Source of the DNA: Eledone cirrhosa
Lineage: Eukaryota
Length of the DNA: 64,000 nt
Assembly (NCBI GenBank): GCA_964016885.1
Contig: CAXHJY010001041.1
Location: 1-64,000 of the forward strand
Direction: 5' to 3'
Part shown: in pieces, positions 1 through 64,000 of the stretch
How the letters are laid out: each line of letters starts with the position of its first letter
Numbering within the stretch: the stretch's first letter is position 1
The notes under the pieces: generated by a model
What the model was told of the DNA's origin: nothing
Seen by the model: only the letters and a program-made list of their open reading frames with translations
Databases searched by the model: none
Program-made: the position numbers and the translations under genes

Positions 1-94
1 AAACCGAGCCAAGCGTTGATATCATCCACTACCCGGAATACCATAACTGGACTATACCTAACTGGACTGCATTTAACTATTATCTGTTACCCCG

Positions 95-640
<546 letters not shown>

Positions 641-1100
641 ATTTAAGTAAGTGCCGTACTAAGAGTGAGAAATGAAATTTCGTTTTCATTTTATTACAAC
701 TTATCGTTTTCGGTATGCCTGACCGATTTAACTCACTCAATATGCAAATTAGGCTGCTCAGCCGTTAATTTTCATAAGGAAAGTATATACTTTCGAACGT
801 TCAACCATCTGGCAGAAGGGTATACGGTGCTGATGATAGCTAACAAGCTTGAAACTAGTACATCGTTCCTGTGTCAGTGTTGAACAAAAAGGTGACGTGG
901 TTGCCTTAACACCGTACGGCATAAATTCAGGCTGTTCAGTTTGTTTACAAACGAACAAAGCGGCCTTATAATAAGCGTCCGCTAAACTGATACGTGCATA
1001 TATGTATGTGTACCTGTATGTATATATATATGTATATATATGCATGCTACTGTACGTCTGTATATATATATGTATGTACATATACATACATACTTACATT
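641..1100 (+). mobile_element. Non-autonomous HHR-bearing retroelement, family H1 (retrozyme/Penelope-like)
   Basis: Reverse-complement homologue of 34892-35396 and partly of 10961-11320. Flanked by (TA)n and contains an HHR fold. Confidence 0.75.
817..870 (+). ncRNA. Minimal type I hammerhead ribozyme
   Basis: Stem I ACGGTG (824-829)/CATCGT (861-866); core CTGATGA (830-836); stem II AGCT/AGCT; GAAA (851-854); palindromic stem III ACTAGT; GUA triplet; distal stem AGGG/TCCT. Confidence 0.8.
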
Positions 1101-2850
<1,750 letters not shown>

Positions 2851-3284
2851 AACAAGAGCAGACAAACAGAAAAACAAACATATATTTCTCTAAACGAACA
2901 GCTTAATATGCAAGAAAGTAAAAAGAAGTGTGCTATGTGGCAAGAGTGGCGTGTGAAAATGTCATGTCCACTTGGTGTCTGTCAAGGAGAACTGCTTGGC
3001 CCCCTACTGTTTCTATTACATGGTCACAATAGAGTAGCAATGATGGAAACACAGCGCCACACGCACGCACTGGTCGTAACATATGACATCGCTTTTAAAA
3101 TGGCGGCGACCAGCGTAATTATGGAATCCTTTGCGGGATGACTTTGTATCTCTTTAAAAACTAGTCAAATAACTGAATTCATTTTTAGATGTGTTGCAAA
3201 TTGAACCTGTCTTCCTCCATCGTCATTGATCCTTACATTCTAGGCATGGGGGAATAGTTTGGCTCTTTCTACACAAAATCATGT

Positions 3285-3530
3285 ATTGGTGCTGTTGTTA
3301 TTGTTGTTGTTGCTGTCGTTTTATTATTGTTGTTGTAGTTATTCACGATCTTGTCCTTTTTATTGTTGTTACTGTTGCTGTTTTTGTTCTCATTGTTGCT
3401 GCTGCTGCTGTTATTATTGTTGTTGTTGTTATTATTTTAGCTGTTGTCTTTGTTGCTGTTGTTGTTACGGTCGTTGTTGTCATTGTCATCGTTGTTGTCA
3501 TCGTTGTTGTTGTCGTTGTTGTTGTTATAG
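3285..3530. repeat. Degenerate (GTT)n tract
   Basis: Read directly. Confidence 0.8.
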
Positions 3531-3673
3531 AAGTTGTTTCACTTTTCATACATAGTTTATTTCCACTATTTCTGTAGGCTTTAAACTTGGTATATGTAAA
3601 TAGGAATCAGCTAGTTAAGTGTATATATATATATAGATATATATATGTGTGTATATATGTGTGTGTATATGTG

Positions 3674-3746
<73 letters not shown>

Positions 3747-3804
3747 CAGTGTATTGGAGCTTGTGTAAATACGTGTATGTGTGTGTATACACAAATGAAA
3801 GCAC

Positions 3805-3955
3805 TGACTTGGCAGAGTGGTTAGAACGTCAGATGGAATACCTTGTGGTATTGGTTCCGGCTCTCTCAGTTCAAATCCCGCCAAGGTCCACTTCGCCTTT
3901 CATACATTCCAGGTAGATAAAAAGTACCAGTCTCGTACTGGGGTCGATTCTTCCT
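3805..3955 (+). mobile_element. tRNA-derived SINE, family A
   Basis: A box TGGCAGAGTGG, B box GTTCAAATCC and a GCCTTTCAT...GATAAAAAGTACCAG core shared with about 12 other copies in the window. Confidence 0.85.
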
Positions 3956-4198
3956 TCCTCTCTCTCTCTCTCTCTCACTCTCACCTCTCTCTCTCTCTCT
4001 CCTCTCCTTCCTCCCCTCTCTCTCTCCTCCTTCCTCTCTCTCTCTCTTCCTTCCTCTCTCTCTCTATCCCTCCCCCTCTCTCTCTCTCTCTCTCTCTCTC
4101 TTCTTCCTCTATCTCCTCTCTCTTCTTCTCTCTATTCCTCTCTCTCTCTCTCTCTCTTCCTCTCTATCCTCTCTCTCTCTCTCTTCTTCTCTCTATTC

Positions 4199-4236
<38 letters not shown>

Positions 4237-5230
4237 CTCTCCTTCCTCTCTCTCCTCTCTCTCTCTCTTCCTCTCTCTCTCTTCTTCTCTCTCTCTCTCT
4301 CTCTTCCTCTCTCTCTTCTCTCTCCTCTCTCTTCCTCTCCTTCCTCTCTCTTCCTCTCTCTCTCCTCTCCCTCCTCTCTCTTCCTCTCTCTCCTCTCTCT
4401 CTCCTCCTCTCTCCTCTCTCTCTCCTCTCCTCTCTCTCCTCTCTTCCTCCTCCTCCTCCTCTCTCTCTCTCCTCCTCTCTCTCTCTCTCTCCTCCTCTCT
4501 CCTCCTCTCTCTCCTCTCTCTCCTCCTCTCTCCTCTCTCCTCCTCCTCTCTCCTCTCTCCTCTCTCCTCTCTCTCCTCCTCTCTCCTCCTCTCTCTCCTC
4601 CTCTCTCCTCCTCTCTCTCTCCTCTCTCTCCTCTCTCCTCCTCTCTCCTCTCTCCTCTCTCCTCTCTCTCCTCTCTCTTCCTCTCTCCTCTCTCTCCTCT
4701 CTCCTCTCCTCCTCTCTCTCCTCTCTCTCCTCCTCTCTCCTCTCTCCTCTCTTCCTCCTCTCCTCTCTCCCTCTCTCCTCTCTCCTCTCTCCCTCTCTCC
4801 CCTCTCTCCTCTCTACCTCTCTCCTCTCTCCTCTCTCTCCTCTCCTCCTCTCTCCTCTCTCCTCTCTCCTCTCTCCTCTCTCTCCCTCTCTCTCCTCTCT
4901 CCTCTCCTCTCTCTCCTCTCTCCTCTCTTCCTCCTCTCTTCCTCTCTCCTCTCTCTCCTCTCTCCTCTCTTCCTCTCTCCTCTCTCTTCCTCTCCTCTCT
5001 TCCTCCTCTCTCTCCTCTCTCTCTCTCTCCTCTCTTCCTCTCTCCTCTCTCTCCTCTCTCTCTCCTCTCTTCCTCTCTCCTCTCTCTCACTCTCCTCTCT
5101 CACCTCTCTTCCCTCTCTCCTCTCTCTCACTCTATCTCTCTCTCTACACTCTTCTCTCCTCTACACTCTCTCTCTCCCTCTCACACATATCTCTCCCTCT
5201 ACACTATATCTCCTCCTACACTATATCTCT
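3956..5230. repeat. (CT)n/(CCT)n polypyrimidine tract
   Basis: Read directly; source of the SL/ER low-complexity ORFs. Confidence 0.95.
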
Positions 5231-8200
5231 CTCTACACTAAATCTCTCCTCTACACTAATCTCTCCCTCTACACTATATCTCTCCTCTCTAATATCTCTC
5301 CCTCTACACTAATATCTCTCCCTCTACACTATATATCTCTCCCTCTACACTATAAATCTCTCTCTCTACACTATATCTCTCCCTCTACACTATATATCTC
5401 TCTCTCTACACTATATCTCTCCTCTACACTATATCTCTCCTCTACACTATATCTCTCTCTCTACACTATATCTCTCCCTCCTACACTATATCTCTCCTCT
5501 ACACTATATATCTCTCCCTCTACACTATATATCTCTCCCTCTACACTATATATCTCTCTCTCTACACTATATCTCTCCCTCTACACTATATCTCTCCTCT
5601 ACACTATATATCTCTCCCTCTACACTATATATCTCTCTCTCTACACTATATCTCTCCCTCTACACTATATCTCTCCCTCTACACTAAATATCTCTCCCTC
5701 TACACTATATATCTCTCCCTCTACACTATATATCTCTCCTCTACACTATATCTCTCCCTCTACACTATATATCTCTCCCTCTACACTATATATCTCTCCC
5801 TCTACACTATATATCTCTCCTCTACACTATATCTCTCTCTCTACACTATATCTCTCCCTCTACACTATATATCTCTCCCTCTACACTATATATCTCTCTC
5901 TCTACACTATATATCTCTCTCTCTACACTATATCTCTCCCTCTACACTATATCTCTCCCTCTACACTATATATCTCTCCCTCTACACTATATATCTCTCC
6001 TCTCTACACTATATCTCTCCCTCTACACTATATATCTCTCCCTCTACACTATATATCTCTCTCTCTACACTATATCTCTCCCTCTACACTATATATCTCT
6101 CCCTCTACACTATATATCTCTCTCTCTACACTATATCTCTCCCTCTACACTATATCTCTCCCTCTACACTATATATCTCTCCCTCTACACTATATATCTC
6201 TCTCTCTACACTATATCTCTCCCTCTACACTATATCTCTCCCTCTACACTATATCTCTCCCTCTACACTATATCTCTCTCTCTCTACACTATATCTCTCC
6301 CTCTACACTATATCTCTCCTCTACACTATATATCTCTCCCTCTACACTATATATCTCTCTCTCTACACTATATCTCTCCCTCTACACTATATCTCTCCCT
6401 CTACACTATATATCTCTCCCTCTACACTATATATCTCTCCCTCTACACTATATATCTCTCCCTCTACACTATATCTCTCCCTCTACACTATATATCTCTC
6501 CCTCTACACTATATATCTCTCCCTCTACACTATATATCTCTCCCTCTACACTATATATCTCTCCCTCTACACTATATATCTCTCCCTCTACACTATATAT
6601 CTCTCCCTCTACACTATATCTCTCCCTCTACACTATATCTCTCCCTCTACACTATATATCTCTCCCTCTACACTATATATCTCTCCCTCTGCACTATATC
6701 TCTCTCTCTACACTATATCTCTCCCTCTACACTATATATCTCTCCCTCTACACTATATATCTCTCTCTCTACACTATATCTCTCCCTCTACACTATATCT
6801 CTCCCTCTACACTATATATCTCTCTCTCTACACTATATATCTCTCTCTCTACACTATATCTCTCCCTCTACACTATATCTCTCCCTCTACACTATATATC
6901 TCTCCCTCTACACTATATATCTCCCTCTACACTATATATCTCTCTCTACACTATATATCTCTCCCTCTACACTATATCTCTCCCTCTACACTATATATCT
7001 CTCCCTCTACACTATATCTCTCCCTCTACACTATATATCTCTCCCTCTACACTATATCTCTCCCTCTATACACTATATATCTCTCCCTCTACACTATATC
7101 TCTCCCTCTACACTATATATCTCTCCCTCTACACTATATCTCTCCCTCTACACTATATATCTCTCCCTCTACACTATATATCTCTCCCTCTACACTATAT
7201 ATCTCTCCCTCTACACTATATATCTCTCTCTCTACACTATATCTCTCCCTCTACACTATATATCTCTCCCTCTACACTATATATCTCTCTCTCTACACTA
7301 TATCTCTCTCTCTACACTATATCTCTCCCTCTACACTATATCTCTCCCTCTACACTATATATCTCTCCCTCTACACTATATATCTCTCTCTCTACACTAT
7401 ATCTCTCCCTCTACACTATATATCTCTCCCTCTACACTATATATCTCTCTCTCTACACTATATATCTCTCTCTCTACACTATATCTCTCCCTCTACACTA
7501 TATCTCTCCCTCTACACTATATATCTCTCCCTCTACACTATATATCTCTCTCTCTACACTATATCTCTCCCTCTACACTATATATCTCTCCCTCTACACT
7601 ATATATCTCTCTCTCTACACTATATCTCTCCCTCTACACTATATATCTCTCCCTCTACACTATATATCTCTCTCTCTACACTATATCTCTCCCTCTACAC
7701 TATATCTCTCCCTCTACACTATATATCTCTCCCTCTACACTATATATCTCTCTCTCTACACTATATCTCTCCCTCTACACTATATCTCTCCCTCTACACT
7801 ATATATCTCTCCTCTACACTATATCTCTCTCTCTCTACACTATATCTCTCCCTCTACACTATATCTCTCCCTCTACACTATATATCTCTCCCTCTACACT
7901 ATATATCTCTCTCTCTACACTATATCTCTCCCTCTACACTATATCTCTCCCTCTACACTATATATCTCTCCCTCTACACTATATATCTCTCCCTCTACAC
8001 TATATATCTCTCCCTCTACACTATATCTCTCCCTCTACACTATATATCTCTCCCTCTACACTATATATCTCTCCCTCTACACTATATATCTCTCCCTCTA
8101 CACTATTATCTCTCCCTCTACACTATATATCTCTCCCTCTACACTATATATCTCTCCCTCTACACTATATCTCTCCCTCTACACTATATATCTCTCCCTC

Positions 8201-10009
8201 TACACTATATATCTCTCCCTCTACACTATATATCTCTCCCTCTGCACTATATATCTCTCTCTCTACACTATATCTCTCCCTCTACACTATATATCTCTCC
8301 CTCTACACTATATATCTCTCTCTCTACACTATATCTCTCCCTCTACACTATATCTCTCCCTCTACACTATATATCTCTCTCTCTACACTATATATCTCTC
8401 TCTCTACACTATATCTCTCCCTCTACACTATATCTCTCCCTCTACACTATATATCTCTCCCTCTACACTATATATCTCTCTCTCTACACTATATCTCTCC
8501 CTCTACACTATATCTCTCCCTCTACACTATATATCTCTCCCTCTACACTATATATATCTCTCTCTACACTATATCTCTCCCTCTACACTATATTTTTCCC
8601 TCTACACTATATATCTCTCCCTCTACACTATATATCTCTCCCTCTACACTATATATCTCTCCCTCTACACTATATATCTCTATCTCTACACTATATATCT
8701 CTCCCTCTACACTATATATCTCTCTCTCTCTACACTATATCTCTCCCTCTACACTATATTTTTCCCTCTACACTATATATCTCTCCCTCTACACTATATA
8801 TCTCTCCCTCTACACTATATATCTCTCCCTCTACACTATATATCTCTCTCTCTACACTATATATCTCTCCCTCTACACTATATATCTCTCTCTCTACACT
8901 ATATCTCTCCCTCTACACTATATTTCTCCCTCTACACTATATATCTCTCCCTCTACACTATATATCTCTCCCTCTACACTATATCTCTCCCTCTACACTA
9001 TATATCTCTCTCTACACTATATATCTCTCTCTACACTATATCTCTCCCTCTACACTATATATCTCGCCCTCTACACTATATCTCTCCCTCTACACTATAT
9101 CTCTCCCTCTACACTATATATCTCTCCCTCTACACTATATATCTCTCCCTCTACACTATATCTCTCCCTCTACACTATATCTCTCCCTCTACACTATATA
9201 TCTCTCCCTCTACACTATATATCTCTCCCTCTACACTATATATCTCTCCCTCTACACTATATATCTCTCTCTACACTATATATCTCTGCCTCTACACTAT
9301 ATATCTCTCCCCTCCCTCTACACTATATCTCTCCCTCTACACTATATATCTCTCTCTACACTATATCTCTCCCTCTACACTATATATCTCGCCCTCTACA
9401 CTATATCTCGCCCTCTACACTATATCTCTCCCTCTACACTATATACATCTCTCCCTCTACACTATATATCTCTCCCTCTACACTATATATCTCTCCCTCT
9501 ACACTATATATCTCTCCCTCTACACTATATATCTCTCCCTCTACACTATATATCTCTCCCTCTACACTATATCTCTCTCTCTACACTATATCTCTCCCTC
9601 TTCACTATATATCTCTCCCTCTACACTATATCTCTCCCTCTACACTATATATCTCTCCCTCTACACTATATCTCTCCCTCTACACTATATATCTCTCCCT
9701 CTACACTATATCTCTCCCTCTCCACCATATATCTCTCCCTCTACACTATATCTCTCCCTCTACACTATATCTCTCCCTCTACACTATATATCTCTCCCTC
9801 TACACTATATCTCTCCCTCTACACTATATATCTCTCTCTACACTATATATCTCTCCCTCTACACTATATCTCTCCCTCTACACTATATATCTCTCCCTCT
9901 ACACTATATCTCTCCCTCTACACTATATATCTCTCCCTCTACACTATATCTCTCCCTCTACACTATATATCTCTCCCTCTACACTATATCTCTCCCTCTA
10001 CACTATATC
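5231..10009. repeat. Minisatellite, 19-23 bp unit CTACACTATAT(AT)CTCTC(C/T)CT, more than 200 copies
   Basis: Continuous tandem array read directly. Confidence 0.97.
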
Positions 10010-10269
10010 CGTCGCTCATGACGATGATGATTTGCAAGCTTGTTTATGTAAAGTATGTGTTCAAACAAGATATTGTTATATTTAGGGATCTTCAAGTTGT
10101 CATTATTGACAATAAAAACAGACACACTATTTGATTTTTACTTCATGTTTATTATTAGTTCTTTCGTCCCACATTCTGTCACCTCTTCAATGACTGTTTT
10201 CCTCTGTGTCTCTTCTCTGTCAAATAATGGGGTTCTATTGGCAATATTACCGTGACAAATCCCTAAAAT

Positions 10270-10425
10270 ATAATGTTTAAATGTCGTCTTCTGAAGATGT
10301 GTAACACTATAATTTACTACTGTCTCATGTGTATATGTGAATATTACCCACTCTACTACTCCAAGTATCGAGTACTCTGGTGGGGTATGGTCCACCTGCT
10401 ATTTTACCACACCCTGTCTGTTATA
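10270..10425 (+). mobile_element. Penelope-like 3' end, diverged relative of family H2
   Basis: Tail TATTACCCACTCTACTAC...TATCGAGTACTCTGG...TATGGTCCACCTG...GTTATATA matches 30857-30937, 34785-34866 and 38782-38863. Confidence 0.6.
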
Positions 10426-10675
10426 TATATAATTTTGTATTTATTTTTCTTAATTTATTCTTAAATTGAGTCTAGCAAACCCCATTGTTTGTAGTTAGTA
10501 TTCTTTTCACCTTAGCGAATCAGGTCCCTTACGATTTCAACACATATATCTATATATATCTGTGTTCCCTTTTCTTTTTTGTTCAGTTAAAATATACGGC
10601 TCCGAAAAACCTCTTTCTTAGAGCTATTTTACTCTAATGACACTATTTTGAGTTTCTAACTCAATACATGCCTTT

Positions 10676-10733
<58 letters not shown>

Positions 10734-10767
10734 TATATATATATATATAGATATAGATATATATATA

Positions 10768-10938
10768 CATATGTCCCAAGTCTCTGATACCATCAACACT
10801 ATACACACAGAGCTGGCATATCTAAGAACTGACTAACTGCCTGATGAGGTCATACCCATTCAATGGCTATCATCGAAATATATATAGCAGTAAATAAAGG
10901 ATTATGAGTTCATGCAATTGACTTATCTTTCGTCACTA
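10768..10938 (+). mobile_element. Short HHR-bearing Penelope-like 3' fragment in (TA)n
   Basis: About 170 bp island between TA runs; the HHR is followed directly by AATAAA. Confidence 0.65.
10836..10891 (+). ncRNA. Minimal type I hammerhead ribozyme
   Basis: Stem I ACTGC/GCAGT; CTGATGA (10841-10847); imperfect stem II hairpin 10848-10874; GAAA (10875-10878); 2-bp stem III with palindromic ATAT loop; AUA triplet. Confidence 0.8.
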
Positions 10939-10960
10939 TATATATATATATATATATATA

Positions 10961-11318
10961 ATGTAAGTATACGTACATACATATATGTATACAGACGTAC
11001 AGTAGTATGTATATATATATATACATACATGCACACATATATATATATATATGCACGTATCGGTTTACCGAACATTAATTATAATGCTCGCCGAGGTTGA
11101 CTTTGCCTTTCATCCTTACGGGGTCGATAAAATAAAGTACCAGTAATGCACTGGGTATTTGCTGGCCTTGTGCCTAAAGTAGAAACAATTAATTATAATG
11201 CTCGGTTTGTTTGTAAACAAACAAACAGCCCGAATTACGCCGTAGAGTGGGCAACCACGTCACCTTTAAGTAACTGCCGTACTAAGAGTGAGAAATGAAA
11301 TTTCGTTTCATTCTATTC

Positions 11319-11320
<2 letters not shown>
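10961..11320 (-). mobile_element. Family H1 copy, 5'-truncated, with inverted terminal module and nested SINE
   Basis: Body is the reverse complement of about 890-1100, while 11276-11320 matches 643-690 in forward orientation. Confidence 0.7.
11091..11187 (+). mobile_element. 5'-truncated family A SINE with 17-bp TSD
   Basis: ATTAATTATAATGCTCG at 11074-11090 and 11188-11204. Confidence 0.9.
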
Positions 11321-11382
<62 letters not shown>

Positions 11383-11908
11383 GGGTTCAATGGGGGTAAC
11401 CATGGTCAGGTATTCCTTCTATTGAAACAGTTCTAGTCCTGTAGAAGCCAGTGTGTGTGTGTCAGTATATCAGTGTGTGTGAGTGTGTGTGTGGTTTACA
11501 ATGCTGGAGGTGGTAACCGAGAGAAAAAACACGTCTAACAAAAGAATGCAGAGGGAGGTGGGTAAATGAGATCACCCAGGGTAGGTGATTGGGGGAGGGA
11601 GGAGAACCATATGAGATCAGCTGCCCTAGGGGTGGGGTTAGGTCAATGTTATACATGAGAGGGAGAGAGGAGAACCATATGAGATCAGCTGCCCTAGGGG
11701 TGGGGGTCAATGTAATAAAAACGAGGTGATAACAGATAAAACACACTTCATGTTGTTGTTATTCTAGAGTTGTTGCTGTTATTGTTGGTGGTGTCGTTGT
11801 TGTTGTTGGTGGTGGTTATTGCGGTAGTGTTTTGCTGTTACGTCACAGGAATCATTTGGAATACATCATACGATAGGTGTGTGTGTATATATATATATAT
11901 AGTATATA

Positions 11909-12706
11909 TAATCGAGTCCGCTTAAGAGTATACCCTCGGGAATGGAAAATAGTATACTCTTAACCGAACTATACATTATCCGGACTAAGCAAAAATATTC
12001 CATAATATTATTATTTTGAGTCTTTCAATGATTAAAAATCGCTTTAATATGGTTTAAAATGCATTTATATGTAAAAAAAATGAAAGTTACACCAAAAAAT
12101 TCAACAAGAATTATTGCAAATTATAGATAAATTAGGCAATATTTCAACATATTGGTATGCAATTTTTATTTCCTAAAAAATAGTCCAAAATGCTTTTTTT
12201 GCACTCGATTGCTCGCAATTTTTTTTTAAATCAATTCCTTCGATCTCAGACAGTATAATTTTCAAAATTTTCAAACGCTTGCATCATATAGGATTATACA
12301 GTCAACAAAGCATTTATTCCTTCTTTTCCAGAGATCTAAAATATTGATAAATGATTAAAGTTATGTTAGGTACCTATGGACATTCATATTATAAATATAA
12401 AAATAATACATACTAACCTTTGAGTAATGGATAAAGCAGAGCGTTTCAAAGACATTTTTATGACACAATGAATTATTATTTTTGTATTTGCATATATTAA
12501 ACTTTAAATTGCTTTTAGAATGGTTGTATAAATGACATCATCGCATTTCATTTTGAATTGTTTTAAAATGGTTGTTACATTATAAGCCCAATTTACTTTA
12601 CCGTATTCATTATAGTCTTATTCGGACTAAATTATATAGAAAATATATAAACGGGAATTGATTATGCTATACTCTTATCCGATATACTCTTAAGCGGACT
12701 CGACTG
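11909..12706. mobile_element. MITE, Tc1/mariner-pogo type
   Basis: TIRs TCGAGTCCGCTTAAGAGTATA (11912-11932) and its reverse complement (12683-12703); right end reads CAGTCG; TA flanks; subterminal TATACTCTTA repeats; no ORF. Confidence 0.85.
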
Positions 12707-12709
12707 TAT

Positions 12710-12940
12710 ATATATTGTGTGTGTGTATATATATATATATTGTGTGTGTATATATATATATATATTGTGTGTGTATATATATATATATATTGTGTGTGTA
12801 TATATATATATATATTGTGTGTGTGTATATATATATATATTGTGTGTGTGTATATATATATATATATTGTGTGTGTATATATATATATATATATTGTGTG
12901 TGTATATATATATATATATTGTGTGTATATATATATATAT

Positions 12941-12977
<37 letters not shown>

Positions 12978-13260
12978 TGTGTGTGTGTATATATATATAT
13001 ATTGTGTGTGTATATATATATATATATTGTGTGTGTGTATATATATATATATTGTGTGTGTATATATATATATATATATATTGTGTGTGTGTGTATAACT
13101 ATATATATATATATATTGTGTGTGTGTGTATAACTATATATATATATATTGTGTGTGTGTGTATAACTATATATATATATTGTGTGTGTGTGTATATTAT
13201 ATATATATATATATTGTGTGTGTGTGTATAACTATATATATATATATTGTGTGTGTGTGC
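12710..13260. repeat. Compound (TG)n(TA)n tandem array
   Basis: Read directly. Confidence 0.9.
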
Positions 13261-13539
13261 TTTATACTGTTAAATGGTTTCAGCCGCTGGACTACGGCCC
13301 TGCTGGAGCAACGCCTGGCCCCTATTTTATCGATCTCTTTTCTGTTAAAAATGGCAAAGTTATCTGCTGATATTTCGAAATATATGTTGTCGTTGACACT
13401 GCTAGAAATAACAGCCAACCTCTCGCATATCACACACCCTCACATCTGGACAAAAGACTGGACGGTCTTGACTGAAACACATTTGATCTAGATCGGCCTT
13501 GGACACACACACACACACAGACACACACAGACACACACA

Positions 13540-13620
<81 letters not shown>

Positions 13621-13911
13621 ACACACACACACACAGACAGACAGACAGACAGACAGAGACAGAGATGCCGATAGGTAAATTCCTTGTAAAGTAACATAAA
13701 ACTGTTTTATTTTTGGATACTTTACTAGGAATTAACTGCTAGGTAACTTTGTAAACGATATTATATATATATATAGTAAGAAACACAGTAAACCGTGTGT
13801 CTAAAATTACAAGGGTTGAAAAACCACATTTGTTTGAAATATTTAACCAAGAAGCAGACAGAATGATAAAATAAAAATATATTATTATACAATTGGAGTT
13901 TTAACTCTAAT

Positions 13912-13949
<38 letters not shown>

Positions 13950-13954
<5 letters not shown>

Positions 13955-14072
13955 TATACATGTGTTTCAACCTAGCTAACTTGGTCCTTTAGAACACATG
14001 TATACTTATATCTCTGTTCATCCCTCTCATCCAATTATATTACACGACTCGGAAAGATTCCCTTATCTGGGC
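13950..14072 (+). mobile_element. Fold-back Penelope-like end with HHR 3' half
   Basis: Inverted ATAAGTATACATGTGTT...AACACATGTATACTTAT; the minus arm reads GAAACACATGTA; the tail recurs reverse-complemented at about 38322-38370. Confidence 0.5.
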
Positions 14073-14099
14073 TATTTAATTGTAAAAGTCTGGGCAATG

Positions 14100-14361
14100 T
14101 TGTTTGTAAAAGACCAGTAGTCACCCATACATACCAGTCTCCCTCTCCACGTCCCCGATGTTGTCCAAGGTAAAAGCAATGGCTGATACAGCTTGGCACC
14201 AGTGACGTCACAACTTCTACAGCTGAGTAAACTGGAGCAACGTGAATAAGTGTCTTGTCCTTCTTGCATCAAGGACACAACACATCACCTGATCCGAGAA
14301 TCGAACTCACAACCTCACGATAGCAAGCCCAACGCTCTAACCACTAAGCCATACGCTTTCA
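14100..14361 (-). mobile_element. tRNA-derived SINE, family B (CORE-like)
   Basis: Minus strand has GGCTTAGTGG A box, GTTCGATTC B box and a GTTGCTCCAGTTTACTCAGCTG block. Confidence 0.8.
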
Positions 14362-14594
14362 TATGTGTGTGTGTGTTTACGTTGTCTTTGTCTACATTTC
14401 TAGGGAGTTAGTTCGACAAGTTCGATAAAATAAGGACCAGATTTAACAAAAATAAATACAAGTGTTGATTTAATCAACTAAATCAATGTGGTGCCCCAGC
14501 ATGGCCTTTGTCTAATGACTGGAACCAGCAAAACGTAGAGCTATAAAAGAGAACCTTGCTTGTTGTCTTAGCTCTCTCTCTCTCTATCTGACTC

Positions 14595-14795
14595 CCACCC
14601 CTGGACATGAAACCAGTCCGTCGCAGAGTTAAACCCTCAGCTATTACTGGTACTCATTTTTAGCTGAGTATACTGGAGCAACGTGAAATGTATGTTGTGT
14701 TCTTGAGCAAAACACTTCAACCCATCCCAGGAATCAAACCCACGACATTATGACCGTAAGTCCAACACCCTTACCACAAGGCCACGTGCCTTCAC
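14595..14795 (-). mobile_element. tRNA-derived SINE, family B (CORE-like plus Meta-like domain)
   Basis: Homologous to 25556-25826. Confidence 0.8.
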
Positions 14796-14800
14796 TACCA

Positions 14801-15025
14801 TAAATAGTTTCTACATTTGGCACAAAACCAGCAATTTGAAGGGAAGGCAAAAGTCGATTAAATCGACCCCACTGCGTTACTGGTATTTTATTTTATCGAA
14901 TCCGTAAAAATGAAAGGTAAAGTTAACCTCGGCGAGATTTGAACTCAGATCATAAAGGGCCGTAACTCATATACCACAAAGCATGGCGTCCGACCCTCTA
15001 CCGATACTGCCAATCCACCGCCCTT
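14801..15025 (-). mobile_element. Full-length family A SINE
   Basis: Minus strand starts GGGCGGTGGATTGGCAG, has a B box and ends GTAGAAAC+ATT. Confidence 0.88.
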
Positions 15026-15043
15026 ACCGCTATTATAAATAAT

Positions 15044-15111
15044 TATTTCTACTTTTGGCACACGGCCAACAAATACCCCAGTGCATTACTGGTACTTTAT
15101 TTTATAGACCC
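15044..15111 (-). mobile_element. 5'-truncated family A SINE with 14-bp TSD
   Basis: CTATTATAAATAAT at 15030-15043 and 15112-15125. Confidence 0.8.
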
Positions 15112-15501
15112 CTATTATAAATAATGCTATCATATATTTTACTTCCAAACCAAGCTAAATATTCTTTTTCTTGTTTTTCCCCGCTACTCCCAAGAAAAAC
15201 ATATCCAATGAATTTGTTGAATCTATTTAAGACACAGACTTTACAATATGACTTCACAACTGACCCCGAAATTAAAAAGGAAAATTATATTCAGTTCAGT
15301 GTCTTCTGTAATTTCTCAAAGACAAATCACAGCAGAATCATACATTCTTACTGCAGAAAGATTCTCAAATTGGATCAACACAATAAATATATTCGCCATT
15401 CTATTCACAAAAGTGAGTATTTTTCTAAATAGATTTATTACGGAAGGCTTACTGTGTGGCTATTTTTACATTTTGTACTTATAACTTCATTAACTAATTG
15501 T

Positions 15502-15539
<38 letters not shown>

Positions 15540-15559
15540 CTGCACGCTTCAATGTGTTG

Positions 15560-15856
15560 TAAAGGCACGTGGTTTTGGGGTTATGGTGTTGGGGTTGGAT
15601 TCGGAAACCGGGTGGTGTGTTTTCTCTTGAGCAAGACACTTTATTTTCCGTTGTTTCAGCACAAACTAGTTCTGCCTGTAATTTAAAAGGCCTTGTCATA
15701 TATTGTATGCTGCTAACTCTCCCTGAGAACTATGATAAAGGTATCGTTCTGAGTTCAAATCCTGCCGATGTTAGGCTTTACCTTTCATCCTTACAGGGTC
15801 GATAAAATAAAGTACCAGTAATGTACTAGGGTCGATTTAATGACCTTTGCCCTCCA
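15560..15856 (+). mobile_element. Family B-type SINE followed by a family A SINE fragment (15745-15856)
   Basis: CTTGAGCAAGACACTTTATTT CORE-like block, then GTTCAAATCC...CCTTTCATCCTTACAGGGTCG. Confidence 0.7.
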
Positions 15857-16261
15857 CACTGTGGAGTGCTCAGCCAATGAGTATCTGTGTCTGTCATAAT
15901 ATTCAATCTATCACAATGACCATATAAGTGTGTCTACAGATTGATACAGTGGTTTAAATGTTTGGGACTTAACCTCAGGTCTCGAATAATGCCCCCCCCC
16001 CCCCCCCCCCCCCCCCCATCCACTCACCCTGCTTATTAAATTTTAATAATCTCCAGCAAAGTATTATTTTAAGTGGTAGCATTCCTGCGACAATTTTATA
16101 CGTTAAAAAAACATTATACATGACAAAAAAAAAGCCATGGGTCACGACGTAGGGACCCGACCATGGGTCACGACGTAGGGACCCGACCATGGGTCACGGC
16201 CCAGGACAATGGTGGTGATGATGATGATGATTATAGCGAGGACAATGATGATGATAATGGT

Positions 16262-16862
16262 TATAAATAATAATAATAATGAAATTGTGTACAGTGCTCA
16301 GGTGCACTACAACTCATCAAAGGTGCATGTATAGTACATAGAATAATATACAAATGTCAGGAAAGTGAACAGTGTATGAGTCATGATATACATGTGTGTA
16401 TGTGTATGGAGGAGTACATTAGGTGTAGTGTTAGCGAATCTCGGGAAACATGGAGGCCTTAAAGGATGCAGTGTCTCGACAGCTAACAACCAATGCAGGT
16501 AGTTTGTTCCATGCTTCAGCAACTCTGAGCGTGAAAAAATGTTTCTGAAAGTCATGGGAACTGTACTTTTTTCTGACTTTGTGGGCATGCCCATGTGTGT
16601 TAGACACATGGAAATCCAAAAGGTACTCAAGGTTGTTGTTGGCAACATGGTTAACAATTTTGTGGGTGTTTACCAAGTCAGTTGCCAGGCGTCAGAGCTT
16701 CAATGTATCCATGCCCAGGGAAGCAAGGCGTTCAGAGTATGGTAGATCCCTGATGGAGGGTATTCGTTTGGTTGCACGTCTCTGAACAGTTTCCAGGCAG
16801 TCAATGTTCTGAGCAAGATAGGGGTTCCAGACTGGTGATGTAAATTCTAAATGTGGCCGACC
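16262..16862 (-). mobile_element. CR1-clade LINE 3' end (ORF2 C-terminus, 3'UTR, ATT tail)
   Basis: Translates to HLEFTSPVWNPY...LETVQRRATKRIP...YSERL...*RL..DL and HGHAHKV...FFTLRVAEAWNKLP..VV..FK, typical CR1 motifs, with an in-frame stop. Confidence 0.88.
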
Positions 16863-17066
16863 ATAGCTATATACAGCTTATAACGAGGATGATGATGGTG
16901 ATGATGGTGGACGTAAGGGTTGTGGTGATGATGATGATAGTCGTGGTGGCTGTAGATGTCGCCGTCGTTGTGACGATAACAACGACGATGGATATTTTAA
17001 TGGTGGCAATATTTCAGCAAACGATTATTTTATGTCGATAACTTTCTTCTCTCTCTCTCAGACAGA

Positions 17067-18235
17067 TCACCACCACCACCACCATCACCACCACCACCAC
17101 CACCACCACCACCACCATCACCACCACCACCACCATCACCATCACCACCACCACCACCATCACCACCACCACCACCACCACCACCATCACCACCACCACC
17201 ACCACCACCACCACCACCATCACCACCACCACCACCACCACCACCACACCATCACCACACCACCACCACCATCATCACCACCACCACCACCATCATCATC
17301 ACCACCACCATCACCACCACCATCACCCTCACCACCACCACCACCACCATCACCCTCACCACCACCACCACCACCACCACCATCACCATCACCACCACCA
17401 TCACCATCACCATCACCATCACCACCACCACCACCACCATCACCACCACCCCACCACCACCACCATCATCACCACCACCATCACCGCTACCACCACCACC
17501 ACCATCACCACCACCACCACCATCACCACCAACACCATCACCACCATCACCACCTCTACCATCACCACCATCACCACCACTACCATCACCACCACCACCA
17601 TCACCATCATCACCACCACCATCATCACCACCATCATCACCACCATCACCACCACAACCACCACCACCACCACCACCACAACCACCACCATCACCATCAT
17701 CACCACCACCACCATCACCACCACCATCACCACCACCATCATCACCACCACCACCATCATCATCACCACCATCACCACCACTACCACAACCACCACCACC
17801 ACCACCACAACCACCACCACCATCATCATCACCACCACCATCACCACCATCACCTTCACCACCATCACCACCAACATCATCACCACCACCATCATCACCA
17901 CCACCACCATCATCATCACCACCATCACCACCACCACCACAACCCACAACCACCACCACAACCACCACCATCACCACCATCACCATCATCACCACCACCA
18001 TCACCACCACCACCACAACCACCACCACCACCACCACCACCACCATCATCATCACCATCACCACCATCACCTTCACCACCATCACCACCACCATCACCAC
18101 CACCATCATCACCACCACCATCACCATCATCATCACCACCATCACCACCACCACCACAACCACCACAACCACCACAACCACCACCATCACCACCATCACC
18201 ACCACCACCATCACCACCACCACCACCATCATCAG
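17067..18235. repeat. (CAC/CAT)n trinucleotide tract
   Basis: Read directly; source of the poly-His/Pro ORF. Confidence 0.95.
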
Positions 18236-18351
18236 TATAACTAGGATCAGTCATTGATATATTTCCCGCTATTTGAAGTTATCGATTAAAATAAAGATTT
18301 CTTCAATCAATCGATTGTTACTGAAATCGATTGTTTTCTTCCTATATTGAT

Positions 18352-18512
18352 TTCTGATTTAGACACAAAGCCAACAATTTGGGAGGAGGAGAAAGTCAAT
18401 TAGATTGACACCAGTGCATTACTGGTACTTTATTTTATTAGTCCTGTAAAGATGAAAGGCAAAGCTAACCTGGACAGGATTTGAACTCAAAACGTAAAGG
18501 GCCGTAACTATA
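18352..18512 (-). mobile_element. Family A SINE fragment
   Basis: ACTGGTACTTT...GATGAAAGGCAAAG...TTTGAACTC. Confidence 0.8.
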
Positions 18513-18569
18513 TGCCGACATGTTTTTTCCTGTCTTTCTATAACCCTGTTTTTATATATTTGTCTGTCT

Positions 18570-18842
18570 ATGTTTTTATCTGCCAGCCTATAACTTTGTA
18601 TTCCCGTCTTTCTATCTGCCAGCCTATAACTTTGTATTCCCGTCTTTCTATCTGCCAGCCTATAACTTTGTATTCCCGTCTTTCTATCTGCCAGCCTATA
18701 ACTTTGTATTCCCGTCTTTCTATCTGCCAGCCTATAACTTTGTATTCCCGTCTTTCTATCTGCCAGCCTATAACTTTGTATTCCCGTCTTTCTATCTGCC
18801 AGCCTATAACTTTGTATTCCGTCTTTCTATCTGCCAGCCTAT
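18570..18842. repeat. 36-bp minisatellite, about 7.5 copies
   Basis: Unit TTTCTATCTGCCAGCCTATAACTTTGTATTCCCGTC. Confidence 0.93.
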
Positions 18843-19344
18843 ATTGTTGTCTATCTATCCATGTCTGTCTGTCTGCCTTTTTCTATTGAGACGCTCACAT
18901 ACTTGCAGTCAGCCACAAATTAATGAGTCAGCATTAAGACAGTCGTGTCGCTAACGTCCTGGTGAGCACACACACAAACGCACACACCACACCACACCAT
19001 ACATACATACATACATACATACATACATACATACATACATACATACATACATACATACATACATACATACATACATACATACATACATACATACATGAAC
19101 ACGCATTTAAACACATAGGAAGACACGAAGACATAGGAAGATATATATTTCTACTGTTCAAGATGGCGATAGTGCCACAACAATACAGACACGTCTCTCA
19201 TATATTGGACATTCTAAACACGTACACTGTCATTAATCCTGCATTGCCGAAGCACGGTAACCATGTTTATACTAGGCTCATACTTAATATTCCACTCCTA
19301 TTTTATTTGGCAATCATTCACATTCAGATATGTTAAGTAGTCCG

Positions 19345-19560
19345 TGTCGGTCGGCCAGTCCGCCATCTTCTTCGCTGCTCACTTCTACACTCTGTCTGTC
19401 TGTCTGTCTGTCAGCCAGTCCGCCATCTTCCTTGCTGCTCATTTTTACACTCTGTCTGTCGGCCAGTCCGCCATCTTCCTCGCTGCTCACTGTCTATATT
19501 CTGTCTGTCTGTCGGTCGGCCAGTCAGTCCGCCATCTTCCTCGCTGCTCACTGTCTATAT
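19345..19560. repeat. Imperfect tandem repeats, about 4 copies
   Basis: Recurrent GCCAGTCCGCCATCTTCCTCGCTGCTCA. Confidence 0.8.
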
Positions 19561-21322
19561 TCTCATCATACTTGTCACAGTTAAGACATAAGACATCAGT
19601 CCAATAAAAAAAATGACAACAAAACAGTAATAACAACAACAGTAACAACAACGGCAAAAAAAAAAACTCTAACAAAAACAAAATACTCGACTCCTGTCTT
19701 AGAAATGGATTTCTCCATCATAGACAACTCAGAGCAGAATATATATATATATAGTTTTATTTTCTTGTTTCAATAGGAACTGTAACGCTATTTTGGATGC
19801 ACGACTGATCTGATGAAACCTTCCACCATTTTTCTTTTTATCTTTTTCACTTCATTTAAAATATTTTTGTTTCTAGTAGGGAAAAAAAGATAGAATCAAA
19901 TAGCTGCGTTGCTTCCTCGACTTCTGGCAGGTGTTAATTATACTAGCTGTTGTTGTTGTCTAACATTTGTGATACAAAACACCTTTGAATTTCACCTTGT
20001 TCTACCAATCCAAACTGTTTGTTTTAAAGTGTTTCTGCTTATCCAAAACCCTTCTGTCATAATTTTGTATAAGAACCTTTGTTGAGTTATGTCCCAAACA
20101 CCAAATAAATAAATGAGAGTTAATTATTTCACTAAATCCTTCCAAATTCTTGATTATTTTCAAAATTAATTGAGGATTACACCCGTCTCTTATTAAAAAC
20201 AATGATAAACGGATGAACCCTTTTGATATCAAGCCACCTGAAACTACCCCAGGTTCAATGGTACAAACCTTTATTTCTAGATATTTATGTTTACGTAAAA
20301 ACCTTCCATTTTCTTTCGTTGCCTAATAGTCCTTCCTCTTTCCCTCCTATTGTTCTAATTTATAGCATTTATAGTCCTCTCCTTTACTTTCCTATACAGC
20401 CAGATCTGCCCTTCCCCTTGTTTTTCTTTAACTATATATGATAATTAGTTTTATAGAAGAAGCTTGAAACTTTAAGTTATGTTCCAAACACCAACTTAAT
20501 CATGAGAAAGTTTTCTATTAAAAGGGTTAAACAACAGCAGCAGATATTGGTCCTTTAATATTTTACACTGAAAGTATGCAGAAATGTTAGAGGTTGCTTG
20601 AGTGTTTCAATGAAAAGAGCCACGTCCTATAATGTCCTAGGTTTTCTGGTAGTAGGAGGCGAAGTAGGAACAGAGCCAGAATACATAGCAAAAGATATCT
20701 CGTTCGACGCTCCAACAATTCCATTAATCCATCATTCTGGACTGCTACTTTAACGAGCATTCCACACACTCACTCACACACACACACACACACACTCACT
20801 CACTCACTCACTCACTCACTCACTCACTCACTCACTCACTCACTCACTCACTCACTCACTCACTCACACACTCTATTTTAACGACATATACTTTATTTAT
20901 CAACCCCGAAGAGATTAAAGACAAAGTTGAACTAAGTTTTAACTAAGAACAGAGAGAAGTACAAGAAACATCACGAAATATTCTGTTACTCCACCAACTC
21001 TGCCAATTCTCACATTAACTGGCAACAGAGAATAATTTAAGTAATTTACTGGGTGAAAGTTAAATAGAATGAAGAACTCCTTGATATCATCAATACAATA
21101 TATTGGGGATTGTCCTCGACTGAGCCAACTAATTATATATCAGAGAATGGTAACGAATGAGTTCTTCAACATGATGGAATCTATCTTTTACACATCTTTA
21201 TCAAATTTTATTTGGCCGAATCTTCGTCTAATTAATTGTTTTTCACGTTTGTTTTTTGTTGCTTTTTCTCAATGGCAAACAATTGGAGTTGAGTTGAAGA
21301 ACATTCAATACCTTCAGTGTTT

Positions 21323-21533
21323 TCTACTACTACTGCTGCTGCTACTACTACTACTGCTGCTGCTACTACTACTGCTGCCGCTATTACTACTACCACTACT
21401 GGTGCTACTACTACTGCTACTACTACTGCTGCTGCTGCTGCTACTACTACTACTACTGGTGCTGCTACTACTACTGCTGCTACTACTACTACTACTGCTG
21501 CTACTACTGGTGCTACTATTGCTGCTGCTGTTG

Positions 21534-21590
<57 letters not shown>

Positions 21591-21660
21591 TCGCCGCCGC
21601 CGCCACTACAACAATCGCAGCAACCACCACCACCACCACCACCACCACTACTGCTGCTGT
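21323..21660. repeat. (CTA/CTG)n trinucleotide tract
   Basis: Read directly. Confidence 0.85.
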
Positions 21661-21772
21661 TTCTTTTCGTTGTTTAATCCTGTGATATTGTTTCTGTTGT
21701 TGGTTCTTCAAAGAACCGACTTGCGTGACAATAATTTTTAGCTACCAAGGTCAATTGAAAGACATAAATCTT

Positions 21773-22187
21773 TTAATACGGAAGCTTGAGCCACCTTGTT
21801 AATACGGAAGCTTGAGCTACCTTGTTAATACGGAAGCTTGAGCCACCTTGTTAATACGGAAGCTTGAGCTACCTTGTTAATACGGAAGCTTGAGCTACCT
21901 TGTTAATACGGAAGCTTGAGCCACCTTGTTAATACGGAAGCTTGAGCTACCTTGTTAATACGGAAGCTTGAGCTACCTTGTTAATACGGAGCTTGAGCCA
22001 CCTTGTTAATACGGAAGCTTGAGCTACCTTGTTAATACGGAAGCTTGAGCTACCTTGTTAATACGGAAGCTTGAGCTACCTTGTTAATACGGAAGCTTGA
22101 GCCACCTTGTTAATACGGAAGCTTGAGCTACCTTGTTAATACGGAAGCTTGAGCTACCTTGTTAATACGGAAGCTTGAGCTACCTTG
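21773..22187. repeat. 26-bp minisatellite, about 16 copies
   Basis: Unit TTAATACGGAAGCTTGAGC(C/T)ACCTTG. Confidence 0.95.
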
Positions 22188-22334
22188 CGAATCCAAGTAA
22201 TTCGAACGTGATTCTAGTCTAGTGAACATTTTCTTTAAATCTTCAGTGTCACATTCGATATTCAAGACTTTATAGTTTGTATTTTCACTTAGATTCAAAA
22301 TACAAATTCATCAATCATTTGTGACTTGGGTATT

Positions 22335-22755
22335 GCTGGATTCCTATTACACCTGGAGTTGGTGGATGTAGACCAAGGGGTCAGAGAATGACATCGTTAT
22401 AATCTCACAGTTCCGAGATGGTAAAACCCTTATCTGGGATGTAACATGTTGAGATACTCTTTCCAGCAGCAACACGGTCAATTCAGCGACAGACCCAGGT
22501 TTTTTGGTGCCTGACAAACTGAAGATCGCAGGATTTTGAATTACTGACCGCTTTCCGGTAGATTTATCATTGAGCTTAGAAAGTGGTGAAAACTTCTGGT
22601 GTACTTCTCGTGACCTGAGACCCGGAACAATTTCTCTACTTACTATTATCAGGATGAAGTTGAAAACCCACAAGAAAGAGTCCCACGAGTTGGAATGGTT
22701 TTTTCAACACCTTTCCCTTGCTACCCCCCGGGGTAAAGGTTTTTCAATTCTGTCC
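22335..22755 (+). mobile_element. Decayed restriction-like-endonuclease non-LTR retrotransposon C-terminus (CRE-like)
   Basis: FRDGKTLIWDVTC*DT resembles the GK.L.WD.T..DT motif, and WFFQHLSLATPRGKGFSIL resembles the FQRLS.A.QRGN..SIL end. Stops and frameshifts present. Confidence 0.65.
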
Positions 22756-22959
22756 GCTAGACCTTCAGGCAACACCCATCTGAGGTCCTGCACGTCAGAT
22801 CGAACGAACAAAAGAACATGATAACCTTTCGTTGACTGGTTGGTGCTGTTACCGTTGGCCACTACATACACATATACACAACCTAGTGCTAAATAATCAT
22901 TAGTTCTAATGATCTATAAAGTATTTATAAGTCGTTTATCTCCTGGAGATGAGGGTTGC

Positions 22960-23132
22960 ACATTTTTTCGGGGGTATGTGTTACCCATATGAACTGTCTC
23001 CCCCTATTGGGGAAAATCGACTAATTTTTTAAATTGCATTTGTGATAACATTTTACACGTTTTTATTGTATGTAAACTTCCCCCTTTGTATTTGTCCCTT
23101 TCTTTTGTGCCCCTGTGGCTAATAAAGAAACA

Positions 23133-23186
<54 letters not shown>

Positions 23187-23187
23187 G
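22960..23187 (+). mobile_element. Probable L1/Tx1-type 3'UTR with AATAAA and (TATC)n tail
   Basis: T-rich segment ending GCTAATAAAGAAACA+(TATC)n. Confidence 0.45.
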
Positions 23188-23189
23188 TC

Positions 23190-23450
23190 TATGCACAGCA
23201 GCCGCATCTGCTCTAGGGTCAAGGTGAACGGCTACCTCTCGGAGCCGTTCAAAATCGCGCGGTCCATCCGACAAGGGTGCCCTCTCTCCTCCCTTCTGTA
23301 TGTGTTGACTCTAGAGCCACTACTGCGGAAGTTGGAGTTGTTGCCGGGCATCCCTTTGGAACCGGGATTGCAGAAAGCGGTGTCGGCCTACGCCGATGAC
23401 GTGACAGTAATGGTGTCGACGGCCTCGGAAATCGGGGCGGTCGGCACCTT
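23190..23450 (+). mobile_element. L1/Tx1-clade reverse transcriptase fragment
   Basis: VKVNGYLSEPF...RQGCPLSSLLYVLTLEPLL...SAYADDVT (RT motifs including YADD). Confidence 0.9.
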
Positions 23451-23598
23451 ACTCTCACTCTCTCTCTCTCTCTCCCTCTCTCTCACTCTCACTCTCTCTC
23501 ACTCTCACTCTCTCACCCTCTCTCTCACTCTCTCACTCTCTCATTCCCTCACCCTCTCTCTCACTCTCTCACCCTCTCTCTCTCTCACCCTCTCTCTC

Positions 23599-23634
<36 letters not shown>

Positions 23635-23704
23635 TCTCTCTCTCTCTCTCTCTCACCCTCTCTCTCTCACTCTCTCTCTCACCCTCTCTCTCACCCTCTC
23701 TCTC

Positions 23705-23790
<86 letters not shown>

Positions 23791-24297
23791 TCACTCTCTC
23801 TCTCACTCACTCACTCACTCACTCTATATATATATATTCTCTCTCAATATGTCATTTTCTCTGTCCCTTTCTATCTCCCTTTTTCTCTATCGATTTGATC
23901 TCTACCTCTCTTTCTTTCCTCTTCTCCCTTCTCCCCCCTCCCCCTCCCCCTCCCCACTTCTCTCTATGTGATACATTGACTTAGATTAACATTTTATTGT
24001 ACAGTATTAACTTAGAAAGTCATCTTCTTCGTGATCAGATTGAGAAGAGAGAGAAATTAGGTTGTTGTTCGTTCGGCTCATCTCCGTCCTTTCCTTTTTA
24101 TTGTCTTCTCACCGGAAATTAACATAGAAATCACCAGGCCATCGGAAGTTGTTCTTTTAGCTCTAAAGTGATTTAATGAGAAGCATAATATTGTTAGTTG
24201 CTTAAAAACTAACTGATCTAAACTGAAGAACTGCACACGTACACACACACGCACACGCACGCACACACACACACGCACACGCACGCACACACACACA

Positions 24298-24380
<83 letters not shown>

Positions 24381-24857
24381 CTAAGGGAGATAATTAGATG
24401 GATTAGATGAAAGATTGTTAGTGAAATGCAATTGGGTGCTGGTTAACAGGGGATAGAGCTAAAAATGTTTGTAGAATACAAGTGAGAAAATGTTAGCGGG
24501 ATATGAGTGTGTAGGTTACCACTGAGATATTGTAACATAAAGCTAGATTACAAGCGAGTGATCGTTCTTGGCATACAAATGGAATACAGAATTTACCTTC
24601 TAGCTACCAACAAGTAGATCTTTCGTCCGAAATATTGTCAGATGTGGCTGACATCTTTGCTTTTGCTTCTATATATATATTTTTCTATTTTCTTTTTTCT
24701 TTTTCTTTTTTCTTTTTTTCTTTTTCTTTTTTTCTTTTTTCATTCTTTTTTCTTTTTTCTTTTTTCTTTTTTCTTTTTTCTTTTTTCTTTTTTCTTTTTT
24801 CTTTTTTCTTTTTTCTTTTTAACTTCTTTTGTAAAGTGACGAAATAGTGTATTGTTA

Positions 24858-24914
<57 letters not shown>

Positions 24915-25120
24915 GGGCGGTGGATTGGCAGAATCGGTAGAGAGTCGGCCAACACGCCTTGTGGCATAGTTACGGCCCTGTGCGTTCAAATCCAGCCGAA
25001 GTTAGCTTTACCTTTCATCCTTACGGGATCGATAAAATAAAGTACCAGTAACGCACTGGGTCGATTTAATCAACTTTCCTCTCATTCACAATTGTTGGCC
25101 TTGTACCTAAATCAGAAACC
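24915..25120 (+). mobile_element. Full-length family A SINE
   Basis: GGGCGGTGGATTGGCAGAATCGG...GTTCAAATCC...CCTTTCATCC. Confidence 0.9.
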
Positions 25121-25141
25121 ATTATTATATTCTGTTTAATT

Positions 25142-25212
25142 ACCGGGTCGATAAAATAAAGTACCAGTAATACACTGGGATAATTGCTGGCCTTGTGCCA
25201 AAAGTAGAATCA
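25142..25212 (+). mobile_element. 5'-truncated family A SINE with 21-bp TSD
   Basis: ATTATTATATTCTGTTTAATT at 25121-25141 and 25213-25233. Confidence 0.8.
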
Positions 25213-25312
25213 ATTATTATATTCTGTTTAATTTCGCCAGAATTGTAAACGTGTGAACTGTTGTTATTGTCACTGTCCCCCCCCCTTTTATGGCGCTGTT
25301 TCTAAGGTAGTC

Positions 25313-25409
<97 letters not shown>

Positions 25410-25555
25410 TGTTGCAGCGAATTTCGTAACTCTTCTCTATCTCCTCCTAAGCGTGATACTAATAGGACTTTGTGTTGTCATTTATTTAACTGTCTGTGTG
25501 TGTACGTGCGTATTCAGTCAGGCTATATATATATGTGTGTATGTGTGTGTGTATG

Positions 25556-25826
25556 TGGAGGCACGTGGCCTAGTGGTAAGGGTGTTGGACTTACGATCAT
25601 AATGTCGTGGATTCGATTCCTGGGTTGTGTGTTGTGTTCTTGAGCAAAACACTTCATTTCACGTTGCTCCAGTATACTCTGAGTACCAGCAATAGCTGGA
25701 GGTTTAACCCTGCGATGGACTGGCGTCCTGTCCAAGGGGCGGGGGGTCTTGTATTCTCTGTCACTTCACGCCACAAAACCGGGATAAGCACTGACCAAAT
25801 GAGACTTCTGGCTTAAGACAAACTTT
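25556..25826 (+). mobile_element. Family B SINE (tRNA head, CORE-like, Meta-like domain)
   Basis: GGCCTAGTGG A box, TTCGATTCC B box, GTGTTCTTGAGCAAAACACTT and AACCCTGCGATGGACTGG...CCGGGATAAGC. Confidence 0.85.
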
Positions 25827-25849
25827 AGACTTAGATAGATAGATAGATA

Positions 25850-25920
<71 letters not shown>

Positions 25921-26554
25921 TGTGTGTGTGTGTGTGTGCGAGCGAGCGAGCGCGCGCGTGTAATTATTTAAAAAGAATAGTCAGGTAATCAACTTTTGAA
26001 AATACATTTCATGAGATAATATAAACAATATTAGATAAACAACAACATATATCTTACAAATTGTGCATGATATGCAAAATAAAACATGCAGAAAGATGAA
26101 AGGCAATTAAAAATTAATTACCCGTTTCTAGATAAAGAATTCTAGAGAGAAGGGGGAACAAAGAAAGCAGCTGTTTTAATATCATAGAAATGGGGAAAAG
26201 ATAGTGTGTTGTTCCCTCTTTCCCACACTAAGATGTCGACATTGACTTACAAGTTGTTCATCATATCTCCAGACATCATCTTCTGGACACTCACCCTCAA
26301 CAAACAGATGGCTCCTTACACCACCACCTCCCAGTCTCCATCCTATTTAATTGCTTCTTGTGCCAACAGCTCCCCACCAGTCGATAACCGTTGACAGCTC
26401 AGGGAATATCGTTTAGGTGGCTCTGAGCCGCCTCACACAATAACACATGTCACTATAGTTTTAACTTCTTAACTTCTCGTCAACAATTCTCAATTGTATT
26501 GCAATGAATTGGTGGCGTGCGTCACACTTCCAGAGGCATGTATAAGTCCAAATC

Positions 26555-26594
<40 letters not shown>

Positions 26595-26769
26595 CGCACA
26601 CACACACACACACACAGCAATGGCATGTCCAGCATTTTAAATGAATCTATAGTCCTGTAGCTACTAATGGAGTCGTAGTGGCGCCATGTTGACGTTTCTA
26701 GGGTATTTTCTTTTTTTAAACCTGGTGGAGTCCATCCCCTCTCCAGGTCTGAATACACCAGATTTCTTC

Positions 26770-28691
26770 CAGAGTGAGAGAGAGAAAGTGAGAGATGTAG
26801 AGGAAGAATCTACCCTAGTAGAAGACTGGTACTTCTTTTTATCGACCTCGAATCTATCAGACGTTCTAACCACTCTACCATTCTATCAGACGTTCTAACA
26901 ACTCTACCATACTATCTGACGTTCTAACCACTCTACCATTCTATCAGACGTTCTAACCTCTCTACCATTCTATCTGACGTTCTAACAACTCTACCATTCA
27001 TCTGACGTTCTAACAACTCTACCATTCATCAGACGTTCTAACAACTCTACCATTCTATCAGACGTTCTAACCTCTCTACCATTCTATCTGACGTTCGAAC
27101 CACTCTACCATTCATCAGACGTTCTAACCACTCTACCATTCTATCTGACGTTCTAACAACTCTACCATTCATCAGACGTTCTAACAACTCTACCATTCTA
27201 TCTGACGTTCTAACCACACTACCATTCTATCTGACGTTTTAACGACTCTACCATACTATCTGACGTTCTAACCACCCTACCATTCTATCTGACGTTCTAA
27301 CCACTCTACCATTCTATCAGACGTTCTAACCTCTCTACCATTCTATCAGACGTTCTAAGCACTCTACCATTCTATCTGACGTTCTAACCACTCTACCATT
27401 CTATCAGACGTTCTAACCACTCTACCATTCTATCTGACGTTCTAACCACTCTACCATTCTATCTGACGTTCTAACCTCTCTACCATTCTATCTGACGTTC
27501 TAACCACTCTACCATTTTATCTGACGTTCTAACCTCTCTACCATTCTATCTGACGTTCTAACCACTCTACCACTCTATCTGACGTTCTAACCTCTCTCAC
27601 CACTCTACCATTCTATCTGACGTTCTAATGACCCTGCCATTCTATCTGACATTCGAACCACTCTACCATTCTATCAGACGTTCTAACCTCTCTACCATTC
27701 TATCAGACGTTCTAACAACTCTATCATTCTATCAGACGTTCTAACAACTCTACCATTCTATCTGACGTTCTAACCACTCTACGATTCTATCTGACGTTCT
27801 AACCACACTACCATTCTAAGTGACGTTCTAACCACTCTACCATTCTATCTGACGTTCTAACCACTCTACCATACTATCTGACGTTCTAACCACCCTACCA
27901 TTCTATCTGACGTTCTAACCACTCTACCATTCTATCAGACGTTCTAACCTCTCTACCATTCTATCAGACGTTCTAAGCACTCTACCATTCTATCTGACGT
28001 TCTAACCACTCTACCATTCTATCAGACGTTCTAACCACTCTACCATTCTATCTGACGTTCTAACCACTCTACCATTCTATCTGACGTTCTAACCTCTCTA
28101 CCATTCTATCTGACGTTCTAACCACTCTACCATTTTATCTGACGTTCTAACCTCTCTACCATTCTATCTGACGTTCTAACCTCTCTACCATTCTATCTGA
28201 CGTTCTAACCACTCTACCACTCGATCTGACGTTCTAACCTCTCTCACCACTCTACCATTCTATCTGACGTTCTAATGACCCTGCCATTCTATCTGACATT
28301 CGAACCACTCTACCATTCTATCAGACGTTCTAACCTCTCTACCATTCTATCAGACGTTCTAACAACTCTATCATTCTATCAGACGTTCTAACAACTCTAC
28401 CATTCTATCTGACGTTCTAACCACTCTACGATTCTATCTGACGTTCTAACCACACTACCATTCTATCTGACGTTCTAACCACTCTACCATTCTATCTGAC
28501 GTTCTAACCACTCTACCATTCAATCTGACGTTCTAACCACTCTACCATTCTATCTGACGTTCTAACCACTCTACCATTCAATCTGACGTTCTAACCTCTC
28601 TACCATTCTATCTGACGTTCTAACCACTCTACCATTCTATCTGATGTTTTAACCACTCTGCCATTCTAACGACTCTCACAATTCGCCGCCC
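26770..28691 (-). mobile_element. Family A SINE expanded internally by a tandem array
   Basis: SINE 3' part at 26770-26850; SINE 5' start (reverse complement GGGCGGCGAATTG) at 28679-28691. Confidence 0.75.
26851..28670. repeat. 29-bp minisatellite derived from the SINE A-box region, about 60 copies
   Basis: Unit reverse complement TGGTAGAGTGGTTAGAACGTCAGATAGAA versus SINE head at 3810 TGGCAGAGTGGTTAGAACGTCAGATGGAA. Confidence 0.93.
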
Positions 28692-29640
28692 AATAAGATT
28701 CTAAATAAATCTGCACAAAAACTACAAACGGAAGAAGACCGAGTTGTAACAGAATAAATTTGCAACAATTCTTTAATAAAAAATAAAAGAATTGAGTTTA
28801 TTATTTATTAAATTTCAAGTAGCGACTGTTTCACTGATATATCGTAAATTTTCTTAAGTATTTCAGATTTTGTTTTGCTATTCACATCATTTGGATTTTT
28901 TATCTCGTTATTCTTTTATCTGGTTCTGTTAGAAGTATTTCGTTCTTATATTTCCTTGTTCTCTCATTTCATTATTCTTATATTTTTATATTCTTCTAAT
29001 CATAATCGCCAGTACCACTGATCCTGTTTTTCAATAGAAGTCAAAGGAGATTGGCCGGAAGGCAAACAACATCGCAGCTTGTTTTAAATAATGTTCATTG
29101 GATTCCATTGTATGAGTGTTCCAGTACAATAGGGATTTTTAGTGAGAATTTCTCCGAGCCAATTCTTTAGTGAGATTACAACACTGGCCTCGGGTATTAA
29201 CCATTGAGTGGAGACATTTCATTTCGGCAATCAGAGAGCCTCTATGGAGGCTTCAAGATTACAATATGGCTTCTGGTTCTTTAAAAAAAGGTAGAGACAA
29301 AAGGACAAACAAGCGAAAAGGTTGAAATTTGCATATCAAAAGATATAGAATGTTCTTGATGGTGTTGTTGCTGACGGTGGTGTTGATAGATGTTACTGTA
29401 GATCTGTTGTTATTGTCGTCGTTTTCTATCCATTTTCTACCGTATCTGTATTTGAACATCTCAGGTATTTTCAATCTTTTCCGCCAGTTCCTTTTCTAAG
29501 TCGTCTCTCACTTCGACTAGAAAAAAACAATATGGCTCTGCCAACTTCCCATAACCCTTCTTCAGAATCTTTGCTTTTATCTCTCTTTCGATCTACTTAT
29601 TGAATTTCATAACGCGTACACACACACACAGACACAGGCA

Positions 29641-29745
<105 letters not shown>

Positions 29746-30094
29746 CAGCCGTCGCCGGAAATCGTGTATGACTTGGTAGCATATAGTGGGCTTTCGTTAA
29801 ACATTTTAGAAATCCGCGCAGTCGTGTGAGAAAAGTCAGGGACAGACTCTCGACCATCAACCATTCCCTTGACCCGGAGGGAACATGTAGGAGCGGGCAG
29901 GTAGAGAAAGGGGGGTTTATCAGGGTAGACATTAGTGGAATTTGAATGTACAAACCTGGAACAAATATACAAAGACCAAACACCTTACACACACACCACA
30001 CGCACACAGGCACACAGATACACACACAGACAGACACACGCACGCACACACACGCACGCACACACACGCACGCACACACACACACACACACACG

Positions 30095-30149
<55 letters not shown>

Positions 30150-30345
30150 ACGCACTCACACACACAGACAGACACGCACGCACACATACACACACACACG
30201 CACAAACACACATATATCTTATATGAAAAAGTTGAAAATAAAAATGCAGTTGGAGTCTTTATGAATGTTTACACTAACTTATAACTTTAACGGTTTCATG
30301 ATTTTCAAAAGTTAAGAGAGATGGAGAGATGTGGGGCTATGCTGA

Positions 30346-30411
<66 letters not shown>

Positions 30412-30413
<2 letters not shown>

Positions 30414-30774
30414 ATATTTGGCAATATATCGCATGTTTAATTAAAACATTTAGAAGACTATACACTATCAGTTTTAAAGTAGTGACTATGTCCCTTACTT
30501 CTTTCGGCGAAAGAAGGGAGAGAAGCTGACAGTCTGTTTCATGTTGGTTGGCGTTCATCAGAGCCACGTACTCCCCTGCTTTCGCCGAAAATTATAGAAT
30601 TCAAGTAATAATCAGGAGCTGATTATACAGAGCGATTTCCGGTCCAGCAAAAATTAGGTATTAGTATTGGTGCTCTGAAATAGCGATGTATACATGAATG
30701 TATGTATAGTATATTTGGCAATATACTGTATGTTTAATTAAAAACATTTAGAAGACCATACACTATCAGTTTTA
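30412..30774 (-). mobile_element. Retrozyme-like element, family H3: about 297-nt monomer with about 65-bp terminal direct repeats
   Basis: Direct repeats at 30412-30476 and 30709-30774; (TA)n on both sides; central HHR. Confidence 0.72.
30502..30590 (-). ncRNA. Type I hammerhead ribozyme with long stem I (stem II eroded)
   Basis: Minus strand: GGCT-CTGATGA-ACGCCAACCAACAT-GAAA-CAGACTG-TC-AGCT, closed distally by GGGAG/CTCCC and TTTCGGCGAAAG/CTTTCGCCGAAA; GUC triplet. Confidence 0.7.
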
Positions 30775-30797
30775 TATATATATATATATATATATAT

Positions 30798-30935
30798 AGG
30801 GAAATGTTCAAGACCCCGACTGCAGAACTCTGCAGTCGGGGTCTTGAACATTTTCCTATTACCCACTCTACTACCCAAAGTATTGAGTACTCTGGTGCGT
30901 TATGGTCCACCTGGTTCCTCACCACACTTCCTTCG

Positions 30936-30937
<2 letters not shown>
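30798..30937 (+). mobile_element. Family H2 fold-back 3' end
   Basis: Perfect hairpin AAATGTTCAAGACCCCGACTGCAGA-AC-TCTGCAGTCGGGGTCTTGAACATTT plus the H2 tail. Confidence 0.7.
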
Positions 30938-30990
<53 letters not shown>

Positions 30991-32630
30991 ATGCAAAATG
31001 TCGCACTTCAGAAAGGCTGGAGAGTTCTGAAGTTCATAGAACATGTAAAAACTCAAACGTCAAAACAAATGACTGTAAACACAGTTGATTGGTATAAATA
31101 ATAGTTTATAGATTCGGGTAAAATACCCTTATAGTCAAAACAATGTGGCCAGTGGAGGAATCGAACTTCATATCTTTCAGATACTGGCTGACTGCTATAA
31201 CCATTGAGGTGAAGGGGTCTTTTTTTAGCAGAGCTTCAGGTCGGACTAGCTGGACCTTTGTGAGTGAAATTATTTGTAAGTCCGTCAGATGTACTCGTAG
31301 TTAATTCAAATTCCATATTCCACTCTAGTTGTTCATATTAACTGGTGGTCGTCGAACTCTCCTCATTAATATAATTTTGAAAGATGTCAGCTTTATCAAA
31401 CATTGTCACACGGAATCTCCCTGAGGGTATAGGCCATGTACACGTTAACATCACAAGCAGGCTGTTCTGTTGATCAAACAACTGGAACACTCATCGTCGA
31501 TATCGACAGGGACCTAATCCAGTGTAGTTGTTGATATGAACGAGAGTTTGTCGAAATCTCGACATTAATTTCCAAACTTTCATCATCTTCCTTTTCTCTC
31601 TCTTGTTACTCCTGGAAGTGGATTCACTAATTCAATTTTATTATTTGCCTTCAATAACTGAATTTATGATTTATTAATAATCTAATTTGTCCAAAAATAA
31701 CCAGATTACTGAAGGGTGGGCAATGAGACACACACCCCGCTCACTTTCCTATAAACTTTCATTACACCCGTTCCCCAACCGGTTTAGAGCCGTTACTAAT
31801 CCGTTAGTTTTCCACCTGCAGAATTATGTCAGCGATGAGAAAATCAATATTTTAAATTATTTAAATTAGAATCTAACAACTAATAGAACCAACGGCCTGT
31901 GGTTCATCTTGGTGGCTTCAATTAACATCGGGTGGGGGGAATTACGGAAACAAAAGTTTAGTATGGTTGAATCTAAACTAAATAGTAATAAGTAATAATA
32001 GTAATAAGTTTAGTATACTATAGTTTAATCTAAACAGTAATAAGTTTAGTATGGCTTAGTTTAAACTAAAATGGTGACGAACTGCCAGAATTGTTCAAAC
32101 GGTAGATTGACGCTCTTTTAGGGTCATTCATTCAATTTCTCTGTGCTCTGAGTCCAAATCCTACAGCGTTCAACTTCACATTTTATCCATTAGGGGCCAG
32201 AAAATAAGAGAAGATGGGGGTTCATTTCTCTCTCCCTCTCCATGTGGTCAAACCTAGAAATTAATTGGGCATCGCCGATATTTAAAATATTACGAAGGAA
32301 TCCAGCGTGTCTATGTTCACGTTTACTGCCTGTTTAGATCCCTCGACTTAGCGGTTTAACAAAATAAATACTGTTATTGCTGCCCCAGCATGACCGCAGT
32401 CCGTTCACTAACCCCGGTAAAAAAATTTAATATTTCAATATCTTCCAAAGAATGAAATGTTTTTGAAATTCCAATTTGTCAAAATCTACTTTTTGTCTGT
32501 CAAGAAAATTAGGGGTTTTGATATAAAAACTGTTCCCGTTGAACTCTTTTTCACGTGATCAGGGGTCAAAATAATCGGATCACGTCAAGAATAACTTAAC
32601 TCTGAAATGACTATACGTGTTGATTCTTGT

Positions 32631-32693
<63 letters not shown>

Positions 32694-32778
32694 CACACAC
32701 ACATATATGTACACATATGTGTGTGTATGTATATATATACACACATATATGTACACATATATGTGTGTGTATATCTAT

Positions 32779-33260
32779 CTAGGGCGGGTAAAATTCCAGA
32801 GATCTATGGACGAGTTCTCTCCAGCGGTCTCTGTCCCTTATTATCGCTGCCATGTCCTGCATCTCCAAGAGACCAGTGTTTGTCCTTAGGGCATCAACAT
32901 ACGTTAACCTTGGTCTTGCCTTTCCAGTGTGTCCATGCATGGGCTCCGACAGGAGCACTGAGTGCAATGTCAACTCTGGATGTCGGTGAGCATGTCCAGC
33001 CAACCTCAGTCTCCTCTGTGTCACTTTTGAGCTGACTTTTGGGAGGCTCCCATACAGCTCTGAGTTTTTCATCCTCAGTGTATACTGATTAATGTTCAGA
33101 GCCATCCTCAGCATTCTCGTGTAGCACCCATCCACCATCTGATTGAGTTTCTTGGTCAGTGTCCAAGTCTCAGACCCATACAGCAGCAATGAAGAGGCGG
33201 ATCTTCAGGTCTTTACAAAGGTCCAACTTCCACACCGATCTCAAGCTGTATTTCCCATAG
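32779..33260 (-). mobile_element. RTE-group LINE 3' fragment
   Basis: LLYGSETWTLTK...DGCYTRMLRMALN...RRLRLAGH...RPRLTY...DRDRWR. Confidence 0.9.
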
Positions 33261-33873
33261 TAAAAAAAATATGGATATATATATATATATGAAAGATTAT
33301 TTGTAAACCTGTTTCAACCAGCAATGAGAGTTCGCTCTCCAATCATTCTTTACAAATAACAAGATGTTTTTATATGGATATTTGTTTCTTTTTTATAATT
33401 CTAGAGGCAAAGAGTTGGGTCTGGATCATGTGACTGGAGAAGGGATGTCCGGGGTGAATGCTCGGTAAGACAATTTCTTTCTTTTTACACGAATCCCGTC
33501 ATATCAGAGATATATGCTTTATAAATTCTTAATGTATCACAATTTGATATTACTTCGCGAATTTTTGAAAACACTTATTGGACTAATAATAAAAATAGAC
33601 TTTACCAGATGATCTGCTCAACAATGACGAATCTTATTTTACTTACAGTCAATAATAATAATACACCATGTGTGTTTGTGTATAGAGAGAGAGAGAGAAT
33701 GTTTAAGTATCGAGAGAGAGAGAAAAAAGGAAAGATAGGCGATACATATATTTAGTTGCCAATAGTTTGTGCAAATGAGCTCAATACTCGTGCCTACAGG
33801 GTTAAATATTAGAAGCGTCAATATTTAGTGGGCGAGAAAAAATGTTATGTATATATATATATAAATATATAAA

Positions 33874-33944
<71 letters not shown>

Positions 33945-34032
33945 TTTTATAAACATTTGTAAAAGTTATACAAAAGAATAAAACTTTATATTCAGACATG
34001 TATTGTACAAATTACTTCATGATTATATGGTC

Positions 34033-34088
<56 letters not shown>

Positions 34089-34092
<4 letters not shown>

Positions 34093-34866
34093 AAAAAGTA
34101 TGACCCCGGCGGCAGAGCTCAAGCCGTTTCGACGGCTATTTCTGGACTAAATTAGAATTTTTAGCCTGGTGAATAAATAGCCGAACTTGTCAAGGGGGTA
34201 CTTCCTTATATGGGAGGATTGGTTAAAATTTGTTGTGAACACAAATAAATCTATCATGGCATTTGGTAGGAGGTTGGGGTGGCTGAACTTGCTTTTGTTA
34301 CTATTCAATTTCTACAAGTTTTTTCTATTCTCAACTTATTAACCTGTAATTGTAAGATAGCATCGTGATTTTTTATTCATTTCTCACTATCTAATTTTAT
34401 ATATTTTTTATTTATTTCTATTATCTTTTATTATCTCCTACTCTCATTCGATTTACCTATTCTATAACCTCCCTCCTCCACTTCATACACTATCCTTAGA
34501 ATCTGCTGTATACATATCACTTTCAACGCTTGACCGCCCCACTCACTCCCCTATTGTTCTATAGGCAAGTTCAGCCACCCCTACATCCCACCAAATGTCA
34601 TGATAGACTTATTTGTGTTTACAACAAATTTTAACCAATCCTCTTGACAACTACAATCTTTCCATATAAGGAAGTACCCCCTTGACAAGTTCGGCTATTT
34701 ATTCACCAGGCTAAACATTCTAATTTAGTACAGAAATAGCCGTCGAAACGGCTTGAGCTCAGCCGTCGGTGTCATACTTTTTCCTATTTCCCACTCTACT
34801 ACCCTAAGTATTGAGTACTCTGGTACGTTATGGTCCATCTGGTTCCTTACCACAATTCCTTTGTTA
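34089..34866 (+). mobile_element. Family H2 Penelope-like element with inverted pseudo-LTR
   Basis: 34089-34292 is an inverted copy of 34565-34787; an unduplicated tail of about 80 nt runs to 34866; TA flanks. Confidence 0.78.
34672..34779 (+). ncRNA. Type I hammerhead ribozyme, U3-A8 variant core (inverted copy at 34096-34203)
   Basis: AAGTA-C-CCCC stem I; TTGACAA (34682-34688); stem II CGGCTATTT/AAATAGCCG; GAAA (34745-34748); stem III CGGCT/AGCCG; GUC (34765-34767); 3' strand GG(T/G)G-TCA-TACTT. Confidence 0.68.
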
Positions 34867-34891
34867 TATATATACATATATATATATATAT

Positions 34892-34993
34892 AAACGGAAA
34901 AAATGAAACGAAATTTCATTTCCCACTCTTAGTACGGCTGTTACTTAAATATAAGTATGTACACGTACATACATATATGTATACAGACGTATG

Positions 34994-35026
<33 letters not shown>

Positions 35027-35396
35027 GTATGTATATATATATATATATATATACATACATGCACACATATATATATGTACGTATGGATTCACCGAACAGT
35101 TATTATAATGCTCGGTGTGTTTGTAAACAAACATCCCGTATTAAGCCGTAGTGTCTAGCAACCATCGTTGCTCGTTTGTTCAACACTGACAAAGGAACGC
35201 TGTACTAGTTTCAAGCTTATTAGCTATCGTCAGCAACGTATACTTTCCTGCCAGATTGTTGAACGTATATATTAACGGCTGAGTAGCCCAATTTGCATAT
35301 CGAGTGGGTTAATCGGCCGGGTGCACCGAAAACGATAAACGGAAAAAATAAAACGAAATTTCATTTCCCACTCTTAGTACGGCTGTTACTTAAATA
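34892..35396 (-). mobile_element. Family H1 element, about 445-nt monomer with about 60-bp terminal direct repeats
   Basis: AAACGGAAAAAAT.AAACGAAATTTCATTTCCCACTCTTAGTACGGCTGTTACTTAAAT at 34892-34950 and 35337-35395. Confidence 0.78.
35197..35239 (-). ncRNA. Minimal type I hammerhead ribozyme
   Basis: Minus strand: ACGTTG-CTGACGA-TAGCTAATAAGCTT-GAAA-CTAG-TA-CAGCGT. Stem I pairing is kept despite changes versus the 824-866 copy. Confidence 0.82.
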
Positions 35397-35864
35397 AGGT
35401 TGTACTGGGATACATGTTACCAGAAGCACCAACTGGTGACCTGACATAATATATATATATATATATATATACATACATATACATATAATCAACCTTAATC
35501 ACACTCTATTAACACAGACTCAAGCAAATTCTGCTGGTTTCCGAGCTGTGTCTGGACGGAAGCAGCCACCTAGTGTTATACAAATGCATTAAATTAGTCT
35601 GCGATTTGTGCATGTTTGTTGCTCATTTGAACACTAGTGGAGATATACCTCCAAGTAACAGCTACATACCGTAATTGATGACATTCGATAAAGAAATATG
35701 GGGCAAGCCCTTATCTGAACACTGAGTCTCAGAAATATTATCAAACTTTCTTTTGACCTATCTCAACATAGATTACAGCTAACACTCTCCTACAACAATT
35801 TAAAGTTTTTTTTTCTTTTCTTTTCGATGTTGTTGTAGTTGCTGTTGTTAATATATTACTTTGT

Positions 35865-36215
35865 GATTTAGGCACAAGGCCAGTAATTTCAGGGAAGGGG
35901 GGAATCAATTATATCGACCCATGTACATGACTGGTACTTTATTTTATTGAATCCGGGAAGGATGAAAGGTACAAATTGACCTCGGCTAGATTTCAACTCA
36001 GACTTTTGATTTAGGCACAAGACTAACAATTTTGGGGGGAGGGGAAAGTCGATTAAATCGATCCCAGTACATTACTGGTACTTTATTTTATCGACCCCAT
36101 AAGGATGAAAGGCAAAGCTAAACTCAGCGGGATTTGAACTCAGAATGTAAAGGGCCGTAACTCCATGCTGCAAAGCATATTGTCCGACACTCTACCGATT
36201 ATTGCTAATCCACCA
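35865..36215 (-). mobile_element. Two tandem family A SINEs
   Basis: Two copies of TTTAGGCACAAG...CTGGTACTTTATTTTA...GGATGAAAGG. Confidence 0.85.
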
Positions 36216-36494
36216 CTTTTGTTAACATAATGAAAACTGTAGAGTGGCAGAATAAATTGTCAGATACAACACCACCGTATTTCTTCTACATCTTTACGTT
36301 CTCTGTTCAAACTTTGCTTTTTTTGTTCTTCCTTGGTCAATAAAATGAACTACCAGTAATGTACTGGTGTTGCTTTAATCAACTTTACCCTTCCCCCAGA
36401 ATTCGATTGTTTTATGTATGACTCAATTAGAAATCAATATAATGTTTTGAGGAGGAGGGAAATCGACTAAAATAGGATCAGCTTTGCTCAACGG

Positions 36495-36544
<50 letters not shown>

Positions 36545-36782
36545 TATAAAGTATGTCCATAGAATCATTTGATAATATATATACACCATTTCCTCTCTCA
36601 ATTAGCATAATTAACCACACAAAAAATCAATTAGACCTGGCTATAAGATTAAAAGGCACCTATGAAGAAATAGTAGATAAATAAACGACAGCAATCTATT
36701 CGCGACCATTTGCTATAGAATATTTACCCAACATTTCAATAGCACGTGGAAATCGATTAAATATACCGTCAACCATACACAA

Positions 36783-38252
36783 TCTATATATATAAAGCTG
36801 TGGTTGTCTGTCTGTCTATCGATTTTTGGCACACATCTCCTCTTAGAATCTCTGACAGAATTGCACCGAAATTGCTATACTTGTACATTGAGCCCTAGCG
36901 AAGACATCGGAAAAAAAATATTTCAAATTGACTCACCCTATGTGACGAAATCGAATCTAACGTATCGATTTTTGAGCGTAAGTGACGAGTTATTTCCCTT
37001 TGTTCTGTTTACATTGAGCGTCTTACGTAAAAAATTACGCTGGCTTTCTCAGCGTTTAAAATGACATTAACACAATACACGAACAGTTGTCGAGCCAGCA
37101 AAATATTGACCTGCAAAATTCATCAGTTCGAACACTAAGCTTCCGTTTTGCTTCATTTCCTTTTAAAAGCCTTTTAAAACAATATTTTTACTTGAAAACA
37201 AGTCTATTTAAAGACTACGTAAAACAAGCAAATATTTCGTAAAAAAAAGCAAAAATTATATAAGTTTATTTAAAATATATGTATCTGTAAATTTCGTTAG
37301 GCGTGCAGACAGACAGTCGTGCAGAGAGGTGTTATAGGCGTGCAGACAGACAGTCGTGCAGAGAGGTGATATAGGCGTGCAGACAGACAGTCGTGCAGAG
37401 AGGTGATATAGGCGTGCAGACAGACATCTATATATATAAAACTGTGGTTGTCTGTCTGTCTATCGATTTTTGGCACACATCTCCTCTTAGAATCTCTCAC
37501 GGAATTGCACCGAAATTGCTAGACTTGTACATTGAGCCCTAGCGAAGACATCGGAAAAAAAAAAAATTTCAAATTGACCCACCCTATGTGACGAAATCGA
37601 ATATAATGAATCGATTTTTGAGCGTAAGTTATCAGTTATTTCCCTTTGTTCTGTTTACATTGAGCGTCTTACGTAAAAAATTACGCTGGCTTTAACAGCT
37701 GTCGAGCCAGCAAAATATTGACCTGCAAAATTCATCAGTTCGAACACTAAGCTTCCGTTTTGCTTCATTTCCATTTAAAAGCATTTTAAAACAATATTTT
37801 TACTTGAAAACAAGTCTATTTAAAGACTACGTAAAACAAGCAAATATTTCGTCGTTAGACGTGCAGACAGACAGTCGTGCAGAGAGGTGATATAGGCGTG
37901 CAGACAGACAGTCGTGCAGAGAGGTGATATAGGCGTGCAGACAGACATAACTGATAATTTGGTTACGCTAATGTTTTTCTCTGCGTTGCAGTGTTTACAT
38001 TTTCGATCTTTGTTAATAAATAACCAGTGCAGTTTTTATCCCCAGCATCCTCTTTTGTTATAACATTCGGGTTATCGTTATGTTTTCTTAACTTCATAAG
38101 GCATATTGTTGGTTGAGGGAATATTAATCAAAAACACCACATGCAAGTCTGCACAGTAGACACTACATTTTTTAAGCCAAAAAAGAAACTTAACATTGTA
38201 ACTTTAACACAGCTACTGAGCGACCCCGAGCAACGCCGGGCTTTACTGCTAG
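36783..38252 (+). mobile_element. Non-autonomous Helitron with duplicated 5' half
   Basis: A|TCTATATATATAAA starts at 36783 and 37427; 3' hairpin CCCGAGCAACGCCGGG; CTAG|T end at 38252; no TSD. Confidence 0.85.
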
Positions 38253-38361
38253 TTAGGTATAAAATTAAAGTTAGAAGAAAACATGCATATACACATATAT
38301 ATATATATATACACATATATATATAATTGGATATATGAGAGGGATGAACACAGATATAACT

Positions 38362-38402
<41 letters not shown>

Positions 38403-38459
38403 CAATACTAATAAATGGAAAATATGTTTATAATACCATATATATATATATAAAGGTAA

Positions 38460-38622
38460 ACTCTATAAGTTGATAATACAACAATAATACTCTCAGATGT
38501 TTAAAGCTCGGATTATTTCTCTACAAATTTATTAAAAAGAACATTTTTTTGGAGAACGAAACATATGTAGAACAAATAAATAATGTATTAATTGTTGAAC
38601 GTTGGTGATCTATTTCTTGTGT
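38460..38622 (+). mobile_element. Penelope-like end with decayed HHR, family H4
   Basis: TTCTC...GAGAA stem, GAAACATATGTA, AATAAA; homologous to 54240-54355. Confidence 0.5.
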
Positions 38623-38680
<58 letters not shown>

Positions 38681-38684
<4 letters not shown>

Positions 38685-38860
38685 AAAAGAGTCAGAACCC
38701 CGACGGCAGAGCTCAAGCCATTTCGACAGCTATCTCGTCCAGAAATAGCTGTCGAAATGGCTGGGGTTCTGACTCTTTTTCTATTACCAACTCTACTACC
38801 CAAAGTATTGAGTACTCTGGTGCATTATGGACCACCTGTTTCCTTACCACACTTCCTTTG

Positions 38861-38863
<3 letters not shown>
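38681..38863 (+). mobile_element. Family H2 fold-back 3' end
   Basis: Inverted AGGAAAAGAGTCAGAACCCC...CCATTTCGACAGCTAT versus ATAGCTGTCGAAATGG...GGGGTTCTGACTCTTTT, plus the H2 tail. Confidence 0.72.
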
Positions 38864-38905
<42 letters not shown>

Positions 38906-39147
38906 GAAAAATAAAAAATAAAAGTTATGGGCAAAAGAGGGCAATATCCATCGTCAGTTGTCTGCTAGGAATCATAGGTATTTCTTCGCGTTAGAGACAA
39001 GATACCTCAGCCTAGGGCGAATCAATAACTAAAATAAGTTATTGGGATAAAAGGGGGGGGGTGTAAACAGACACGAAGCGTGAAGCAACATAAAGAGAGG
39101 TAAAATAGGAAAAATATCAAGTCATATATATATATATATATATATAT

Positions 39148-39312
39148 CGTAATAATAATAAATTTGAAGACTAAGATCCAAAGAGGGCTCGATAAGGATA
39201 AATATATATCAAATAAATAAGAACCGTAGAGCAAATATTTTAGTTAGTTTCAGAAGATCCCGTTAAGGGTGAAAGCAACGATTCTTTGCTTAAACTTTAA
39301 TTTGTTATTTTA

Positions 39313-39320
<8 letters not shown>
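39148..39320. mobile_element. Unclassified TA-flanked dispersed repeat (second copy 60591-60705)
   Basis: Shared GAAGACTAA.ATCCA.AGAGGGCTCGATAAGGATAAATATAT...AAGAACCGTAGAGCAAATATTT. Confidence 0.7.
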
Positions 39321-39350
<30 letters not shown>

Positions 39351-39911
39351 CACTCCCTTCCAGTGATATATCTAGTAGCTAACATCCTTTTAATCTGAAG
39401 ACATATTTTTTTGTTTGTTAATTGTTGTTGTTCGGGAAATGTTTTGCTGTATATTTCGCTATAATATAAAACTGATGGAAGTTCTTACATTGCTACAAAG
39501 ATGTTTTATCACACAATACATTCTAAATGTCTTCCTTTCAATATCTCTCTGTGTCTTACAACTACAGCAATATTTCTGTTGCTATGGTTGTTATTTTTCT
39601 CATTAGTTACCGGGGGGGGGGGGGGGCTATGTCAGATAATTATGAACGTTTGAACCCCACAAAATGTTTTTATTGTTGTTATTGTTGTTCTCACCTGTGG
39701 TGGTATTGTTTCATTTTCTTCTTCTTCATCTTATCCTACTTCTCATCAGCATAATTATCACCATTATCATCATCATCGACAACATCATTATTATCATCAT
39801 CATCGACATAATCATCAGCTGCATTATAATAGTCATTTTCATCATCTTTATCGTTATCATCATCGTCAATAACATCAGCCTCGTCATCATCATCATCATC
39901 TCTTTATATAA

Positions 39912-40088
39912 GGGTGGTGCATAGGCAGTATCGGTAGAGGCTCGGACGCCATGCTTTGATGCATAGAGTTACGGCCCTTGCCATTCTGAGTTCAAATCCC
40001 GCCTTTCATCCTTACGGGGTCGATAAAATAAAGTACCAGTAATGCACTGGGTATTTGCTGGCCTTGTGCCAAAAGTAGAAACAATTAT
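39912..40088 (+). mobile_element. Family A SINE
   Basis: Near-identical to 49183-49373. Confidence 0.88.
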
Positions 40089-40384
40089 TTTCTCTTTATA
40101 ACAAACAAATGTTATTCAATTTCAAACTTTCAGTGATTTTTTTTCATTTTCTTCTTTTTTTGTTAAATTAAGCCCCACCCCCCACACCCCACACACACCC
40201 CACCCCCAATCAACAACTCTCTTTCCAGTAAATCCAGCAGTTTTCCTGGTGTATTGTTAATGTTCTATCACATCTTGACACATTCAGCTTCCGATCGGAA
40301 CCATTTATAGTTACATATCAAAGCCACCTGCTTTATTAATAAACCATTCAAACATTTTTTGTTTGTTTTTCTCTTACATCGCTC

Positions 40385-40720
40385 TATATCTTCACATTTC
40401 TCTTTCTTCTCGTGTATCTATCTTCACATTTCTCTTTCTTCTCGTGTAGCTATCTTCACATTTCTCTTTCTTCTCGTGTATCTATCTTCACATTTCTCCT
40501 TCTTCTCGTGTATCTATCTTCACATTTTTCCTTCTTCTGGTGTAGCTATCTTCACATTTCTCCTTCTTCTTGTGTAGCTATCTTCACATTTCTCCTTCTT
40601 CTTGTGTAGCTATCTTCACATTTCTCCTTCTTCTCGTATAACTATCTGTCACATTTCTCCTTCTTCTCGTATAACTATCTGTCACATTTCTCCTTCTTCT
40701 CGTATAACTATCTGTCACAT
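40385..40720. repeat. Pyrimidine-rich minisatellite, unit about 33-35 bp
   Basis: Recurrent CTATCTTCACATTTCTCCTTCTTCTCGTGTA. Confidence 0.88.
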
Positions 40721-41604
40721 TTACTCCACCCTCGCATCAAGTTTTTCCATTTTTTTCTCTCTTTCCTTCTTTTTTTATTATTTGTCCAAGAAAATCCTGT
40801 TTTTTCTTTGACGGGAATCAAAATATGGCACCATGGAGTTTCAGTTTGTTTTGCCATGAATAATATCTGTTGCTTATTTCACCTGTCATTTTCTAATATA
40901 AATTAGTATGAATTTAATTAAACAGCTGTCAATCGGGACCAGGTTGTGTTGAACAGTAAATGGCCAGAAAGTTGCCAACCTTTTCTTTCTATTTGTAAAA
41001 CATTTCTGTAGCAAGGCAATTCATTTTTGTGACTATTAATAGATTTCAAGGGTGGCCAATAACAAATGGTAAAGAAAATACTTTACAGTTGTATTTCGTT
41101 ATATTACAAGGCAACGAATTAGCAAAGTCTTTAGAACAATAGATAGAATACTTTGCGGTATTGGTTCCAGTTCTCTAATCTCTGAGCTCAAACCCCGCTG
41201 AAGTCAACTTTATGGCGACCCTATGACTCTCTCAGGAATTACGGGACCATACATGCCATGTATTTTTTTCTTAATAATTCGAGTTTAAATCCTGAAGTCA
41301 CGGTTACTCTCATCCGGGAGGAGCTTAGTCGCCCAAATGGTTAAGAGGTTCATTTCACACAACGCCCCAGGTTCCATCCCACTATATTGAAATAGGGAGC
41401 AAGGGTTGCTATGAAACAAATATTAACTTTGGAATACGCAAGTCGAAGAAAAATAATGTATATCGGTAAAACTGGTGTATCAGTCAAGTGTGGTTTTCTC
41501 GTTGCTTTGGGTCACCGGACGCAGTCTTCAATTTGTCAAGCTTTCTAATGTATGTTATTACTCTAAGGTGACACAACCTTATTGAGTGCTTTGCTGCACA
41601 TTCC

Positions 41605-41730
41605 TAATTCTACAGGACTAGAACTGTTTCATTCGGAGGAAATCATAATTTCTATATTAAATATTTATTCTCTGCTATGTATTGAGTACCTTACTTACTG
41701 TGGTTACCCCCGATTGAACCCGGGATAAGC
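41605..41730 (+). mobile_element. Penelope-like end, family H5 (related pieces at 11380-11448 and 55981-56130)
   Basis: Inverted HHR 3' half (GAAACAG...CTGTA on the opposite strand) plus TATTGAGTACC...CTGTGGTTA tail. Confidence 0.5.
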
Positions 41731-42241
41731 ATATATAGGTTTACGAAGCTAGTCAAAGAGAATTGGTACAGCTTTGGTCATCTCAGGCACTCAATGGTTT
41801 GTGTATATATATATATATATTGGAAAATGTGTGAGATCCTTGGTACAGTTAGGTAACACTTGTAGTGTTAAATAATTTGATTTAATTTTATATTATAATA
41901 TTATGAGTTGGTAGATCTAGTAAGTTCTTTGTTAACTTTGGTGGGAAGATTTTTAAAGATTCCTGGTTAACTTTCTTGGAGAACTTTCTCTCATTCGTCG
42001 GTGGTGATTGCATACACACACTCACACTTGCATACACACACTCACACACACTCACACTCACTTGCATACACACACTCATGCTTACACACACACACACTCG
42101 CATACACAAGCTCACACACATACATGTATTTATGTATATGTATATATATATATGTATGTATATATGTATGTATATATGTATATATGTATGTATATATGTA
42201 TGTATATATGTATATATATATGTATGTATTATATATTTATG

Positions 42242-42305
<64 letters not shown>

Positions 42306-42326
42306 TGTATGTATATATGTATGTTT

Positions 42327-43064
42327 GTGTTTGTACCAGAGTTTTCAAGTCGCTGGCTGGACTAAAAAGTCACACTCGTTCAGCGCATCGGTAGGGGTTC
42401 TCCTACATAGATATAAAGTAGTGGCTGTACTCGAAAACGAGTTGGCAGCCACCATACATATAATAATGTATGTATACTGGTAACATGTATCCCAGTACAA
42501 CCTGTCTCATGGTCGGGTCGTTGGCGACTAAACTGGCAACCCCACCAAGGTTTCTTGGTGAGGAGGGTGACTTTGGACATCCTGCAGGACTAAAAACAAA
42601 ACCTGTCAAAGGGCAAAGGAGCTCGTAAGAGTCAATGGCCATCCAAAATCACCGGGAGAGATGACCTCTTAGCCTTTGTCAAGGCAGAATTCTAGGAGAA
42701 GGGAAACTCCGATATAACACCTGCAACTCTGATGGTATCCAATGATGTTGACTTGTTCTTCTTTTTGGTAAATATTATCTTGGTTAAGAGAGTGGGACTG
42801 GCTTTGTGCAGTGCCTTTGCTCACTATAAAAGCTTCACGGCACAGGCATTGCTTTATATCTGGAGATCTCTCTGCACTTGTCGTCACATGGTACCATGGG
42901 CCCAGCACTATGTGTCAATAATTGTTACAAGTGTAGTGTTTGTACCAGAGTTTTCAAGTCGCTGGCTGGACTTAAAAGTCACACTCGTTCAGCGCATCGG
43001 TAAGGGTTCTCCTACATGGATATAAAGTAGTGGCCGTACTCGAAAACAAGTTGGCAGCCACCAT
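42327..43064. repeat. Pair of 129-bp direct repeats (42327-42455, 42936-43064) around a 480-bp spacer
   Basis: Near-identical GTGTTTGTACCAGAG...GGCAGCCACCAT copies. Confidence 0.85.
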
Positions 43065-43393
43065 ATATGTATGTATGTATATATATATGTATGTATTACA
43101 TATTTATGTATGTATGTATTATATATATATATATATATATATATAATAATATTATTGTACAATTCTCGTAAAATATATGTCACATCCATTCCACCCTGTA
43201 AATACGAAACTGTTGTTCACATCAATATATATGTATCTATATTATTGTTCAGTTGAATAGGAGGTTAATTACATGTATAAACATTGATAATGCTCCGATG
43301 ACTCCAAATGAGAATTTGGAAGAAACGATTGTCAGCTATTAAATGATTTGAACATAACTTTGATAATTGTATAATTTATTGATGCATAATTTA

Positions 43394-43440
<47 letters not shown>

Positions 43441-44089
43441 ATGTATGTATGTATGTATGTGTGTGTGTGTGTGTGTGTCCACATTGTTTCTATATAAATT
43501 CATATATTTTAATATAACTCATATGGCCTCTCCTGTGCATGTTTTTTTTCTCAAATGAAATACAGTCGAAAGTTAAGATGAAATAAGAATTAAAAGCTAC
43601 ATAAAGTTGATTTGACATGTCTATTGGAATATGATTATTGTACATCTCAAAAAAGCTGGTTCATTATAGAAGGAAAAGATTCTATGAATCTACAGCTGGT
43701 TGATGGAAAAAGTATTAAACTCATTGAAATTCTTAGCATGAAAAAATGCAGACAAATGGCTTTATTGACATGCTTCTCTAGTCAGAGAGAATTCATTTTT
43801 ACTGAGAGGGGTGGAAAACAAAATCAATAAATTTACTCTCACCATAAAAAATATTTCACTAAAAAGACAAATTTTCACTTCAGTAGATTGTGCTTACATT
43901 TTAAGAAACATTTCACAATATTTTTAATCTGGCGTACTTTTATCAAAGATGTTATATATATATTTTTTTAACATGTTTCATAGATTTTTGCAAAAAAAGG
44001 TTAAAATAATGAAAAGGAAAATTACTGTGTAGAGTGCTCAGGTGCACTAAAAATGGAAGGTAGGAGATGAAATGTAAATATTACTGTAA

Positions 44090-44171
44090 AAGCTTCGATG
44101 AGGTTCGAACACAAACGATAAGTTCCCAATGGATTAGTAGTCCATCACCTTAACCACTTGGCCACCTCGTC
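44090..44171 (-). pseudogene. tRNA-Ser(GCT)-derived pseudogene
   Basis: Minus strand GACGAGGTGGCCAAGTGGTTAAGGTGATGGACTACTAATCCATTG closely follows the conserved metazoan Ser-GCT 5' half. The anticodon now reads ACT and the 3' acceptor strand does not pair. Confidence 0.8.
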
Positions 44172-44597
44172 ACTTTAAGAGAGAGCCAAAGTTGACCACA
44201 GACTTGCTGGGATTATATGTATTGCTGTCAACTAAGAAATAGTTATTACTTAGTTTAAATTGAAAAGAATATAATTTGTTTTTAAGTTCAATGATTTGAG
44301 GACAATTCTCTCTGTGTATCTGATATAGAATTGGTACATGATATTCCAGTGTGTCATAAAAGGTGACTAAAAGAGTAGGCTTCAGGAAGGGCATCCATCT
44401 ATAAAACACTACCTCAAAAAAGGACCCATTGTGCTTATAAAGCCTATCAGATGGCCTGAAGGAATAGTGGCTTTTGTAATGAAATAATTAATAATTTTAG
44501 TAAATCTCTTGAAATTCTTCATTAATTAAATAAAATAGAGTGTATTTCATTAGAAATGTGATCATGAAAGGGTTAAAGTATTTATATCAATATAAAA

Positions 44598-45488
44598 CCC
44601 TTTCATTATAATGTTATGCAAGAACCTTTAAGTTATGCTCTAAACACCAACTTCATAATAAGAAAGTTAGTTATATTATTAAATCCCTTGAAATGTTTGA
44701 TTATTTTCAAAATGATTTGAAAATCATAGACAGTGTCTTTCATTAGAAATATGGTAAAGAAAGGGTTAATGACATAGACAGTGTCTTTCATTAGAAATAT
44801 GGTAAAGAAAGGGTTAATGACATAGACAGTGTCTTTCATTAGAAATATGGTAAAGAAAGGGTTAATGACATAGACAGTGTCTTTCATTAGAAATATGGTA
44901 AAGAAAGGGTTAATGACATAGACAGTGTCTTTCATTAGAAATATGGTAAAGAAAGGGTTAATGACATAGACAGTGTCTTTCATTAGAAATATGGTAAAGA
45001 AAGGGTTAATGACATAGACAGTGTCTTTCATTAGAAATATGGTAAAGAAAGGGTTAATGACATAGACAGTGTCTTTCATTAGAAATATGGTAAAGAAAGG
45101 GTTAATGACATAGACAGTGTCTTTCATTAGAAATATGGGTAAAGAAAGGGTTAATGACATATACAGTGTCTTTCATTAGAAATATGGTAAAGAAAGGGTT
45201 AATGACATAGACAGTGTCTTTCATTAGAAATATGGTAAAGAAAGGGTTAATGACATAGACAGTGTCTTTCATTAGAAATATGGTAAAGAAAGGGTTAATG
45301 ACAGACAGTGTCTTTCATTAGAAATATGGTAAAGAAAGGGTTAATGACATAGACAGTGTCTTTCATTAGAAATATGGTAAAGAAAGGGTTAATGACATAG
45401 GTAGTGTCTTTCATTAGAAATATGGTAATGAAAGGGTTAATGACATAGACAGTGTCTTTCATTAGAAATATGGCAATGGAAGGGTTAA
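44598..45488. mobile_element. piggyBac-like MITE whose right end is amplified as a 48-bp tandem array (about 16 copies, 44724-45488)
   Basis: CCCTTTC left end; each unit ends GAAAGGG-TTAA; related bodies at about 20050-20530 and 44480-44577. Confidence 0.65.
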
Positions 45489-45696
45489 ATTAAAACAGTA
45501 TTTATTAGTATAAGATGTGATCTCTATTCTATTTCCCCATAAGGTTAGGTTTAGAGTGAACATGGCTTTATCTAACTTGAGAGACTCATCAATTCTGTCA
45601 CCTCTCTGAACACTTCTTTGTACTTCAAAACAACAGACATTCTTCTACATTTCACTCTCAGAATTCTGTACAGATTTCTACTGACCAAATATGACA

Positions 45697-46500
45697 TTCA
45701 CTGTCACATCCCCCTTCACTGTCACATCCCCCTTCACTGTCACATCCCCCTTCACTGTCACACCCCCTTCACTGTCACTTCACCTTCACAGTCACTTCAC
45801 CTTCACAGTCATCTGTCATTCACAGTCACTTCACCTTCACAGTCATCTATCACTTCCCCTTCACAGACATCTGTCATCTGTCACTTCCCCTTCACAGTCA
45901 TCTGTCACCTGTCACTTCCCCTTCACAGACATCTGTCACCTGTCACTTCTCCTTCACAGTCATCTGTCACTTCACCTTCACAGTCATCTGTCACTTCCCC
46001 TTCACAGTCATCTGTCACCTGTCACTTACCCTTCACAGTCATCTGTCACGTCACCTTCACAGTCATCTGTCACTTTCCCTTCACAGTCATCTGTCACCTG
46101 TCACTTACCCTTCACAGTCATCTGTCACTTACCCTTCACAGTCATCTGTTACTTCCCCTTCACAGTCATCTGTCACTTACCCTTCACAGTCATCTGTCAC
46201 TTCCCCCTCACAGTCATCTGTCACCTGTCACTTACCCTTCACAGTCATCTGTCACCTGTCACTTACCCTTCACAGTCATCTGTCACCTGTCACTTACTCT
46301 TCACAGTCATCTGTCACTTCACCTTCACAGTCATCTGTTACTTCCCCCTCACAGTCATCTGTCACCTGTCACTTACCCTTCACAGTCATCTGTCACTTAC
46401 CCTTCACAGTCATCTGTCACCTGTCACTTACCCTTCACAGTCATCTGTCACCTGTCACTTACTCTTCACAGTCATCTGTCACTTCACCTTCACAGTCATC
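45697..46500. repeat. Modular minisatellite (CTGTCAC / TTMCCCTTCACAGTCAT)
   Basis: Read directly. Confidence 0.92.
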
Positions 46501-46734
46501 GGTCATCTGGAAATTTAATCATCTTTCTATAGTCTGTTGACAAAAACTCATTAAACCAATCTTTTCAATCATACTTTCTTAAAGGACCACATTTTCAATC
46601 ATACTTTCTTAAGGGACCACATTTTCAATCATACTTTTTTAACGATTTTTAAATGATTCTTGTGTTAGCAGAAAGCATACAATCACCACCATCCACATCA
46701 CCATCATCACCATCATCATCATCATTGTTTCTAA

Positions 46735-46852
46735 CTGATCTAATCTGGGTCTCCAAGTGAGACCAGCCAAGCTCATGGATGTTATCCAACCATCTTACTC
46801 GGGGTCTACTCCAGGGTCTCCTGCCAGTTGGTTTTGCCCATAAAATCTGTCC
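46735..46852 (-). mobile_element. RTE LINE C-terminal fragment
   Basis: QILWAKPTGRRPWSRPRVRWLDNI. Confidence 0.7.
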
Positions 46853-47410
46853 AATAAAAAAAAACATTAAAAAGTGGCCAAACTGTTGTCCATGAGCAGA
46901 AATAATGAAAGAGACATAGAAATGAGGTTATTAAGTTGAGAGAAAGTTTGTTGTTGGGTAACCATGAGAATCTAATGATTAAAGTAGAGAATATAAATGA
47001 CCTCTGTAAGTGTTAATAAGAAGTGTACCAGTTGTTTAATCAATGGTGTGGCTTAATTATTAAATTAATTTGCAGGTAGTTGAGTATTACACTTTGCATT
47101 GGTCACCCTCAAAACGTCAGGCATCCTAGCACCCTGTACAGCTGAGCTCCTCTGTAATACCAGAATAAGAGCAGCCCACCTGACAAAGGTGGGGTGGTTG
47201 TTGCAGCTGGTGTTGTTGGTCATTGTCTGCAGAAACACTGCTCTGGCCTAGGGGTCACTCTCTCCCCTTCTCCCTTCTTTTGTCTAGTAGTCCTTCTTCT
47301 TCCTTTTCCTTTCATTTATGGCATTTATAGTCCTTTCCAATACTGCTTTCTTTTTCTATATGTTTAAAAAGATTCTGAAAATATATATATATAATGTATA
47401 CACACACACA

Positions 47411-47514
<104 letters not shown>

Positions 47515-49182
47515 GTGGTTTCAGGCAGTTTGCTATCAAAAGGGTTAACAAAGAATTCTTACTGTAAAATAACACTCTAATCATTCAAGTAATATTTCTG
47601 AATTTCCAGAACAATCCAACCCATTCTAATATGAATGTATGTAAATATCCTTTCAAATTTACAGGATTTGCAAATTTTAAAATTTATTTCAATAAAATAA
47701 ATGTCAAATGATAAAAACAAACTAAATAAATATATAGAAGTTGATGGAAAATTTCTAAAATATACAACAAATTATAAACTCATATAATAAGTTAATTTCA
47801 AGATCTTGTCTTGAAAACAGCACAGCCTGTAAATTCCTGTATAACATATATACATATATACAGTCACACACATACACATACAGGCAGACACATACAGATA
47901 TTAATGCACACAGAGGCACACACACATGTACACACAGAGAGACATACACATACAGTCTCTCACAGTTTCTCACACACACACATATATATACACACATACA
48001 TATATACACATAGACACAGTCTCACACACACACCCGGACATATACACACATACATACATGGCACATCAATACACATGTACAAACATACACATTCATATAT
48101 CTAAATGCTACTAGAATAATCTTTGCAATTATTTTTAAACCTTCTCAAAAACCTTCTCAATATCTGAAGAAATTCTGCAGTGGTCCAAGAAGAAAGTAAT
48201 TTTCTAGTTGAATGAATTTCAAGATTTTGTTCAAATCTAAACTTTCTGCCACAAAACTACTATTTTTTTTTAAAAAGGGATTTCCTATGTAAATCTCATT
48301 TCCAAGATTTTTATTTTTCCTCTTCCAGTTTTTATTAATACAATTCTCTAGAATCTAATCCAAAAAATATTATAGTTCATTTTATCCCCCCCCCCCCCCC
48401 CCATTAAAAGTGGTATTGGCACTGCAGAGGACAATGTCTGATTGAATACGATAAATAGCATTGACTGTGAAGGAAACATTTCTACAATCAGATCATAGCT
48501 TCCATGTGTAAATTTAATGATATTGCATTATGGGGAAAAATGAGTCAGTCATCTTAAATATTTTATTTTTTTTAATTTTCAACTCTTTATACTTTTCTAA
48601 AGGTGCAGGCATGGCTGAGAAGTGAATTCCTCAGCTATGTGGTTTTAGGTCCAGTTATATCACGTGTCTTCTGCTATAAGTAGCAGATTGACCAGTGTGT
48701 TCATCATCATCACCATTTAACGTCTGTTTTTTTATGTTTGCATGGGTTAGACGGATTGCCCACATTATGAGGTCAGTCTGGCCAGGTAGCCACACTGTGC
48801 CCTGCTCAAATGGAACTGGTATTTGGCATATCTTACACTATAATATAACATGGACTGTACTAGTAATTAAAAGAGCCAGCCTTGTCACACAGTGTGTTAC
48901 ACTGAATCTCCCTGAGAATAACATTAAAAGTACACAAGACTATGGTAAAGATACTGGCTCAAGATGCTATGGAGTGGGATGAAACCTAGGACTTCGTGAT
49001 TGAGAAGTGAACTTCTAAACCATTCAGCAATGTCTGCTTTTACAAAATTAACTCTTCTTTGAGTATTGACTACTTATTTCATCCATTTGTATATCTGTGA
49101 AGAACTGTAACCATCTACTATTACAGTCAAACAATGATGGCGTCCCTAGGTATGTCTCTTGATCACTTCTTATTAATCTGGT

Positions 49183-49373
49183 ATCGGTGGATTGGCAGTA
49201 TCGGTAGAGGGTCGGACGCCATGCTTTGACGCATAGAGTTACGGTCCTTGCCATTCTGAGTTCAAATCCCGCCGAGGTTTACTTTGGCTTTCATCCTTAC
49301 GGGGTCGATAAAATAAAGTACCAGTAATGCACTGGGTAATTACTGGCCTTGTGCCAAAAGTAGAAACAATTAT
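49183..49373 (+). mobile_element. Family A SINE
   Basis: A and B boxes, CTTTCATCCTTACGGGGTCG core, GTAGAAACAATTATT end. Confidence 0.9.
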
Positions 49374-51399
49374 TACACATCTCCAAATATTCCAGTTTAA
49401 TGAAGATAAATTTAGTAATTAATAGAAATAAAATACAATTTTGTTTTTTAAATATACCTCTTTGGTTTTAATCTGAGATTCTTCTGGCTGTGAGTTCCAC
49501 ATCTTTGGAAGTCTTTAGAAAAAGTAAAACAGCATTAAAAAGTTTCCTAATAGATTTGAATATCTTTATAAGTAGACCTGATCCAATACGTCAAAAGCAG
49601 AACTTTCTGATATGTACTTCAGTTAGTAGTCAGTGACCTGACAACAGTAATGGTGTCACTTGGTTGTAATTGTATATTTTTGGAGACATGTCACCTTTCA
49701 CATGGATATATTGTCCATAACAGAAGTGTGGGAAGCTTCCCTCAGTTTCTTAAAGCAGTTACATCATTTAAGAGAAAGATTGCCAATTAATCCACTTGCC
49801 TTGTTCCTTCCAGATGAATGAAAACATCAATGATTTGTGTCAATCCTTATTTGTTAGTTTAACATTGCCAGGTATGAATAAAGACATGGTCACCATGTGT
49901 GTTATTGTAAAGAAGCATCTTTCTTAAGACAGGGCATCACTGTCAACAGAGCTAATATTCTCCACTCTACAGACGGCTTTTATAATATTCTGTGATGAAA
50001 AGAAACCATTTTCAGCAATGAATTCAAAATTATTGTGAAAATGATTCCAACCAGTGTTCCATTCTTCCCATTCAATGGTTTTGCCTCCAAATATGTTTTA
50101 TATCGACACAAGAGAAATAAAAATATATAAAAGAAGATACAACTTGTAAAGTAGTTACTAGAACTATTTTATATTTCAGCTTAATTTCTTGTTGGTTAAT
50201 TAGAATATGGTTAATTAGAATATGGTTAATTAGAATATGGTTAAAAGGTATCTTATGAAGCAGTTATAGTAATTTATTTCTGCTTGACTTTTTAGTTTTA
50301 TCCCTTTGGCAACGACAACTATATGTGTAACAAAAAGAATTTTATATCCTTACTGTGGCAAAATTCCTCAAATGTCTGGTCATGGACTGTGACAACCTGT
50401 CCGACCCATGCCAGGGAAAGTGAATGTAAAATGAGGATGGTTAGATTTTTTAAATTTAATACCTGTATGTATAAGTTTTCCATTAATTGCACCAAGCTGA
50501 CTTTGATATGCAAAAAATTGGGGGGGTTTGCTGTGTTTTCTAATTTTCCCCAAACTATTTCAAGTAATTAATGAAGGATTTTGAGGGATTTACTAAAATT
50601 ATCATTTCACTACTAAGATAGTTTTCCCTTCGACATTGGTGGCAAATTGTGCTTCTAATATATTAATCAACCTGTCATGTGATCTAAGATGTATGAGTGA
50701 CAGCTGCTCTGTCCTAAATGTCTGAACAGTACTCTAATATTCTACACAGGTTTTGTTAGCAAATGTTTATAACTTAAATAGTTCTTGACTGTCATTTATG
50801 TATAGGTCATTTATAAAAGGTCATCATACATTGTAAGTCTCAGTATTTGTAAATACTACGCACATACACATGTGTGTGTATTACACACATTTGCTACACA
50901 AACTCTCACATGTACACAAATATGCCAAGAAACATTGTTGTTCCATCTAATCACTAATTCCAAATAGACTTTATATCAACTGTTATACTACAATAACATG
51001 ACACTACTCTCCAAACAGTTTTATGCTATTGTGTGTCTATGTGTTTGGTAAGGTATCTATCATTGTATATAAATACAGGTAAAATTCCAGTATAACATTT
51101 TTTTCCATCTCCGAGGTAATAACAAACACTCGATTCGTTTAGGTCAATCTCGTTATAAAGAATTTTTCGTTGCGACAAATTTTTTTTTATACCTTTTATA
51201 ATTTCATTATAATGGGATTTCACTGAATTTGATGAAGAAAAACTATATTTTTGACCTGCAGATTATAGAAACCCCCATACCACAATATTTCATCGTGCAG
51301 TTTATTTTATTTAATACAACAAAATGGTGACATCCCCCACCAACTTATTCCTGAGAGGGTCATGGGAGCAGAGTCCTCAAACACTCCTTCCAACGGGTC

Positions 51400-51990
51400 C
51401 TGTCAGAAGCAACTGACCCCAACTGATCCGGCTGGATCCCCAAGTGAGACCACCCTGGGTCTCCTGTCGGTTTGTTTTACCTGTAAAATCTCCTCAGCGA
51501 TTCTTTCCTTAGACGTTCTAACCACATGCCTATAGTATTGGAGCTGTGATCTCCCAATTCTGTGAAGTAGCAACTCTACCTTGAGTGACTCTACCTTGAG
51601 TGACTCTACCTTGAGTGATTCTACCTTGAGTGACTCTACCTCGAGCGACTCTACCTTGAGCGATTCTACCTTGAGTGACTCTACCTTGAGTGACTCTACC
51701 TTGAGTAACTCTACCTTGAGCGACTCTACCTTCAGTGACTCTATCTTGAGTGACTCTACCTGTAGTGACTCTACCTTGAGTGACTCTACCTGTAGTGATT
51801 CTACCTTGAGTGACTCTACCTTCAGTGACTCTACCTTGAGTGACTCTACCTTGAGCGACTCTACCTGTAGTGACTCTACCTGTAGTGACTCTACCTTGAG
51901 TGACTCTACCTTGAGTGACTCTACCTTGAGCGACTCTCTGATCTTCGAGCTAATCACATTTATAATTAAAAGACAAAATGTCTTTCTTGC
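51400..51990 (-). mobile_element. RTE LINE fragment with an internal 15-bp tandem array (51573-51937, about 24 copies)
   Basis: IRESLKVE(SLKVE)n LLLHRIGRSQLQYYRHVVR...RIAEEILQ...RRPR. Confidence 0.75.
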
Positions 51991-53255
51991 GAGAATTATA
52001 TGAAGTTGTATTTCCATCTTTGTTTATGTGGTTTATTTACTACAACGTTGTTGTTCTCTTCTGAGTGTTTAGAGTGGCTGGGTAGCAAGTGCTCAACACA
52101 TACATTCTTATGCTCTACCAACTTCATTTTATCATGGCACCAGCACTAGGGAGGCTGCCGTGCCCTTGACACAGCTGAAGGGTCCTCTTGACCCTTTATT
52201 TGACAGGATTTTCTACAGATTTAGTTTAAATGTGTCAACCAGCTTTCAAATCCTCCCACTCAACTACTTAATATTTTAATAGGTTTTTATCCTGTTTATC
52301 ATTTCTATATTTCTGCAGTTAACTTCACCATTATGTCTCTTTGATGATAACAGATCAGGCTATAAAACATCCATACCTTGAGCAAGTTAATTAATCTAAT
52401 TTAAATATATGAGGGAAAGAAGGGGAAGACAACAGAGTATGAGAGGGGGGATATAAAGAGAGGGCTCTCTCTCTCTCTATATATATATATAGAGAGAGAG
52501 AGAGAGGGAGAGAGAGAGGGGGATCTAAAGAGAGGGATATATATATATACATATGAGAGAGAAAGTGAAAGAGATCCCAAATAGAAAAAGAGTGATAGTG
52601 TGAGAGGATGGAAAGAGAGAGAGGAGGGGAGGCAATGTGGTTTGAATGAAGAGAAAGGAAGAGAGAGAGCTAGGGCAACAAAAATAAACAAACCCCCACC
52701 ATCTCCATCACTAACACCACCACTCCCTTTCACTACTACCACCACCACCCCATCACTACTACGACAACCACCAGCATCCCCATCACTAATTTCTATTTTA
52801 TAATGTTAATAGCAATGTTGTTCCTGTTCCAACAAAAGGCACCCAGTCCACTCTGTAAAGTAGTCATGTAGGTGTCACAACAAACAGCACCCAGTCCACT
52901 CTGTTTGATCAAGATAAGGTCATGTGACCTGACTTGCCTCACAACAGGATAACTCGTCTAACCCATGCTAGTGTGGAAGAATGGATGTTAAATGGTGATA
53001 TATATATGGTCGATTGATCAGGTGATATATTGATCTTCTCTGATCAATCAATACTCTGAAACAATCTTAAAACAAAGAACTATTGATCTCTGACTTTTGT
53101 TTTATTTTCATTGTTCTATACACACATACACACACAGATTTATATATACATATACACACACAGATTTATATACATATATACACACACAGATATAGATAGA
53201 TATATACATACACACACAGATATATATATATACAAACACAGACACACACACAGAT

Positions 53256-53866
53256 ATCATCATCATCGTTTAACGTCCATCTTCCACGCTAGCATGGGTT
53301 TGGACGGGAATTTTCCCACTTGAGGCAAGAGTGGTTGTCCTGCTCGTATAAGACTGTCTGGCGGGTTTTCTACGGCTGGATGCCCTTCCTAACACCAACC
53401 ACGTTTACAGTGTGGACTGGGAGGTTTTTACCGTGTTACCTACACGGCCACATTACAGCATGGACTGTGTTTTTGTTTTGTCGTGACACCTGCACGACCT
53501 CATTTGTTTCGGACTGGATGTTGTGGTACCAACATAACTCTGCATTGAAAGGGGTGGTGTGGATGGGGTGGGGGTAGTCGGACAGGGGTGTATTTTTGTT
53601 AGAGGTGCCTACTGACTGTAGGTTTCGCTTTGTACTTAGGCAAGGCGGGTCTTCTGTATTACTGTGTAGCGCCAAAGATCTCGGTCCAGTGACATTGTCT
53701 TGGAGAGGTGTAAGTGTGTGAGGTCGGAATTTATCAGATCGTCCCAGATTTTTCTGGATCTGCCTACTCCGTAGCTACCGTCTATTTTGATCGCCCTGCA
53801 CTTTTTTATACAGCTGTCGTCTTTCATGCGCATCACGTGACCATACCAACGTAGTCTTCTCTCGAG
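53256..53866 (-). mobile_element. RTE LINE 3' end (ORF C-terminus, 3'UTR, (GAT)n tail)
   Basis: ERRLRWYGHVMRM...GRSRKIWDD...DRDLWR; the UTR has GGTTGGTGTTAGGAAGGGCATCCAGC and CCCATGCTAGCGTGGAAGATGGACGTTAAACGATG. Confidence 0.88.
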
Positions 53867-54112
53867 TAATATATATATATACATACACACAGATTTATAT
53901 ATACACACACACACACACTATATATATATATACACGCATATATAAATATATTAAGTTAGACATAACCTGGGCAAATACTGGTTGAAACCTATCAAAATTA
54001 TATATATATATTTAGTTATCTAATAAACAAAATATGATAATTATTTCATTTACCAGTGGTTTCTTGAAGACATATATTTGTTTTTCCTGTACCTTTCCAA
54101 CGGAAATACTTC

Positions 54113-54153
<41 letters not shown>

Positions 54154-54239
54154 TGTGTGTGTCTATGTATTTGTATGTGTTTGTATGTCTGTGCTTGTAT
54201 ATATATATAAAGATGACACACACATGGTTGGTAATTAAA

Positions 54240-54662
<423 letters not shown>

Positions 54663-55335
54663 TATAGTGTTTAATGAGATGACAATTTCATGGTGTTGTG
54701 ATGTTATCTCAACTTTGGTTGTCTTTCATTTTCACTATTAACCATTGCAATGACATATTTAGAGCAAATCTAGTAATTGACCCCATCTACAACACCAGGA
54801 CCCTTTTTTCCTGGCTGTCCCCTCCTATCTTTCACTCTTCCCTGGCCTCCCCCTCCCACCACAACACAGGGTTCATGGCTGCTGTATAAAATTGCTATCA
54901 TTAAATCTCTTTAGCTATTAGACCAGTGCATGCTATGTTGTGCTGTGGTGTGTGTGTTTGTGATGTGGTCGATGTGTGTGTTTATCTGTGTGTGTGGGCG
55001 TTTTTGTGCTGTGGTGCATGTGTGTGTGTGTGTATATATGTGTCTGTGCTGTGATGAGCGTGTATGTGTGTTACTATGCTCTGTATGTTACCCCCCCCCC
55101 CTCCTCCAATGTAACTATCACCTAAATGGACTTGTTATTATTAATGGCTGTTATTAAGGTCATCATCACTGCTACAGTTTTATATACACATGGATGGCTC
55201 TATCTCTCTCTCTCTCTTTCTCTTTCTCTCTCTCTTTCTCTCTCTCTACCCCCCACTCTCCTGAGCGTGAATCTAATAAACATTTGTCGTACTGCCTCTC
55301 TGTTCTGTCCCTGTTCAATTTTTTATTATATATAT

Positions 55336-55665
55336 ATATGAAATAAAATGTCTTGCTCAAGGAAACCCCCCCCCCCCGGGTCTGAGAATTGAGACCCGGG
55401 GGGGGGGGGGTTTCCTTGAGCAAGACATTTTATTTCATATTGCTCCAGTTTACTCAGCTGTAGAAATGAGATGATAATGATAGGGACTGGGGTCCCTATC
55501 ATTCCACTGCAAAGTGGTCGTGGAGGTGCCACAACAAAAAAGCACCCAGCACTCACTGTAAATGAGGTTGGTGTTAGGAAGGGCATCCAGCTGTAGAAAT
55601 CAAGCCAAGATCAGTTCCCGTCCCACCCTTGTAAGCAGGGAAAAGCGGACATAAAATGATGATAT
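55336..55665 (+). mobile_element. 5'-truncated SINE with a near-perfect 5' fold-back
   Basis: Arms at 55336-55383 and 55392-55440; the remainder is near-identical to 56785-57030. Confidence 0.8.
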
Positions 55666-56355
55666 GATATATAATGTAAAAGGTAAACAGAAATAACAAA
55701 ACAAACGGCACATTACATGAAAGAAATATATTAGTTTGACGCTTGAAATATCAGGAAGACTCACTTCCTGACATTAGTCCTTCATCAGAAGATAGAAATA
55801 GAAAGTAAAGAGTGATACGAGGAAGGATTATGGAAAAAGGAGGAAAAAATAAGGGAGAAAAAATGTGCGTGTGTGTGTGTGTGTATGTATGTGCATGAGT
55901 ATATGTGTATGTGTATATATAAGTATGTGTGTCTGTGTGTGTATATATGTATATATACACACATATATTATTGAGAGAGAGAAATGACCTTACAGAAGTA
56001 GAACTGTTTCATTCATATAGCATCAGTTCTAGTACTTTAAAGTCATTTCTATAATAAAGTTGCCTTTACTCTACCAACGTATTGAGTACCCTTTTTAACT
56101 GTGGTTAGCTCACTACACCACTTCGAAATATATATATTTATATATATACACACGTGTGTGTATATACGAGCATGACAACCAATCTTGCTTCAAGTGGGAC
56201 AATTCCCGTCTAAACCCATGCTAGTGTGGAAGATAGACGTTAAATAATGATGATGATGATATTGAGTGTGATTTTGTATTATTAAAGAAGGAGCCCTCAA
56301 TATGTAAACAGAGAGGTAATTTATATATATATATTAAATAATAATCCATGTATCA

Positions 56356-56388
<33 letters not shown>

Positions 56389-56560
56389 AATAATTTCGGC
56401 CCCTGGATTTCTGAGCTAACAAGTTGGGCGAATTTTGGCTATTATTTCTAGTCGTTTTACAATCCACCCACGCCACTTGAAATGACGAACAGACGAGGTA
56501 TTTAATTCCCTCGTGTTTATTTAGTTTACCTTCTCATAGGTGTTTGTTGCATATAATCTC

Positions 56561-56649
56561 ATCTCCCGCTGAGGACTGCCTCCGGATTATCTGTTACAAA
56601 CACAACTTTTCAAGGCGAAACAGATTAATCTCTAGTCTGTCCGAGAGAT
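56561..56649 (+). ncRNA. Type I hammerhead ribozyme with full stem III
   Basis: Stem I ATCTCCCG/CGAGAGAT (7 of 8 pairs); CTGAGGA (56569-56575); CT insertion then stem II GCCT/AGGC; GAAA (56617-56620); stem III CAGATTA/TAGTCTG; GUC triplet. Confidence 0.72.
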
Positions 56650-56694
56650 AATAGTTATTGAAACGGTCAGTACATTTTAATTTAAACTTGTATG

Positions 56695-57030
56695 TGGAGG
56701 CACATGGCTTAGTGGTTAGAGCATTGACCTTGCAATCGAAAGGTTGTGAGTTCAATTCTCAGACCGGGTGATGTGTTGTTTCGTTGAGCAAGACACTTTA
56801 TTTCACATTGCTCCAGTTTACTCAGCTGTAGAAATGAGATGATAGGGACTGGGTTCCCTATTATTCCACTGCAAAGTAGACGTGTAGGCGCCACGGAAAA
56901 AAAGCACCCAGCACTCACTGTAAATGAGGTTGGTGTTAGGAAGGGCATCCAGCTGTAGAAATCAAGCCAGAATCAGTTCCTGTCCCACCCTTGCAAGCAG
57001 GGAAAAGCGGACGTAAAATGAAATGATGAT
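56695..57030 (+). mobile_element. Full-length tRNA-derived SINE with RTE-derived 3' part
   Basis: GGCTTAGTGG A box, GTTCAATTC B box, CORE-like block, GGTTGGTGTTAGGAAGGGCATCCAGC, GGACGTAAAATG tail. Confidence 0.88.
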
Positions 57031-57119
57031 TCCTCGTTTGATTCAGAGTTTATATTCGTCAAACCAACCTGGTCTTGCTACACTTGTAATTCTAAACACA
57101 CAATTTACTGTGTTTATTC

Positions 57120-57176
<57 letters not shown>

Positions 57177-57227
57177 TACAAACTTTATTTGCATATTACA
57201 ATTGTTTTGATATTAGTTCAGGGTAGA

Positions 57228-57278
57228 ATCAAGATAACGGAGCCTGACTCCTTTTCGGCATCTCATCAGATATGCGAG
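57228..57278 (-). ncRNA. Degenerate hammerhead-like motif
   Basis: Minus strand CTGATGA-GATGCC-GAAA-AGGAG..CTCCG-TT; weak stem I; AATAAA downstream. Confidence 0.35.
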
Positions 57279-57507
57279 CTTATAACTGTTGTTAAACACT
57301 ATGTATATAATATATAAGTATGTTTTGAAACAGCGAGCGAGCTTGAAATTAGAAATAGGTTTCGCCGTATTTTTTAAAGGTTTCTAAACCCCACTATCAG
57401 GCTAAAATTTCTTTAGTAAAAAAATACGGCGAAACCTTCTATTTCTAAATCAGTTCCCGTCCCACCCTTGCAAGCAGGGAAAAGCGGACGTAAAATGATG
57501 ATGATGA

Positions 57508-57539
<32 letters not shown>

Positions 57540-57641
57540 CTAGCATGGAAGATGGACGTTAAACGATGATGATTATATATATATCAAGAGCTACTTCCAG
57601 ACATAAAAATACCTGTTCTTTTATTCTTTTCCTTGTTTAAG

Positions 57642-57825
57642 TGATTATAATGAAGCAATGCGGGCGACTGCCTTAAAGGGATTGTCTATTACAGATGACA
57701 TAGAAATAAGATCAACAATGAAGAAGTATATGTTTCTGGAGAGAAAAACTCTGAAACAAACCTGTTCAGGTTCAAGTGGGAATGTGTTATGTGAAACAAA
57801 TACAAACAGAAAACAATATGTTTAG
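57642..57825 (+). CDS. Possible isolated exon of an unidentified gene
   Basis: Strong polypyrimidine acceptor (...TTCCTTGTTTAAG) then an open frame DYNEAMRATALKGLSITDDIEIRSTMKK...; no recognised homology. Confidence 0.2.
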
Positions 57826-58329
57826 CTTCAACCCTCTTTATTTTGTGTGTGTGTTAAAGATGAAAAACTAGGGAAAGTAATCCTTTAGACATTTGAACTG
57901 CTGCTATTTTGATATGCTTCAGTACGTTTGTCATTTATTAATGGGGAAAACATCTTGGATGTAATGTGTAAAATTAGGATTAATAAAATGGTTGCTAAGG
58001 TATGTGAAAAAAATGTCTTCTTCATGCTTTTCATACATATCACTAGATTTAGCTGCTTTTAAAGTTGGATTTCAGATATCTTCCTACTGATCTTGGCGAG
58101 TGAGTCATAAAAGACATATTTTATATTGTCACTTTGCCTCAACTATACAGGCTTTTCTCTATATAGCCACTTCTTTCAATGTTCTTTGTTAATCAATCAA
58201 ACTTTACTATTTCTTCTGTATATATTTATCAGATTTTCTAATCCCTCCAACTATCAGAATTGTTCTAAACCCAGAAAAAATCCCATTGATTTTTCTTTTC
58301 CTAAGAGAGAAACTTTCAGGTCCTGTAGA

Positions 58330-59125
58330 CATACCATATCTATATAACCTCACAACCAACCTATACAACCTCACAAACAATCTATACCATACCATATCTA
58401 TATAACCTCACAACCAACCTATACCATACCATATCTATATAACCTCACAACCAACCTATACCATACCATATCTATATAACCTCACAACCAACCTATACCA
58501 TACCATATCTATATAACCTCACAACCAACCTATACCATACCATATCTATATAACCTCACAACCAACCTATACTATACCATATCTATATAACCACACAACC
58601 AACCTATACCATATCTATATAACCTCACAACCAACCTATACCATATCTATATAACCTCACAACCAACCTATACCATATCTATATAACCTCACAACCAATC
58701 TATGCAACCTCACAACCAACCTATACCATACCATATCTATATAACCTCACAACCAATCTATGCAACCTCACAACCAACCTATACCATACCATATCTATAT
58801 AACCTCACAACCAATCTATGCAACCTCACAACCAACCTATACCATACCATATCTATATAACCTCACAACCAATCTATACAACCTCACAACCAACCTATAC
58901 CATACCATATCTATATAACCTCACAACCAACCTATACAACCTCACAAACAATCTATACCATACCATATCTATATAACCTCACAACCAACCTATACCATAC
59001 CATATCTATATAACCTCACAACCAACCTATACCATACCATATCTATATAACCTCACAACCAACCTATACCATACCATATCTATATAACCTCACAACCAAC
59101 CTATACCATATCTATATACCATTCC
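58330..59125. repeat. Minisatellite, about 37-bp unit CATACCATATCTATATAACCTCACAACCAACCTATAC
   Basis: Read directly. Confidence 0.93.
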
Positions 59126-60004
59126 ATATTTAGATATTCTCTCAAACTAATCTTTGTCTCCCAACTTAGCAATTCAAACAAATAGTAATCAGTAAAATTA
59201 ATTCCAAGACATGAAGATAATTACTGGTATCAATATGATCAAAGATATCTTTTCAATATTGTGCACCAGCATGGCCACAGTCTAATGACCAAAACCAGTA
59301 AAAGCAAAAAGGATATAAAAGAAGTAATAGGTCAAAATTTCATTAGAAGTGGACAAACAGCACATTGCTGCCATCATCATCAATATCATCATTATCATCA
59401 TCACCACCACCACTATATGCTAATATATTCTGTCTTGACCAACAGTAGACATCATCACCATCACCACCATCACCACCACTACCACCACCACCACCATCAC
59501 CACCACCACCATCACCACTACCACCACCATCACCACCACCACCAACAACAACAGCAACACTACCACCACAAGCAGTGATCTCCACTCAAGATTTTCTGTT
59601 GTGTGTGATTATAATTTCTTTCTATTCAAACAAGTATTTGTCCAGAGTAAATACTTTAAACCAGAATTACCATAACATACAACAAAAGATTTCCTCCATT
59701 AAATAAATGACAAATTCACTCATGCATGACTCCATGAATCTCTTACAAATATTTAAACTGTTTTCCTACTGTTTTCACAATATTTCCTCTTTGAAGCAAA
59801 ACTATCAAAATACCTTCCCCACAGGGAAATTGCCCTCCCCCTTTCTTCCATCACCTAATAGTCCTTACTCTTTCCTCCTTTTCTTCTCATGTACGCCATT
59901 TATAGTCCTCTACTTCCCTATAACAACCAGATCTGACCTTCTTTACCCCTTCCCCCTCTTTTTTCATTACTTAATTTTGGTTTTATCTTTTTTTAATATT
60001 CCCA

Positions 60005-60305
60005 CCATGGTATAACTTCTGTAAAATATAGTTGACATAATATACTTTTATATAACAGATATCAAAATATTCCCTCCATAGTATAACTTCTGTAAAATAT
60101 AGTTGACTTAATATACTTTTATATAACAGATATCAAAATATTCACTCCATGGTATAACTTCTGTAAAATATAGTTGACATAATATACTTTTATATAACAG
60201 ATATCAAAATATTCACTCCATGGTATATAGTTGACATAATATACTTTTATATAACAGATATCAAAATATTCCCTCCATGGTATAACTTCTGTAAAATATA
60301 GTTGA
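60005..60305. repeat. About 71-bp tandem repeat, about 4 copies
   Basis: Recurrent CCATGGTATAACTTCTGTAAAATATAGTTGAC...CAAAATATTC. Confidence 0.88.
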
Positions 60306-60560
60306 TATATGTTTATGTCAACTATATTTATGTTGCAGTCGGGATTATATATATATATATATATAATATATAATAATAAGTTGATGGACCCACCATATTT
60401 ATCAGTGCCAGGACCAGTTCTATCTCAGCGTACTCAATAGGTAATGTAGGATACATTCCCAGAGTATACACATAGTTATTCGCTTCAATACAACACGTAA
60501 ACAGGTAAACAGTAGTAGGGTGCACTGCACCCTCTGTCTGCATATATTATGCAACAATGC

Positions 60561-60591
<31 letters not shown>

Positions 60592-61129
60592 GTAATAATA
60601 ATAAATGTGAAGACTAAAATCCACAGAGGGCTCGATAAGGATAAATATATGTCAAATATATAAGAACCGTAGAGCAAATATTTATCTGTTATTTTAATAA
60701 ATATATATATATGCATGTGTGTGTTGTATCATGGAGCTTTTTCATACATGTAAATTTTCTATGAAACAAATAAGATAAGATATTTAAATTTACATTCCTA
60801 CCTATTTCAAAAGCTACTGTGAGAATGGGGTGGGGTGAGGTGGGGTGGGAGTTGTTTATGATGAACTACACATGTCACAACATGAAACATTGATACTGAT
60901 AGTGACTTCATAAAGAGCCAAACACTTCCTCAACCCACCTGCCTTCTGCCCTCCACACACACACACACTCCCCCCCCCCCACATTAAATGGCCCCTAAAC
61001 CCTTCAAGATCAATGCTGCCCTCCTCCAAGCCATTTATATCAGTCAAACACCCTAGAATTACTCCCCTCAGCTTCCTTCTCATCTGTTTCACAGCTAAAC
61101 ATCGAACTTTCTAACATTGATTTTAATCC

Positions 61130-61350
61130 TGGATGATGACTGGGGGAGAAGCTTTAGAGTACCTGTGGGTGGAGGGGAGAGGGTGGTGGTGGTGGTGGTG
61201 GAGGGGAGAGGTGGATGATGACTGGGGAGAAGCTTTAGAGTACCTGTGGGTGGAGGGGAGAGGGTGGTGGTGGTGGTGGTGGTGGAGGGGAGAGGTGGAT
61301 GATGACTGGGGAGAAGCTTTAGAGTACCTGTGGGTGGAGGGGAGAGGGTG
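61130..61350. repeat. About 81-84 bp G-rich tandem repeat, about 2.7 copies
   Basis: Recurrent GGATGATGACTGGGGAGAAGCTTTAGAGTACCTGTGGG. Confidence 0.88.
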
Positions 61351-62832
61351 AGGAGGGGGTGAGGGGGGAGGGGGGTTAGATGGGGTGTTGGGGGTGTTGG
61401 TAGAGGTGGGGGATGTGGTGGAGGAGGTGGTGGAGGAAGAAGAGTCTCTCCTGTTTTCCGACATAATTACTAGCAATGTCAGCTAACGAGGCTATGTCAG
61501 CAGGCTGTGAAAGTTATTAATTAGTTGAGCCAAGTTACTCCACAAAAATGTTCTTCTGATGATGAAGAAGTTGGACTTAATTCGGAGGGGGAGGAGGAGG
61601 TGACAAGAGGGAGATAGAGATGATGATGATGACAGAGGAGAATAAGAAGATGAAAAGAATGACATTTTTAGATATAAAAGAATAAAAGGAAAAATAAAAT
61701 AAAATAAAATAAAATAAAATAAAAAGCTAAAATAAAAAAAATAAAATAAAAACTAAAATAAAATAAAATAAAATAAAAAAATAAAATAAAATAAGAGCTA
61801 ATAGTGACGTCTGTTGTTGGAAGGTTGTGAATTTGTAAAAGATGGTCAAATTGTTGTGATTGTTGTTGTTGTTTAGTGGTGTAGCAACATATATTGTTGT
61901 TGTTGTTTAGTGCAGCACCATATGTTGTTGTTGTGGGAAGTGTGTTAAAGGGGGGTGGGGGTTATCTGTCAGATTTGTAACTGTTACATTATTCTAACTT
62001 CCTTCTTGTTGTTCCTCATGAATATAGTTGAGATACAATATAATAGCATAGCTGTTTACTCCTCTAACTGCAAAACAAACAACAAAATTATTTGTAGAAA
62101 TAAAACAAAAACAAATATATAATTTGATGGGTTTTTTTAATAAAAAAAAAACGCCAAGCTCAGAATAAACCGATGCGGTACCCCATTATTTATCCTCACC
62201 CTATACTTGGAGCTGTAATATATTGCTTCTTTTATGGAGAGTTTCCAAAATAAAAGGAAACAAAAAACAGCTTTTTTATTTTTCATTATTTTTTACCTTC
62301 TCCCTTATTAACACTTACTTAAAAACAAATATAGCATTAAAAAAAAATGTATTCTAGAACAAACAAAACATTCAAACCTATTTCTTATGCTACCATTTTT
62401 TTTTTCTGTTTTTTTTTCTTTATATATATATTTTTTATACAAGAGGAGAAATTTATCATGAAGGAGATAAGTTTTGAAAGTATGTGTTTATACAACTAAT
62501 ACTGATGTTGTCCAGTTAATCTAGAAGAAGAAGATTCCATTTACTTTCTACAAAACATATATTTTATCAATGCTTCTTGTATAAATTTAATTCCTTACTA
62601 GCAATCTTCATTGATGTTTTACTTGATCTAGAAAGTGAACTGATTGTTTGTGGAATGTTTGCCAGAAAAAGCACAATACACTCCCAGCTACAATTATTTC
62701 TTGATAACTTGCTAAAAATAATAATGCTAAAATATAAAATAGGTGTATTTTGTTTCTTTATAATTCTTCATGAGTTGATGCTGTCCATGACTCCTTTTAA
62801 CTCTTTTGATACCGTCTTTGCTTTTAATGTCT

Positions 62833-63185
62833 AAAGTCTGTCTTGAGCCCAGAGGTTCATCAGGTTATCCTGGTGTTGTGGCGTGAAGTGACTACAAGAC
62901 TATCCACCGAACAGAACACTAGTCCATTGCAGGGTTAAAGTCTGCCTCAAGCCAGAAGGCTCATCAGGCTGGTACTGACCCAGTTTTTGTGGTGTGAAGT
63001 GACTGAGAGTATAAGACCCACACTGGACACAGCGCCAGTTCATTTCAGGGTTAAACCCCCAGCTATTGCTGGTACTCCTTTTCAGCTGAGTATACTGGAG
63101 CAACATGAAATGTTTTGCTCTACAACACAACACACAACATTATGATCATAAGTTGAACACCCTTATCAGTAGGCCACATGCCCAC
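62833..63185 (-). mobile_element. Family B SINE with an extra partial 3' copy
   Basis: Reverse complement of the 25556-25826 type; Meta-like tail present twice. Confidence 0.8.
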
Positions 63186-63321
63186 ACTTTTAATGTGTTT
63201 AGATCTAAATAAAAACCTTTCATCATCACTTTATGTAAGAACTTTCTATTAAGTTATGTTTGTACCCCAGTTTTTAGAATAGGTACACCATATCCCTGTA
63301 TGTCATAAGAAGTAATTAAAG

Positions 63322-63560
63322 GGTTTGGCCTTGTGGTTAAAGTGTTGGGCTTAAAATTACAAGATCAAGTGTTCAACCTTCAGACTAGGCAATGTATTGT
63401 CCTTGAGCAAGTCACTTTATTTCCCATTGCCCAACCTAATATTATCAGACTGAGCAGTGTATTGTCCTTGAACAAGTCACTTCATTTCTCATTGCCTCAA
63501 CCTACTCAGCTGAAAAAATTAGTACCAGTAACATCTTGGGTTAACCTTGTGATGGATTGA
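63322..63560 (+). mobile_element. Diverged CORE-like SINE
   Basis: GTCCTTGAGCAAGTCACTT twice; AACCTTGTGATGGA. Confidence 0.65.
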
Positions 63561-63912
63561 TAATATTCTTTGCTGCACTTTCAATTATTTAAATGTTTCT
63601 GGAGCCTTTAGGTTTGAGAGAGAGAAAATTAAGCGATAAATTGATATGTTATCACTTTCTACACATAATGGATGGTACAACAATTAAATTTACCTGGTAT
63701 TTTTTTATAAAAATATTAGCTAGAGCATCAAGTCATAACTCATACAACAAATGAATCATATAAGCAAGATAAAGTTTTCAAATCTGTTTAATGTCAAACT
63801 GTGACAACCTGTCCAACCCATGCAAGTGTGGAGACTGGATGTAAAATGATGATGATGATATTTAATATGGATATAAATATACAATAAATATAATATATAC
63901 ATACAATAAATA

Positions 63913-64000
63913 TCTCTATATATATAAAACTGAGGATGTCTGTGTGTGTGTGAGTTTGAATCGCTAAAACTCGAGAACCACCCAACCAACTGTTTTCAAA
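63913..64000 (+). mobile_element. Helitron 5' end running off the window
   Basis: A|TC..TATATATATAAAACTG...GTCTGTGTGTG, same style as 36783. Confidence 0.55.

What the first reader, a model, noticed from the sequence alone, without database searches (positions are those of the whole stretch)
30412..30774. Family H3: about 297-nt retrozyme-sized monomer with a long-stem HHR
Seen: the same architecture as H1 (about 65-bp terminal redundancy, one HHR, TA flanks) but unrelated sequence. Stem I is extended by a perfect 12-bp helix, and stem II is eroded in this copy. Established: metazoan non-LTR retrozyme monomers are a few hundred nucleotides long. Inference: an independent retrozyme family.
Basis: partly seen in the sequence, partly recalled or inferred. 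Interest (0 to 1): 0.72.

Follow-up and report, generated by a model that had tools for sequence, protein, structure and literature searches.

The report
Decayed copy of hammerhead retrozyme repeat
This stretch is one worn-out copy of a 316-base non-coding repeat that carries a hammerhead (self-cutting RNA) motif and lies in thousands of places in this animal genome, likely pasted in by Penelope-type retrotransposon enzymes; elements of this kind are already described in other animals.

Summary
Window 30412-30774 has a 65-nt terminal direct repeat (period 297-298) and (TA)n on both sides. Its minus strand carries one hammerhead core with a perfect 12-bp extension of helix I and a broken helix II.

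It is one copy of a dispersed family: 3,556-4,551 first-look candidates, and 463 exact copies of the 29-30-nt core. The family consensus unit is 316 nt; this copy lost 19 nt. The consensus has a complete type I hammerhead with an intact helix II.

In 88 loci I mapped 124 arms:
- 3' ends fall at two fixed sites 27-30 nt apart and mostly abut (TA)n; 5' ends are scattered.
- 81 arms exceed one unit.
- There are 32 head-to-head pairs against 1 tail-to-tail.
- 22 of 24 classifiable pairs carry one end of each type.

These are the published insertion marks of Penelope-like elements.

The best reading is a new family of metazoan non-LTR retrozyme, likely copied from a multimeric or circular RNA. This copy is dead. 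Self-cleavage, RNA circles and the autonomous partner are untested, because no RNA run was available. Earlier notes of this scan report the same kind of element, as other families, elsewhere in this genome.

The parts
30341..30411 (.). (TA)n tract abutting the element's 3' end (sense = minus strand)
   Evidence: Read directly. BLAST to the family consensus runs on to 30389 because consensus positions 1-24 are TA-like.
30412..30774 (-). The H3 copy: one arm of about 1.2 units. Its 5' end lies at consensus position 252 and its 3' end is of the A type (consensus position 24 or lower).
   Evidence: It is 3.7% substituted against the consensus, plus 19 gap columns.
30710..30774 (-). 5'-terminal partial unit (consensus 252-316). 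It repeats 30413-30477, which is the 65-nt 'terminal redundancy'.
   Evidence: 96.9% to the consensus over 65 nt.
30413..30709 (-). The one complete unit, 297 nt because of a 19-nt loss near 30600-30610 relative to the 316-nt consensus
30502..30590 (-). Hammerhead motif with its long helix I. The distal 12-bp helix pairs 30590-30579 with 30513-30502. The core is CUGAUGA at 30561-30555, GAAAC at 30540-30536 and GUC at 30530-30528.
30541..30554 (-). Decayed helix II: ACGC, loop CAACCA, ACAU. There are two G-to-A changes against the family's GCGU.
30775..30798 (.). (TA)n on the element's 5' side

Best explanation
Window 30412-30774 (sense on the minus strand) is a 5'-truncated, 1.2-unit copy of a dispersed 316-nt non-coding repeat family whose consensus holds a complete type I hammerhead motif. 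The family was likely spread by Penelope-like retrotransposon enzymes copying a multimeric or, probably, circular RNA next to (TA)n tracts, and this copy is predicted to be dead.

**Shown:**
- the family and its consensus;
- the hammerhead motif in the consensus;
- two fixed 3' ends and scattered 5' ends;
- partial tandems;
- head-to-head arm pairs that carry one end of each type.

**Inferred:**
- Transcripts holding two or more hammerheads would cut themselves after GUC or GUU (consensus position 199).
- The unit-length RNA would be closed into a circle by a host RtcB-type ligase.
- A DNA 3' end in (TA)n would anneal to one of two TA-like sites of the RNA (consensus about 16-24 or about 46-51).
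- A Penelope reverse transcriptase would copy round the template for 0.4 to 3.5 units.
- The second DNA end of the break would often prime at the other site, giving the inverted arm.

The window copy has only one hammerhead, a broken helix II and a 19-nt deletion, so it could not release a unit-length RNA.
For: **Family size**
- 59 scored matches out of 3,556 first-look candidates, at 77-91% identity.
- 463 exact hits of the 29-30-nt core pattern against 0 for the reversed control.
- Thousands of short contigs in an independent DNA data set.

**Consensus**
- 316 nt, 38.9% G+C. Median substitution distance of copies to the consensus is 4.8% and the minimum is 2.3% (63 pieces of 200 nt or more).

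**Hammerhead**
- All core letters are present.
- Helix II is ACGC/GCGU in the A subfamily (33 of 59 copies). In the T subfamily (25 of 59) it is a U.U plus CGC/GCG.
- Helix III is ACA/UGU.
- Helix I has 4 proximal pairs, an internal loop, and about 20 further pairs including a perfect 13-bp end. Minimum free energy is -46.0 kcal/mol, z -6.3.
- My own type I descriptor matches 14 (strict) or 33 (base mismatch allowed) sites in 184,927 nt of family loci, and 0 in 20 shuffles.
- Rfam's HH9 model aligns the core, helix II and helix III at E 0.03.
- A U.U at the base of helix II is described for the axolotl retrozyme ribozyme HHR_Amex2, which still cleaves (PMC7229834, passage read).
- The unrelated hammerhead at window 830-855 has the same layout with different helix letters, AGCU/AGCU.

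**Insertion anatomy (88 loci, 124 arms)**
- 3' ends: 73 at consensus position 25 or lower, 42 at 44-63, 6 at 26-43, 3 internal.
- 5' ends are spread over all 16 bins.
- 81 arms exceed 316 nt, and each continues into another H3 unit.
- 32 head-to-head adjacent pairs against 1 tail-to-tail.
- Of the 32 pairs, 22 carry one A and one B end, 2 are A/A, 0 are B/B and 8 have an unclassifiable end. Binomial P is about 1e-6.
- 32 of 42 B ends run straight into (TA)n.

**Match to published Penelope marks**
- The features Craig et al. list for Penelope-like elements are 5' truncation, partial tandems, an adjacent inverted 5'-truncated copy, a 30-40-bp tail at one end only, and (TA)n targets (PMC8557442, passages read).

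**Template state**
- 114 of 124 arms are longer than 170 nt, so they cross the cleavage site.
- Only 1 of 124 5' ends lies within 5 nt of that site.
- The template therefore had the site joined.

**Shared template**
- The partner arm is the closest relative in 5 of 30 comparisons, against about 0.3 expected.
- The two arms of L038 share a 9-nt deletion.
Against: - No Rfam hammerhead model reaches its gathering score. There was nothing in the window and nothing among the 150 listed matches for 20 family loci. The best result is 18.1 bits against 52 for HH9 on an intact copy.
- The pair at the base of helix II is A-U or U.U rather than the usual G-C. Helix III is weak. The minimum-energy fold pairs CUCUG with CAGAC across the core; an open core costs 4.8 kcal/mol.
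- I saw no compensatory change inside the family. The core is not better kept than the rest of the unit among copies (11.0% against 6.2% mismatches in the unbiased set). So nothing shows selection for cleavage.
- Long arrays, the usual retrozyme sources, are rare. Only about 6 of 40 scored candidates cover a 2.3-unit query.
- By the strict measure only 32 of 73 A ends, and 20 of 60 5' flanks of unpaired arms, are followed by (TA)n.
- No autonomous Penelope element sharing H3 sequence was found in 30 loci.
- In 25 of 30 comparisons the partner arm is not the nearest relative, and in about 8 pairs one arm is much more diverged than the other.
- Cleavage and circles are untested.
Confidence: 0.72

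Rival explanations
1. H3 is a Penelope-dependent non-autonomous repeat, but its hammerhead-like motif is inactive or incidental. In this reading the templates are ordinary read-through transcripts of the few multi-unit copies, with no self-cleavage and no RNA circle.
For: - Rfam models stay below threshold.
- The base of helix II is non-standard and helix III is weak.
- Every long arm crosses the predicted cut site uncut, and there is no pile-up of 5' ends there (1 of 124).
- The core is not better conserved than the rest of the unit.
Against: - The full motif with all core letters is kept in both subfamily consensuses.
- The same layout occurs in an unrelated family in the same window.
- A U.U base pair is tolerated in an active axolotl retrozyme ribozyme (PMC7229834).
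- Arms of up to 3.5 units are hard to derive from sources that are mostly under 2 units.
Confidence: 0.17
2. H3 units are only the terminal repeats (pLTRs) of an autonomous Penelope-like element, seen alone because of severe 5' truncation. They would then not be a family of their own.
For: - Penelope-type endonuclease domains are extremely abundant: 10,597 first-look candidates for PF01541.
- In Xenopus, retrozymes are sequence relatives of pLTRs (bioRxiv 10.64898/2026.07.22.740005, section 14 read).
Against: - All 81 arms longer than one unit continue into another H3 unit, not into coding sequence.
- No same-strand pair of cores 1-6 kb apart appears among the 100 listed core hits.
- 29 of 30 Penelope loci show no H3 likeness. 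The one that does, L063, is an ordinary two-armed H3 insertion 0.9 kb downstream.
Confidence: 0.06
3. H3 is a DNA-level repeat: a minisatellite grown by slippage, or a MITE or Helitron that inserts at TA.
For: - TA-rich flanks and short tandem structure.
Against: - Thousands of dispersed loci have fixed 3' ends but scattered 5' ends. Cut-and-paste or rolling-circle DNA transposons have two fixed ends.
- There are no terminal inverted repeats.
- Head-to-head arm pairs carry different ends.
Confidence: 0.03

Closest known systems
Metazoan non-LTR retrozymes (coral, mussel, axolotl; Cervera and de la Pena 2020, PMC7229834; passages read)
   Same: - Non-coding unit of about 300 nt and low G+C, with one type I hammerhead per unit.
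- Head-to-tail repeats, and thousands of copies.
- Weak helix III.
- A U.U at the base of helix II, as in axolotl HHR_Amex2.
- The proposed life cycle: cleavage, ligation to a circle, then tandem cDNA.
   Different: - H3 occurs almost only as short copies of 0.4-3.5 units rather than dimers to large multimers.
- Its helix I is unusually long, about 25 pairs.
- Expression as linear and circular RNA, shown for those species, is untested here.
- Neither 'cephalopod' nor 'octopus' occurs in that paper.
Penelope-like elements and their insertion structures (Craig et al. [quoted passage not shown]
   Same: - 5' truncation and partial tandems.
- An inverted 5'-truncated copy joined at the 5' end.
- A short tail at one end only.
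- (TA)n association.
- Pairs of hammerheads 100-700 bp apart on opposite strands.
   Different: - H3 has no reverse transcriptase or endonuclease gene.
- Its tail is 27-30 nt, against the 30-40 bp reported.
- Its ribozyme is of the canonical kind, with a 3-4-bp helix II and a helix III. It is not the minimal Penelope variant with a 6-8-bp helix II.
Vertebrate retrozymes as non-autonomous derivatives of Penelope-like elements (Li, Clavereau and Pollet 2026, bioRxiv 10.64898/2026.07.22.740005; abstract and section 14 read)
   Same: - The conclusion that retrozymes depend on Penelope-like elements.
   Different: - Their evidence is co-occurrence across 35 species and sequence likeness to pLTRs in Xenopus.
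- Here the evidence is the anatomy of insertions, and no pLTR relative was found.
Rfam Hammerhead_HH9 (RF02275)
   Same: - The core, the 4-bp helix II with a CCAA-type loop, and a short helix III align.
   Different: - The score is 18.1 bits against a gathering score of 52.
- Helix I does not align.

Membership tests
Hammerhead ribozyme, type I | Conserved core: CUGANGA, GAA, the A15.1-U16.1 pair, and H at the cleavage site | tested here: met
   Present in the window copy, in the consensus of 59 copies and in 463 exact genomic copies of the core.
Hammerhead ribozyme, type I | Helix II closed by a loop | tested here: met
   Family: ACGC/GCGU in 33 of 59 copies; U.U plus CGC/GCG in 25 of 59. Not met in the window copy, where 2 of 4 pairs form.
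Hammerhead ribozyme, type I | Helix III closed, helix I open (type I topology) | tested here: met
   Helix III is ACA/UGU with loop GAC. Helix I is formed by the strands before CUGAUGA and after GUC. Helix III does not form in the constrained fold of a single motif.
Hammerhead ribozyme, type I | Match to a curated covariance model at its gathering score | tested here: not met
   No hammerhead hit in the window or among the 150 listed hits of 20 loci. HH9 scores 18.1 bits against 52 on an intact copy.
Hammerhead ribozyme, type I | Compensatory changes that keep the helices | tested here: inconclusive
   There are none within the family. One A-to-G change keeps a pair as G.U. Across two unrelated families of the window the helices are built from different letters.
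Hammerhead ribozyme, type I | Self-cleavage at the predicted site | not testable with these tools
   This needs in vitro transcription.
Metazoan non-LTR retrozyme | Unit of 150-450 bp with one type I hammerhead, low G+C, no coding capacity, no LTR | tested here: met
   316 nt and 38.9% G+C. The longest open frame is 52 codons in a trimer of the consensus.
Metazoan non-LTR retrozyme | Head-to-tail tandem copies, from dimers to large multimers | tested here: inconclusive
   81 of 124 arms exceed one unit, but in a sample biased to long copies. The maximum is 1,103 nt and no large array was found.
Metazoan non-LTR retrozyme | Expressed as unit-length linear and circular RNA | not testable with these tools
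   No RNA run is listed for the organism.
Element mobilised by Penelope-like elements | Fixed 3' end with scattered 5' truncation, and partial tandems | tested here: met
   115 of 124 3' ends fall at two sites, while 5' ends lie in all 16 bins.
Element mobilised by Penelope-like elements | Inverted 5'-truncated copy joined at the 5' end | tested here: met
   32 head-to-head pairs against 1 tail-to-tail.
Element mobilised by Penelope-like elements | [quoted passage not shown] | tested here: met
   22 of 24 classifiable pairs have one A end and one B end, 27-30 nt apart. The published length is 30-40 bp.
Element mobilised by Penelope-like elements | Microsatellite, (TA)n, target | tested here: inconclusive
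   32 of 42 B ends and 32 of 73 A ends are followed by (TA)n, and the A end is itself TA-like. Only 20 of 60 5' flanks of unpaired arms are (TA)n.
Element mobilised by Penelope-like elements | Sequence shared with the terminal repeat of an autonomous element | tested here: inconclusive
   None in 30 loci, out of 10,597 first-look endonuclease candidates.

The most novel reading that the evidence does not exclude
H3's two-armed copies record how Penelope-like elements integrate. Both DNA ends of one endonuclease break prime on the same small circular hammerhead RNA, at two fixed TA-like sites 27-30 nt apart. That would explain, in one step, the one-sided 'tail', the inverted terminal repeats and the partial tandems of Penelope-like elements.
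Probability: 0.3. Interest if true: 0.6.

Novelty: new member of a known kind. Interest (0 to 1): 0.36.

Why it matters
On its own this locus is a dead repeat copy of no consequence to the host.

The family adds one more retrozyme lineage, in a mollusc group for which I found no retrozyme paper. One search returned a listing of 15 papers only, and 'cephalopod' and 'octopus' do not occur in PMC7229834.

Its thousands of short copies also give a clean, countable record of Penelope-type insertion: two fixed ends, one of each per two-armed copy. How Penelope-like elements make tandem and inverted structures and the one-sided tail is stated as unsolved in PMC8557442. A small non-coding passenger with sharply defined ends makes that question testable.

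The same signature was already noted by this scan for other families of this genome. H3 is therefore an independent replicate rather than a first sighting.

Tried and rejected
- **Rfam:** the gathering scan of the window found only a tRNA. An E-value scan of 30300-30900 found no hammerhead. An E-value scan of 20 family loci listed 150 matches, all microsatellite-like miRNA artefacts, with 23 lower-scoring hits not shown.
- **RNA evidence:** no RNA holder was listed. The three runs found (X1-X3, one sample, one study) behave as genomic DNA contigs. They gave no information on expression, ends or circles.
- **Autonomous partner:** a PF01541 search followed by BLAST of the H3 consensus against 30 loci gave only L063, an ordinary nearby H3 insertion.
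- **Linear cleaved monomer as template:** rejected. Only 1 of 124 5' ends lies at the cut site, and 114 of 124 arms are longer than such a template allows.
- **Snap-back copying of the first arm as the origin of the second:** rejected, because the two arms meet at different unit positions.
- **Hypermutation or RNA editing as the cause of the more diverged arm:** no A-to-G or other excess.
- **Purifying selection on the core among copies:** none seen.
- **Earlier notes on this family:** look-up by sequence found none.
- **Likeness of H3 to the other hammerhead of the window:** none by BLAST at E 0.01 or lower.

Full report
**Observation**

- Window 30413-30477 is repeated at 30710-30775 with a period of 297-298 nt, at 92.4% identity over 66 columns.
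- (TA)n runs lie on both sides, at 30341-30411 and 30775-30798.
- The hammerhead is on the minus strand: CUGAUGA at 30561-30555, GAAAC at 30540-30536, GUC at 30530-30528.
- Folding the minus strand of 30495-30602 gives a perfect 12-bp helix (30590-30579 with 30513-30502) at the far end of a long, interrupted helix I. It gives no helix II (-35.8 kcal/mol, z -3.9).
- The loose core pattern occurs 3 times in the window against 0.28 expected. One of the other two, at 830-855 on the plus strand, is a second hammerhead in an unrelated repeat.

**The family**

The window lies in a 3.0-Gb genome (G000, contig C1068).
- The 363-nt stretch finds 59 scored matches out of 3,556 first-look candidates. Many cover the whole query at 85-91% identity.
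- A 2.3-unit query finds 4,551 candidates.
- The 29-30-nt core pattern has 463 exact hits and none for the reversed control.
- From 185 pieces of 84 arms I derived a 316-nt consensus unit with 38.9% G+C.
- Copies differ from the consensus by a median 4.8% in substitutions, with a minimum of 2.3%. The window copy differs by 3.7% and has lost 19 nt, which is why its unit measures 297 nt.
- No frame stays open for more than 52 codons.
- Only this one copy lies in the window.

**Is it a hammerhead?**

In favour:
- In the consensus of 59 copies every core letter is in place.
- Helix II is ACGC/GCGU with loop CAACCA in the A subfamily (33 copies). In the T subfamily (25 copies) it is a U.U followed by CGC/GCG; that subfamily also has GUU instead of GUC at the cut site.
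- Helix III is ACA/UGU around GAC. As a palindrome-like stretch it could also pair between two motifs.
- Helix I has four proximal pairs, an asymmetric internal loop and about 20 more pairs (-46.0 kcal/mol, z -6.3).
- The window copy's helix II carries two G-to-A changes and keeps 2 of 4 pairs.
- A descriptor of my own finds 14 (strict) or 33 (base mismatch allowed) sites in 184,927 nt of family loci, and none in 20 shuffles.
- A U.U at the base of helix II and a short helix III are described for active axolotl and invertebrate retrozyme ribozymes (PMC7229834, passages; PMC4209133, passages).
- The hammerhead at 830-855 has the same layout built from other letters.

Against:
- No Rfam hammerhead model reaches threshold. 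On an intact copy, HH9 aligns the core, helix II and helix III at 18.1 bits, E 0.03, against a gathering score of 52.
- The lowest-energy fold closes the core. An open core costs 4.8 kcal/mol.
- There is no compensatory change within the family.
- The core is no better kept among copies than the rest of the unit. That is expected for copies that decay neutrally, but it gives no positive support either.

**Anatomy of insertions**

I mapped 124 arms of 40 nt or more in 88 distinct loci onto the consensus. The sample came from four searches and is biased towards long or core-bearing copies.
- 3' ends fall at two sites: 73 at consensus position 25 or lower (A) and 42 at 44-63 (B). Six lie between and 3 are internal.
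- 5' ends are spread over all sixteen 20-nt bins.
- 81 arms exceed one unit, and each continues into another H3 unit. The longest is 1,103 nt.
- 32 adjacent pairs of arms are joined 5' end to 5' end, against 1 joined 3' to 3'.
- Of those 32 pairs, 22 carry one A and one B end, 2 are A/A, none is B/B, and 8 have an unclassifiable end. Unpaired arms split 40 A to 19 B, so the excess of mixed pairs has a binomial P of about 1e-6.
- B ends run straight into (TA)n in 32 of 42 cases. A ends are themselves TA-like and are followed by more (TA)n in 32 of 73. The 5' flank of unpaired arms is (TA)n in only 20 of 60.
- Contigs of an independent DNA data set show the same two ends running into (TA)n, and opposite-strand joints at varied positions.

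**Mechanism (inferred)**

These are the marks listed for Penelope-like elements: strong 5' truncation, partial tandems, an inverted 5'-truncated copy at the 5' end, a 30-40-bp tail at one end only, and (TA)n targets (PMC8557442). Penelope-type endonuclease domains are very abundant here, with 10,597 first-look candidates.

A linear unit released by cleavage cannot be the template. Arms primed at the A or B site would then stop at position 200 after about 140-170 nt. In fact 114 of 124 arms are longer, and only 1 of 124 5' ends lies near the site. The template therefore had the site joined. It was either an uncleaved multimer or a religated circle.

Genomic copies with two or more units are scarce, yet arms reach 3.5 units. 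I therefore favour copying round a circle, as proposed for retrozymes (PMC7229834, discussion passage), but this is not shown.

That the two arms of a pair come from one template is supported in part:
- The partner is the nearest relative in 5 of 30 comparisons, against about 0.3 expected. The L038 arms share a 9-nt deletion.
- In about 8 pairs, however, one arm is far more diverged than the other, with no editing-like bias. I cannot explain this.

**What could not be done**
- No RNA run is listed for the organism, so expression, ends and circles are open.
- No autonomous partner was identified.
- No other animal genome was available for covariation.

**Comparison and novelty**

H3 works like, and fits the testable definition of, a metazoan non-LTR retrozyme (PMC7229834). 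Its dependence on Penelope-like elements agrees with the 2026 preprint on vertebrates (10.64898/2026.07.22.740005; abstract and section 14).

Earlier notes of this scan describe other retrozyme families of this genome (units of 310-311, 422 and 468-469 nt) with the same Penelope marks, including two fixed outer ends. Look-up by sequence found no note on H3 itself.

H3 is therefore a new member of a known kind. The window copy is a dead one. The one-of-each rule for arm ends is the most useful detail.

Noticed in passing
window 830-855 (+), context 780-905: A second hammerhead core: CUGAUGA, helix II AGCU/AGCU with a U.U at its base, GAAAC, and a palindromic ACUAGU before the cut. It has a long interrupted helix I and shows no BLAST likeness to H3. 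An H1-like core also lies in L086, near a Penelope endonuclease match.
   Followed up: partly
window 30799-30936: A different dispersed repeat (1,485 first-look candidates) sits in the same (TA)n tract. Most copies match only from base 27 on, at 96-97%. The window copy's 29-bp perfect hairpin (30797-30856, hit by plant miRNA models in Rfam) therefore looks like a short inverted arm, that is, another two-armed insertion.
   Followed up: partly
L011:1878-2165: In the second arm of this two-armed H3 locus, the hammerhead core segment is inverted in place between CUCUG and CAGAC.
   Followed up: no
L011, L013, L029, L044, L054, L058, L108 (two-armed H3 loci): One arm, usually the shorter, is 6-15 points more diverged from the consensus than its partner. 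There is no A-to-G or other mutational bias.
   Followed up: partly
L031:187-887: A 2.2-unit relative of H3 at only 69% identity to the consensus, ending in (TA)n. It may belong to an older sister subfamily.
   Followed up: no
G000 as a whole; L063: PF01541 (GIY-YIG) gives 10,597 first-look candidates, so Penelope-like elements appear to be very abundant. L063 has an ordinary two-armed H3 insertion 0.9 kb downstream of one such open frame.
   Followed up: partly
window 44096-44171 (-): A tRNA match just above Rfam's gathering score (32.8 bits against 29).
   Followed up: no
window 30100-30215: A long (AC)n-type microsatellite lies 130 nt upstream of the (TA)n tract that holds H3.
   Followed up: no

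Follow-up and report, generated by a model that had tools for sequence, protein, structure and literature searches.

A likely hammerhead retrozyme family in Eledone cirrhosa, probably inserted into (TA)n tracts by Penelope-like enzymes

The insert at 34890-35396 of the window (the whole stretch of DNA analyzed here, 64,000 nt of an Eledone cirrhosa contig) is very probably a 5'-truncated copy of a non-coding tandem-repeat retrozyme, copied into a (TA)n tract by the reverse transcriptase (RT) and GIY-YIG endonuclease of a Penelope-like element (PLE) acting in trans, and it likely represents a new family of non-LTR retrozymes moved by PLE proteins. In the mechanism that we propose, the PLE endonuclease would nick both strands of the target; one nick would prime reverse transcription at a first site of the RNA, called A, and the other at a second site, called B, with 1-5 nt of base pairing to the target assisting the starts. 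RNA structure may set both of them, a small hairpin having B in its loop and A lying just past a tail hairpin; the template being copied would exceed one unit, and synthesis would halt at random. In the copy at 34890-35396, synthesis would have been primed at A and would have stopped after one unit plus one tail, the tail being the stretch from A to B.

This copy is a one-armed insertion of family H1a (family a below), 507 bases or 1.14 units long. Its hammerhead motif reads 35240-35195 on the minus strand, so that the insert is minus-sense as RNA, its 3' end lying at 34890 and its 5' truncation at 35396. Starting from the 3' end, the tail (34890-34951) extends from start site A (34890-34893) to start site B (approximately 34947-34952) and includes a conserved hairpin. 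Next on the same strand comes a (TA)-rich stretch (34952-35084) that is predicted to form one arm of a long hairpin and exceeds its counterpart in the rest of the family by about 36 bp, then a point (35270-35271, with loose ends at 35271) at which 15 bp present in the family are deleted, and then a second copy of the tail (35335-35396), which comes from the next unit upstream and in which reverse transcription would have ended. On its 3' side the insert abuts the (TA)n target tract (34865-34889), itself the end of another multi-copy repeat, while the 5' junction (35397-35487) comprises the last 52 bp of a repeat from an unrelated family and then (TA)n. No open reading frame of 110 aa or more was found over the insert, and the 2-kb bin that holds it has a GC content of 0.35. 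Among the neighboring repeats, positions 34700-34864 and 30738-31100 hold another high-copy short repeat ending in (TA)n, a frequent landing site for retrozyme inserts, and 35397-35448 (relatives in L170-L176) is the terminal part of a repeat of about 650 bp that looks non-coding, has (TA)n at both sides and may resemble RTE-type 5' regions.

The initial annotation had reported direct repeats of about 60 bp at both ends of this insert, as well as a monomer of about 445 nt. The repeats are real: 34890-34951 and 35335-35396 are both 62 nt long, are identical at 61 of 62 positions and are spaced 445 nt apart. The monomer length did not hold, as the family unit measures 422-424 nt and the value of 445 is peculiar to this copy, caused by the 15 bp missing at 35270/35271 together with the longer (TA)-rich hairpin. 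The terminal repeat is not a fixed feature across copies of the family, and given that 5' ends are scattered without a pile-up at B, the stop near B in this copy looks like chance. Synthesis that was primed at A and halted one unit plus one tail later would thus have produced the 62-bp repeat, which is likely a PLE tail combined with chance truncation and not proof of a circular RNA. As the insert contains only one hammerhead, release of a monomer or excision of a circle from it is likely impossible. Its length falls short of the two units given for an “active” retrozyme in the available text of Li 2026 (bioRxiv 10.64898/2026.07.22.740005), and the copy itself is ordinary and likely inert.

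The case for PLE-type insertion is carried by the ends of the inserts across the genome (3.0 Gb, 1796 contigs). For families a and b, 44 of the 3' junctions fall at site A (33 of these at one single base) and 20 at site B, with 1 internal deletion, and nearly all of them abut (TA)n. Site A lies 61 nt downstream of B in family a, the 62-bp repeat is exactly the A-to-B stretch, and tails measure 61, 63 and 74 nt in families a, b and c. Measured from the hammerhead cleavage site, B and A lie 213 and 274 nt downstream in family a, 240 and 303 nt in family b, and 228 and 302 nt in family c; in each family's predicted structure, B falls within or next to a small hairpin's loop, and A directly follows the tail hairpin. 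The 5' ends are scattered. Within 3 nt of the cleavage site we found 1 of 174 (2.7 expected; by eye, about 3 of the 36 loci that appear in the first 100 of 1081 rows), and within 10 nt of B we found 5 of 174 (about 8 expected), and we rejected both a pile-up of 5' ends at the cleavage site and preferred stopping at B on these counts. Circularly permuted ends, which the initial annotation had suggested looking for by aligning genomic copies, are absent, the 3' ends being fixed at A or B, away from the cleavage site.

Many inserts carry two arms placed head to head, and in these sites A and B are used as a pair. For the count of two-armed inserts, edge-cut clusters and duplicates were left out and 64 inserts from families a, b and c were kept, 53 of which combine one A end with one B end; 1 was called A+A, B+B did not occur, and in 10 one of the ends misses both sites. 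The combination A+B is thereby seen in 53 of the 54 resolved two-armed inserts (p=6e-15), and the lone A+A call (L020) is a locus for which junction mapping shows an outer B end. No A+A or B+B insert was present among 16 two-armed clusters identified as duplicates by a loose key (0/16). One-armed inserts end at A in 31 cases, at B in 13 and elsewhere in 9. Most of these loci come from similarity searches, which favor copies that extend across a unit boundary, and only 18 arms come from an unbiased grid of eighty 10-kb stretches at regular spacing (799,600 bases); the A+B rule is kept in the five resolvable grid inserts (L091, L102, L133, L142 and L153). The window itself contains a two-armed head-to-head copy at 10953-11317, split by another repeat, with a B end on the left and an A end on the right.

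The (TA)n tract next to the inserts is likely their target and not their product. In the empty-site test, which gave matches for 2 of 53 clusters, one empty paralogous site already holds (TA)n, and one insert (L321) has no (TA)n and is flanked by a duplication of about 10 bp. Target duplication was read by eye in L321 and L313 of family c. The idea that the element makes (TA)n itself is therefore not supported, on the basis of two informative sites.

A search with the unique part of the insert returned 1466 candidates, 40 of which were scored and are 93-96% identical. The grid sample contains 15 clusters in 11 stretches, representing 12-15 inserts since some may be one insert split, and this scales to approximately 45,000-56,000 inserts in the genome (Poisson range 23,000-93,000). 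Family a consists of tandem units that each carry a hammerhead, in arrays of up to 3.2 units, and its layout is common to the sister families b and c, with units of 460 and 467 nt. A copy of family H1b lies at 641-1102 on the plus strand of the window, with a 460-nt unit, a hammerhead at 823-868 and its 3' end at site B. Family c copies are 98-100% identical, and very young examples (467 nt) were seen at L143:806-1272, L311 (G000:C3:367003006-367011666) and L312; the latter two are two-armed, with about 12+6 and 9+3 units, and 14 of 16 full units in L311 and 9 of 9 in L312 are identical. In contigs from four sequencing runs, family H1 was detected in three organisms, in two of them by short pieces only.

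PLE-type families that are abundant and have long open frames number at least four in this genome. Across these four, Pfam detects RVT_1 in three, GIY-YIG in two (in one of them marginally below the cut-off), while the fourth gives no match. Two RT-bearing autonomous elements, both with RVT_1 by Pfam, have two ends on (TA)n like the retrozyme families: the first shows 27 long and 23 short ends, a tail of about 58 nt and a GIY-YIG motif read by eye, and the second 16 long and 6 short ends, a tail of about 40 nt and a GIY-YIG match just under the cut-off (E=1.8e-4). No sequence common to the retrozyme unit and an autonomous PLE was found in the four families examined, apart from incidental neighboring inserts. 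Having no RT or GIY-YIG frame, the insert is not an autonomous PLE; it behaves like PLE cargo. Notable among the PLEs of this genome are a family (L208, L222 and others) with many copies of the same 784-aa open frame (RVT_1, GIY-YIG), which has likely been active recently, and an RT plus GIY-YIG element (L178, L183, L204 and L205) with two ends on (TA)n and a 40-nt tail, whose short end has TACTTAT in common with site B of family a and near whose end no hammerhead motif passes our scan.

The footprint can be compared with that of known PLEs as far as the available text of the relevant papers goes. Craig 2021 (PMC8557442) reports partial tandems, a copy that is both inverted and 5'-truncated, and a tail that often occurs at a single end, and together with Arkhipova 2013 (PMC3846280) gives a length of 30-40 bp for this tail. 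In the accessible part of Frangieh 2024 (PMC11167929), the tail corresponds to the sequence that separates two internal start sites of the RT, the target is cut and extended on both strands, hammerhead cleavage is not required for insertion in vitro, and the start sites of the anole enzyme are not homologous to the cut DNA. On these descriptions, the inserts studied here share with endonuclease-positive PLEs their 5' truncation, partial tandems, head-to-head inverted arm and one-end tail, the two internal starts in a stem-loop context, a hammerhead upstream of the starts, AT-rich or (TA)n targets and duplications of about 10 bp. They differ in that the retrozyme has no reading frame, its tail is 61-74 nt instead of 30-40, and its start sites match the target over 1-5 nt, these being short matches to (TA)n that set them apart from those of the anole PLE enzyme (PMC11167929). 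The A+B pairing, described qualitatively for PLEs in the same sources, is near-absolute here (53/54). A further parallel in the text consulted of Craig 2021 (PMC8557442) is with non-autonomous Chlamys PLEs such as MRC1, which are likewise non-coding and multicopy head-to-tail with pLTR-like ends, but which are described as having no canonical hammerheads and 3' sequence in common with an autonomous family.

The ribozyme is a type I hammerhead at 35195-35240 on the minus strand. In stem I, 35239-35234 pair with 35202-35197; the core consists of CUGACGA (35233-35227) and GAAA (35212-35209), stem II has U.U at its base, and helix III is the palindrome ACUAGU at 35209-35204, which the initial annotation had pointed out as ACTAGT, with cleavage predicted between 35203 and 35202. 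Its differences from the related plus-strand hammerhead at 823-868, of sister family H1b, are also as first described, namely C/U at N7, UAAUAA/UAACAA in loop II, and a U-G to G-U change in stem I. Scanning for type I hammerheads gave 64 matches in 0.8 Mb of genome versus 0 in the reversed sequence, and the motif is therefore not due to chance. An Rfam scan at E<=1 contained no hammerhead family among the best 150 of 151 matches, so the evidence for a hammerhead comes from the motif scan and from covariation; the Rfam matches in the window were rejected as real RNA families, being microsatellite artefacts. For covariation we used families a, b and c and a 310-bp array, that is, four related sequences with the structure drawn from those same sequences, and found both sides changed in 9 of 14 pairs, with 94.6% of cells pairing; 0 of 500 shuffles were as high, and slid alignments gave 0-1. 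The pairing-conserved hammerhead that the initial annotation had proposed to examine for covariation is borne out in this set.

The palindrome of helix III is kept while its central letters change from TA to GC between families, and as this center pairs only between two motifs, the change supports a dimer-type helix III. Predicted energies point the same way, with a closed monomeric helix III costing +5.4 kcal/mol relative to the open form and a six-base duplex gaining -6.8; of the earlier suggestion of dimeric cleavage, which was based on the palindrome, the dimer-type helix III is thus supported by the TA to GC change and by this modeled monomer cost. A perfect palindrome occurs in helix III of 48 of the 64 motifs of the grid sample, and the motifs agree with the dimer model for hammerheads with a palindromic helix III, as given in the available text of Cervera 2014 (PMC4209133). 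The 64 minimal type I motifs (L089-L168, 0.8 Mb) belong to many families and suggest a number on the order of 10^5 genome-wide. Among other hammerheads seen, one of a different family lies at 10834-10894 of the window, with helix III ATATATAT and relatives in L074 and L186, and the 310-bp tandem array from L141:5754 onward has 17 hammerheads with loop II as in the H1 family. A splice-donor-like site upstream of the hammerhead is present in family a, absent from b and deleted in the insert at 34890-35396, and was discarded.

Membership among the retrozymes follows from comparison with animal non-LTR retrozymes in the accessible parts of PMC7229834 and bioRxiv 10.64898/2026.07.22.740005. Common features are non-coding tandem units of a few hundred bases with low GC and no true LTRs, a hammerhead of type I whose palindromic helix III is weak, the presence of PLEs in the genome, and the occurrence of monomers, dimers and multimers; at the base of helix II, the U.U seen here agrees with how axolotl HHR_Amex2 is described in the same sources. 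Retrozymes are expected to have tandem units of about 150-450 bp with a hammerhead, into which range the unit of 422-424 nt falls, with the sisters at 460 and 467 nt. Of nine Xenopus dimer constructs, one cleaved according to the text seen of Li 2026, and combined with the in vitro result that cleavage is needless for insertion, this suggests that the ribozyme may be weak or act at a different step.

What kind of RNA served as the template can be narrowed down from the arms. A linear cleaved monomer would cap arms at 274 nt, with their ends at the cleavage site, whereas 138 of 174 arms (9 of 18 in the grid) extend beyond this site; the templates were longer than one unit. Arms exceed a whole unit in 113 of 174 cases, mostly at search-selected loci, and in 7 of 18 in the grid, the longest in families a and c measuring 3.2 and 12.1 units. 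This bears out reverse transcription past one unit, as the initial annotation had it, but not its reading of the 62-bp overlap as a family trait or a sign of a circle. A ligated circle and an uncleaved tandem transcript are about equally plausible as the template, and we give a circular template read from fixed starts an even chance; a circle, if made, would measure about 422-424 nt, not 445. The stricter version of the initial annotation, in which one round plus an overlap on a ribozyme-made circle of about 445 nt leaves permuted ends, is in our view very improbable. The crossing of the cleavage site without a 5' pile-up and the long arms are what a circle would give, but an uncleaved tandem transcript predicts the same read-through, and the permuted ends are refuted by the fixed 3' ends, while the overlap length varies freely among copies. 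The unit is predicted to fold as a self-paired circle, about 70% paired and with the hammerhead formed, although the (TA) hairpin inflates the z-scores of this fold (-9 to -10), and circles of related repeats are reported from coral, mussel and axolotl in the available text of PMC7229834.

Sequence variants within arrays speak to the same choice. In L316, L322, L324 and L326, insert-specific variants recur in every unit of both arms, as a circle copied repeatedly would leave them, but long arrays can also grow after insertion. Within single arms, 28 variant sites are present in all units versus 218 in only some. L313:1928-5680 alternates 467- and 480-nt units, with some period-4 variants and a 13-bp insertion in units 2, 4 and 6 that is absent from unit 0 of either arm, a pattern that fits block duplication in the genome after insertion, for which reason we rejected this period-2 array as proof of a dimer circle. 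Late variants common to only some units of L313, L314, L316 and L321 point to duplication or conversion after insertion, and a variant in unit 1 of both arms of L253, absent from unit 0, fits a multimeric template. Long transcripts of homogenized source arrays could therefore give the same variant picture.

In a more far-reaching reading, a ribozyme-made circle would be the template, and a two-headed Penelope enzyme would prime both target strands simultaneously, one at A and the other at B, and roll round it. We put this forward tentatively, as a possibility that is less likely than not. If true, the near-absolute A+B rule would be the genomic record of this coupled priming, and the families would offer the first direct trace of an animal retrozyme being moved by rolling-circle retrotransposition through a telomerase-related enzyme with which it has no detectable sequence kinship.

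Returning to PLE-mediated insertion in trans, it has to be weighed against the possibility that the unit is the terminal repeat (pLTR) of an unsampled autonomous PLE and the insert a heavily truncated copy of it. All of the insertion marks are PLE-like, four PLE families were checked among the many present, and in the text available of Li 2026, 24 of 57 Xenopus retrozyme families are homologous to known elements, nearly all of them PLE termini. However, the many arms that pass a whole unit re-enter another unit, no listed 5' junction enters common non-unit sequence, a common flank beside the unit was found in 0 of 30 loci, and arrays reach 12 units without a link to a reading frame; we therefore regard this origin as very improbable, about as much so as the 445-nt circle. 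For the insert to have arisen as a satellite or by local duplication, with no part played by reverse transcription, is scarcely conceivable, for while its surroundings are microsatellite-rich and some arrays have expanded in place, copies are dispersed over many contigs with fixed 3' and scattered 5' ends, a strict A+B rule, target duplication and a covarying ribozyme.

The use of PLE enzymes by retrozymes has been proposed from co-occurrence and pLTR homology, according to the accessible parts of PMC7229834 and bioRxiv 10.64898/2026.07.22.740005. In the H1 families, the link comes instead from the insertion footprint, which is unusually clean, with the mark of the PLE enzyme seen directly in many copies, and the A+B rule provides a countable constraint on models of PLE second-strand priming. 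With the young family c copies and the intact PLE frames, the questions of partner and circle become open to the published in vitro assay. We found no published description of the H1 family or of the A+B rule as a count, though Repbase, Dfam, subscription papers or supplements may hold one; in the text available of the Octopus vulgaris repeat annotation (PMC13282606), PLEs are mentioned and ribozymes or retrozymes are not. Elsewhere in the window, a near-perfect G/C-rich inverted repeat of 79 bp lies at 55349-55427, with an Rfam miRNA match below threshold, and a tRNA-like match of 32.8 bits at 44096-44171 is probably the head of a SINE.
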